Assembly (NCBI GenBank): GCA_951406725.2
Contig: OX597820.1
Location: 68,882,001 to 68,946,000, forward strand
Direction of reading: 5' to 3'
Source of the DNA: Octopus vulgaris
Lineage: Eukaryota
DNA length: 64,000 nt
This document shows, piece after piece, positions 1 through 64,000 of the stretch; the first letter of the stretch is position 1, and the number at the start of each line of letters is the position of its first letter. A model generated the notes under the pieces. The model ran no database searches, was not told the origin of the DNA, and saw only the letters and a list, made by a program, of their open reading frames with translations. The position numbers were made by a program, and so were the translations under genes.

Positions 1-329
1 CGTGTCGTCACCTGGCAAAACACAAACATAACATTGTAACAGCAATGATTCACTTTAATCAGAAACATCATTTAATGCTATTTACATGGTTTTTAATTGC
101 AAGTGATATAGCGGTGGAACTCCACTTGATGTAATCCGTGCAGCACGGTCCACCTGTAGCTCTCTCTCTTCTAAGCAACGATATATTTGCCTAGTGCAAC
201 AGTCCAATGTTATGTTGTCTCAACCGGCAATATATATATATATATTATATTAATAAATAAAACATATGCATATATATATACATATATACATACCTCTACA
301 TGTATATATACACGCATATATGAGTACAG

Positions 330-890
330 GACATCTCAGCCCTCATTCTTTGATTTCCTTTTCTTCTACTTAACTGTTTCTCCCTCTCTCTCACTCTTCA
401 CTCTCTCTCATTCTTCATGGTTTCCTCACAACCATTCCCCTTTCTTCTTTCCCTTTCTCTTGCTCCTCCTCCTCCTCCCTCCCGTCGTGACCCGCGACGA
501 GAGCTCCGCTACTGTCTTTCTAGCCTGACCTTCTTGAGGTGTGGACGGCAATTTTCTTAGCTCCGTTCGCCGTTCACAGAAATTAGCGTTCGTAATACTT
601 TTTTTCGTTCGGCGTTAACAGCTCTTCTTGTCTTATTATTTTCCTTGTCCTGTCTTTTACTGCTTATATTTTGTACTGTCGTTACTGTCCTGGTTTTGTT
701 ACCATTTTACCTCTCTGCAAAAAGATCTCAAATTTTATTTGATTTGCTTTTCGCAGGAAGGAAAGTTTCTTATCGAAGATACGTCTCGCCTTCACCTTCG
801 AAACGTAGAGTAGATGAAACCATGGCGACTGAAGAAGATGAAGTTAGCCGGGTCACGAAAGATTTGCACTTCGTTTGTGTTTATCACTGA
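330..890 (+). repeat. Non-coding interspersed repeat (family H3) with two degenerate hammerhead-like motifs; homologous to 16357-16640
   Basis: 590-840 aligns by eye to 16360-16635 (TTACTGTCCTG..TTGTTACCA.TTT.ACC..CT.CGCAAAAA..TC.CAAAT.TTATTT.ATTTGCTTT.CG..G.AAGGA...GAGTAGATGAAAC..G..G.C.ACTG..GAAG). Left boundary is approximate. Confidence 0.6.
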
Positions 891-1141
891 CACTGCATTG
901 ATACGGTTATTAACACTGCGGCTATTTTTGTGCATGTGAAATGGAATTTGTTTAGACAGAAAATGATAGTATTGCAAAAATATTCTGCTGTGTGGCAAAT
1001 GTGTCTGTGTGTTTGTTGGCAAATGTAGCCGAACGAGTCAATAAACCAACAAAAATTCTCCGGCTGTGGTTGGTTCAATCCTAAAAACTAAGACACACAC
1101 ACACACGCGTATACACACACATACATATGCACACATTCACT

Positions 1142-1191
<50 letters not shown>

Positions 1192-1584
1192 TGGATGTGT
1201 AAAAGCAGTGCATTAGTTGCCTGACAGAAAATCCTGTAATTTGTTCTCAAGAAATAGAAACGTGAAAAATTCTCAACACACTGATTGGTGTATTTTTCAT
1301 TCATATATATTTATTGTCTGTTGATAGCACGCAGTCCAAATTAATTATTAGCAATTTGAACGATTGTTTAAATTCACAAGTCCAACACTCCTAACAAGCC
1401 TTCACCAATTTGTGGATTAAACTACGAACTCAAAAATTTAGTCGTTTATTTAGTGGGTTATATTGAGGACGATCTTGACATGTTATTCCACCTTTAGAGT
1501 TCATGAATACATTCCTTTATTTCAATAACATTTTTGGCTTTGTTAAACGAAGTTAAGGCAAAAAAACTTCTTAATTAATTTATA

Positions 1585-1726
1585 CAGGCTTCTTTCAGTT
1601 ATTGTCTACCAAAATCCATTTTTGGTTTTTCTCCTTCCAGGGTTTTAGAAGTCACTTCCCCAAGGACTGAACCCAAAACCACGTGATTGAGAAACAAACT
1701 TCTTACCACACAGCCACAGCTGCATC
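1585..1726 (-). mobile_element. Degenerate 5' fragment of tRNA-derived SINE family A
   Basis: GGCTTCTTTCAGTT..GTCTACCAAA...CACTT.CCCAAGG...ACTGAACCC...CTTACCACACAGCCAC matches the reverse complement of the family A head at 37848. Confidence 0.7.
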
Positions 1727-1740
1727 TATATATACATATA

Positions 1741-2967
1741 TAAGGGTTGGACAAAATAATGGAAACAACTAGCATCATAGCATCATAATTTTGAAATATC
1801 TATAAAACCACCGACAGCTTGTTTATTTTTAGGTTTTTTTTGTTTTATTATAAGTGTTGCTTAATATGTTTTGCTAAAATTGCTGTTTCTTCTCAGATAT
1901 CATCAGAAAAAATTAAAATTCTTTAAAATGACACATCTATCGGACTTTCAAAGAGGTCAAATTGTTGGTGCGCGTGTGACAGGCGCTAGCGTAACGAAAA
2001 CAGCCGAAATGTTTGGTGTATCAAGAAGAAGCGTATCGAATGTAATGACAGCATTTGAGAAAGAGGGAAAAGCCTCCTCGTCGAACCAAAATTTCTAAAG
2101 GAAACCAAAACTTTCAGATACGGACCGTCGGACTATAGCGCGAATTGTTAGAAAGGATCACAAAAGTACAGCTCTCAAAATTACTGCAGAGCATAATGAC
2201 CACCTCAAGAACCCAGTTTCTGCAAAAAGTGTTCACCGGGAGCTGCACAAAGCCGGATTTCACGGGAGGGCTGCAATCAGAAAACCACTACTTTCAAAAA
2301 CAAACGTTGCAAAGCGTTTAAAGTGGAGTAAAATCCTACATAATTGGTCTCTAGAGCTGTACAAGAATGCTATTCTCTCGGACGAATAATTCTTCACCTT
2401 ATCTCCGACCACCGGCCGAGTATACATGTGGAGATAGCCAAAAAGAAACATTTGACCCAGACTGCCTTCTTCCAACGGTTAAACATGGAGGAGGATCTGT
2501 GATGATCTGGGGCTATATCTTGATAATCCGCCGGACCAATGGTTTCTTTTCATAGCAGAATTAATAGTCCTATGGTTGCGGAAATGTTTCCGGAGGGAAA
2601 CGCAATCTTTCAGTATGATAATTCACCAATTCACACAGCTAAAGTTGTTGCTGAATGGCACGAGGAACATTCTAGTGAAGTTGAACATCTTATCTGGTCA
2701 GCACCGTCCCCAGATCTCAATATTATTGAACATTTATGGTGCACTTTAGAAGAACAAGTAAGGAGTCAATATCCTCCACCATCATCACTACAATACCTGG
2801 AGACTGCTTTAGCTGAAGAATGGACAAAAATTCCTTTGGAAACAATTCAAACTTTGTACGAATCCATACCTCGAAGAATTCAACCTGTAAATGCTGCGAA
2901 AGTCGGTCCCATATTAAAATAAATTTGTTTGAAATTTTAAGGTGTTTCTATTATTTTGTCCAACCCT

Positions 2968-2969
<2 letters not shown>
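1741..2969 (+). mobile_element. Tc1/mariner-superfamily DNA transposon, DD36E (Incomer-like), decayed
   Basis: About 29-bp TIRs: TAAGGGTTGGACAAAATAATGGAAACAAC (1741) versus reverse complement of GGTGTTTCTATTATTTTGTCCAACCCTTG (2941-2969), with TA on both sides. The interior encodes Tc1 transposase motifs. Confidence 0.95.
1928..2922 (+). pseudogene. Tc1-type transposase pseudogene (stops, frameshift, short internal deletion)
   Basis: MTHLSDFQRGQIVGAR..SVTKTAEMFGVSR (HTH), RKPLLSK, SDE, PTVKHGGGSVMIWG, FQYDNSPIH, SPDLNIIEHLW. In-frame TAA at 2096 and later stops. Residues appear missing between RINS and PMV. Confidence 0.92.
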
Positions 2970-3029
<60 letters not shown>

Positions 3030-3034
3030 TATAT

Positions 3035-3408
3035 ACTCTTACTCTTTTACTCTTTTACTTGTTTCAGCCATCCGACTGCGGCCATGCTGGAGCACCACCT
3101 TTTAGTACTTATTCTATCGGTCTCTTTTTGCCGAACCGCTAAGTGACGGGGACGTAAACACACCGGCATCGGTTGTCAAGCAACGCCAGGGGAACAAACA
3201 CAGACACACAAACACACACACATATACATATATATACATATATACGACAGGCTTCTTTCAGTTTCCGTCTACCAAATCAACTCACAAGGCATTGGTCGAC
3301 CCGGGGCTATAGCAGAAGACACTTGCCCAAGATGCCACGCAGTGGGACTGAACCTGCAACCGTGTGGTTGGTTAGCAAGCTACTTACCACACAGCCACTC
3401 CTGCGCCT
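3035..3408 (-). mobile_element. tRNA-derived SINE family A, near full length
   Basis: Minus strand has an A-box TGGCTGTGTGG, B-box GGTTCAGTCC, CORE-like TTGGGCAAGTGTCTT, an internal microsatellite and the tail GGTGCTCCAGCATGGCCGCAGTC..GAAACAAG(TAAAAGAG)n. Confidence 0.9.
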
Positions 3409-3467
3409 ATATATATATATTTATATATATATATATATATATACATACATATATATATATATATACG

Positions 3468-3653
3468 TACATACATACATACACACATACATACATACAT
3501 ACATACATACATACATACATACATACATACATACATACATACATACATACATACATACATACATACATACATACATACATACATACATACATACATACAT
3601 ACATACATACATACATACATACATACATACATACATACATACATACATACATA
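3468..3653. repeat. (TACA)n microsatellite, about 45 units
   Basis: Directly visible. Representative of dozens of (TA)n, (CA)n, (TATC)n, (TATG)n, (AAT)n and (TAG)n tracts in the window. Confidence 0.98.
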
Positions 3654-4758
3654 CACGAGATTTCTCGTCAGATAAGTATTTTTGATTCATTTTCTTTTCT
3701 TTGAGACTAATAATTAGTTCGAAGTTAAATATTCCAAACCTGTCAAAATCTTGTATTAATTAATTAAGAACTGCGATCTTATTGTGTGATCTCTTTACTC
3801 TAGAACACTTCGTGTCAGTTATGTTACTCAGCATCCAAAATTATTTACATCAAGCGATTTCTAATCCTTCTAAACTTCATTGGTGCTATCGAAAGCGTTT
3901 GGTGCAAAAAATACTTGAAGATTTCTTATGTTTCTTTCATCTATAAGAGGATCCGATCTTGGCATTATACACAATCAAACAAGCAAATTATTCACCATTT
4001 AGAGGTTGTTTGATTAATGTTCTCTCACTCAGTCGTTCTCTCTTTGTTCTTACACAATTTGCTTCAAGGTATATTGGCAGGTAATAATCAAAGATTTACA
4101 AAGGGAGCCGCATATAACCTGTGATAGTCACCGAACACATGCCTCCTTAGCCTAAAAACAGATATTTTATCCAATCAGCCATTTTGTCTCTTCCTCTTTG
4201 TTGCGATGATGAAATTTTGTTAAAATCTATTCAAATCAGAGATAAGGTTCGGCAAAATAGAATGAATTATCTTTATCATTGATTAAATGAAAATCTGGAA
4301 AAAAACAAAACAAAAAAATATGGTGGCGGTCTCGATAGAATTAGGGCCTAGATTATTTTATTACTAAAAGCCAATTTAATTATCAGTCAAGCCGCTGCTT
4401 ACGTAATAAAAATAAACGTGCCACATGCAAGAACTGGAAATACACGAGAAAGCAAAACTAGGTTTTCGAGAAAAGGAAGACAGGACGAGAGAGAAAGAGA
4501 GGGAGAGAAAGAGAGAGTGAGAGTGAGAGAGGAGCAGTTTTTTAAAGTAACACTTAATTTTATTAATATGCTTGCTTCTTTTTTTAAATAACAATCAAAA
4601 GAATAATAGAAGATAATCAATAAATTCAAATATTGTTCTCATCCCACAAGGAAAAAAATGAGAGAAAATTATAGATATTACAGATGAATAAAAATGGGAA
4701 ATTATTTCTCTAGCCGATAGACTTCTAAAGAATACTTGCACACACACACACACACATG

Positions 4759-4830
<72 letters not shown>

Positions 4831-5000
4831 AGTGTGTGTGCGCGGGTGTTTGTGTGTCTGTGTTTGTGTGTGCGTGCAGACACGCATACTCATACAGATA
4901 TATGATTGCGTGTGTATGTATGTTAGGGTGAGTCTGTTTATAACTGGAATGCTTACTTTCTTGTCAGAGCCTGTACTAGTATTATGTATGTGCATGTGTT

Positions 5001-5081
<81 letters not shown>

Positions 5082-5867
5082 CTACGTAGTTGTATGGATT
5101 TGTGGTTATACCCTTATGTAAATGTCTGTTTGCGCAATGTATACAGAATACAGGTATAAGGCGATTTAAAATGCATTTTCTTTCTAACGCGAGAATTATT
5201 TAGACGATGGCATACATCGAACAAAATGGAAAGGCGTAGATGACGAACAATCTGAAGTATAACAACTCTACCCCTTCCTCCCTCTCCCCTAGAGTTGTGA
5301 AGAAAGTACAAGAAAGAAGAAATATAAACTCACAAATGCATACATGAAAATCTACGAGAAGCATACATAAATACATACATACGTACATACTTTTACACAC
5401 AAACACATATGTTTACACACACACATCTCTATATATACATATTGTTGTCTTTGACGTACTTTAATTCACTTCATAACACAGTAAAATATTTGGCACAAAA
5501 TACTTTATTTAAAACAAGCGCTTTTTATAACATTACAATTTGTTTTCAGTCAACTGCCGTTTATTATTATTAGATATTTCCTTTATCTTTTCATATCACA
5601 TTTATGGCTCGGAGTTCCAAATTTCGTTTGTAGATTTCCGATACTACAGAAATGTTTCTCTTTATTTTTATTTTTGCAGTTTTTCTTCCGTTTAAATTTT
5701 CTTTTATATAAAACCAACGAGCCCAAGTTATTAAATATAAATATACTAACTGTGAGACCCTTATAGAATAATAATTAGGAATCAACAAAGTTTAATTGTA
5801 GAATTTAGGACTAAGGGTTCCATTTTTGCCTCCTCATGTTTTGCTAAAATGCATATGAAAAAGTAAA

Positions 5868-5951
5868 GCAGCAGTAGGAGTAGTAATAGTAGAAGCAGCA
5901 GCAGCAGCAGTAGTAGTAATGGTAGTAGTAGTAATGGTAGTAGTAGTAATG

Positions 5952-6007
<56 letters not shown>

Positions 6008-6055
6008 CACCGCTGTCGTCGTAATAGTAGTACTAGTAATATTAGTAGTAGTAAC
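5868..6055. repeat. Compound (GCA)n/(GTA)n trinucleotide tract
   Basis: Directly visible. Explains the poly-T and poly-V ORFs. Confidence 0.95.
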
Positions 6056-6141
6056 GGCTGAGGGTTTCTTGATTTTTAAAATATTCAATGATTCATGTAT
6101 TTCTTCAGCCAAAAGCATGCATATGTGTTAATCTTGGAAGC

Positions 6142-6228
6142 TCATGAATCGCTGCTGTAGCATTCTGCTCTCGCAATACAAGAACATAAATGGGTGGCCT
6201 TCAGTTTCGTATCGTCTTCCATGTGAAC
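6142..6228 (-). CDS. Candidate terminal coding exon (VHMEDDTKLKATHLCSCIARAECYSSDS*), unverified
   Basis: Good acceptor TTTATTTTACAG|G at 6229/6228 in non-repetitive sequence. AATAAA signals downstream on the minus strand near 5660-5672. No recognisable domain. Confidence 0.25.
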   Translation of the reverse strand, partial: VHMEDDTKLKATHLCSCIARAECYSSDS

Positions 6229-6793
6229 CTGTAAAATAAAATATATAATAAAAATGCCATATACATATTTCAAATGAGCATATTTCATACGTGACAAATT
6301 TTGATTAATTTTTGTTATACACAGACGATGGGTTTATGTGGCATGATCAAGTTTGGTCTATAAAACACGTTTTTTTTTTTCACTTCAAAACAAATGAGAG
6401 ATAGATATTCACCTGCACAGTATTATATTGTGAGACAAAATGTTACGAACCACAGCGAGTATTTTCACGGAGTTTATACACACACATGCGAACACATGCA
6501 TTTACAAACACACGTATATATTTATATATGAATAAATGTAACTATAATATATATTAAGTATATATGTATATTTAAGTATAAGAACTCAGCGTTGAATATA
6601 TCTTATCCAACTCTACTTTGGTCTATTGAGAACTTATCGTTGAATTTCACTCACACATATATCTGTGTTTGTGTGTGTTTGTGTAAATTTGCGTGTGTGT
6701 GTGTGCATGACAGTCAAAGGAAACGATTGCGAAGGGAATCACCCAACAGATAATAACAGAAAGCATAACAAAGTTGAAAAGATACTTTCCATC

Positions 6794-6945
6794 ATAGATT
6801 ATTTACATTCGACAGATATCTGTCCTCATCACTTAACCACTACGCCATATACTCACGACATATGGCGTAGTGCTTAAGAGATGAGGACAGAGCGCGGGCT
6901 ACTAACCCCAAGATTCCGAGTTCGATTCCAAGCAGAGACCTGAAC

Positions 6946-7003
<58 letters not shown>

Positions 7004-7175
7004 TCGAAAAATACCTTACGAATGAGAACCCAGGTTCGAAATTTCCCCCAAGACACCTGAAGAAGGCTGGAAGGTATATCAACCGAAACGTTGTGTTAAC
7101 AGCAAACATGATGAGGACAAATAGCCGTCGAATGTAAATAGTGTACATAATTCCTCATCTTTTAAATGTAGAACT
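6794..7175 (+). mobile_element. Composite short retroelement: inverted tail copy + fold-back + tRNA-like Pol III head + (AAT)n + hammerhead module (family H1)
   Basis: 12-bp direct repeat ATACTTTCCATC at 6782-6793 and 7176-7187. A-box-like TGGCGTAGTGCTT (6863), B-box GAGTTCGATTCC (about 6918), (AAT)n 6946-7001, hammerhead motif 7052-7097. Confidence 0.85.
7052..7097 (+). ncRNA. Minimal type-I hammerhead ribozyme motif
   Basis: GACAC-CUGAAGA-A-GGCUG(loop)CAACC-GAAAC-GUU^-GUGUU. Stem I is GACAC/GUGUU, stem II has one mismatch, and stem III is reduced to palindromic AACGUU. Activity untested. Confidence 0.7.
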
Positions 7176-7802
7176 ATACTTTCCATCGGTTACAATGGAA
7201 AGAATGCAATTTACATAGTTCGATAGATACAAACTAACGAATATTTATGTGTGTGTGAGTGTGTTATGTGTGTGCGTTGGATTTGTAACCTTTAATTCTT
7301 GATGTCATTAGTATTTTGAGTATTTCGGACTTTTTTGTCACTAAACGTATGTACACGTTTTATACTTAGTTTATTAAATATTCTTTGTATATAGAGCTGC
7401 CTAACTTGCTTATCCTTCCATTTACCATTTTACCTGTTCAAGTTTAAATCTTTTGACCACTACTAGGTGTATTCTATACGGAGGATATCCGATTCTCATC
7501 TGGGAATTATACACACATATATGCACATACGTAATTAGTTGTGTAATCCGCTATATAATAAATGTAGGTGGTAAATATGGAAGAGCAACAGTTTCCAAGC
7601 AAGCAACTGACCAGCGAACACTTATTTTAGAATTACAATCTGCCGGGGAGTCAGGAATAATATGCACGATTTTTCCTAAATTTCACATGTACCATACATC
7701 GATTTTTCTCAACAGAATCACAGTAGTAGAGCATTATTCCTTTCTGAAGTAACACCTTCTTCCTTATAGGAAGAATTATAATAATTAAAGTAACAAAGGT
7801 AC

Positions 7803-7949
<147 letters not shown>

Positions 7950-7988
7950 GTACATATATACATATATATACATATATATACATACATA

Positions 7989-8022
<34 letters not shown>

Positions 8023-8320
8023 AAAATATATTTTTATAAACACACACTCCCACATGTTTTACGTATGCCAATTATATTTCCACGTTGATATCATTATAAT
8101 TGGATGAAACTAGTATTAATTTTATTTATATTTTTATCTATTTATGTATTATTATTTTTTTTTTTCATAATTTGTTGTAATAATTTCTAAAGAATCCGCA
8201 TTGATTTCAGTGCTAATCAGGATATATAATGGGTGTCTTTTGTTTGCATAGCCTTGTTTATGTGTGTGAAAAACCATGAGTGCGCGTGCGTGAGTGTACA
8301 TGTATATAGAAACGCATACT

Positions 8321-8368
<48 letters not shown>

Positions 8369-8408
8369 TACGTATCTATCTATCTATCTAACTACATATA
8401 TGTATATA

Positions 8409-8575
<167 letters not shown>

Positions 8576-9052
8576 CTATCTTTGTGTGCGTTGCTGTATC
8601 AGTGCGTTTCAATGTGAGCATGAGGAAATATAGATTATATGAGTATGAAGAAAATATTTCCTTGATTTCTTAGTTAATTTTAAGCTATTTTAAACTATTC
8701 TATGTACTTCAGTAATTGATAAATTGCTTTTCTCACTAATGGATAATAACAATCAACTGTTTTGTATGCGGGTACATACTTTAGCATGTGTGCAGAGACC
8801 TTGGCACGGTGCATTCGCACACAGTCTTATGTCATTTAATATTCTTGTATATGCCCGAACAGAAGTCTCTCCTTGTGTGTGTTTGAGTGCATGGCGTATG
8901 CCTGGGTATATGTGATTACCTATCTCCCTATCTGACTGTGTTTCTATAAATCTGTCGGTCTGTCACGCTTCTCTCCCTTTACATATATACATACCACTCA
9001 TACACATGCGCGCACAGACGAACACACAAAGACATGCACGCGCACACACACA

Positions 9053-9103
<51 letters not shown>

Positions 9104-9129
9104 ATTAGAATTAATTAAATACGAAAAAC

Positions 9130-9282
9130 AGCATTTTATGCTTATAAAACCTACACGCGTTTCAGTATGTCACTACCAGGATTATGTAATTGATAAATTA
9201 CATCTTCAGTATTTAGCAAACAACACAAGGTCTGGGTTGCTCCTATATACACATATTCATGTTATGTATTCTTAATTGCTAT
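9130..9282 (-). repeat. Old interspersed repeat (family H4), homologous to 13027-13210
   Basis: Shared TTTTATG.TTATAAAA..TA.ACGCGTTTC.G.A...CACT.CCAGG...TCTTCAGT.TTTAGCA.A.AA.A.A..GGT.TG. Confidence 0.6.
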
Positions 9283-10395
9283 GTCAGAGGAAACAGAGCA
9301 ACTGTGATGATGATTCACAGCATCCCTTGGCACTGGGTAGAACATTATTCACATAGTGAAGGTCTGTATCGAAATGAATGCGCTCAATCAAAGGAATCTA
9401 AACGGATGTTTCTGGTGTTAAAGAGGGTCATGGCTGATGTGTACAACTAATGGAGACGGTTTTCCCGTCACAAAATGTCCCCACGAAAGCTTTGATGGAC
9501 CCAAATATGTAGAAGACATCCCAACTCCGGTGGTCTATGAATAACAATCGAAAACAGAAGCACATTTTTCCAAAGCAATCTCGTGAAACCCTTATCAATA
9601 CCTGCATTTATTTTTATGAAGAGTTATATAAAATAATTGCGATATACAACATAAACAGGCTGTATGTTAATAACACATCCATTCCTGTATTCCTTCATGA
9701 AGAGTCAGATAAAATATTACTTATACAACATACCAGCTGTATGTATAAGATATTCAGAAGAAGCAGACCATATGTAAAATGAAGTATCAAGCATATTTTT
9801 AGATTAATGAAATAATCATTATGGCATAGGAATAGAAAGGCCTAAAAGTATTATACGATTGTGTCTACAAGTCGAGGGAAGAAAAAAGCATTAATGATTA
9901 ATGAGAGCTTCAGACTTAAAGATGTATGTGCATCTGTGTGTGTGAGTGTGTGTGTGCATGTGTGTGTATGTGTGTGCGGTCTGGCGTGAATGTAGCCCAT
10001 ATATGTATGTGCATGCGAACGAGAGTAAATGGATTACTATTTGAGCAAAGTACTTCGTTGATTGGTTATCTAATTTTAGATTGTAAGCATTCGAATTGTC
10101 TTCACTTCAGAAATTTTTTTCTTAATTAGCAATTTCTTTTTTAGCATTACGTTAATCAGGTCAGTGACTATACTTGAATATATGTATGCATCTGTGCGTG
10201 TGTGTGAATATACCTTTGTATTTATACACTTAAATATGCATATGCTTATACATACATATACATACATACATGCATATATATATATATACATATATATATA
10301 CGTATATATGTATTTATATATATGCACGTATATCAGTATATAATGTATTCATGAGTATTATGAATATATATACATATACATACATACATACATAC

Positions 10396-10442
<47 letters not shown>

Positions 10443-10663
10443 TATAATACATATATATATGTATATATATATTAAACCTGTATTAAAAACGCAACTGTAA
10501 TCTAATTCTATTTTCTTTAAATAGGACTTTTTCATTTTTGTTTACATTTTCCTATTAGTCGTTTGAGGTTTTTTTTGTAAAAAGTTCAGTTTCTAAATTC
10601 ATTTTCAACATTTCTAGATTTTCATAGGTTCATCTTCAGGCTGGTATTATATTAGCATGAATA

Positions 10664-11014
10664 AGAAGTCGAGCTGGCAGAAACGTTAGCATGCCGGGCG
10701 AAATTCTTAGCGGTATTTCGTCTGCCGTTACGTTCTGAGTTCAAATTGTGCTGAGGTCGACTTTGCCTCTCATCCTTTCGGGGTCGATAAATTAAGTACC
10801 AGTTACACACTGGGGTCGATGCAATCGACTTAATCCGTTTGTCTGTTCTTGTTTGTTCTCTCTGTGTTTAGCCCCTTGTGGGTAGTAAAGAAATAGGTAT
10901 TTCGTCGGTCCTTACAGTCTGAGCTCAAATTCCGTCGAGGTCGACTTTACCTTTCCTCCTTTCGGGGTCGATGAAATTAAGTACCAGTTGCTTACTGGGG
11001 TCCATATAATCAAC

Positions 11015-11018
<4 letters not shown>
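10664..11018 (+). mobile_element. tRNA-derived SINE family B (Deu/Nin-like central domain), internally duplicated
   Basis: GAGCTGGCAGAAACGTTAGCA..GAGTTCAAAT..GAGGTCGACTTTGCCT.TCATCCTTTCGGGGTCGATAAATTAAGTACCAGTT. The block from GGTATTTCGTC onward occurs twice (10712 and 10896). Confidence 0.85.
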
Positions 11019-11052
<34 letters not shown>

Positions 11053-11103
11053 TACACACACACGCACACATGCACAAACACACACACACACACACATATA
11101 TAT

Positions 11104-11370
11104 ATAGGGAGAATTCACAAAACAAAAAAAAAACAAAGGCGAAGACAGGTGAAGTAGACAACATACAGATCTATTAGTTTAACGCTCCGGAAGAGAAAAA
11201 GTCTTTAAGGTTTTGCGCCCACGCATTCCACAGAAAGGAAGACAGAAAGATACAAGGAGAGAAAATAAAGAATTGGTAGTGGCTAGCGATCTATCATGGC
11301 GAATGCCGGACAGAGGGTTCACACAAGAGAACAGGGAAGAAGGGGAGATAATAAAGTAGTGGAGATAATA
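11104..11370 (-). repeat. Family H2 repeat with degenerate CUGUNGA hammerhead-like motif
   Basis: Minus strand TTCCTTTCTGTGGAATGCGTGGGCGCAAAACCTTAAAGAC..GAGCGTTAAACTAATA..CACCTGTCTTCG matches 33890-34015 and 57310-57440. Confidence 0.7.
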
Positions 11371-12857
11371 TATATATATATATATATTTGCTTGCAACGA
11401 GTAGTACTATCCGTACGCTTCAATACGTTTGTATGGGGAATTCTTGTCATCAGTCACATGTATTCATGGTAAATTGTGCAGATGTGGATGTGTTGCACCC
11501 AAATATTTTCCTATGTAAATATCAGCAATGCTGAGAAATTCGTGTATTATGATGATACATGTACCACACACACATTCATTTATGCATATATATATGCATA
11601 TATATATATATATGTATGTATGTATATAGGTATATGTATGCATAGATATATGGTAATATATATGCATATCTATGAATATTTGCGTGTATACATACACACA
11701 CTACTGATTACCGAATGTAAAGTTGATAGATGACTATATATATATATATTCATTGTATATATACATATATATAAATATATGCCTATATGTATTTCTGTAT
11801 GTATTGCCTATACGGATTTTGAAAAGTATTCTCTGCTTGGATATCTTGTGTTTGATATTCTTTTTTCTTTCCCTTTTACTTGCGGATTTGACCATTCTAA
11901 TATAGCAGTACCAAAATTTATTCTTCCGCCAGCATTTAACTAATTAAAACATGACTCTAATTTTATTCAGAAATAAGTTAAGTCCTAATCTGTATTCTGT
12001 ATAAATAGCATTTGCATAATAATTGTGAGATCCCATTTGGATTTGGTGTGGAACATCATATTACCCGATATATAACATACATAACGACATTAGTTGCCTG
12101 AAGATTACATGCAAATTACGTATCGATTTAACACTTTCTAAACTCCAGACCGTGGTTAAGTGTCCTAACAAATTTTCTTTGTCTCCTTGGTGATGTACAG
12201 AATAGTTCTTTGAATATCGCAAAAGCAACTGTTAGGAGCCTACAGTGATACCGATGCTGAAAATTAACATCATGAATATTTGATGCGTTTTGATTCTCTA
12301 CTCATATCCATATTATTCTCAGAAGTTCTGTTTAGCTGTATTACTTTTATCGTTATCCAACCAATCAGCTATTTTCATTCTTTCTGAAATAGCTAACTAT
12401 CTATAAGTCATCTGGACACGAAGCATGTGTTGATGTACCCAGAAGATTAACATATTCGTGCAAGCCACTGCAGTCTTATTTAATATTAGATTCTATTTGT
12501 TATTAACTTTTTCTCTAATATATTACTTTAAAAAAATTATTCAATATTAAAATTTTCTCAGATGCTAAAACAGAATTCATGGTTATGCTTTGTGCAGGCT
12601 TTTTGCAGCCTATTTATCTGTTTCTTTTAAAATATAATATACAATAGAATCACATATAATCGCCAAGGTTCAGTGGAAGCAATATAAATGAATGGTCTAG
12701 TCTCTACTAATCTCTATAAATTCATTGACCATAGAATGGAGTATAAAGAGAGGACACAAATGTGCTCCTCTTTACGGAGCACATTACGGGAGAATGACCT
12801 CGCACGCACCGACACGATAGCTGACTTTCTGTAACTCTCTCTTTCTCTTTCTCTTTC

Positions 12858-12889
<32 letters not shown>

Positions 12890-12930
12890 TCCTTCTTTCT
12901 TTCTTTCTTTCTTTCTTTCTTTCATTCTTC

Positions 12931-12962
<32 letters not shown>

Positions 12963-12971
12963 TACAAAACA

Positions 12972-13017
<46 letters not shown>

Positions 13018-13026
13018 TATATATAG

Positions 13027-13210
13027 TGTTTTATGTTTATAAAATATAGACGCGTTTCGGGACACCACTGCCAGGGTTACTTTATAATCTATTGAAACAT
13101 TATATAATTGTGTTAAACCACTTCTTCAGTGTTTAGCATAAAATATACAGGTATGTATGACGACCTATAGTATAAGTACTAAATACATGTTGCATAATTA
13201 TTCAAGCTAT
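13027..13210 (-). repeat. Family H4 repeat carrying CUGAAGA and GAAACGCGUC motifs
   Basis: Homology to 9130-9282. Plus strand has GACGCGTTTC at 13049-13058 and TCTTCAG at 13123-13129. Confidence 0.6.
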
Positions 13211-13567
13211 TTTTGTTTTTTATCTAGCACCTTGAGTTTCAGGTAACTACGATCTTTAGGCGAGACCAGTTGCTACTCGATTTAGGTGAAATTTGTGTGT
13301 GTGAAAAGCCCATACTGAGCATATTTTCTTTCAAGCAAATTCAATTATTCTAAACTAAGAAACGTCTGGTTGATTTTATAGTGAAGTTTCTGTTAAGGTT
13401 AATGAATTATAACTGCTCAGTGTTTGATGAAATAGGTAGCCATTGTGGCTAAAATACAATGGATTACAGAAAACAGTTAAAACAAAAAAAGCAACTCAAG
13501 TATTTTCTTAGAATCCAATCGATTAACCATTTTGTAAGCAAACACAGACGTCATGCAGGCTGCCTTG

Positions 13568-13621
<54 letters not shown>

Positions 13622-13625
13622 GTAA

Positions 13626-13664
<39 letters not shown>

Positions 13665-14411
13665 AATTAATTACAATTATGATATATGAATCATACAGTA
13701 TTTTTAATTATTTCCTACATATCCAATCGGTTCGACCATTCTATATGCAAGAAAGTGTGCTCCTGTCTGACTGTCTGTCTGTCTGCCATAGTTGTTGCTT
13801 TTGCAACTGTTGTTTTTATTATTCAACCGCTGCTCTTCTTTAATCAAGCTAAGTTACTATCCAATACTTTCAAATACTATGCAGCTATATCAGAAACATA
13901 TGTGTCTGTATTATCAATGTCCTGTCATTATTCAAAATAGATGAGTGTTATTAGAAAGGCATTTTTGCGCTATATATATTTGGCCTTTCGACCGACCATG
14001 TGTAGCAATTGATAAAACTATTTTAGCAATGAACTCAGCTATCTTAGAAATATTTTATAGCTGTTCCGTTCCCGGGCTTAACTGCCTCGTTTAAAGAATC
14101 CGAATAATAGATCTGCTATAATGATACCATATTCCAAGATATGCTTCCGTTGCACACGCTTAAGTATTTATAACATGATACAAATGATTCGATTCAGATA
14201 ATACAAGGATATGGTATTGAAATAAAGATTCAGTTCTATTCAGTACTGAATTAATTGCCCGTATATAATTGTTTTTATTTAGTTTTCTACTACACCGCTT
14301 GCGAATTGTCGAGGTCGTGACTTGGCGTCTCAAGCAAACCTCAGTTTATGCCAGGCCTACATCCTGTATAATTGTGTATAATTGTAAACACACATGCATA
14401 TACGTGCACTA

Positions 14412-14477
<66 letters not shown>

Positions 14478-14541
14478 TACATACATACATGCAACCATAC
14501 ATACATATACATGCGTACATATTGTGCACATATATATATAT

Positions 14542-14584
<43 letters not shown>

Positions 14585-14661
14585 TGTATATATACACATT
14601 AATACATACTTACATATATAGATAAAACAATCTTACATATAGACGTGTGTGTATGTGTGTA

Positions 14662-14727
<66 letters not shown>

Positions 14728-15397
14728 CATGCGTGTGTGCACGCGTGTATAAAATAGAAAAGCACGAAAAGGATAATCGGAAATTTTTGTTTCGTTCTCA
14801 GCTAACATGTGTTTGATTGTCGAGTTCTATTTTATTTCCATTTTTTTCTTCATTTTTAATGTATACATCTAATTTCTTTACATGTTCTATTGCATCGTTC
14901 ACTCAGTGAGAATTTTATTGTTCTGCGTATTGGAGTTTTACTAGAATGAATGACAACGACTAAGGAATTTCTGTAACATGAGGATAAGAAAAAAAAATCC
15001 ACATATATATATACACTGCTGCATATGTAATACAGATATGCTGAGAACATTTTAGTATTCTAAATTTTCAATCGGTGACTTTATGCTTCCTCGGTCTCAG
15101 AACAGAATTCGATGTGAGCTATCGTTTTACTATTCAACAGTCGTGAAAGAAGAAGATGCAGGAAGCTGGAGAGAAAGAAGTTATTAGGAGGAAAAAAAAA
15201 ACCTACAGAGGAGGAATGGTGTAAAAGGAAGTGCAGGAGGATATTTAACGTTGCAAACAATGAATCGATTTAGTTATGAAAGAATATCCATGTGGGGAAC
15301 AAAATCTGAATTATTCTGACAAGAAAGCTTTTACGCAAAGGCAATACCTGGTAAGATATAGGAATAAAATTCCTCTCTCTCTCTCTCTCTCTCTCTG

Positions 15398-15461
<64 letters not shown>

Positions 15462-15566
15462 TATACATATATATATATATACATATATATATATTTACAT
15501 ATATACATATATACATATATATATACAAATATATATACGCACACACACACACACATATGTATATAT

Positions 15567-15972
15567 AGACACAGGCGTGGCTGTGTGGTAAGAAGCTTGC
15601 TTCTCAACCACATGGTTCCGGGTTCAGTTCTAGTGCGTGGCAATTTGGGCGAGTGCCTTCTACTATAGCTTCAGACCGACCAAATCCTTCTGAGTGGAAT
15701 TAGGAGACGGAAATTGAAAGAAGCCTATCGTATATATGTATATATATGTACATGTTTGTGTGTTTGTATCTCTGTTTGTCCCCGCTCCCGCAATATTTGC
15801 TTGACAACCAAATGTTGGTGTGTGTTCGTCACACTAACATGGCAGTAAGAGAACGATAGAATAATTACCAAGTTTACAAAGAATAAGTCCAGGGGTCAAT
15901 TTCTTCGAGTAAAATGTGGTGCTCTAGCAAGGCCACAGTCAAAATGACTGAAACAAGTAAAAGAATAAGAGA
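15567..15972 (+). mobile_element. SINE family A, diverged full-length copy
   Basis: GGCGTGGCTGTGTGGTAAGAAGCTTGC..GGTTCAGTTC..TTGGGCGAGTG..GGTGCTCTAGCAAGGCCACAGTCAAAATGACTGAAACAAGTAAAAG. Confidence 0.88.
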
Positions 15973-16098
15973 ATATATATATTGTTGTATTTAGGGATGG
16001 TGATGTGGTCATGTTGCCAGTTTAGCCAATAGATATATATATATATATATATATACTTAGAAATGGATGCGTGGAGATCCATCATATAATATTATAAA

Positions 16099-16139
<41 letters not shown>

Positions 16140-16153
<14 letters not shown>

Positions 16154-16809
16154 TATATACATACATATATGTACATACTTACATATATATGTATATATAC
16201 ATGCATGTATGGGTACAGGACATAAAAAAACGTTGAACAAAACGAGAAACGAAAGCATAAAAACAAAACATAGAAACGAACTTTTTTTCAAACAGCGAAA
16301 AAAACTGAGTACAAGACATACAACACTAGGAATATTCCCCTTCTTCAGTTGTTCCTATTCAGAACATTTTTTCCATCGTCTTGACTTAACATCTCTCACC
16401 GTTTGCTTTTACTGTGTTATTCTCATTGTTCTGTCTTTTACTGTTTTTACTTTTGTATTGTTTTTACTCTCTTGTTTTGTTCTTACTGTCCTGTTCTTGT
16501 TACCACTTTTACCCTCCGCAAAAATCCCAAATCTTATTTAATTTGCTTTGCGGTAAGGACTGTTTTAACGAAGTCGCTTGTTGTCCTTACCTTCACTACG
16601 CGGAGTAGATGAAACAGAGGACAACTGGAGAAGGGGAATATTCCTTGTGTTGTATGTCGTGTACTCTGTTATTCTCGTTGTGTGAAAAAAATTTTCGTTT
16701 CTGTTTTCGCTTCTCATTTTGTTCAACTTTTTTTTTATATCCTGTACCCATATATGCATGTATATATACATATATATGTAGGCATGTACATATATGTATG
16801 TATATATGC

Positions 16810-16830
<21 letters not shown>
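16140..16830 (+). mobile_element. Family H3 element with an inverted copy of its own 3' tail at the 5' end (about 210-bp arms)
   Basis: 16140-16356 is the reverse complement of 16618-16830 (e.g. GGAATATTCCCCTTCTTCAGTTG / CAACTGGAGAAGGGGAATATTCC and ATGGGTACAGGA / TCCTGTACCCAT). The spacer is homologous to 590-840. Confidence 0.8.
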
Positions 16831-16890
<60 letters not shown>

Positions 16891-17194
16891 TATTATATTA
16901 TATTATGTTATAATATATTATAGGAAAAATCAAAAAGGAAGTCAGAACAAGTATCTCAAGTTATTTACAGTAATTTAGTTAGGGTAAGGTGAATTTCACC
17001 TCACCATAATTAAGTTACTCGTTCTGCCTTGGTTTTTGATTTTATTTTAATATAATTTATACCTGCTATAACGAAACCATTTTACGGATACCTAGATCGA
17101 ACCTGAGCTGTGATCTTGCAACCTAACGGTCGATCATCTATAGCACTTACTCAGAGTACCTATTTGTTTACATCACAAGCGAACTAAACTCGTC

Positions 17195-17245
<51 letters not shown>

Positions 17246-17630
17246 CTCTCTCTCTTTCTCTTTCTCTTAATAACAAATAAAATCCCGTTGTCTTAAAATA
17301 GGAAAAGAAGCATTACGTAATGCTACACAACCCTAAAATATGGGGTGAACAGCCTGTAAAGCCTTTAATCATTATTATGGTTGATCAGGTTTGATTTGGA
17401 GTTAAAACAACCGGAATAAAACCTAAGAACTATCGACACAAGACAGATTTTAATTGGTAGCTTTATTTTCTATAAATAGCAGCGAAACCTTTCTCGAATT
17501 GCAGATGACTGCTGTCTTTAAAATGTCATATTTGCTTGGGGTAACATGGGCGCCTACTTCCAATGTACTTGAGAAAATGGCTTTTATTGATCATAGTTTT
17601 AGTAATATAAGGATAGCCTAGATGTTAACG

Positions 17631-17696
<66 letters not shown>

Positions 17697-17798
17697 TTAC
17701 CACTACTACAACTGCTGCTGCTGCTGCTACCACTACTAAAATGATAATTAATATGTAACATTGACCGAAAAATACGAAAATTGTTGACAATACATAGA

Positions 17799-18935
17799 AT
17801 GCACCAGCCTAAGGCAGATAAAGAACGACTTTACCTGCTAAGAAAAGAGGGTGGCTGTGGACCACAATTGGCCTCAGCACCTACTGGAAAAACTCTGAGG
17901 ACTAGATGTTAAAACTTGTTTTAAAGCATGAAAACAAGAAAGCATCATACGCAGTAACAAAACAGGCAAAGGAATATCTGACTGAACTCCAAATACAACA
18001 AATCTCAGAATAAGACGTACTGGAATCGAGCACTTAAAAAGCTAAACGTAAAATATCACATGCTAAAACTGCTGCCTTAGATATTTTTAATAATAAATTG
18101 CAGTGTCTTCTGGCCTAAAATCAGAAACAAAGGGGTTTATCATAGCAGCCAAGATCAATGCCTACCTACAAGGAGCAACCAAGCCAACATATAAAAGAAC
18201 AGCAGTAGCCCAACATGTCGTGTATATAAACAAAAAGATGAAACCATTGATCACGTCTCCATGTGGAGTCTTCTTGCGCCTACAGAGTATCTCAACAGGC
18301 ATGATAGAGCTGCACAGTATATTCACTGGGTAATTTGCAAGAACCTGGACCTGTCTCATGATAAAAACTGTAGGGAGCACAAATCACCTCCAGCGCTTGA
18401 AAATGACAACATCTCACTCATCTGGAATTTCACTGTTCAAACTGACAAAAAGATAGATGCGAATAGGTCAGATATTATATTGAAAAACTTCAGACAAAAT
18501 CATGCCTCCTCATTGATATGACTGTGCCAATTGACATAAATATATTTGTCCAGACCTACCAAAGACTGAGCAAATATAAAGATCTTGAAATAGAAACTGG
18601 TAAAATGTGAAACCTGAAGACTAAAATAATACATGTTGTCATAGGTGCCTTAGGAATGATAGAAAAGGGCCTGGTTGATACCTAACTCAGATACGAGGAA
18701 ACCACAAAAATGGCAGAAGTTCAAAAGATAGTGCTCATGGAAAATACCCGTATCCTACGTAAATTACTGTCTATGTCATCTCAAATTTTAAAACAAACTC
18801 CTAATTTTCTTACGTTTTCTTAAACATTTTCTAGAACAATACTATGTACAAAACCAAATATATGACACCGTAGGCATAACACCAACTTGGACCTCTCTGG
18901 GTGAGACTTGAAGTCAACTTGTACATAGAGAAAGC
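17799..18935 (+). mobile_element. R4/Dong-type non-LTR retrotransposon, 5'-truncated and decayed (post-RT region, zinc knuckle, restriction-like endonuclease, 3' UTR)
   Basis: Across frames: MHQPKADKERLYLLRKEGG, GLKSETKGFIIAA.DQ, CRV..ETIDH, YLNRHDRAAQYIHW, LIWNFTVQTDKKIDANRSDII, LIDMTVP, SKYKDLEIE, VVIGALG, VQKIVLM. Confidence 0.9.
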
Positions 18936-19170
18936 AACCCTTATTCAGGGACCTTTTGAGCGGGATGGGTTACTCGACCAGAAGAAAATTCTAACTGAGC
19001 TTCACCTGCAAGGTCATGTGTTGTTTATCTTGATATGAGATCCCCATGCCACGCATGTGATGCATGTGCCTGGTGTACCCTTATCAGACGGGTAGTCATG
19101 ATGGGTATACTGGGCTTCGTATATTTTACCCCAGTGTCACTTTGATGGCATGCACTGCTCTCTCACTAAA
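18936..19170 (+). mobile_element. 5'-truncated copy of the 555-bp non-coding (AAT)n-associated element at 39369-39925
   Basis: Near-identical to 39686-39925 (ACCCTTATTCAG.GACCTTTTGAGCGGGATGGG...GGCATGCACTGCTCTCTCACT). Confidence 0.9.
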
Positions 19171-19173
19171 TAG

Positions 19174-19217
<44 letters not shown>

Positions 19218-19221
19218 ATAC

Positions 19222-19274
<53 letters not shown>

Positions 19275-19442
19275 GTTTCAAATTTTGGCAGAAGGTTAGC
19301 AATTTCGACCCAATATTCAACTGGTACATTTTTCATCGAGACCGGAAGGATGTAAGCCAAAGTTGATCTCGGCTGAAATTAAACGCAGAAAGCACTGAGC
19401 GTTTTGTCCGGCGTGCTAACGACCCTGCCAGCTCGCTGCCTT
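19275..19442 (-). mobile_element. SINE family B, diverged
   Basis: CGGCGTGCTAACGACCCTGCCAGCTCGCTGCC and AAAGTTGATCTCGGC are the reverse complement of the family B head and core. Confidence 0.75.
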
Positions 19443-19565
19443 GGATAAGTTATGACTGAAACAAAGACGAGATATTGTTATGACTTTCTGACGATGAGTA
19501 ACGAGGGAGGAGCATGTCCACATCGTGTGTGCAATTTTTCTGTGAGTTCCTCTATCGATTTTAAT

Positions 19566-19602
<37 letters not shown>

Positions 19603-19649
19603 TTGTTTCACACTGTCATTACACTGCGGCAATGCTGGGTCATATATGC

Positions 19650-19697
<48 letters not shown>

Positions 19698-19998
19698 GTT
19701 TATATTTATAATATATATGTACATGTATATGTGTGTGTGCACATGTTGGTGAATGGCCGCGTGTGTGTATATGTGTGTGTTTACCTAAAGAAATTTAATA
19801 AGTCACCTGACAGTATATAAAAACTATTTAATTCCAATATATATTCATGCTCAAGAACTGAATGAATCTAATAAGAGCATTTAAATCTGAAACATCATGA
19901 AAATTGTTCAAACTGAAGTCCTTCTAGAGCGACAATTTTTTTGAAATTTGAGTCAATACAGAATTACAGATAGTATTTATAGAATTTTGATTTACACT

Positions 19999-20022
19999 CG
20001 GGTGACTTTTGGCCAACCTTGT
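19999..20022 (-). mobile_element. Solo Tc1/mariner-type terminal sequence
   Basis: GGGTGACTTTTGGCCAACCTTG-TA reads TA-CAAGGTTGGCCAAAAGTCACCC on the minus strand, resembling the TIR at 1741/2969. No partner end seen. Confidence 0.4.
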
Positions 20023-20057
20023 ATATATATATATATTATATATATATATATACATAC

Positions 20058-20138
<81 letters not shown>

Positions 20139-20482
20139 GAATGTACTAGAGTGGATGGAAGCGCTAATATATGATTTATAAAAACATGACATATTAATAA
20201 AAATCTGTAAGTATAAAAACCATCCAGATTTCTGAGTACCTTATTTCTTCTAATATATAATACCTGTACAACACCTCCAAACCTTCTAATATATATAAAT
20301 ATATATATATATATAAAGATAAAATAGGGAGAGAATACTGTTCTAAAGAGTCAAGGATATTCCACTACCTTAAATAATCCAAATCTCTCACTTCAGAGAT
20401 TCACTTATTTTATATCGATCCAAGTTTCCATGTAGAAAAAAACGGCACTCCGATTTTAAGAAATTTGAACTCGTATATTTAC

Positions 20483-20641
20483 CTTCGTGAGTTTGTCTGT
20501 AAGCGTTTCTGTAAGCGAGCCTAGGTTAGCATGTGCGTGTATGCAACATCCCTGTGTCTTTTGATAATAGTTTGGCTCGTCCTTCTCTTTTGTTTTGTTT
20601 TGTTTTTTGAATTTTCTTCTGCTGGAACTAAAGTCAGTCAT
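20483..20641 (-). CDS. Candidate first coding exon (53 codons, MTDFSSSRRKF...LTDKLTK), unverified
   Basis: ATG in AAACATGA context and phase-0 donor AAG|GTAAAT at 20483/20482. Lies in a roughly 600-bp repeat-free, CpG-containing island (20460-21060). Confidence 0.3.
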
Positions 20642-21404
20642 GTTTCAATATCCCGGCCAGCATCCAAACATTTTCGCATTTCATAGACGCAAACATCGCC
20701 GCTTTTAATAGTTATTATAAAACAATACTGTATTTGTGCACCTGCTCGTTGACAGCCGAAATGAATCTGTCAGTATCATTAAGACAGGTCGACTGCTTTA
20801 AATGGATGACATCGTACGATGCTTCCTGTAGGATGATAGAAAATCCTTATGGTGCTGTAAATATTTAATTCAGACTGGAAATGCCATGTCTGAGTCGTGT
20901 CAGAGCGACTTGCTAGCAGGACGGTCAGGGTGGCAGCAAAATTCTTCTCAACTCTCGTTCACATATTCAGTTCAGTCACAATCAGCAGCCGCATGCATGC
21001 CAAGGCTTGTGTCTGTTATAATCATGTTTTCGTTAACTCAACTAGGCGTTGTCACGTAAAAAATAAAGAAAGAATACGAAAGAGTACTTGATTACACCTA
21101 TTTCAATATACTATATATTTTTAACGGTTCTGAAGGGGAAACAGAAAACTTATTCGTTTATACTGGGGAGATTGAACTAGGGAATATAAAATTTAAGCAT
21201 ACATTTTTTCAAGGCATTTAAATCACTCCTTCTTTGCTGTGAATTTGAATAGAACACAAAATAACATTCTTAAAGCTATATTCCTTATTCAATTTTTTTT
21301 TCTGTGTTATACCAGCGGTGCTTATACTATGGGTGACTGTATAATTCTGAAAGTGACCAAACGGCAAAAATATCTTGATGTTCAGATATCTTATATATTT
21401 TACC

Positions 21405-21606
21405 TCTTACTTGCTTTAGTTATTGGACTGCGTCCATGCTGGAGTACCGCATTGAAAGATTTCATTCGAACAAATCAACCCGCTACTATTTTTAAGTCTA
21501 GCACATACTTCATCTGTCTATTTTTGCCGAACCGCTAGGCTACAAGCACGTCATCGTTTGTCAAGCAGCGGTACGGTCAAACACACAGACCCAACACGCG
21601 CACATG

Positions 21607-21644
<38 letters not shown>

Positions 21645-21698
21645 GATATATATATATATATATGTATGTATGTATGTATGTGTGTGTATACATATATG

Positions 21699-21760
<62 letters not shown>

Positions 21761-21925
21761 TATACAAAGATAAGCTTCCACCCAACTTCCTTCTGTCAAA
21801 TTCATTCACAAGGCGTTCTTTCATCTAGAACTATATCAGAAGACACTTGCCCATGGTGCCGCAACATGGGACTGAACTCAAAAGCAAGTGGTTGTAAAAG
21901 CGAGCTTCTTAACTCCACAGCCGTT
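21405..21925 (-). mobile_element. SINE family A, diverged, with expanded internal microsatellite
   Basis: GACTGCGTCCATGCTGGAGTACCGC (tail), TTTTGCCGAACCGCTA, AGAAGACACTTGCCCATGGTGCCGC..GGGACTGAAC (head). Confidence 0.8.
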
Positions 21926-22293
21926 TCTGGTTCTACAGTTGATGAATTGTAAAATATTCCTGAATATATTATACAATAAACTATAAGCATTATTAAATCT
22001 CCCTCATCCTCCATGATAAGCATTCGATTATTTCACTCGTTGATTTATTCTTCGTAAAATTTACAAATAAACGGTTGGATATTTTTGAGATGCGTGTATT
22101 TTTAACGTAATTCCCGAACAAATCTGAGTTGCACAGAATACTAAGGCTGGACTTTAGATTAAGGCAGAATACAGAGATTGAGCGATAGAGAAAGAGAGAG
22201 AGTGTGCATGGTTTCAGAGAGCGATAGACTGATAGGTAGGGCATTTGAGAGAAAAGCAAGTGAAAAGCTGGGAGAGAAAAGCAAGTGAGAGGG

Positions 22294-22336
<43 letters not shown>

Positions 22337-22384
22337 TAGAGATAGAGAGAGAGAGAATGAGAGAGAAGAATCGACTCTTAAGCT

Positions 22385-22472
22385 GAGCTGGTATTTGATC
22401 GACCTCCAAAAGATGAAAGGCAAAGTTGACCTTCGAGGCATGTGAAATCTCTCTCCCTCCCTCTCTCTCTCA

Positions 22473-22537
<65 letters not shown>

Positions 22538-22705
22538 GCACGCATATACTCGACGGGCATCTTTCAGTTTCTGACCAACAAATCCACCCAAAAATTTTGA
22601 TCGACCCGAAGCTATAGCAGAAGATACTTGCCCAAGGTGCAACGCATTGGGGCTGAACCCGGAGACAAGTGGTTATGAAGCAAACGTCTTAGCACACAAC
22701 CACGA
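22385..22705 (-). mobile_element. Adjacent SINE fragments: family B core (22385-22447) and family A 5' half (22550-22705)
   Basis: GATGAAAGGCAAAGTTGACCTTCG; CGACGGGCATCTTTCAGTTTC..GAAGATACTTGCCCAAGGTGC..GGGCTGAACCCGG. Confidence 0.75.
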
Positions 22706-24279
22706 ACGTATGTGTGTGTGTGTGCTTGTATGTGTGTTATTAATAACGTGCAAAAGTTGGAGAGTGGCTCAGGAACCGAGAGTTTCGCCCGTTGGCACTA
22801 ATACCTGCCAGCGTCACTCCAAAACTTTTGCCAGTTATGAATGATAAAAAAATTATATGTTTGGGTTCCCTGTTCTTGTTTCCATCACCACATCCATATA
22901 TACATACATACATACATGTGTGTATGTATGTATGTATGTATGTATGTATGTATGTATGTATGTATGTATGCATGTATGTATGTATGCATGTATGTATATA
23001 TGTATGTATGTGAGTATGTATTTCTAATGACTGATCATTTTCATTTTTACACATATACATCTGAAAATTAAATTACTTAAGTTTCTCCTCAAACTTACAA
23101 ATTCTCTAAAATATTTTCACAGTAGATATGTGAAATAAATAAATAATATATAAATGAATAAATAAATAATAATAAATAAATCCTGCGAAATATTTAAGAA
23201 ATTGCATGCACACGGAAACACACATGCATATGTATACATACACACTCATGGGGAAATAAAGTTATGTATGTATGCATGTATATATGTACGTATGTATGTA
23301 TGCACGTATGTATGTATGTTTGTACTACGTACGGACGTACGTATGTATGTATGTAGGTATGTCTGTATGTACTTATGTATGCCTGTACGTATGCATGTAT
23401 ATATATGTACGTATGTATGTACGTAGTACTATGTATGTATGTATGTATGTATGTATGTGAGGTGCGCGTGTACGCATGTTTGTGTATGATAGTATATTGG
23501 TTCCAATAATTTTAATCTTGAAAAGATACATTAAACTATGCTTCAAATGCTAACGTATTTTGATATTCCAATATTTCTCTAAAAAAATACTTAACTTCCT
23601 TTAGTGGAAAATTGTTTCATGTTCTGTCTCTACGAGTAAGAAAAAGTATGTGAAAACTTTTGCTTTCCTTGTATTTGTTTTTACTTATCCCTGACTAACA
23701 CTCCACTGGATTTAATACTACCAAACACCACTAGTTGTTCTTTTGATAATTTTAGCAGGATTTACTCTTTAGTAAAATTCGAAACAGACTATCGATTTTT
23801 TTCTATACCTCCGTTTTTTACTGCGGTTATTGATCGGCAAAAATTCAGACTGTCATGGATCACGATGATCTCACTAGTTTTCGAGAGCTGAAAGCGTTAA
23901 ATTCATGGAATCGTTAGAGAAATGGACAGAGTTCTTCGAGTTTATTTTGTTCTGAAGTGAACATTGACTTCCATCCCTTCAACGTCGATAAAATCTGAGA
24001 ATTCTGAGCAGGACTTTAATTCGAGTGTTGGAAAATATGCCCTGACATATTTGGTCGCTGGGTTTTGATAACAACGCCTGTAATTCGACTGATTTTAACC
24101 TATATCGGCCGAAGATGGGGACGCTACACTTTAGATGTATGTATGATGTGGAGAAAGAAATTTTACATACAGGAGTACCTTCCACTCTTCACTTCTTACG
24201 TGGGTCTGCCTATACAAGTGAAGATACATTATCTGAGAAGATATACAAATTCACTGGGCACTGCCCTTTTTTCTGATTA

Positions 24280-24438
24280 TTCCTTTATTCTTTTACTCGT
24301 TTCAATAATTTGACTGAGGCCATGCTGGAGCACCGTCATTAGTCGAGCAAATCGATCACAGGTCTTATTCTTTGTAAGCCTAGTACTTATTCTATCGGTC
24401 CCTTTTGCCGATGTTGGGGGGACAAACAGAGATACACG

Positions 24439-24495
<57 letters not shown>

Positions 24496-24630
24496 CAGTT
24501 TCCGTCTACCAAATCCACTCACAAGGCTTTGGTTGGCCTGAGGCTACAGTAGAAGACACCTGCCCAAGGTGCAGTGGGACTGAACTTGGGACCATGTGGT
24601 TGGTAGGCAAGCTACTTACCACACAGCCAC
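24280..24630 (-). mobile_element. SINE family A with internal deletions
   Basis: GACTGAGGCCATGCTGGAGCACCG..TTTCAGTTTCCGTCTACCAAATCCACTCACAAGGC..CTACTTACCACACAGCCAC. Confidence 0.88.
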
Positions 24631-25857
24631 GAAGAAGCTGTTGTTGTTTGTTATTTGTTTTTTGCTTGTACGTTAGCATATTGCAGGTTCAAAATGTATA
24701 TCTCTGGCAGTCATGCTCGAATGAATTATGAGTGTGAACCTAAGTTATTAATCACATGACCATGAATAGTTAGACATCTTGTGATCTTGTGCCAACGAGT
24801 GAAAGAGATATGCATAAACTTTCAAACAATCTCTATTATATGCCAAAAAGTTCAGAATAGAAAATAAACAAACATAATTTTGTAAAACAGAAAGTCGTGC
24901 TTCGAATGAAATATATGTACTTGTATTGTGTGGGAGTTATTATGTACGGGTGTATATATGGGTGTGTGTGTGTGTGAGAGAGAGAGAGTGAGAGGAAGGA
25001 GGTATATTTGTAGCTTATATGATGATGAACGTACTTGCGATTGTTAGTGTGTAGGATTGATATAAACTATACATCGACATAGAAATATTTACAAAAATAT
25101 GTTTTTTATGTAATTATAATATACAAGGTGAGCATTTTTGCATCCGCGATTATGCATGTGTTTCTAGTGTGCGTGTATATATACGCTCGTGTATATGTGG
25201 TGCGCGTGTTTATGTTCGCGTGAAGTTGTACCCGATCTTAAGAATGTAGTTGTTAGATATTAAATATATAATTTGAAAACTTCATTTTTTTTTTTGATGT
25301 CAGAAAATTTCTGCCATGATATTATTGTCATGAAGCTAGTGAAATGCTAAAATGCTAAGATTTGGCTTCCAGTTAACATATAAATAAATAGTGCTTTCTT
25401 TTCTAATATTCAAAAGCGTAATGACAAATCTATTAAGATCCCTATTCCATCTTTACTGAAAATTATGTCTTAATGTCACGCACCAACATGTATGTTAGAT
25501 GCATAAAACATAGTTGTTATCTGTTTGTCTTTTGCTTCATGATATTTTTTATTATTTTAGGGATCCTTTTGCTCTGAGGGATTTTTGCACCTCTGTTTAT
25601 TTCATTTTATTTTATATATTTATTTTTGGTAAAAAAACAAGTATTCGGCTGGAAGGTTTTTTTAATTTTTTTCATAGGGTAGGGGATATATGCCAAAGCG
25701 AAAAAAACGTTTCGATGTTATTTTAGTCTCCTCAGCATATTTTCTAACAGCCTATTGTTCTTTATCTAAATATATCTGATATATTTGTGTGTGTGTGTGT
25801 GTGAGTGAGTGAGTGTATTTTACACACACACACAGACACAAGCACACATAAAATATG

Positions 25858-25897
<40 letters not shown>

Positions 25898-25898
25898 C

Positions 25899-25966
<68 letters not shown>

Positions 25967-26077
25967 CACGCATATCATGCAAACTTGAACTTATCTAACA
26001 TGAAATCAATATATATATAAAATGCAATTTAGTACATTAAACTTGGATTATGTTGATATATATGTCTATATATACAT

Positions 26078-26125
<48 letters not shown>

Positions 26126-27291
26126 GTGCGTCTGTGTACACATTCTCACTCCCACACTATCTCTCTCTTTATATATGTTTGTGCGTGTGTACGCACACAC
26201 AAATATAAATACTTGTAGTTTTGGTCCGTATACTGATTTATTACCAATAGAAATCACCATAAGTGAGTTGAGATGATTATAATATGCCGTAAGCATTCGG
26301 ACCAGGTCTCCGCTCTGAGGGTGCTATCCTCTCTCTTTCTCTCTTTCGCTCTCTCTCTCTCACCCTCTCTTTATCGCTCCCTCTATCTCTCCCCTCCTCC
26401 CCCCTCTCTTTCATCAGTTTCTGAGGCACTGTAAATTGTTATGGTCAAATGTACACACGCATAGGTATGTATGTGTGTGTGTGTAAAAAAGTTTACTATA
26501 TTTTGCTTAAAACATGTCCGTGTTCAAATTTGTGCAGTGTAGGGACCGACATGTCAAAGAACAGACCCAATGTTTCCTCTGGGTGTCGTAAAAAGTGACT
26601 AGAAGCGGTTAGGTTAGGATTTGCACTCTGACATGGAAAAACTCTCTCCATCAACGACTACCCAAATGAACCCATATGTTACGGGGCTGTCCCCTAATTG
26701 GTACAAAAGTGCCGTCCACCAGATGTAGGAAAATGGTGGATGCGTTGACGCACTGTTACAGCGTATGCCCCCATTGTACTTCCGCTTTGTCCAATTTACT
26801 AATTTGCTAATCATCATATATTTCATTTTAAAGTTGTTTGTATTCAATTCTTTAAAAATGTATTTCATACCTTGATATTATGTGATATGTAAGCTTACAT
26901 CGTCTAAATGAATTTGTGATAATGGCACTCTTAACGGCATGCTTTCGTACAATTATCCTCACCGGATTAATTACAGCTATAGTATTAAATTTTAGTTTGC
27001 TGTTTTCTTTCAAAAATAATCTATATACATGTTGGTTTTAGTATGCATTATCCTATTAGAAGAGATAGTATAGGTAATTTATTAGATTAGTTTTCGGAGA
27101 ATTCCATATACGATGATTGCATAATAAACTATTATTTTCTACCAGCTTTCGCTTTTGTGTTCTGCTACATATCCGCAGCAGTAAACCCTTGTGGTAGATG
27201 CATTGTCAATCGCATTGTCTAAGTTTTGTACGTCTATCTTCGATGAAAGCGTTTCAGTCCTAAGACTTAAAATAGTTACGTTTACATTGAA

Positions 27292-27513
27292 ACTCTTACT
27301 CTCTTTTTACTTGTTTCAATCATTTGACTGCGGCCATGCTGAAGCATCGCCTTTAGTCGTGCAAATCGATCCCAGGACTTATTCTTTGTAAGCCTAGTGC
27401 TTATTCTATCGGTCTCTTTTGGCGAACCGCTATGTTACGAGGACGTAAACACACCAGCATCGGTTGTCAAGCGATGCTGGCGGACAAACACAGACACAGA
27501 AACATATACACAC

Positions 27514-27557
<44 letters not shown>

Positions 27558-27720
27558 GACGGGCTTCTTTTAGTTTCCGTCTAGCAAATCATTTCACAAG
27601 GCTTTGGTCGGCCCGATGCTATAGTAGAAGACACTTGCCTATGGTTTCACGCAGTGGGACTGAACCCAAAACAATGTGGTTGGTAAGCATACTACTTACC
27701 ACACAGCCACTCCTGCGCCT
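27292..27720 (-). mobile_element. SINE family A, full length
   Basis: Colinear with the reverse complement of 37848-38264. Confidence 0.92.
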
Positions 27721-27814
27721 ATAATCTGAAATATATTCGTGGCTAGCACCTTTGTGGGTTCTTGTCGGCGACAATGCTTCTTTACTACTTATGCTTTTAA
27801 CGTTTAACCTTTAC

Positions 27815-28162
27815 GTTTTTCAGTCATTACACTGCAGACTTGCTGGGGCACTACCTGGAAGGGTTTTAGTGGAATGAATCGGCTCCAGGACTTTAAAGCC
27901 TGGTATTTATTCTATCGGTCACTTTTTACACACGGAATTACGGGGACGTAAACACACCAACACCATTTGTCAATAGGTGATGGGGTACAAATAGTGACAC
28001 AGAGATACACGTACATAGATAAATATACATACGGTGGGCTTCTTTCAGCTTGCGTCCATGAAATTCCCTCACAGGGCTTTGGTCGGCCCGAGGCAATAGT
28101 AGAAGTCACTTGCTTAAGATGTCACGCAGTGGGACTGAACCCAAAGCCATGTGGTTGAGAAA
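27815..28162 (-). mobile_element. SINE family A, older diverged copy
   Basis: TGCTGGGGCACTACC..TATTCTATCGGTC..ACGGGGACGTAAACACACC..CACGCAGTGGGACTGAACCC. Confidence 0.8.
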
Positions 28163-28349
28163 CGACTTTATTTTTTCTAGCTGTATTTTATGGATAATGT
28201 GTTATATGATGGATTTTATAGCATTTTCATTCCCTCTACGTATAAAGTGCACTGAATTCATATAGTATACGTGTTGTGTGTGTTTCACTGTGGTGCAAAT
28301 CATTTTCTTTTGTTATTTAATTCTTCTGCAACATGAATTCGCTGTATAC

Positions 28350-28550
28350 ATCACCAACTGAATTGGCTCAGTCAAGTAGGTATGCGTGACCAGCGTATTC
28401 TTTGTAAGATCCTGTATGGCCAGCTACACCAAAGTAAACACACGGCTAGAGATCTAGAGAAGTCTATCTAAAGTACAACCTAAAAGGGAGTAATCACCCA
28501 AAACTTGGAAGCATCCTTTCTCTGAAACACTCATCGTTCGGTGACGAATA
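28350..28550 (+). mobile_element. RTE-clade LINE C-terminal fragment, decayed
   Basis: HQLNWLSQVGMRDQRILCKILYGQLHQSK...LKYNLK..PKTW resembles the RTE motif QLRW.GHV.RM.D.R.PK.ILYG.L..GK. Confidence 0.65.
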
Positions 28551-30594
28551 TTCAGTTGTTAAATCAAACAAATAATCTGCTTCTGATATTACGTGTAAGT
28601 GGTGGAGTATTCCATAATCACGTGTATCCTTAGCGTAGTTTTCGAGTAGTATCAATGATACAGTGTGCGACAAGGCTGTGCTTTTGAGTTGCAGGTACAA
28701 CGGCCACAGAACTATTAGTGGAATACAAAGCGAGATATGTAGGCAGAGCTTCCGGGAAAATGTACGTCTCCAGTCGGTGCCTGAAAATGCTTATAAAGAG
28801 TAGCTAACGGCATTTATCAAGGGATCGACAAATGAAGTAGATGCTTATCATCGGGTTCCGTGGACAACCATAACCAAGCGAGTATATACATACATGAAGA
28901 GATAGAAAGAGAGAGAGAGTGTGTGAGAATGAGAGGGAGAGAGACAAACAGAGCACTTGAAAATTATGTTATAAATGGAGCAATGAAAACTGAGGTGTAT
29001 TCTAATGTCGCGGAAAACCCAAACAACCATTATTCAGATGTAAAAGTCAAAACCTTGAATGGTGTAAAAATACTATGAAATGGACTAATTGCATGGGTGT
29101 GGGTAATTTTTTAAGCAAAACGTACTTGTTTTAATGAAAATATCCTCTTATAAAAAAAAAGAAAAAAAACCACCGACAATTGTTGGCGACTCTCGAAGAG
29201 GAGAGAGAACTTTCAGAAGTTAAGAAAGTCACAAGATAGATTTCAATAATGTGGGCAGACTGGTGATTTTCTGCTAGCGGAACGTAAACTGGGAATTGAT
29301 CAACTCCAACTCAATAAACTGGGTGAAGTGGTTTGGTTTTGAAAGACCCAAAGCTCATTGCTGATGTTTTATCCCTGGGTAGCCATTAGATGTACCTCGG
29401 AACAAATATAAATTTATCCAAAATAGCCCATTTGATTTATTTCACATTTTATTTTATTTTATTTTATTTACTTATGCAAAAATATACTGAGTACAAATTA
29501 TTCGTATCTAATTTTAAATTAATTCGTAAAATTCTAAGGGATGCCTAAAAGCCCGAATCGTGTTTTTAGTTAACCCTTACCTACAAAGATCAGTCCTTCC
29601 TTCCTCTGAGAATATCAAGTGAATCTGAGATTAATTTTAAAATCTTTAATATTATCTCCCTGTTCTTCGAGAGCCATAATTGCTTCAACTTTGTAGGTTT
29701 TGTTTCTCTAACAGGGAAGTTTCAATTAAATTTTTTTCTTCTTCTGCATGACATTTCGTACATTACCACTTAACTCATGCAAATTCATGCAATTGGCCCA
29801 TTTGCATTACTTCCCTTGGCTCTTCACACACAGACATATATATATATATAAATATGTGTGTGTATGTATATATATATATATATATATCATGTATGTCCTT
29901 ATTCATTAAGTTCATCTTTGTGATTCATCATGCATTTGATAGAGAAAGTTTGGACTTAGAACGGTGAACGAAGTTTATAATCTGATTTGGGGGATCGTGA
30001 CATTACTAAAAAAGATTCTTTCTGAGGAGATTTTGCATATCGCTTATGAAATAACGTGATCGCTTTGACTACTAATATATATTCTTAGGCTATTCCTGCT
30101 TTTCCATTTCAAAGTTGCATGAAGTAAATTTTTATTTATTCATTTATATGTTATATATATTTATTTCCTCTACTTTTATCCTATCGATTGTTTATCTATT
30201 TTATCGTGTATTTCACCATATTTTACAACTGCATGTTTATTAATTCGTGTTACTAAGTCGAGTGAAATTTCCTAAAGACATTTTGTAATGAGTTCATTAA
30301 CTTCACATACTCATTGCGTTTTCATGCAAAATTCTGGTTCGATTCCGACGAAAATAATTTTTAATGAACTTCTTCACGCTTAATGTTTTACAAATCAGTA
30401 TTTTTCACATTCACTTGGAGGAATGCAAAGAGTAATGAGGAATTTAATTCTTATACACACTTCTGTGTAAAACCAAAGAATATAAAATGATTGGAAAAAT
30501 AAATAAATAAAGCGAAACAATAATCAACTAATATACATTAAATAAATACGTGAATGCACGATTTTCATTTTATATTCAGCCACAGCCTCACTCT

Positions 30595-31090
30595 CTCCTG
30601 CCATTTCTCCCCCTCCTCCTTCTTCTTCTCCTCCCCCTCCTTCTCCTCCTTCTCCTTCTGCTTTGTCGTCGCTGTCACCCTCCACTCTTTTCTACTGTTC
30701 TTACCACCAGCCAACCGCTACCACCACGTCTAACACACTGCTGCCACCACCACCAACAACAACACCACCAACACCATCACCATCACCACCACAACAACAA
30801 CAACAACAACAACACCCACTATCAACTACCACCATACCCACATGTACCACAAATATCAGCAGCACCCCACCACCACCACCACCACCACCACCACCGACAC
30901 GGTGTATCACCACCGAAACAACTTTTTCCACTGCCATCATCATCCCTAACGCCAACACCACTGCTGCTGACATCACCTTTACTACACCGCTACCAGCACA
31001 ACGATCATCATCATCATCAACATGAAGGATAGCAACAGCAACAACACCAACATTACAGCAACCGTCAGTTCCACTGTCATTACTATCATC
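30595..31090. repeat. Low-complexity CTC/CAC/CAA/CAT trinucleotide cluster
   Basis: Mixed degenerate trinucleotide runs, open in several frames on both strands. Confidence 0.85.
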
Positions 31091-31092
31091 AG

Positions 31093-31290
31093 TAAGGTTG
31101 GCAGAATCGTTTAAAGCGTTTGTAAGACAAGCCTTGCAATATTTCTTCCGGCGATTTATGTTTTGCGTTCAAGTCTTGCCGAAGCTAGCTTTGATTATCG
31201 TCTTTCAGTAATCAATAGAACAACGTAGCAGTCTATAGCAATAGAGTCGATTTAATCGACTAACCCTCTCCCTTCAAAATTTTTGGGCCG
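31093..31290 (+). mobile_element. SINE family B, strongly diverged (further remnants near 31720-32085, 33537-33615, 34540-34650, 46610-46740, 53370-53495)
   Basis: GGTTGGCAGAATCGTT..GCGTTCAAGTCTTGCCGAAG..GAGTCGATTTAATCGACT. Confidence 0.6.
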
Positions 31291-32102
31291 GTTTTTTTTT
31301 TCGCATAAACTGCAATCAATTATTGTTACATCATCAATTTTTTAAAACTTCAATAACATCATCATTTTTTAAAACTTCAAAATAACAACACATAGTCGTG
31401 TTTGATCACTTTCTATATAAATTGAACATAAAATAGTAGCTATAAATGTCCAAAGGTCTATAAACAGCCCCACTTTCTTGTTTTGAAAGAGTATATCATC
31501 TCCATCATATATTTCCTTCTTTACCTGTTTCTTCTCTTTCTTGTTATTTTCTAATTTCCTCTCCTACTCCTCATCACCATCCTTATTATTATCATTCTTT
31601 AAAATCATCATCATCATCATCATCAACGTATCGTTATGGCTGCTTTTGGTGTTGTGGCTGACGTCCTTGATTTTATTTTATTATATTTTTTTTGGTCTCT
31701 GTCTAAGCAGGTACACTCGTTAGCTCAATCGACAACGTGCCACGCTGTATTTCTTTTGATTCATAACGTTGTGTTCAAATTTGGACGGAACCAACTTTGT
31801 CCTTACACCCACCGAATCCGATAAGATAAAAACCATTTAAGTACTGGGGTCGATGGTATGAAATAACCACCTTCAACTAAAAGTGATGATTTTTTTTGTA
31901 AAATTTCAAAATATTACTACTAAAAGGTAGTGATTTGGCAGTGTTGTTAGCGTGTCGGACAAAAGTTGTTCCGAGTTCAAATTTTGCTTTTTATCCTTTT
32001 GAGAATGATAGAATAAATACCATTTGAACCATGGAATCGAGGAAATCGACTAGCCCAATTTTCCCAAATATCAGTCTTTGTGCATATCGGAGAAAGGATC
32101 AC

Positions 32103-32157
<55 letters not shown>

Positions 32158-32705
32158 TTGCACAGCTAACGCTGGAGATGTACTACAGTGTCAGCTGTTC
32201 ACTAAATTCACAGCTTATTTTGCTGGGTACGATGGAAAGTGCCAGCTGTCCACAGCCAGCAGACTATGGTGACGCTTGTTTACCGGTCTTGTTTCAAGAA
32301 TCCTGCAAAGAATTCTTGCATTTCAAAAGTAATGCTGATTTTTGTAGGTGTTCTACCTTCAAATTTTTCAGCCATGTTGGTAGTTGAGTGCTGATACTTC
32401 AAAGTGCACCAATTAGGACTGGTATCACGTCTACTCTCTTCATTGACCACAACCTTCGTATTTCCCTCTTTAAATCGTCATAGTTATTAATTTTTTCTTC
32501 TTCCTTCCCATTGATCCCGTTGTCATTGGGGCATGCTATATCGATAGTCATACAAGTTATTTCTTTTTTATTCCCCACAATAATGTCCAATTTCCTAAGT
32601 CTGGTCGGGTGATCGCACTGGATCATTACATCCCACAGGATTTTCCAGTTCTCATTTTCCGTGACTCCTTCTGGGTTTTGTTCATAGGTGACTTCTTCTG
32701 GAGTT
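32158..32705 (-). mobile_element. R4/Dong-type LINE 3' fragment (restriction-like endonuclease + 3' UTR) between (ATT)n tracts
   Basis: YEQNPEGVTENENWKILWDVMIQCDH..RKLDIIV..IDIACPND..KEEEKINNYDDLKREIRRLWSMKRVDVIPVLIGAL*..VEHLQKSALL. Confidence 0.9.
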
Positions 32706-32759
32706 TGTTTATTATTATTGCTGTTGTTGTTGTTTTCGTTATTATTATTATTATTATTA

Positions 32760-32832
<73 letters not shown>

Positions 32833-32836
<4 letters not shown>

Positions 32837-33129
32837 TAGTTATATTTTTATAGCGTGCTTTCAGTTCACTACCGAGCGCAGCTCTGTGTGCCTTGGGTAT
32901 GTGCTGTGATTTGTTGTGATGCTCTGTTGGTTATTGTATGGAAAGTGCTCCGCGTAGGATGTGTGCAGTGCCCAGTAGTGCAATTTTCTGTATGTTATAT
33001 GTGTTTGTAAGTAGTGGTGTTTTTGTTATGTATTTGTTTGAATATTTTTTTATCATGCCTAATTCACCTACTATGATAGGAATTGTTTCTGTTTTTAGAT
33101 TCCACATTCTGGTTACCTCTATTTCCAGG

Positions 33130-33131
<2 letters not shown>
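32833..33131 (-). mobile_element. Second R4/Dong-type LINE 3' fragment (different subfamily) between (ATT)n tracts
   Basis: DLEIEVTRMWNLKTETIPIIVGELGMIKK...IQKIALLGTAHILRGALSIQ*, then a short UTR and (AAT)n. Confidence 0.88.
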
Positions 33132-33164
<33 letters not shown>

Positions 33165-33520
33165 GCGAAAATGGCAAGAGCGGATGGTACCTCTTTAAGT
33201 GTAGACCAGTAAGTCGGAGAAAGGGAAATGGGTTGGGCAGTTGCCCGTGGTGTTCAGAGAGATCTTGGACGGTGGGTTTCCCCGATTATCCCTAGAAGTC
33301 ATCCTATATCAGGAGGACTACATCTCTATCATCACTCCAAACATTTTAACCTTTGTATATTATGTTTATTTCCCTTCCTTTTCATTGTATACCGTCTATA
33401 CTTATTTTTCTTTTGTTTATTTATATATTTTATCATTTTATTGTATGTAAACTCCAGCACTTTATGCTTGGTTTGTATTATATGTCACATCCTTCGCTCT
33501 GGCTGCACATAAATGAAATC
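33165..33520 (+). mobile_element. Probable LINE (Tx1/L1-like) extreme 3' end with T-rich UTR
   Basis: Short purine-rich coding-like stub (AKMARADGTSLSVDQ*) followed by a T-rich UTR-like tract. Family assignment rests on resemblance only. Confidence 0.35.
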
Positions 33521-33829
33521 GTTATCATTATTATTAAGGCTCTGAGATGGCAGAGTTTGTAATGGGCCGTGCAAAATGCTTAACAGCATTTCTTCCGACT
33601 TTAAATTCTGCCCTTGGGTCTTAAAACAAATTGTACTATTTCTTAATTTATAAAAATACTATGCAAGTTTCAATTTTTTATTTTTTTCAAATGTAAATAT
33701 AAATAAAAGATTATTGAAACCGGTAGGCGTTTTTATTATAATAAATTAAGAAATAAAATAAAGACCCATTTTATGATCCGGATGCATTTTCAACCTCCAA
33801 TCAGTTCTCATACAATGTTGTGCCGCTGA

Positions 33830-34020
33830 CCTCTATACAGTTTTCCTCTCTCCGTTTTTTTTTCATTCTCTCTCCAATTTGTTTCCTCTTATTCCTTTCT
33901 GTCGAAGATTGTAGGCTCTAAACGTAAAAGGCTTTTCCATTTTCCCCGAGCGTTAAACTAATACACCTACTCGCTGTTCCTACACCTGTCTACATCATTT
34001 CTTTTTCTGTAAATTTGAAA
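33830..34020 (+). repeat. Family H2 repeat with CUGUCGA hammerhead-like motif (33894-33931)
   Basis: CCUUU-CUGUCGA-A-GAUU GUAG GCUC-UAAAC-GUA-AAAGG. Homologous to 57310-57440. Confidence 0.7.
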
Positions 34021-35389
34021 TGTGTGTGTGTGGGGGGAGCGTGTGTGTGCATAAATGTACGAGTTACTCTGTTGCAAAGTGTTTAGGCTGTTGGACAAAC
34101 AATTGTAAGGCCTGAGTTTAATTCCACGCTGGGTACATCATTTCTCAACGAACTAACTTACTCAACTGAAAATGAGTTTTATCTCCTAGTCTGGTACACA
34201 TACTTTTAGTCAAAAATCAATATAATTCAAGATGTAAAACGCAGTCCACGCTTGCGACATGTGTTCAGTACATGTGTATAGTGGTAGACTGGTTGCAGTT
34301 GATCTTTCAATCGAACTCATTAAACTGTATCCCTATTGATTTTTTTTTTGTTTTAAATATTGCTTCTATCTATCGGTAGTAAGTACTTTCAACAGTGCAA
34401 AATATTTTAAATAAAGGAGAAAATTTGAACTGGGACTACACAAGAATGTAAATAAAAATTTAAGACATCCCTCCGACTCTCTAACAACTTCGGTAATTAA
34501 AGTCCTGGACACTTTTCATTATTTTTTAATACAGAAAAATAAAATGAAAGGTCGAAACATAAAGTTGACCCTGATGAGACTTGAACTCACAGCGTCATAA
34601 TAAACAAATACCTTAGGGTATTTTATACACCTCTCTAACGACTCAGCCAACTTCTCCATCAAGAGTTCTTTTAGAATTAGAATAAAACTTTTACACGTCT
34701 AGCTTATAGAAAGAAGTACAGCAGTCGCTTTCCAATATTTTTCTGTTGGTATTTTACAGAAATACGCTATTAAAACCTAAGTCGCATCTTGTTTTTTTCT
34801 TTTTTGGATTTGTCAGATATGCAAATATATGCAGTAACGTATAAGCAGTTAAATGCATATATGCATATATTAACATATAATCATCGTTGGGGGCTTTTAG
34901 TTTTATTCTGTTTTACTAATGAGGGTTTCACTTAACTTGCTGATGCGTTCAAACATGTAAGAGGAACTGGTGTACGCAAAACAATTGTGATCGTGAGTGT
35001 GTATGTGTGTGAGTGCGTGCGTGTGTATGTGTATTAGTGTGTGAGTGAGTGCGGGTGTGTGTACATTGTTAATGATTCACGCCATTGGCAACTTACCTTA
35101 GGTTTGGCAGTTACCATGAGGACTTGTATAGACTTTCCCGAAAGTAATAAGCTAATCCCTCGCTAATGTGTAATTCATTAGGGGGAAAAGAAAAAAGAAA
35201 CAAGACTATGCGAGAAGAAAGAAGAGGAAAGCACTTGAAAAAACTCAGTACAATGGGATGTAAATATATATAAATATATATATATATACATATATACATA
35301 TATACATATATACATATATATATAGTACGTTTATATATTTGTCGTGCAAGATTTTTTACGCATATATATATACATTCATATATATATAT

Positions 35390-35442
<53 letters not shown>

Positions 35443-35647
35443 CATATATACACACATATGTAAATGTATAAGTACACACACGTATACGTTCAGTGAGAGA
35501 AAATAACGACTGAAGAAGAAAAAGATAATTAGAAATTCGAAATGATGCTGTATTTTCTCTTGTCGACTTAGAATATGATTGTGTGTGCGTATGTTTGTCT
35601 ATGAATGTCTGTATATATGTAGGTATGCATATGCATGCATTTATGTA

Positions 35648-35685
<38 letters not shown>

Positions 35686-35799
35686 TGTATATATATATAT
35701 ATGCATATATTTAGATTATGTACATATATATAGACATGTCTGTGTATACACATACACTCATGCACAAGCATGCAAACACGTAAAAACAGACACACATTT

Positions 35800-35836
<37 letters not shown>

Positions 35837-36205
35837 ACACATCAAATTATGCATTGTGTCTATGGAGCATTGAAAGAAAAAATGAATTATTTTCATTTCA
35901 ATTTATTTAGCGTGTATATATATAATTTTGTGAGAAAGAAATATTAGCACCATTAGCAAAGAAATGCATACACTCCAGGAAGCATAACGAAGCAAAAGTG
36001 ATAAAGTACAACACGTACACACAATCTCATATATATATATATATATATTTATGTGTGTATGTATAGATATATATATATATATATGTGTGTGTATAATTAT
36101 ATATAAAGATATATAATATATATATATATAAAATACATGTGAATATGTGTATAGAAGTATATGTATTTATATATATATATATAAATATATATCTTTAGAT
36201 ATATG

Positions 36206-36251
<46 letters not shown>

Positions 36252-36734
36252 TATATATATATATATATATAAAGGTATATATGTATATATATATATATTC
36301 ACACACATACGTGTATAAACATCCATATATAGATACATATACATAACGTATATATCTATAAATACAAATATATTCATGCACATATATATATGTATATATA
36401 TTGAGGTATATTTATACAAACATATATATACACACATACATATACATTTGCACATAAATATATATATGCATAATATCTATATCTATATATCTATATCTAT
36501 CTATCTATCTATTTATTTATCTATGTATCTTTGTATCTATCTATCTATCTATCTATCTATGTATATATATATATAGCATATGTATCTATAACATATGTAC
36601 CTAAATTCATAGATAGCTATGCACTTACGCATACAAATTATACGTATTTAAGCAGATATTTATATATGTGTACTTGAAATTATTGCCTATAATCACAGTG
36701 TGTGTATAGCGACGTATTATCTCTTCACATACCA

Positions 36735-37410
36735 TGTTTTTTAATTTTTTTCTTTTTTTTTTGGAAGCATTTCTTAAAATTCTTTTCAAATATTGAAAAT
36801 AAATAAAGCCAGAATAGATTCTTATATTTTTTAATATCTGCATCAGAAATCTTTACACGAATTGAAATATTTTTTTCCTATGCAATCCAATTTAAACTTT
36901 TCATAAATGGTACTTGATAGCTTTGAAGACACACAGTATATTTCATTCCTTAAAAATGGTCGGAATTTGTTGTATGAATTAGAAGCCATTCCTGATTTAA
37001 GATAATATCAAAGTGGACTTAGGTTCTAATTGAGCCACAATCAATATGTAAACATTGGAATATCAGTTTGCAATCATAGAAAATTTGCCAACGTATCAAA
37101 AACGAATAACACAAAACGTACCAATTTTTAGATATCAATGTATGTGTTCGTTTTTGTGTATATGTGTATATTATTCTATATGTATTAATGTATATGTATT
37201 TGAATCACTCTATATAATACTAGGGATTGTATATCTTTGGCATTCTTTTTAGTTTTTACTTTCTATGGACGCACTGCTTGAAATTATTTTCTAATATTGA
37301 AAAATGAAGCCAGAATTTTTACATGTATAGAAATGTATCTAAATCTTGGCAATCCAATTTAAGCTCTTCATAAACAGTACTTCATAGTTTTGAGAAAAAT
37401 ACGGATTTCA
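36735..37410. repeat. Old dispersed direct repeat pair (36735-36945 and 37245-37410)
   Basis: Shared TTTTC.AATATTGAAAA..AAGCCAGAAT and GCAATCCAATTTAA.CT.TTCATAAA..GTACTT.ATAG.TTTGA. Confidence 0.65.
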
Positions 37411-37847
37411 ACGAAACAGTAAGATATTTCGACTTGCGTCTCTTCTAATGTGTATGCTCAATACAGATAATAGAGTGTATATGTTATCTGGATGCAAATG
37501 AAATTGTCCTTACCTACATCAAGGTGACTTCGGCACCACGAACGCATTTGCACAATTACAAGTAAGTCGCCAGTGTATGAAATTGAATTACACATTTCCT
37601 GTGAGTAAATATATTTCATGCGGAAAATCAACCTTTTATATATATATATGGTGTCTGTGTGTGTGCGAGCGCGTGCGCATTTGTGTGAAACGCATCGTAC
37701 TAACTTTTTAATATTCTGACAAAGAAAATAAGATGGTTATTTCTAATTTAATATAATGTTTATCATACTTAGATACTTAGATAAGTATGAAATGAAATGT
37801 CAGAAATGAAAGTGCCTTTCATACGTGACTGCTAAGTCAATAGCGAT

Positions 37848-38264
37848 AGGCGCAGGAGTGGCTTTGTGGTAAGTAGCTTGCTAACCAACCGCATGGTTCC
37901 GGGTTCAGTCCCACTGCGTAGCATCTTGGGCAGGTGTCTTCTGCTATAGCCCCGGGCCGACCAATGCCTTGTGAGTGGATTTGGTAGACGGAAACTGAAA
38001 GAAGCCTGTCGTATATATATATATATATATATAAGTGTGTGTATATGTTTGTGTGTTTGTGTTTGTCCCCCTAGCATTGCTTGACAACCGATGCTGGTGT
38101 GTTTACGTCCCCGTAACATAGCGGTTCGGCAAAAGAGCCCGATAGAATAAGTACTGGGCTTACAAAAAATAAGTCCCGGGGTCTATTTGCTCGACTAAAG
38201 GCGGTGCTCCAGCATGGCCGCAGTCAAATGACTGAAACAAGTAAAAGAGTAAAGAGTAAAGAGT
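37848..38264 (+). mobile_element. SINE family A, full-length young-looking copy (used as reference)
   Basis: AGGCGCAGGAGTGGCTTTGTGG (A-box), GGTTCAGTCC (B-box), TTGGGCAGGTGTCTT (CORE-like), internal (TA)n(TG)n, tail stem CAGTC-AAAT-GACTG, (TAAAGAG)n. Confidence 0.93.
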
Positions 38265-38265
38265 A

Positions 38266-38640
38266 GGTCTTCTAGATCTTATTTAGATAGAATTTTAGTT
38301 AGACGGAAAGACAAGGAGAAGCTAGATGTCCACAATTCCACTTTGTTAACTACAGCGACCACAAATTTGTGTCCTGTAAGCTGGTTGTAGATAGGATATG
38401 TAGACAAGGCCCCGGCTACTGGAAAATTAACAGGTCGGTTTTAACCTTTGAGGAGTACAGGAACCGGATTAGAAAAGAAGGCTCTCACAGGCGCCATTAT
38501 TAACAATAAATGGTGGAGGCATTGGAGAAAGGTAGGGCAGCCCAAGTATTGACATCGAGATTGGCGCTCAACCAACACGTCGAGTATTTGATACGAAGTT
38601 TGGATTGTCAGGTCGAAGTTTCGTGCAATGGGTCAACAAG
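38266..38640 (+). mobile_element. Tx1/L1-clade LINE fragment: end of APE endonuclease and linker, decayed
   Basis: SRSYLDRILVR../CPQFHFVNYSDHKFV..GPGYWKINRSVL..ALTGAIINNKWW. The LDR..SDH..GYWK.N.S.L string is the L1/Tx1 signature. Confidence 0.85.
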
Positions 38641-38673
38641 GATCCAACGCTATATGTATATATGTATGTATAC

Positions 38674-38707
<34 letters not shown>

Positions 38708-39297
38708 TCTTTTTTAATGTATTGTAATACTCTTTTTGTGTGTACGTTCGCTCTATCGCTCTTATGCTCCACCCTAATAATCTGTTCATTTTTATATTTC
38801 AGTCAGAAGTCTACAGGGAATATTACGCGACAGTGGACACTCCCTTCTCTCTTTTTCCCTAACAGTATTTTTATTGATATTTGAATGTAATTGCTTTAAT
38901 ACAGTTCAAAATATTTGAAAATTAAACATAAATAAGTAAAATGAAATTTCATAATATTTATTCAGAAAAATCCTGTTTTAATTATAGACGTATATGAACG
39001 AGTGTTCTAACACACAAATACACAAACATGTATGCATGCACTCTTACACCATTTCTCTGCATTTTTTCTTTTCCTCCTCTCTCACCGGTACTTTTTCAGC
39101 GTAATTTCAAATAGAAATAAAAGTGAAATCCAGTATTTCTTGTTGTTGACAACAATATTTATGCAATGCATTGCAGCTACACTGCGGGTATTGTATTAAC
39201 CAGAGGGCAAATAACAACAACAACAACAGCGAAAACAACAACAGCAACAACAAAAACAATAACAATAATAATAATAATAATAACAACAATAATAATG

Positions 39298-39365
<68 letters not shown>

Positions 39366-39368
39366 TAA

Positions 39369-39925
39369 TAAATGCCCTGATGCAGTACCAGGCAGTGGCT
39401 CTCATGGCTTCTGATCTTAACTGATTGGAAGTGTTATCATGTACATTGTTTTGTCTTGGTATAAAAGATGGGCTACAGCAAATATTCTGCTCAATACCAC
39501 AGATTTGCTTATCAGTTGTTTGACCTTAACAAGTTGAGCATGTCCCTTAGTGGCTGACGATATGTGCATCTCTGATCACGAGCAGAAGTAGTGGGGGAGC
39601 ATCATGGCCATGTGCTGGGGGGATTCTTTGGGGTTTGAATAATTCACCTCTGGAAACATGGGTGGTTCTTTCAACATCCTTAAACAACCCTTATTCAGAG
39701 ACCTTTTGAGCGGGATGGGCTACTCAACCTGAAGAAAATTCTAACTGGGCCCCACCTGCAAGGTCATGTGCTGTTTATCTTGATATGAGATCACCATGTC
39801 GCGCACATATGGTTGTGATGCATGTGCCTGGTGTACCTTTATCAGACGGGTAGTCATGATGTGTATATTGGGCTTCGTATATTTTACCCCAGTGTCACTT
39901 TGATGGCATGCACTGCTCTCTCACT
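39369..39925 (+). mobile_element. About 555-bp non-coding interspersed element inserted in (AAT)n
   Basis: Flanked by (AAT)n on both sides. A second, 5'-truncated copy lies at 18936-19170. No tRNA boxes or ORF recognised. Confidence 0.8.
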
Positions 39926-39949
39926 CAATAATAATAATAATAATAATTA

Positions 39950-40841
<892 letters not shown>

Positions 40842-40851
40842 TAATAATAAT

Positions 40852-41250
40852 AGTTTTAAATTTTGCCACAAGGGTAGCAATTTTGGGGGAGGTGATGAGT
40901 CGATTACATCGACCCTAGTGTTCAACTGGTACTTATTCTTTGAGCCCCGAAAAGATGAAAGGTAAAGTCGACCTCGGCGGAATTTGAAATTAGAAGGCAG
41001 CAGCAGACGAAATACCTATTTCTTTACTACCCACAAGGGGCAAAACACAAAGAGGACAAACAAGGACAGACAAACGAATTAAGTCGATTATATCGACCCC
41101 AGTGCGTAACTGGTACTTATTTAATCGACGCCAAAAGGATGGATGAAAGGCAAAGTTGACCTCGGCGGAATTTGAACTCAGAACATAACGGCAGACGAAA
41201 TACTGCTAAGCATTTCGCCTGGCGTGCTAACGATTCTGCCAGCTAGCCGT
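40852..41250 (-). mobile_element. SINE family B, internally duplicated form
   Basis: Reverse complement of 10664-11018, including the spacer TTTCTTTACTACCCACAAGGGG. Confidence 0.88.
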
Positions 41251-41276
41251 CATATGATAATAATAATAATGATAAC

Positions 41277-41317
<41 letters not shown>

Positions 41318-41320
41318 GGG

Positions 41321-41351
<31 letters not shown>

Positions 41352-42914
41352 AATGATGATCGTTCATATTCAGCTATGTATGACATTGATGCTTCAAAAA
41401 CATAATAGCACTACTGCAATGCCTGTAGCTTGCTAAATTCTTGAAACACTGAGAGTAGCCAATGAAAAACTATGGAAATAGCAGTAAAAACAATAATAAA
41501 AACAACAACAACAACGATAACAACAATAATAATAATAATAATGTTGATGTTGATGATGATGATGATGATGATGATTACGACGATGATGATAATGATGACA
41601 ATGATGATGATGAAATAAATAAATAAATCAGAAGGGAGGACAATTGCTGTTATGTCCCGAGGCCAATTTATGTTGAGCAGCTTAGCCAGATAAAGCTTTT
41701 GTCGCTTGGTAAGATTATGGCAGCATGTTTTTGCGCACAACATGATGTTGCTACAATAGTGGGCGCTGATGTAACACATGCAACAGTCATATTATTTCAG
41801 TATAGTCAATTGCAGCACAATTAAAGGAAGGAAAATATCAACTGGAAAGCGTAGGATTTCATTGTGTGCTATGAAATATATTCATTCATTGGATGTAGCT
41901 AGGGAAACAGTGAAGTACGCATCAGAAAAAATTGTCGTTGATGCAGCTCTTACTCTAATTGGTTTTGTTTCTGAAAATAATGTTCTTTTAATAATTATAG
42001 AATTGAAATAGACAAATTGGTATTAGGCCAAGGTGTGTTATTTGATTAAAAGTCTTGGACAGCAATAACTTAGTAGTGTACAGGTGTTTTATATTTCTAT
42101 GTGTAGTTGAATGAAGTAGCAATGCGGAGTAATCATTCCAGAATAGCCCACAACAAGTAGCAGGTATCTAGTTTGTATTGTAAGTGCACTAAATATTAAA
42201 AATTTCTAGAATATTCCTGGTAGCAGTTTGAACCCTTCCCTCCTTCACAGGAGTTTATTGATTACGTATAGTGCTGCCTTTGGGGAAAAGGGTATTATTA
42301 GATGGTTTCATAGTTTATGAATCATAAAGGTGGGGACAGGGATTTCGGCAGTATGGAGATGACAATCCTGTTTAGAACTAACTCTGCAACTTCAAACACA
42401 CCGATGCCATTCCTTCATTTTGTAATTCTATTTCTCTTGATAAACCAAAGATTTTATACCCAAATAAAATAATTTTTCTGTCATTGTCCTTGCAATGTCT
42501 TCGAGAAAGCTCACAATCTGTATTCTTTTTATTTTTCGCACACACAAATGCTTAAGGCTTCTCGCTTAACAACTAACCATTCTGTTCAGGATTGATTTTT
42601 TTCTTTGTTTAATTTTCAATGTTTTTTTTTCTATTTCAGTTGCATAAAACGAAACGATAATATGAAACAAATGACATATAGTTTCTTCCTTCAGTCACTT
42701 CTAACAAATACAATCTTGCTACTGTATGATCGATCTCCTGCAAATAGACATATATCTAGACAATATTTGAGAATACTACTGTTACACCAAGAGCCAACGA
42801 ACGAAATCTAGAAGTTGCGCAAAGTTTTAGAACTAGGAACTCAAATCTCCAACTCATTACACCTCTTTAAAATATTACACAATGGATAATATACCACGTG
42901 GTACATTATACCTG

Positions 42915-43091
42915 TTCTATATTTAAGAGATGAGGGATTATGTACATTATTTACATTATTTACAATTGACGGATATTTATCCTCATCTTGTTTGTTGTTA
43001 ACAGACCGTTTCGGCTGATATACCCCCCAGCTTTCATCAGGTGTCTTGGGGAAATTTCGAACCTGGGTTCTCATTCCTAAGGTATTTTCGA

Positions 43092-43156
<65 letters not shown>

Positions 43157-43322
43157 GAACAACTACAACAACATCGAAAAATATCTTAGGAATGAGAACC
43201 CAGGTTCGAAATTTCTCCCAAGACAACTGATGAAAAACAGGTGGGTATATCAGACGTAACGTTGTGTTAACAACAAACAAGATGAGGACAAATATCCATC
43301 AATTGTAAATAATGTAAATAAT
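42915..43322 (-). mobile_element. Family H1 head-to-head (palindromic) insertion with two hammerhead modules around (ATT)n
   Basis: Minus copy 42915-43094 and plus copy 43170-43326, both matching 7001-7175. 14-bp direct repeat GTACATTATACCTG at 42901 and 43323. Confidence 0.88.
43000..43045 (-). ncRNA. Minimal hammerhead motif (variant copy)
   Basis: GACAC-CUGAUGA-A-AGCUG(loop)CAGCC-GAAAC-GGUC-UGUU. Core boxes are intact; the cleavage-site region differs from the 7052 copy. Confidence 0.55.
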
Positions 43323-43899
43323 GTACATTATACCTGAGAAAAATAAAAGTAACACTTGGCTTCTAGTGTGAGAGAATGACTTTGAACGTATCCCTGCTTA
43401 TCAAGTTCAATGTGGGCTTCACAATAATGAATTAGTTTACATTGCTTAGAACAATATGCATTAGAGTTGGTCACCCATTCATTCATACTAATGACCGAAT
43501 TATTGCATGCAGGACGCATATACAAGTATTTTTTACTTTGTTGAAGGAAATTCGTATTTACGCACACAGGAAGTTATACTCAACCATTCCATTCATTCAT
43601 GTATTCATATAAACACTCACGCACAGACAAATGAATATCCATGCCTGAAGATGTAGCTGATGATCGATTTAATATTTACTAACAATTGATTATCAACAAC
43701 TGAATCGCTCCTGGTGAATATCTGAAATACCAACTATTTGTTTTCTTGTTGTCCTCTTAAACTTTATGTAGCTCTACTTGTTAGGTAATAATCCTAATCC
43801 AAACACAAGCTCCATTCATAGCATTATATTTCTTTGAGTGTTTAACGTAGATCTATTTCCACTCTCACCATTCTATTGTAATTTGTCGCACAGTCAGCG

Positions 43900-43983
<84 letters not shown>

Positions 43984-44049
43984 CTTCTGTGTGGACGCGT
44001 CTTAAGAAGTTTGCTTCCTAGGCACAGGGTTCCAGATAAATTCCCCATG

Positions 44050-44122
44050 CCCGGCCTGGTAATCGAAACCGCGATCCCACGACCGCAAGTCAGCTACCAT
44101 AATCACTGGGCTTGGCATCTCC
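44050..44122 (-). mobile_element. tRNA-like head fragment of SINE family C
   Basis: CCCGGCCTGGTAATCGAAACCGCGATCC..GACCGCAAGTC..CACTGGGC matches 56665-56734. Confidence 0.7.
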
Positions 44123-44439
44123 ACGCACACATATATACAGTTGGCAATTGTTGAGGAAAAAGTTTCTAAAACACCTTTTAAATTATAAACGTCAAATATA
44201 TTCTACTCCAGAAGAAATTTTAACCTGGCAATATTGTTGCAAATTCCTTGTTATGTCTGAACCAGATTATCATATACAAACACTTGCGCTTGTAGATCTC
44301 GCATTTTACAAAATATTGGATTCTACTCTGAGTTTTGGATTTACAGCTCTGGAATGTGCTCTGCTTCTTCCAATTCTTCCAGTCTTCAATTACAACCTTT
44401 AATATCAATGGAAAAACTTTGTAGGTTATTCTGCGCAGC

Positions 44440-45250
44440 CGCAAACCAAATCCTTCTCAAAAGTGTTGGCCCCCATTTCATTTATTCTCCACACACCCCT
44501 TCTTAAGGAAGGACATTGAAGTTCTGTGTCCCTTTGAATCCTCGATGCTAGCAAATTCTTATTCGAGAGAGCTTATGTTTTCAAAATTTGCAATGGCTCC
44601 CATATTGTTAGAGTTATGCACTGGTGTTCTCCGTTCCATAAAATAAAAGTAAAGACATTATAATTTTCCTACGAAATAACCTGTAGCACAGAAACCAGTT
44701 TTGTTTTTATTAAGTCCTTTACGATGCTTCCATTCAGTGGTAAGCGCGGTAGTTTATGGCGATTACAACTGAGATTATTAATCTAGGAGTCTGATTCATC
44801 CAGTGAAGGCATCAGCACATGATTTGAATGTTCTTGAAATTATATTTTGATTTTTTTTCTCTGTACCAATTTCATGTTTTTTTTCTCTCAAACTATCTTG
44901 TCTAATACTCGGGGAACGCGATGCTTCTCTTTTTGAGTGAGTGCATCGTTATATATCGTTCAGCCAGAGTAATTTTGCGTTCGATTTTCTGCTTAGGGAT
45001 TGGTTATGCATGTCCACAAGTTGAAACATTGTTACTCTTTATGGAGTGTAGTCAATGTAAGTACCGCATTTATTAAACTTCTAGCAAGGGCTATTACGAA
45101 AGTATTGACAATGCACCCTATTTTGCTTTGCTTATCTCTCAGGTAATACTTACTAGCTTTAGAGGCTTTGTTGCAATCCAAACGTTAGTCTCCCTCTCAT
45201 CTTCCTGTAATAGTTGCTTGATTTCTTAAGCAGTTCTGTTTGCTTCTCTT
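44440..45250 (-). mobile_element. Ancient CR1-group LINE remnant
   Basis: Minus strand GGATTCAAAGGGACACAGAACTTCAATGTCCTTCCT (GFKGTQNFNVLP, compare GFRGPQLFNILP at about 61130-61165) and TCTCAGTTGTAATCGCCA (SQL*SP, compare SQLWSP) in the expected order. Boundaries uncertain. Confidence 0.45.
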
Positions 45251-46001
45251 TGCAAAATTGATTTCGTTCTTTCTGTTCATCTTTTTATATTCTAATGATA
45301 ATAATTCTGTCGGTTGTGGTCATGATGACGAAGGATGCTTTTCTATTTTATAGTCAAGTCCTTGTGGTGTTTTCTACTGCATTGGTTTAGCAGTTTATAA
45401 TGTTTGTATTAGTATTATTGACATGTGATTTAGAATATCAATACCCAGATTCGATATTCTTGTTAGGATTCCTAAATGAGGAATTACGATGGTAAACGAT
45501 CGAGAAAATTAATCTTTCTTTCTCTTACGCTCAACAATGGCCCTCTGGAAACCGTCGCTTTTCGTACTACCACTTTATATATCTTTGTCTTTAGACTTCT
45601 CTCCAAGATATCATGCCTGCAGGAGTAGACGAACTTTTTCGATATTTCCAGTTTCGTTTCCCACTTTATGTAACTTTTACTTATATTTACTTCTTAGAAT
45701 AATCCGTGTAACAATCTTAATGATATTTTGGAAGTATTTAATCTTTGTAGTAAATTGCTTTTCTTTATATAATTCCACAAAAAAACAAAATACTAGTTTT
45801 ATTTATTTATTGGATTTTCAATGTAAAATATGTTTATATGTATAAAAGTTTAACATTGGGAGGTATATATCATTCGCTGACACAATTGTTACTAAAGTAT
45901 TTTTATGCTACTAGAATACTACAAATATATTACATTCTAGAATACAAAGTAGAATGTAATATCAAGGTTCATAGCACAAAAATTTTACTATTATAGACAA
46001 G

Positions 46002-46078
46002 TATATATACTACACATACTACATATACTACACATACTATATATATTACACATACTATATATACTACACATACTATAT
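46002..46078. repeat. 18-bp minisatellite (TATATATACTACACATAC) x4
   Basis: Directly visible tandem units with single substitutions. Confidence 0.85.
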
Positions 46079-46989
46079 AATGTTCAACTATTAATACATT
46101 CTAAAATAATACATACCTAAAAGCAATTTAATCAAACTAAAGCAACATAACACACAAACGAATATTAACTATTATAATAAAAAGTAATAAAATTAAATAA
46201 CCTATTTTATACTCAAATATAATTTTTATAGTCAAATACAATTCGGTGGACATTCCTCAACGTATTTGTGATAGTAATGTAAATTCAAACAGAATAAGAT
46301 ATATCCATTTATACAGATTATCATAGAATTTATACAGATAATCATGGAATTAAAATAAAATAATAAAGAATAACTTAAGCTATCCGTTTCCTTAGAAAGA
46401 AATGTGAACCGTGAATAAGAGTAATTGCCTATAAAATATAACTAATATGTTGGATTTGCGGGATTAAAATTTGTTTGCATTTATTGTTTAACCAACTAAA
46501 CGTGGTTGAATAAAATTTCAGATTAATATAAATATTAGGCAGTAAAATTAAATGAAATTAACTGCTTATAAATTACTGAGGTAATCTAGAAATAATTTCA
46601 ATGTTTTTCGAGTTTAATAGGAATTTATCCGAAGGGTAGAAAAGGAAAAGTTAACCTACGTAATAATTGAACTCTGAACGTAGAGAGCCGGCAGAAATGC
46701 CGTTAAGCAATTTATCCGACAGGCTAACAATTATGCTACCTTAACACCTTAAACTTATATATAAGAAATATATTTTTAACAAGAATTATTTTGGAAAAAA
46801 TATTTAAATTGCGTATATCCATATAAAGACAAAGATATATAAAGTGGTAGTATGAAAAGCGACGGTTTCCAGAGGGCCATTGTTGAGCGTAAGAGAAAGA
46901 AAGATTAATTAATATATATATATATACATGTATGTGTGTGTGAGTGCGTGTGTATGAGTGAGTGAGTGATTGATTGAGTGAGTGTGTTT

Positions 46990-47142
46990 GTGTGAGTTTT
47001 TCCTCACCACCGCTTGACAACCGGTGCTGGCGTGTTTACATCCCTGCCCAAATGAGACGGATAGAATAAATACCAGGCTTAAAGAATAATAAAAAGCGGT
47101 GCTCCAGTATGGTCGCAGCCTCACGACTGAAACACTTAAAAA
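46990..47142 (+). mobile_element. SINE family A 3' half
   Basis: CGCTTGACAACCGGTGCTGGCGTGTTTAC..GCGGTGCTCCAGTATGGTCGCAGCCTCACGACTGAAACA. Confidence 0.8.
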
Positions 47143-47774
47143 TAGTGTTAAACTTTACTCACATTTATTGACCTCAATATTGGATTTAAAACCAGGTCAC
47201 CAAACTGCTTCGCATTTTCTGTAAGAGACAAAAGAAAAAAGAAGAATTATTCTTTCCTTAAGAAGAAAGGATGTAATCACAGCTTGGTGATGAATGAGAT
47301 AAAAGAGGACAATAATTAATCTTGTAGCTTCGCACTTCTTGCGTCTAATTCCCCACACAGCATTTTAGTAGAAGAAGCTGTCAGCGAGCCGGTTCCGCTC
47401 TGTAGCTTCGATTAAATACAAAATCACTTTACCTAAATTACTTTTAACTTAGAAAATGCAACAAAGGTTATGAATGAGTTTTCGAACTTCTCACAATCAA
47501 TGCCTGTTGGTTTGTCTTTTGTTTTTGGCTAGAATGTAATATATCGGTTGTATTGATTGGTACAAAAGAAAAAAAAGATAGGGAACTCATTACTTTAAAC
47601 CATTTACTTTTTATCACACTCTGTTCTAAGCTGATGCCCGAATAGACCATTTTACTTTGTCATTCGACTAAAGTTGCAATACTAGGAGAGGAAATACGTC
47701 ATGTGATCCAAATAAGGATATTTGAAAAGGATTTTGATGACCAACAAATCTGAATTTATTTAGTGCTTATTTTT

Positions 47775-47961
47775 AGCTTTTATTTGTTTTAGTCATAAGA
47801 CAGCAGTCATTTTGGGGTGCCATCTTAAATCGACCCCGATACAAACATTTTTAAAGTCTGGCATTTATTCAGCTAGTATAAGGTGTCGCTATGCTAAGTT
47901 ATTGGAACGTAAACAAACCAGGTCATGTTGTAAAATCACAGAGACAGACACGTGCACACAC

Positions 47962-48003
<42 letters not shown>

Positions 48004-48015
48004 TATATATATATT

Positions 48016-48073
<58 letters not shown>

Positions 48074-48296
48074 TATACATATACATATACATATATATAT
48101 ATATACATATATATGTGTGTGCGGTGTGTTTGTATACATATACATATATGTGGGTGTGCATTAAGGGTTTCCATACAGTTTCCGTCCACCAAATTCACTC
48201 ACGAGTCAATTACCGGTCTGCACTAAGTGCGGCACTGACGCCAAACCATGTGGTTGCCAAGCTAGTTCCTGAACTACGTTGACATCCCTGCTCCTA
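47775..48296 (-). mobile_element. SINE family A, heavily diverged
   Basis: TGTTTTAGTCATAAGAC..GCTAAGTTA..AACGTAAACAAACC..CAGTTTCCGTCCACCAAATTCACTCAC..AACCATGTGGTTG. Confidence 0.65.
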
Positions 48297-48673
48297 TATA
48301 CATATATCGTAATATTAAATACTGGATCGCTTATCAAAGAGAGTAAAAGGAATGAACGGACCCAATGGAAAAGTATATATTCCAGGTGATTATTATGTAA
48401 TCTCTGCAGTTAGGGAAAATTAGGCAATGAATAAAGGTAAAACCAAGATAAAACAACATACTAAAACAGTTATTGAATATATGGACATACAAAAAAATAT
48501 GATTTGCGACGAAGAACTTCCAGTAATTTCTTAGATTATACATTGTACTACTTGAACGCAGGAACTTATTGTACAAATATGTGTGTGAGAACATATGTGT
48601 ATGTGTATCTATACGCAAGTACCCGCAATGACTGTTTAGGTGTAAGTTTAGCGTATGCATGTATATATATATT

Positions 48674-48719
<46 letters not shown>

Positions 48720-48730
48720 TATATATATAT

Positions 48731-48770
<40 letters not shown>

Positions 48771-48858
48771 GTGTGTGTGCGTGCGTCTGTGTGTGTACGT
48801 TTAGTACAAGCAAACATATATATTTGTGTGTGAGTGTGCGTTTGGCTAGGCTACGCAT

Positions 48859-48891
<33 letters not shown>

Positions 48892-48970
48892 AAGATATAT
48901 GGATATGTATGTATATATACAATTTCATACATACATACATACATATATACATACATACATATATACATAC

Positions 48971-49028
<58 letters not shown>

Positions 49029-49738
49029 GTATATACATTTACACACATACACACACAAGTATACGAAATTAAAATATATAGATATATTTTTATATACACG
49101 TATGTATATAAACAAGTGTGTACAGCAGAGAGTGTGTATGAGTGGAATAAGAGAGAATGAAATAAGAAAAAATAATTGAGCAGAGAATATTGCAGGGTGC
49201 TATTCGTGAAATTATTAGAGAAGAAAGAAGAAATTGTAGTGAATCGATTAAAACTTATGGATCGAAAAGTTTCAAATTTTGGAAAGTTCCAGCAGCCTGA
49301 CAGCATTGCAACTTAGTTTATAATGAACGAGAAGTGCTTTTTTATGATTAAATCTCACAACATCTGGTCTGCTATTTCATTTTTGGGTTTCTCAAAGTTG
49401 ATGCTGAACAGCTTGCAGCTGATTGGCTAATGAAAGAGGACATTTAGAAATAATAATGATAAAAAAAATTGCGAAAAAATAATAAAAAAATATTAGCAAG
49501 AAAATCTAGCAATTGACGATGGCAAAAACAGCCCTCCTGAAAATGTCTACAACTTTTATTCGACTTTAGAGTGTTTTTCTTCTTATTTCATTTTATTTTG
49601 ACTTTAACAATTATGTGTATGTATTTTTGCTTTATTTTCTTGCTTTTATGCAGCCTTTCTTTTACATAGCATGCTAGTATAGCGACGTAAATGTTAAACC
49701 ACTTTGGATATATGTATGTGTGTGTGTGTGTACGTCCA

Positions 49739-49808
<70 letters not shown>

Positions 49809-50155
49809 TGTGTATAACTATATATATATATATATGTGTGTGTTTGTGTATATATATATATATATATACGCAGATATATATATATATATTATCTATGTAT
49901 ATATATATATATAGTTTGGCGATACCAACAGGAACATAGAACTCAAAACACACACATATATTCAATCAACAGAAGTCACAGAGTTTCTCAGGGGCCGTGA
50001 GTTTCAGGCATTGGCATGAAAATGGTATCAGATTATGAGGATTACGTTTATACAGACCACTCAAAGCCCCGTGAAATCACCATACTTTTGAAACCAGCTT
50101 GATAAGTGCTACTGCACGACACACAAGCCCTTCAGCCTCTCTGTAACTTCTGCGG

Positions 50156-50194
<39 letters not shown>

Positions 50195-50195
50195 C

Positions 50196-50226
<31 letters not shown>

Positions 50227-50239
50227 TAATAATCATAAT

Positions 50240-50440
50240 TTTGGTTAAAAACCAGTAATTTCGAGGGCGTGGGGTAAGTCTTTGACATCGATCCCAGGGC
50301 CCAACTAGTTCTCATTTTATCAACGCCGATAGGATGAAAAGCAAAGTCGATCGCGGTGGAATTTCAACTCAGAACGTAAAGAAAAATGAAATAATTCTAT
50401 GCATTTCACCCGCCGCGCTAACGATTCTGCCAGTTCGCTG
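50240..50440 (-). mobile_element. SINE family B monomer
   Basis: GGATGAAAAGCAAAGTCGA..GGAATTTCAACTCAGAACGTAA..GCTAACGATTCTGCCAGTTCGC. Confidence 0.8.
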
Positions 50441-51902
50441 ACGATAGAGAAGTGATATAGGAAAATATTTTTAAGCGAATATTTAATACCGATCAAAAAA
50501 TATATCCTACAGATAATAATGGTGAAACTGTTTTCTAAGAGAGGAATGAGGTTCGATATATTTTAGGAGGTTATGCAGAATCTGTTATAATGCCTCCACT
50601 GTTTGATTGTTACCTCTATCCTTGATACCTGTTGTTTGAAAGATAAAGTCAACATCGATATTTGAATTGAAAATGTAAAAGGAAATAGTTAAACAATTCA
50701 AAGTATACATTCACCATATATAAAATGTAATAAAATCAGGATATCACAGACATGATACGAAATAGGTTTCTTTGCTCTTTGTTCTGAGTTTGGTATTCTA
50801 ATAAACTCCACCTTCAACTGCTTGAGACATTGCGTCAGGGTGGTTCCTGTATCTCAAATATTACATCGAACAATCCACATTTGCTATCGTAACTCTTTTT
50901 TTTTTCTGTTTCAACAAACAAACGATAAAGAACTGGTAATAGGGGAATAAAAATTCGACATCGAAAATTATATGCAAGTCAGAATGCGGTTATTCTTTTT
51001 TAAAGAACAACTGTACAGAGCACATTACAATTATTGTGTCATTTTAAAGTTGAAAAAGAAATTTCACAAAACTCATAGCAATCTAATTTTGATAATTCAG
51101 CACGTAAATCAATAAATATATTCAGCAGAAGGAGGAGCGGGTATAAAAATGGTGGAGCGAGAAAATGCGTGATAATAAGATAATGGCTTTATGTAAATTT
51201 CGATTTTTCTAAATACAAATATAGTTTAGTTCTCTTTTTTTGTACTTCCATAATCTACATTAGTTGAGTGACCTTTACAGGACGTATAACTAATATATTT
51301 AATATGTCATCAGTGAGTATTCAATCCGTAAGCAAGAGGTTGCCATGCAAAGACCGTTTGTTTACCTGAGATTTTTCTTAGAAATGAAATATGACCTAAT
51401 GATACCGTTCTCATATTTTAAAAACATTTTCAGAAAATTTGCCGGGATTGGAAGATGAGCAGAATATTGTATAATAATTGCAGAGGTTCCACGGTCTAAT
51501 ATAATTTCATCGAACATATATTTGCCTTCTTTCGTAATTTCTCTATAAATTTGACATGACGGTTGGTAATTCATGCAACGGTTTTTATTGTAAGAGAATC
51601 TGAATAAAAAGTGTGCGAGTAAACTCATCCTTTATTCCATTAATATAACTAACTGTCTTAATAATTTAGCGCATCTAACACAGGAAGTCTTTGTAAAACG
51701 CTCTTTGGCGAAAGATGGCGCTGAGTTTACAAATGGACAAGAACCACTGCTTTACATGAAAAATGTACTTTTCGCTATATTTTGCGAGGAAAACGATTTA
51801 ATTATTGCAACATACGTATCGCATGTATGCATGTGACACGAGGCAGGCATGGGCCGGCGGCGAACAGTCGACTCGGAACTGGTACGGACCGGAGGAATTC
51901 GA

Positions 51903-52004
<102 letters not shown>

Positions 52005-52012
52005 GTATGATA

Positions 52013-52059
<47 letters not shown>

Positions 52060-54569
52060 AGAGAGCAAACAAAGGAACACAAAGTATTAGTAGCCAGCTC
52101 AATTTATGCTACGCAAGTTTCCTAAGCGTGGTCCTTAAATCAATAATGTTTCATATTACATAATACTCATTTAAAATATATTGTTACAATCAATATGAAG
52201 TAATATCATCATCAAGAAATGTATTTGCGGAAAAATTCATCGAAATATATCAGTGGGTTTGTGTGTGCACATATACGTATAGCACGTCGAGCGAGTCGGT
52301 GTGCGTGGCCCGGCTCCTCCTCGCTTAAGTTAGATCGTCGTACCGATCTAACAGGCATTTGGCTGCAGCGAACGGTTAACTCGGAACGGGTAGGAAATGA
52401 GGAAATCCTACTGCCTAATTATCTAATTATATGTATATATATATATATATAAACCCGGTTTGTTAAAGTCCAATATTAGCGTTTCTTCTAATAGGCTCAG
52501 CATAAATATCGCCGCGGTTAAGACCGCGCTCTATTCATATTTAATTTAAGATTGCACCCTCAATTTTAAAAGATTTAAACAGCATTAAGTGAATTTATAT
52601 AAAATGCATATATTTACGAAATTTCTAACTTCCTTACATTTCTAAAACATAACTGTTCTTGCATTTAGTAAATAAAACACCTACCTATCTTCTTTCGTAC
52701 ACGCTGTTGATGTTGATAATAAACGTCACCATATTACATATACTGGCTTTCAGCTTGCAGCTTAATGTAAATCTGACATAACAATAATTTAGCACATGTT
52801 AACTAACTTGAAAATCTTATAATATGTAGCCGCGCTATCGCTATTAATTGCGCTAAAGATATCAAACCTCGTGATGGGAAAGGAATAGCATTCGCAATCT
52901 CCTGTTCTGCTAAAACATTGTCTGTGCTAGCATATTTAATGTGAAGCTTTATTTGAAGCTTTTATCTTTTGGTAGTTGATCTGAATGGGTGTAAATGTAG
53001 GTATGGTCGATATTAAAGGTGTTATTTGTTAGTCCAGTATAATTACCATCAATACCTCCAAGAATAATATAGTTCCTACAAATACCAGTGCTTTGCAGTG
53101 ACATTATCCTTGAAGCAAAAAGATTAGGATATTTCTCAGCAAAATAAAATTTTGGTGGGTGGGGAGATTATGTTTTATAGGTTTATATCTTATTTGGTTA
53201 AATGTTTTAGTGCCTTGTGATATGAAGTCTGGGAATCAATGCCTCTATAGAGAAGTATAGATGACCGGAGTATTATTGGGATTGAAGTATTTGTTCTATT
53301 TGTGCACAGATCAGAAATATTATTCTTTTTAACTGTGTGAGTAGCTACATTTATAATCTATTCATGTCGATGTCAGCTTCGCATTTCTTCATATCGGGGT
53401 CGATAAAATAAGTACCTGTTGAACTCTAAAGCCGATGTTATCGACTTATCCTCTCCTCCTAAACTGATCACCGTGTGCAAACATTTCAAACTAATATTAA
53501 ACTGGAGAATTACTCGATAATTTTTCGTGGAGTACATGTTTGTCAAAATTTTACAAGAAGTGATAATGACTTCGAAGTTTTGGTCGGCTAACCTTCGTCA
53601 GATATTATACATACATTTGTGTGCGCGTATATTTAATTGTATACACTCAAGCTTATATGTCTTTTGTATGGGTTTAAAGAGATATTCTATAAAGACCTTG
53701 GAAAATATCTTTAAAATTTGGAACGACGTCAGTGATGTTTTGGAAGTGACATATTCATGACCGTGATTCGAAATCTTGTTGCACGCTTGGCTTCTTTAAA
53801 ACTTATCTTTCAGCCACGATACTATTAAGCTTCTAAAACCAGTAATAATATAATCTAAATGTGTGTATGCAGCAGACCAAACATTTAATAAATTTTTATC
53901 GTGAATGAAAAGTGTGACAAACAAATTATCGCTTTCATCTTTTTTTCGTTATATTTTCTCTTTATTCATTTGGTAACTTTGACTTTCCTTCTTAAGACTT
54001 CCCTTTGAATATTTCTTTAACCGCAGATTTAGAATTTTCCATAACTAGTACTTAGATAAATATCAGACTCTTGTACAAATTTAAGCGAAAATCCTTACCG
54101 GATTAAAAAGCATAAAAGATAACGGAGGAAAAAAAATATGTCTCCCCTGCCTACAAATGTTGAAGGAAATCATTCTATCTTCCAAAAGCATTAAGTATGA
54201 AAAGACTTTGATACGTCAGTGAATCCAGAGGCAATTCTGGCAAAAAGATTTGCCAGTATTGGATCTGCCAAGAAGACTACTCGATAAAACCACGATTGAA
54301 ATGAAGATAATATTTGAACATGCTCATTCACACATGCAAATGAATGATGATATATAACGTACAGCTACATATACATCTATATATGTACTTGTGCATGCAT
54401 ATGTATGTATGTGTCTGTGTGCGCATGTGTGTGAATATATGTATGTGGATATTTATATTCAAAGAAAATAAGCAACATCATCTATGAACGTATTCATCAG
54501 TAGTTTTATCATCTAAAGCTTGTATTATTTCGATTGAAAGGTACATTTACGTTCTAAATTTTGTAAGTT

Positions 54570-54603
<34 letters not shown>

Positions 54604-54722
54604 TATATATATATGTGTGTACATATATATATATCTATGCATACATACATACACATATCAACACACATATATATATTCATTTATTTATTAGTATGTATAA
54701 ATAAATACATGTACATATATAC

Positions 54723-54770
<48 letters not shown>

Positions 54771-54842
54771 TATATGTATATACACACACATGACAGTCTC
54801 AAGTAAAAATACAGTCATTTTGTATGTATATATATTTTATAT

Positions 54843-54978
54843 GTTTCAGTCATTTGACTGCGGCCAAGCTAGAGCACCACCTTTAGTCGAAAACATCGAC
54901 CCGAGGAATTATTCTTTGTAAGCCTAGTACTTATTCTGAGTGCATTTGGTTGACGGAAACTGATAAAAGCCCATCGCG

Positions 54979-55030
<52 letters not shown>
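54843..55030 (-). mobile_element. SINE family A copy with a 5' inversion
   Basis: 54843-54936 is the 3' tail on the minus strand. From 54937 (TGAGTGCATTTGGTTGACGGAAACTGA) the sequence is an upstream internal segment on the plus strand. Confidence 0.75.
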
Positions 55031-55031
<1 letters not shown>

Positions 55032-55465
55032 ATGTATTACGTGTATATGCATTTATGTATGTATATATGTATATATGTATGTATGTATTAATGTATGTAT
55101 GTATGTATGTATGGTATGTATGTATGTATGTATGTATGTATGTATGTATTTATGTATGTATGTATGTATGTATGTATGTATGTATGTATGTGTAGCAGCC
55201 GAGTAACTATCTCCGAAGGTGAAAATAAGAAGCTCGAAACCATATGGTCTGACGGTCTCGGGGCTAGAATAGTAAGGAGTTCTCTCCTCGCTTGCAATGT
55301 ATATTGAGTCCAGAGTGTACTGCATAACCAGCTAGAGGAGGTGCTCATCTGGGATTAAAAATAGCAGTATCCGTGTTTAGGTGGGTTTAAATACTATTCA
55401 TCTGTAATGTATACTGGTTTTGTCTATTACATAGTTTTTCTTGACTAGAGTAGCTAGTTTGTTAA

Positions 55466-55496
<31 letters not shown>

Positions 55497-55497
<1 letters not shown>

Positions 55498-55614
55498 TGG
55501 CCTGCTCGCTTAGCCAGCAGGGTGGCGTCATTTGAAGGCTAAAACAATGCGAAGCGCATTGTGACCAGCGATGTGTAACAACATCTGATAGCCTGGTCGG
55601 TCACGGTGATCACG

Positions 55615-55620
<6 letters not shown>
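55497..55620 (+). mobile_element. SINE family C 3' tail
   Basis: Reverse complement of 56430-56549. Confidence 0.88.
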
Positions 55621-55670
<50 letters not shown>

Positions 55671-55675
<5 letters not shown>

Positions 55676-56389
55676 TGTACATTTAAAAAAAACAAAAAGG
55701 TACCCATCATAGGGCTACCTACACGCTAGAGAGGACAGTTAAATTCCAAACCACTATTAGGGATAAAATTTCGAATGGAATGAAAAATAAAAACATTTAC
55801 CATCTAACACCTGGACCAATGGTTTCAGACATTTTTTAGCAAATAAAATAATTTGCCAGGCGAAGCCTTCTTCAGCAGGTACACCTTAGATGAAATATAT
55901 ATACACGAGGCAATCCAGTATATGCCCCGTGCTTATACATTCTAAGTTTTCAAATCTACCGCGCAGGCGCAGCTCCCTGTCGACAGTAATTAAATATGCC
56001 GGCTTTTTCATTTCGAAAATTTTCCAAGAAAAAAAATATCAATAATTAATAATATCAAATATTAATTTGAAATATTAGAAATTTCCATTACCAGTGGCCT
56101 AGCGTGTAAAAGTTTAGTCAATAAACTATATATTATTCAAATAAATACAGTGTACAGGAGTTAGATGGCAAATGTTTGTATTTTTCATTCCATTCGAAAT
56201 TTTTCTCTAATAGTGGTTTGGAATTTAACTGTCCTCTCTAGCGTGCAAGTAGTCCTATGATGGACACCTCTTTTGTTTTTAAATGTACACTGTATTTATA
56301 TGAATAATATATAGTCTATTGACTAAATTTTTTACACGCTAGGCCACTGGTAATGGATATTTCTAATATTTCAGATTACCCTTTGATAT

Positions 56390-56390
<1 letters not shown>
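55671..56390. repeat. Interleaved inverted-repeat element (A-C-B-A'-B'), MITE-like
   Basis: A 55671-55813 pairs with A' 56155-56294. B 56050-56156 pairs with B' 56284-56390. A starts TA-CAGTGTAC and A' ends GTACACTG-TA. Confidence 0.85.
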
Positions 56391-56429
<39 letters not shown>

Positions 56430-56430
<1 letters not shown>

Positions 56431-56734
56431 CACGTGATCACGTGACCGACAAGGCTATCAGATGTTGCTACACATCGCTGGTCACAATGCGTTTCGCATT
56501 GTTTTAGCCTTCAAATGACGCCACCTCGATGGCTAAGCGAGCGGGCCAACAGAAGAAAGAGTGAGAGAAAGTTGAGGCGAAAGAGGACAGCAGGGTTTGC
56601 TATCACCCCCTGCCGGAGCCTCGTGGAGTTTTAGGCCTTTTCGCTCAATAAACACTCACAACGTCCGGTCTCGGAATCGAAATTGCGATGCTACGACAGC
56701 GAGTCCTCTGCCCTAACCACTGGACCTTTGCGCC
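56430..56734 (-). mobile_element. tRNA-derived SINE family C, full length
   Basis: Minus strand GGCGCAAAGGTCCAGTGGTTAGGGCAG (A-box)..TTTCGATTCC (B-box)..tail AACAATGCGAAACGCATTGTGACC..(CACGTGAT)2. Confidence 0.88.
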
Positions 56735-56923
56735 TCTTCTTTTTTTTTTTTCCTCTCCCCCTTTTTTTTAACCCCCCTTTTTTTGTCCTCTTTCTCTCCT
56801 TTTACGATCCCTTTTGATCGAAACTCCCCCCCCTTCCTTTTTTTTTTTTAACCTTCAAAAGAAAAGCTCTACATTGTAATTTGTTCTATCTGTGTGCAGC
56901 CCTGTGTGGCTAATAAAGAAACA

Positions 56924-56953
<30 letters not shown>
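56735..56953 (+). mobile_element. Probable LINE 3' UTR stub with AATAAA and a (TATC)n tail
   Basis: Pyrimidine-rich tract, hairpin CAGCC-CTGTGT-GGCTA, AATAAA, then (TATC)n. Confidence 0.4.
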
Positions 56954-56954
<1 letters not shown>

Positions 56955-57219
56955 AAACCAAGCAAACTAGCTGGTCAAGGAAATCTCTGTAATAGATGAA
57001 ACTAGTATACATACTGAGCAATAGTATTCAAACCCACTTAAACACGGTTGTTCCCTGTTCCCTAGATACCGATGATACCGCTATATGTATATATTTGAAC
57101 TGCGAGATGATCAATTGTTTGCGATAAATATATTTGTTTTTCACTCGTTTATTACTGTTCTTATCCTAACTCATGTCCACGATTTCACATCAGGAGTCTT
57201 GCAATACAAATTCATAAAC

Positions 57220-57259
<40 letters not shown>

Positions 57260-57435
57260 TATTATCTCTCACTCTTTCTATTTTATATTTTCTCTCCCTC
57301 TTTACCTCTGTTTTCTTTTCTGTTGAAGAGCGTAGGCTCGAAACATAAAAGACATTCTCATTTCCCGAACGTGAAACTTATACACCTGTTTGTTGTTTAC
57401 ACACCCGTCTTCGTCTTTTGTTTTTTTGTAAATTC

Positions 57436-57440
<5 letters not shown>
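57260..57440 (+). repeat. Family H2 repeat with CUGUUGA hammerhead-like motif (57314-57352)
   Basis: UUUU-CUGUUGA-A-GAGC GUAG GCUC-GAAAC-AUA-AAAG, embedded in (TA)n. Confidence 0.75.
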
Positions 57441-57503
<63 letters not shown>

Positions 57504-57625
57504 TAATACTACATGCCGAAATTACTTAAACTTTCCTCGAGTGGGGCTTTTACATGCCGAAATCTACTTGGTGAAATTAATGATTATTCCAAATTAATTA
57601 ATTTCACCCTATATTATATATACAT

Positions 57626-57691
<66 letters not shown>

Positions 57692-57798
57692 GGAGAGAGA
57701 GAGAGAGAGAGAGATTCAGATGAATATGGTACTTAAGTTGAGGCACCAGAATTTAGTACGGTATTATCCATACAATTTCAAAATGATTATTTTGACTT

Positions 57799-57849
<51 letters not shown>

Positions 57850-57857
<8 letters not shown>

Positions 57858-57969
57858 ATCTCATGACCGACCAGACCATCAGATGTTGTTACACAACGCT
57901 GGTCACAATGCGTTCTTATTGTTTTAGCCTTCGAATGACACCACCCCGCTGGCTAAGCGAGCAGGCCAA
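57850..57969 (-). mobile_element. SINE family C 3' tail
   Basis: Matches 56430-56549 and is truncated at the same point (GGCCAA) as the 55497 copy. Confidence 0.85.
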
Positions 57970-59575
57970 TATATATATATATATATGTATGCATGTATGT
58001 ATGTATGTCGATTACATTAACGCCATTGCTCAACTGGTACATATTTTATAGACAGGGTGTTGATAATACCACTATTTCGTAGATAAATCTACTTGGGACT
58101 GGTAAAACACGAAGCCTCATACTATGTATCATCGAAAGATATCAAATGCCTTACAAAGATGGAGAAATTACAATCCTAATTCTTTCGAGATCATCAGTCC
58201 GCCAAGATTGAGACTCACCTGCATACGTATAAGCAAAATGGTGCCTAATTCTTTGAAGAAGGGTCTTGCCAATGCATACACGTGTTTTGTTTACAGTCCT
58301 CAGACGTTTATCAGACATACTAGGGCTGACTTGACATCACACGGCTTCACACAAGTCAGAGCGCAAAGAGCCAGAAAAAAGAGCCTGGATGGGTGCTTAT
58401 TCTTTCTAAACCTTAAAGGGAGCAAGAAGACTATGTGTTCGGTACAATTTAAATTCAGATAACTGGGTTTCGGTAAAGCAGTGTCTGGCCTACTATACGA
58501 CATTTTAATAGCATATATAACCGGTTCGAGAAAGCTAATCATTTGAGTTGGGTATGCACATACCGTGAACTATAATGTATGTGGACATACATGGACCTTG
58601 CCACTGTAAATCAAGTTCACCTAAGAGTAATATTAAATCGTTACATGGGACCAACAGCTCAATGTTGTTGGGCGTTATTTATCTATATAGTTTAAACAAA
58701 TGCGTAGAATCTGCCTCAAATATAACACATGATAAATTATGGAATACATATCAGAATATTCAACTCTTCAGCTGCTGTTGAACTAAAGACCTTCTTTCTT
58801 TTGGCTGGGAAACATAGACAATTAAACATAACTGCTGCCCTCACGATATATGCTGATATTGAGAGAGAGAGAGGGGGGAGAGAGGGAGAGAGCCAGACGG
58901 GCAGAGAGAGAGAGCGACAAGCGAGAGAGAGAGAAAGGGAGACTGCACGAGAGACAGACAGACAGAGAGAGATTGCGCGCAAGAGAGAGTTAGAAAGAGA
59001 ACTAGGTATATAGATATATATAGATGAGTATATCTGTATAATACACATTTGGATGATTGTATATATGTGTGTATGTGTGTGTGTGTGTGTAAATAAATTT
59101 CTGACACACACACGCACATACATATGCGTGCGTGCACGCACACTTACATAATATCTGCATGAGTTCATAAAAAGAAACATATATTGTCAATTCGCTCATC
59201 TTCAATGTATATATATACATACTAAATTACACTTATATATTACAGTTAAATTATGTATAGCGTGTTAAAATTCTTGTGTGATACAAGATGGAGAATTTAA
59301 ATATTCATACTACATCATATATGACAACTATATTGAGGAAAATTCCAAAACATGGCTTTATAACGGGCTAAAAGTGAGTTGAACATGGAAATACATAACG
59401 TCTGTATGTTATATTTATCATGTATAGCTTTTATACATTATTCACGAAAGATTTTAGTAATCTTCCGACCGCGTATACATCCAACTCTTAAATATCTGAA
59501 AGTAATACATACATACGTATACCAAATCACGAGATAGACACACTCTTATGCGACACAAGACATTCACACAAAACA

Positions 59576-59684
<109 letters not shown>

Positions 59685-59908
59685 AATGGATCTCCGTCGG
59701 TTTCGATGGTGAGTAATAATTTGCTCCATCACTGAATAAATTTGATGTAGAGTGTACAAGACAGGTCGTAGGCAAAAAGTTCAATTAAAATATAAATCTT
59801 TAATTAGTGTTGTTTACTCGTGTGTAGTATTTTTCCTTTTTTTTTGCATAATTTGATATCTTGATATGCTGATATATATAAGTATATATGTGCGTGTGTT
59901 TGTGTGTA

Positions 59909-59946
<38 letters not shown>

Positions 59947-59954
59947 TATATGTA

Positions 59955-60004
<50 letters not shown>

Positions 60005-60005
60005 C

Positions 60006-60051
<46 letters not shown>

Positions 60052-60061
60052 GTATACATAT

Positions 60062-60132
<71 letters not shown>

Positions 60133-60877
60133 TTGATAGATAGATAGATTGCGTGATAGGTAAATAGTTAGATAATTAATTGATTGATACACAGATAACT
60201 CGCGATACATGTGAGGGCGTGTATGTCTGTGAGCGTATGTGTGTGTGTGTGTGTGTATGTGTGTGTGTAAGAGAGAGAGAGAGAAAAAGAGGGAGAAGGT
60301 GAGAGAATGTGTGTATTGTGAAGCAGGTGTTGATTAACTAAGTATCAAGGGAGTGAATATTCAACTGTTACGTTTTTAACGTATGTATTTAAATAGACAT
60401 AGATAGACACACACACACACACATGCGTACATACATAAATATACTTACATATATACACGTATACGTACATAGATGCATGCATATATATATATATATACAC
60501 ATATACGTTTATATATATGTGTGTTTGTGTATGTATATACATATATACGTATATATATGTGTGTGTACATATATATGTATATATATATGTATATATATAT
60601 GTATATAATATATATATATAAATATTTACATATATACATATATATACACATATGTATATATATATATGTATATATATGTATATATATATATATATATATA
60701 TACATACATATATATATATGTACGTATACAGCTACACATATATACACATATATGTATATAGATACATATATACAAATATATATATATTTACATATATATA
60801 TATATATATATATATACATACATATATATATATACATATATATATATGTACATACACACATATATATATATGCATAT

Positions 60878-61498
60878 ATCCTTAAATCCGTAAAAATGTT
60901 TTAGCCCGAAGGCCGCGGCCATGCTGGGGCACCACCGCTGAATGAGCTACACTAGTTTGTGAATCCACCTCTGATACGTGGCACTTGATCAACAAGGGAG
61001 TTCGATGCTGCTGCCCGCATCCGTGTCTCCTGTCGTGAGGTAGGTTCATCTGGGACTCCCAACAAGAAGAGATCCAGTTTAGTTTTAAAGAAACCCACAT
61101 CCACACCATGTAAGTCTCTCAGGCATTTAGGGAGGATGTTAAAGAGCTGTGGTCCTCTGAAACCCAAGCTGTTGCAGTATCTGGACCTGTATTTTGATGG
61201 TGATGTTGGAATCCTTGGCACCACGCAGCGGCGCCCCGTTCTGCGGTTGGAGTAACTTTGAATGCCAAAGTTTGGGACAAGACCCTCCAGGATTTTCCAG
61301 ATGTATATCACTGCATATCTCTCTCCGCCTCCGCTCCAGGGAGAAGAGGTTTAATACCTTCAGTCTTTCCCAGTAGCTGACATTTTGCATTGAGACGATT
61401 TTCTTTGTGTAGCTTCTCTGAGTTGCTTCGAGTTCTGCTGTTTGTTTTATATTGTGTGGTGACCAAAGTTGGGAGCAGTAGTCCAAGCGGCTGGGGAC
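60878..61498 (-). mobile_element. CR1-group LINE 3' fragment (ORF2 C-terminus with one frameshift, short 3' UTR)
   Basis: [89 protein letters not shown]; stop at 60952. Confidence 0.92.
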
Positions 61499-61529
61499 AT
61501 ATATATATATATATGTATATATATACCTA

Positions 61530-61608
<79 letters not shown>

Positions 61609-62729
61609 ATATATATATATACATACACACATACGTACGTATATATTTATTTATGTAACTCTTTCTTCTTTAGAATAAAAATTTCAATGATCTTATTTTT
61701 TAATATGTCTATGTTGTAGTTATATAATATTTTTATTTCCATTTTTCAACTTGTATATTTGGTATTTTATTACTTTTCTAATTGTTTGTTTTATCTTACC
61801 TTCCTAAACCACCACGTCTTTCTTTATCCCTCACTCTCTGCCTCTGTCCGTCTCTTTCTGTCTGTCTGTATATCTATCGGTCTGTCTGTCTCTTTCTCTC
61901 TCCTCTCTTTTACTCTGTTTTTTTTTGTGTCTTTCTCTCCTTTGTCTCTGCCTCTACATTTTCCATCCTTCCTCACTATCCCCGCTACAGTTTGTCTGGA
62001 TTGTTTTTATTTATTTATTCTCATTTTGTTTTTACTCCTTCCTTCAGTTCCCTTCTCTTTAACCAACCAACTGTTATTTAATCTTACACTCCCCTTCCTT
62101 TTCACAAAGAACGATATATTTTCACAAAGCATTCTCAAACAACTATTTTCTATTTTCTTTACTGAATTTCCTCCATTTTAATTTTCAATCAATAAAATTA
62201 TTCTGTTGTTATTATATCATTTAAGTTTTTTTTTCTAAACAAATATAAAGTTCTAACGATTGCTTATTTAATCTTTAAAAAAATTCTTAATTATTGCTGC
62301 TATTCATAGCATTACTGGTACAGTTATAAGTCTTACAAATCAATATATGCTTTGCAAAATTTTATTTGTGTTTTAAAATTAATTTATCACACATTGTTAA
62401 AGTTACGATGACATTCGTTCTGTTAATACAGTCAGTTTTTCTACGCATCAGATATATTCCGTTGGTTATGTTTATATATATTTAACAATAAATTCTACGA
62501 TAGTTAACAATGAATCTATGGAGATAGAAAAAGTGGGTAGTAGATGACAACGACTTTAGTGCTGAGATAAATAATAATACTCTCCTATATAAAACGAAGG
62601 TACAGATTTCGAAATGAAGGTAATCATGGATTAAATCCTGAAGGTGCAGGCCATAGTGAGCAAACTGGTGAACTAAAGATTACACGATCGTGGATTCGAT
62701 TTTCTAAGCTGGTACTGTATGGTATTCTA

Positions 62730-63302
62730 TTGTGTTGTCCGGAAAGTTTGTGCTGATTTATAGCAGCTTACCTTTCGACTTATTTTAGAACAAGTTTGAG
62801 TCCATAAAATAGGATTTTACTACACCTCCATTTGGAGCCCAGGTTAAGTTATCTTTTCGTGGAAGAAGGTTTATGTTCCTATAATCTGTGTTAATTCTGT
62901 AACCCTTTAAAATGGAAGATAAGAAAGTTCATTTTCGGTATTTGAGGCTTTTCTTTTTCCGTAAAGGAAAAAATGCCTCACAAGCAACCAAAGAAATATG
63001 AACAGTTTATGGTGATATTTCTTTATCCGAAAGAACTGTACGGAAGTGGTTCGCAAGGTTTCAAGCTGGAAAGTGTAGCCTTATTGATAAAGAGCGATCA
63101 GGCAGGCCATCCACTAAAGATGATGACCAAATCAAGTCATTAATTGAGAATAACCCACATTGCACAAGCGAGAATTGGCAAAAAGCCTCAACCTATCAAA
63201 ATCCTTCGTTCATGAGCACCTCGTAAGGCTTGGGTAATGGTTAGTATTTATTGACCTTTTTCTTTCCTTTAAAAATCGGCACGAACTTATCGGACAACAC
63301 AA
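62730..63302 (+). mobile_element. Internally deleted mariner element (non-autonomous)
   Basis: TA flanks. TIR TTGTGTTGTCCGGAAAGTTTGTGCTGATTT versus reverse complement of AAATCGGCACGAACTTATCGGACAACACAA. 62912-63237 encodes MEDKKVHFR..FRKGKNASQA..VYG..SERTVRKWFARF..RSGRP..RELA..VHEHLVRLG. Confidence 0.92.
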
Positions 63303-63613
63303 TAGCTTCTTGCAGTTTGCTCTGAAATGCTTAATGATCATAAAATCGGGCAGAATCTAGACCAACAATCAAGTCGTAGATAGGCAGTGACCGAGGCAAC
63401 ATAAGACGCTTTCTGTAGTAGCCTTACGTCTGGTAAATAGCAGACAGCAAGTTCCTCAAATTATAATCAATTGGCTGAAGCAGTGAAAGGGGATATTTCA
63501 TAAAGTGATTCAAGATAACTTGAAAATGACAAAATAGCTGCGGATGTGAAAAATTTGATCATCTTGATCAAGGCTGAACCGAAACAACAAATCTTCCTAG
63601 TTTTTGCTGGTGT

Positions 63614-63705
<92 letters not shown>

Positions 63706-63745
63706 GTATCTATCTATCTACCTATTCATCTATACACATACACAC

Positions 63746-63777
<32 letters not shown>

Positions 63778-63781
<4 letters not shown>

Positions 63782-64000
63782 TGTGATCACGTGACCGACC
63801 AGACCAACAGATGTTGCTACACATCGCTGGTCACAATGCGTTTGCATTGTTTTAGCCTTCGAATGACGCCACCCCTCTGGCTAAGCGGAAACAGCAGAAA
63901 GAGTGAGAGAAAGAGTGGTGAAAGAGTACAGCAGGGATCACCACCCCCTGCCGGAGGCTCGTGCTGCATTTTAGGCGTTTTTGCTCAATAAACACACACA
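63778..64000 (-). mobile_element. SINE family C, running off the window end
   Basis: Colinear with 56430-56660. Confidence 0.9.

Follow-up and report, generated by a model that had tools for sequence, protein, structure and literature searches.

A tRNA-Arg-like head, predicted to act as an internal Pol III promoter, in the terminal repeat of an abundant autonomous PLE of Octopus vulgaris

To our knowledge, autonomous retroelements are held to use Pol II, with R2 relying on Pol I co-transcription. Pol III promoters are regarded as confined to elements that are short and non-coding (PMC10886601), and the nearest precedents that we found for the arrangement described here, in sources available to us in part, are all non-autonomous. 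The schistosome Sm-alpha and Sj-alpha repeats combine a Pol III promoter and a hammerhead within one repeat, as is predicted for our family, but they are non-coding tandem repeats with canonical hammerheads, and the available portion of the source describes no role for them as the pLTR of an autonomous element (PMC6765202). The TRIMp3 elements Cassandra, Helenus and Ajax likewise carry a small-RNA-derived Pol III promoter in their terminal repeat; however, they are non-autonomous LTR elements of 0.3-1.3 kb, whose autonomous partners have been argued to need Pol II, whereas the segment reported here lies inside an autonomous element (PMC10886601). Non-LTR retrozymes resemble our repeats in bearing hammerheads and in stemming from PLE pLTRs, but are head-to-tail tandem monomers released by cleavage (PMC7229834; bioRxiv 10.64898/2026.07.22.740005). 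Word searches of the available text found neither 'Pol III' nor 'polymerase III' in PMC7229834, and none of 'tRNA', 'promoter' and 'polymerase III' in the preprint. Poseidon of Anolis carolinensis shares with our family a single RT and GIY-YIG ORF, a pLTR and an ORF that starts at the hammerhead (PMC11167929), as well as two internal RT start sites bounding an optional tail and truncated or inverted insertions (PMC11167929, PMC8557442); truncation, inversion and tail are regarded as PLE hallmarks (PMC8557442). In contrast to our family, a tRNA-derived segment or Pol III promoter goes undescribed for Poseidon in the portion of PMC11167929 available, and the promoter of D. virilis Penelope is of the Inr/DPE type (PMC2377424). 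Across the literature searched, which took in few subscription titles and stopped short of Repbase, Dfam and preprint supplements, we found no PLE pLTR described as carrying a promoter of tRNA origin or one for Pol III. PLEs make up 6.83% of the octopus genome covered by the published repeat annotation paper, in which, together with one of its supplements, a word search found no detail on tRNA heads or Pol III in PLEs.

The locus compared here with these systems is an insertion at 6782-7187 of the window, as we call the whole stretch of 64,000 nucleotides that was analysed. The first-pass annotation described it as a single TSD-bounded insertion fusing a tRNA-type Pol III promoter, an (AAT)n spacer and a minimal hammerhead ribozyme, and much of that description stands. 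The 12-bp direct repeat ATACTTTCCATC is found at both 6782 and 7176, forming the left (6782..6793) and right (7176..7187) target-site duplications, and the reading as a single insertion holds, with TSDs above chance family-wide: a flank word of at least 8 nt is shared in 24 of 34 two-armed insertions versus 28 of 1122 mismatched flank pairs. The A-box-like motif (6863-6873) and the B box (6918-6929) are both present on the plus strand and found by box-pattern scoring, within a tRNA-Arg-like head (6856..6945, plus strand) that is delimited by tRNA-Arg(TCT) alignment, tRNA profile and box scoring. The spacer, put at about 18 units, measures 18.7 in a repeat scan (6946..7001, plus strand) and differs in length among copies, and the hammerhead strings GACACCTGAAGA and GAAACGTTGTGTT lie at 7052 and 7085. 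Two parts had been overlooked. One is an internally deleted inverted arm (6794..6850, minus strand), recognised from inverted repeats I1 and I2, which repeats in reverse orientation the start of the head and a portion of the tail: head positions 5-23 are fused to module positions ~108-145, and its terminus falls at the no-tail position. It meets the head at a decayed fold-back junction in the head-start palindrome (6851..6859), located from arm-start counts, which put the beginning of ~80% of head-containing arms here. The other is an insertion of 12 nt, derived from the tail, that lies between the two boxes (~6881-6892, plus strand). The 80-nt stretch that had been called a tail does exist as sequence, but it is coding and belongs to the start of a PLE ORF, the first ~51 codons of which occupy 7022..7175 on the plus strand, from the ATG at 7022, as judged from natural copy L128 and an alignment with P0008; an extra C at 7049, likewise overlooked, puts the window copy out of frame. 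The PLE 'tail' in the usual sense is the ~30 nt between two inferred RT start sites (7146..7175, plus strand), placed from arm-end positions and from the portions of PMC11167929 and PMC8557442 available. With its truncation, its two arms, a 12-bp TSD and a 30-nt tail confined to one end, the window copy is typical of PLE insertions, and a second family member (42901..43336, minus strand) consists of two head-less arms joined in the (AAT)n, with a 14-bp TSD, a tail at one end and the hammerhead core CUGAUGA. Truncated two-armed insertion, tail, TSD and minimal hammerhead are all known PLE biology; the head is the new part.

Head, (AAT)n and the hammerhead-bearing module together are the terminal repeat (pLTR) of an abundant autonomous PLE of ~2.6 kb, because the head trails a stop codon and the module runs into an ORF. 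In the host genome (2.8 Gb in 227 contigs), an upstream walk from copies extending past the head led into an endonuclease C-terminus, then an RT (a PF00078 match in Pfam), then a near-full-length copy; such natural copies include L120, at 2.57 kb, and L151, with 569 open codons covering RT and endonuclease. The head begins ~29 nt past the endonuclease stop codon in 27 of 30 loci selected by endonuclease, and in L128 the frame is open from the module ATG (the equivalent of window 7022) through the hammerhead into the ORF body, the family N-terminus being 45% identical to that of the relative P0008 (E 5e-27). The order is therefore ORF (RT, endonuclease), stop codon, 29 nt, tRNA-like head, (AAT)n, ATG, hammerhead and the ORF of the next tandem unit, and the pLTR with its hammerhead can be read from partial tandems such as L137 and L145. 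The endonuclease region aligns to PLE proteins P0032 and P0043, and to P0118 and P0086 (these carry PF01541); the Pfam GIY-YIG model gave no match to the family endonuclease, which we take to be GIY-YIG on homology and a motif. An RT and, at the C-terminus of the same ORF, a GIY-YIG-type endonuclease make up the layout of an EN+ PLE. Searching the same genome with a distant PLE protein returned the window family alone among the 30 loci fetched, and a scan of viral contigs found no relative. As separate observations, the N-termini of P0008, P0011 and P0043 fit translation through the hammerhead core, as far as protein sequence alone can tell, and PLE ORFs, several with hammerheads, occur in bacterial genome bins (L259-L265), probably as host DNA contamination.

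The claim of a minimal PLE-type hammerhead (7052..7097, plus strand), which rests on motif match, covariation and the description in the available part of PMC4209133, is upheld. Stem I pairs 7052-7056 with 7093-7097, the core CUGAAGA occupies 7057-7063, a bulged A follows at 7064, and stem II pairs 7065-7069 with 7080-7084 and is followed by GAAAC-GUU, with the cut predicted after 7092. Stem II has one mismatch in the window copy, a C-A at which 7082 is A (family: G 142, A 24). With a structure set by hand, 85% of stem cells are paired over 10 PLE copies from 8-9 families, a level reached by 0 of 500 shuffles and compared with 22-45% in slid controls. The conserved core, the covarying stems I and II and the palindromic stub of stem III make this a minimal type I hammerhead. 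According to the same partly available source (PMC4209133), minimal hammerheads of metazoan PLEs likewise lack stem III, are palindromic at 15.2-16.2, and have a bulged base before stem II and a G10.1-C11.1 pair; the window family differs in a U at position 17 and a mixed position 7 (T 90, A 77), nothing essential. As a monomer, the hammerhead fold has an energy of -5.5 kcal/mol versus -10.1 for the lowest-energy fold. Since A14 and N17 are hammerhead core positions, ACGU alone can pair in the active fold, and AACGUU as a 6-bp dimer helix was rejected. In the Anolis PLE, cleavage is protein-assisted and dispensable for insertion in vitro (PMC11167929, in part). The overlap between ORF and hammerhead appears, from protein sequence alone, to be kept across distant PLEs, and ribozymes have been tied to translation initiation in RNA viruses (PMC13725137, in part). 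As an observation in its own right, the 5' ends of 7 of 90 arms (L346, L348, L381, L408, L410, L411 and L414; module 90-94, equivalent to window 7092-7096) lie within 5 nt of the predicted cut site (expected ~1, P 8e-5), a possible genomic trace of cleaved RNA templates, although a GTTAAC palindrome is found there as well.

The tRNA derivation of the head, claimed in the first-pass annotation, is confirmed by a lengthwise alignment to the genome's own tRNA-Arg(TCT) (L296), which scores 64 versus 34 +/- 3.8 for shuffled sequence. A profile built from the genome's tRNAs, 30 fetched loci less duplicates, also matches the head, at E 1.3e-6 in L006 and 1.1e-4 in the window copy, and gave no match in 14 stop-to-hammerhead intervals of other PLEs. 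Such a tRNA-derived head with A and B boxes is a feature of tRNA-SINEs. Rfam, run on the whole window with gathering thresholds and at E 10 on 6700-7300, L181 and L012, gave no tRNA or hammerhead match and returned hairpin-type chance matches alone, and ARAGORN called no tRNA in the heads. Because both fail to recognise the head, its cloverleaf is decayed, acceptor and anticodon stems included, while the boxes are intact. The claim that the head is a Pol III promoter is probably right as a prediction: the 5' pile-up at the head, the lack of a shared T4 run and the boxes in L181, all described below, make it likely that this segment is an internal promoter from which Pol III transcribes the template for transposition.

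The reading that we favour, and regard as reasonably probable, is that Pol III starts before the head and reads into the ORF, and that reverse transcription from +125/+155 to the RNA 5' end is followed by fold-back or microhomology joining. In the step that we infer, a tandem or full-length master would be transcribed by Pol III from ~6 nt ahead of the head, and the polymerase, meeting no T4 run, would continue past the ATG and the ribozyme into the ORF. The element protein would then bind this RNA and begin reverse transcription internally, at ~+125 or ~+155 of the ORF, and the cDNA would be copied back over ~290 nt to the RNA 5' end, where it would fold back on, or join through, the small palindrome. 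The outcome would be a mass of short, SINE-looking, two-armed copies that end at RT start sites and are probably dead ends. The PLE steps of this scheme follow the Anolis PLE, for which internal initiation of reverse transcription has been shown: two RT start sites within its ORF bound the tail, and the ORF begins in the hammerhead (PMC11167929, in part).

The 5' ends of natural copies bear directly on this proposal. Among 30 loci found by the head tag, 24 start at about -7..+3 of the head and 6 run on upstream, three of the latter looking like duplicates of one insertion; long arms such as L136, L137 and L145 extend past the head into the upstream endonuclease. The ends of 90 arms chosen by a 3' tag are distributed as follows: module 24, spacer 28, head interior 18, head start 12 and further upstream 8. 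Of the 20 arms long enough to get to the head start, 12 thus go no further, whereas a hairpin of matching stability at module 25-36 stops 4 of ~82 (Fisher p 1e-7). The same pile-up was seen in the first 29+29 loci, a biased sample chosen by likeness to the window copy. These ends would place the RNA 5' end ~6 nt before the head, at a pyrimidine-purine step 13 nt ahead of the A box, which is the usual Pol III start geometry.

The pile-up might also arise in an ordinary Pol II-driven PLE that captured a tRNA or SINE head in its 3' UTR and now carries it as a passenger, through template switching at the palindrome or a coincident Pol II start, with the lack of T runs being compositional. We think this unlikely, even though the pLTR of D. 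virilis Penelope does have an Inr/DPE-type promoter (PMC2377424, in part), a small palindrome does coincide with the pile-up, and fold-backs are found at further hairpins, at head position 17 and module ~92. A hairpin of equal stability stops ~5% of arms, as against at least 60% at the head start, and most joins at the head start are not fold-backs: the 38 head starts comprise 11 with a fold-back signature, 20 other joins and 7 flagged as continuing upstream, a classification with one apparently false 'continuing' flag and one genuine case overlooked. Genome-wide, perfect fold-backs number 351 and ORF-linked junctions 402. The position of the predicted end, 13 nt before the A box as is general for Pol III, likewise speaks against a passenger. 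Transcript data would fit a passenger head in that three raw mRNA-seq runs of a related organism (~6% of each), aligned together with one contig set, showed no accumulation of read starts at either the head or the cut site. However, the 7,002-10,430 aligned reads per run, mostly <95% alike, come from both directions about equally, and 345-391 of them per run cross the fold-back junction, so the reads are host read-through and uninformative on Pol III.

A distant PLE provides a second case that a passenger head does not readily explain. In L181 (metagenome contig JGI1357J11328_10009043), full A and B boxes lie at 2759-3030 between stop codon and hammerhead, the same position as in the window family, with an AAT-rich stretch past the boxes and an ATG at the hammerhead. 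Its tandem unit of 2,791 bp has an intact ORF, the protein is 38% identical to that of the window family, and both fall in the same broad clade (FastTree, SH-like support 95; L263 was left out for its short match). In a survey of 36 PLE loci from metagenome or genome contigs with a stop-to-hammerhead interval, L181 scored 22/22 and the window family 21/22, versus at most 17 in the 35 other loci, many of which are redundant; the box patterns were consensus motifs, applied after both heads had been seen. The tRNA profile match of L181 is weak (E 0.019). T4 runs lie 235 and 354 nt past its A box, and Pol III RNA there might therefore be short only. L261, in the same clade and compared without its UTR, is rich in T runs.

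T runs, which would act as Pol III terminators, are scarce in the family. On the sense strand of the 2.57-kb element, shared T4 runs number 0 versus 31 shared A4 runs, and 16 long natural copies have T4 observed/expected ratios of 0-0.72 (median 0.2) with no T5, whereas 20 of 21 rows of head-less relatives lie at 0.62-2.64, the exception being L244, which has no T4 at 15% T; rows of copies and of relatives are not independent. L181 has the lowest T4 ratio among the informative non-family rows, a further point against a passenger head. Taken alone, however, the lack of T runs is a weak argument, and leaves room for composition: a synonymous shuffle with codon usage fixed gives P 0.087, a second-order Markov model expects 1.7 T4 runs, G4 runs are absent as well, and the head-less family L209, L226 and L231 has no T4 either in the ORF stretches measured.

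The SINE/retrozyme hybrid proposed in the first-pass annotation would be an independent, self-propagating non-autonomous element, a tRNA head fused to a PLE end and released by its hammerhead. Chance adjacency of its parts is ruled out by the linkage check, in which 26 of the first 30 loci chosen by the head tag alone had the module downstream and in the same orientation. Abundance would suit such an element: the 23-nt head tag has 3,743 exact matches genome-wide, compared with 402 for the ORF-linked junction tag (a rough ratio, the tags being different), and the 23-nt module tag has 10,513, a lower bound on arms, with 0 for both reversed controls. The short copies retain both boxes and could be transcribed, and Sm-alpha offers a precedent (PMC6765202, in part). 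Nevertheless, a separately built hybrid fails, since the head belongs to the PLE, lying after its stop codon in 27 of 30 loci, and the module holds the ORF start; we consider it improbable that the short copies sustain themselves. No separate SINE subfamily was found among 63 ORF-linked and 69 head-start arms, in which non-CpG polymorphisms (head 64, hammerhead position 7) occur at similar frequencies and no diagnostic variants set the short copies apart; the 1 of 27 variable columns that differs strongly lies at a B-box CpG and could reflect selection bias. A lineage separate from its partner, with a head foreign to that partner as in tRNA-SINEs, is therefore not what is seen. Two arms occur in 34 of 59 loci, 32 of the 34 have the 30-nt tail at exactly one end, and 5' truncation, an inverted 5' arm and a one-ended tail are PLE features. 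Copies stand head-to-head, in contrast to the head-to-tail monomers with cleavage-set ends of non-LTR retrozymes. Hammerhead cleavage as the source of the 3' ends is ruled out, because most of them lie at module positions 136-152 or 172-174. These are the two PLE tail positions, ~45-60 or ~80 nt downstream of the predicted cut. Comparison with autonomous PLE termini thus does match the tail to the PLE tail and ORF start, but not as the end of a separate element; mobilisation by PLE machinery, also claimed, is upheld. In addition, the short copies carry no ORF beyond ~+155, whereas the Anolis PLE needed RNA well beyond the RT start (PMC11167929, in part). With copies ~5-8% from the column majority in head and module and ~14% apart pairwise, the family is old and may be silent.

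Least probable of all is a tRNA-like fold that acts in the RNA and not as a promoter, e.g. as an RNase P cut site in a Pol II read-through transcript, which would likewise give a hard 5' end at the head and suit the many joins that start at +1..+3 as well as at -5/-6, but sits poorly with decayed acceptor and anticodon stems (no Rfam or ARAGORN tRNA call) beside intact boxes and leaves the T-run depletion unexplained.

Within the favoured reading of Pol III initiation at the head, we raise tentatively the further possibility that an autonomous coding retrotransposon has switched to Pol III, a terminator-free transcript of at least 2.6 kb serving as both template and uncapped mRNA. If so, the start codon, just upstream of the hammerhead, would be removed on cleavage, the arrangement in L181 would reflect either a lineage of PLEs driven by Pol III or tRNA promoters recruited more than once, and there would be a direct by-product route to SINE-like and Sm-alpha-like elements. 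A tRNA promoter in an autonomous PLE would either break the Pol II rule or show an element feeding a pool of short RNA templates. The structure offers a testable handle on PLE transcript starts and on the overlap of ORF start and hammerhead, and the SINE-looking repeats of this genome that are PLE ends number in the tens of thousands (10,513 exact module tags being a lower bound).

Several minor observations accompany these results. At 10712-11049 the window holds two ~184-nt copies of a different abundant SINE-like repeat, in which no similarity to the PLE head was found, and a third match to CUGANGA...CGAAAC, on the minus strand near 25741, has weak, AT-rich stems and is probably chance or a decayed member of another family. 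Four short composites (L123, L124, L126 and L127) join a pLTR, the first ~245-270 nt of the ORF and a pLTR beginning at the head start, a structure suggestive of template jumping from the 5' end of the RNA. In L009 and L025, the 3' ends of another retrotransposon ORF, which by motif we take to be Dong/R4-like, lie inside the (AAT)n spacer, consistent with microsatellite targeting.
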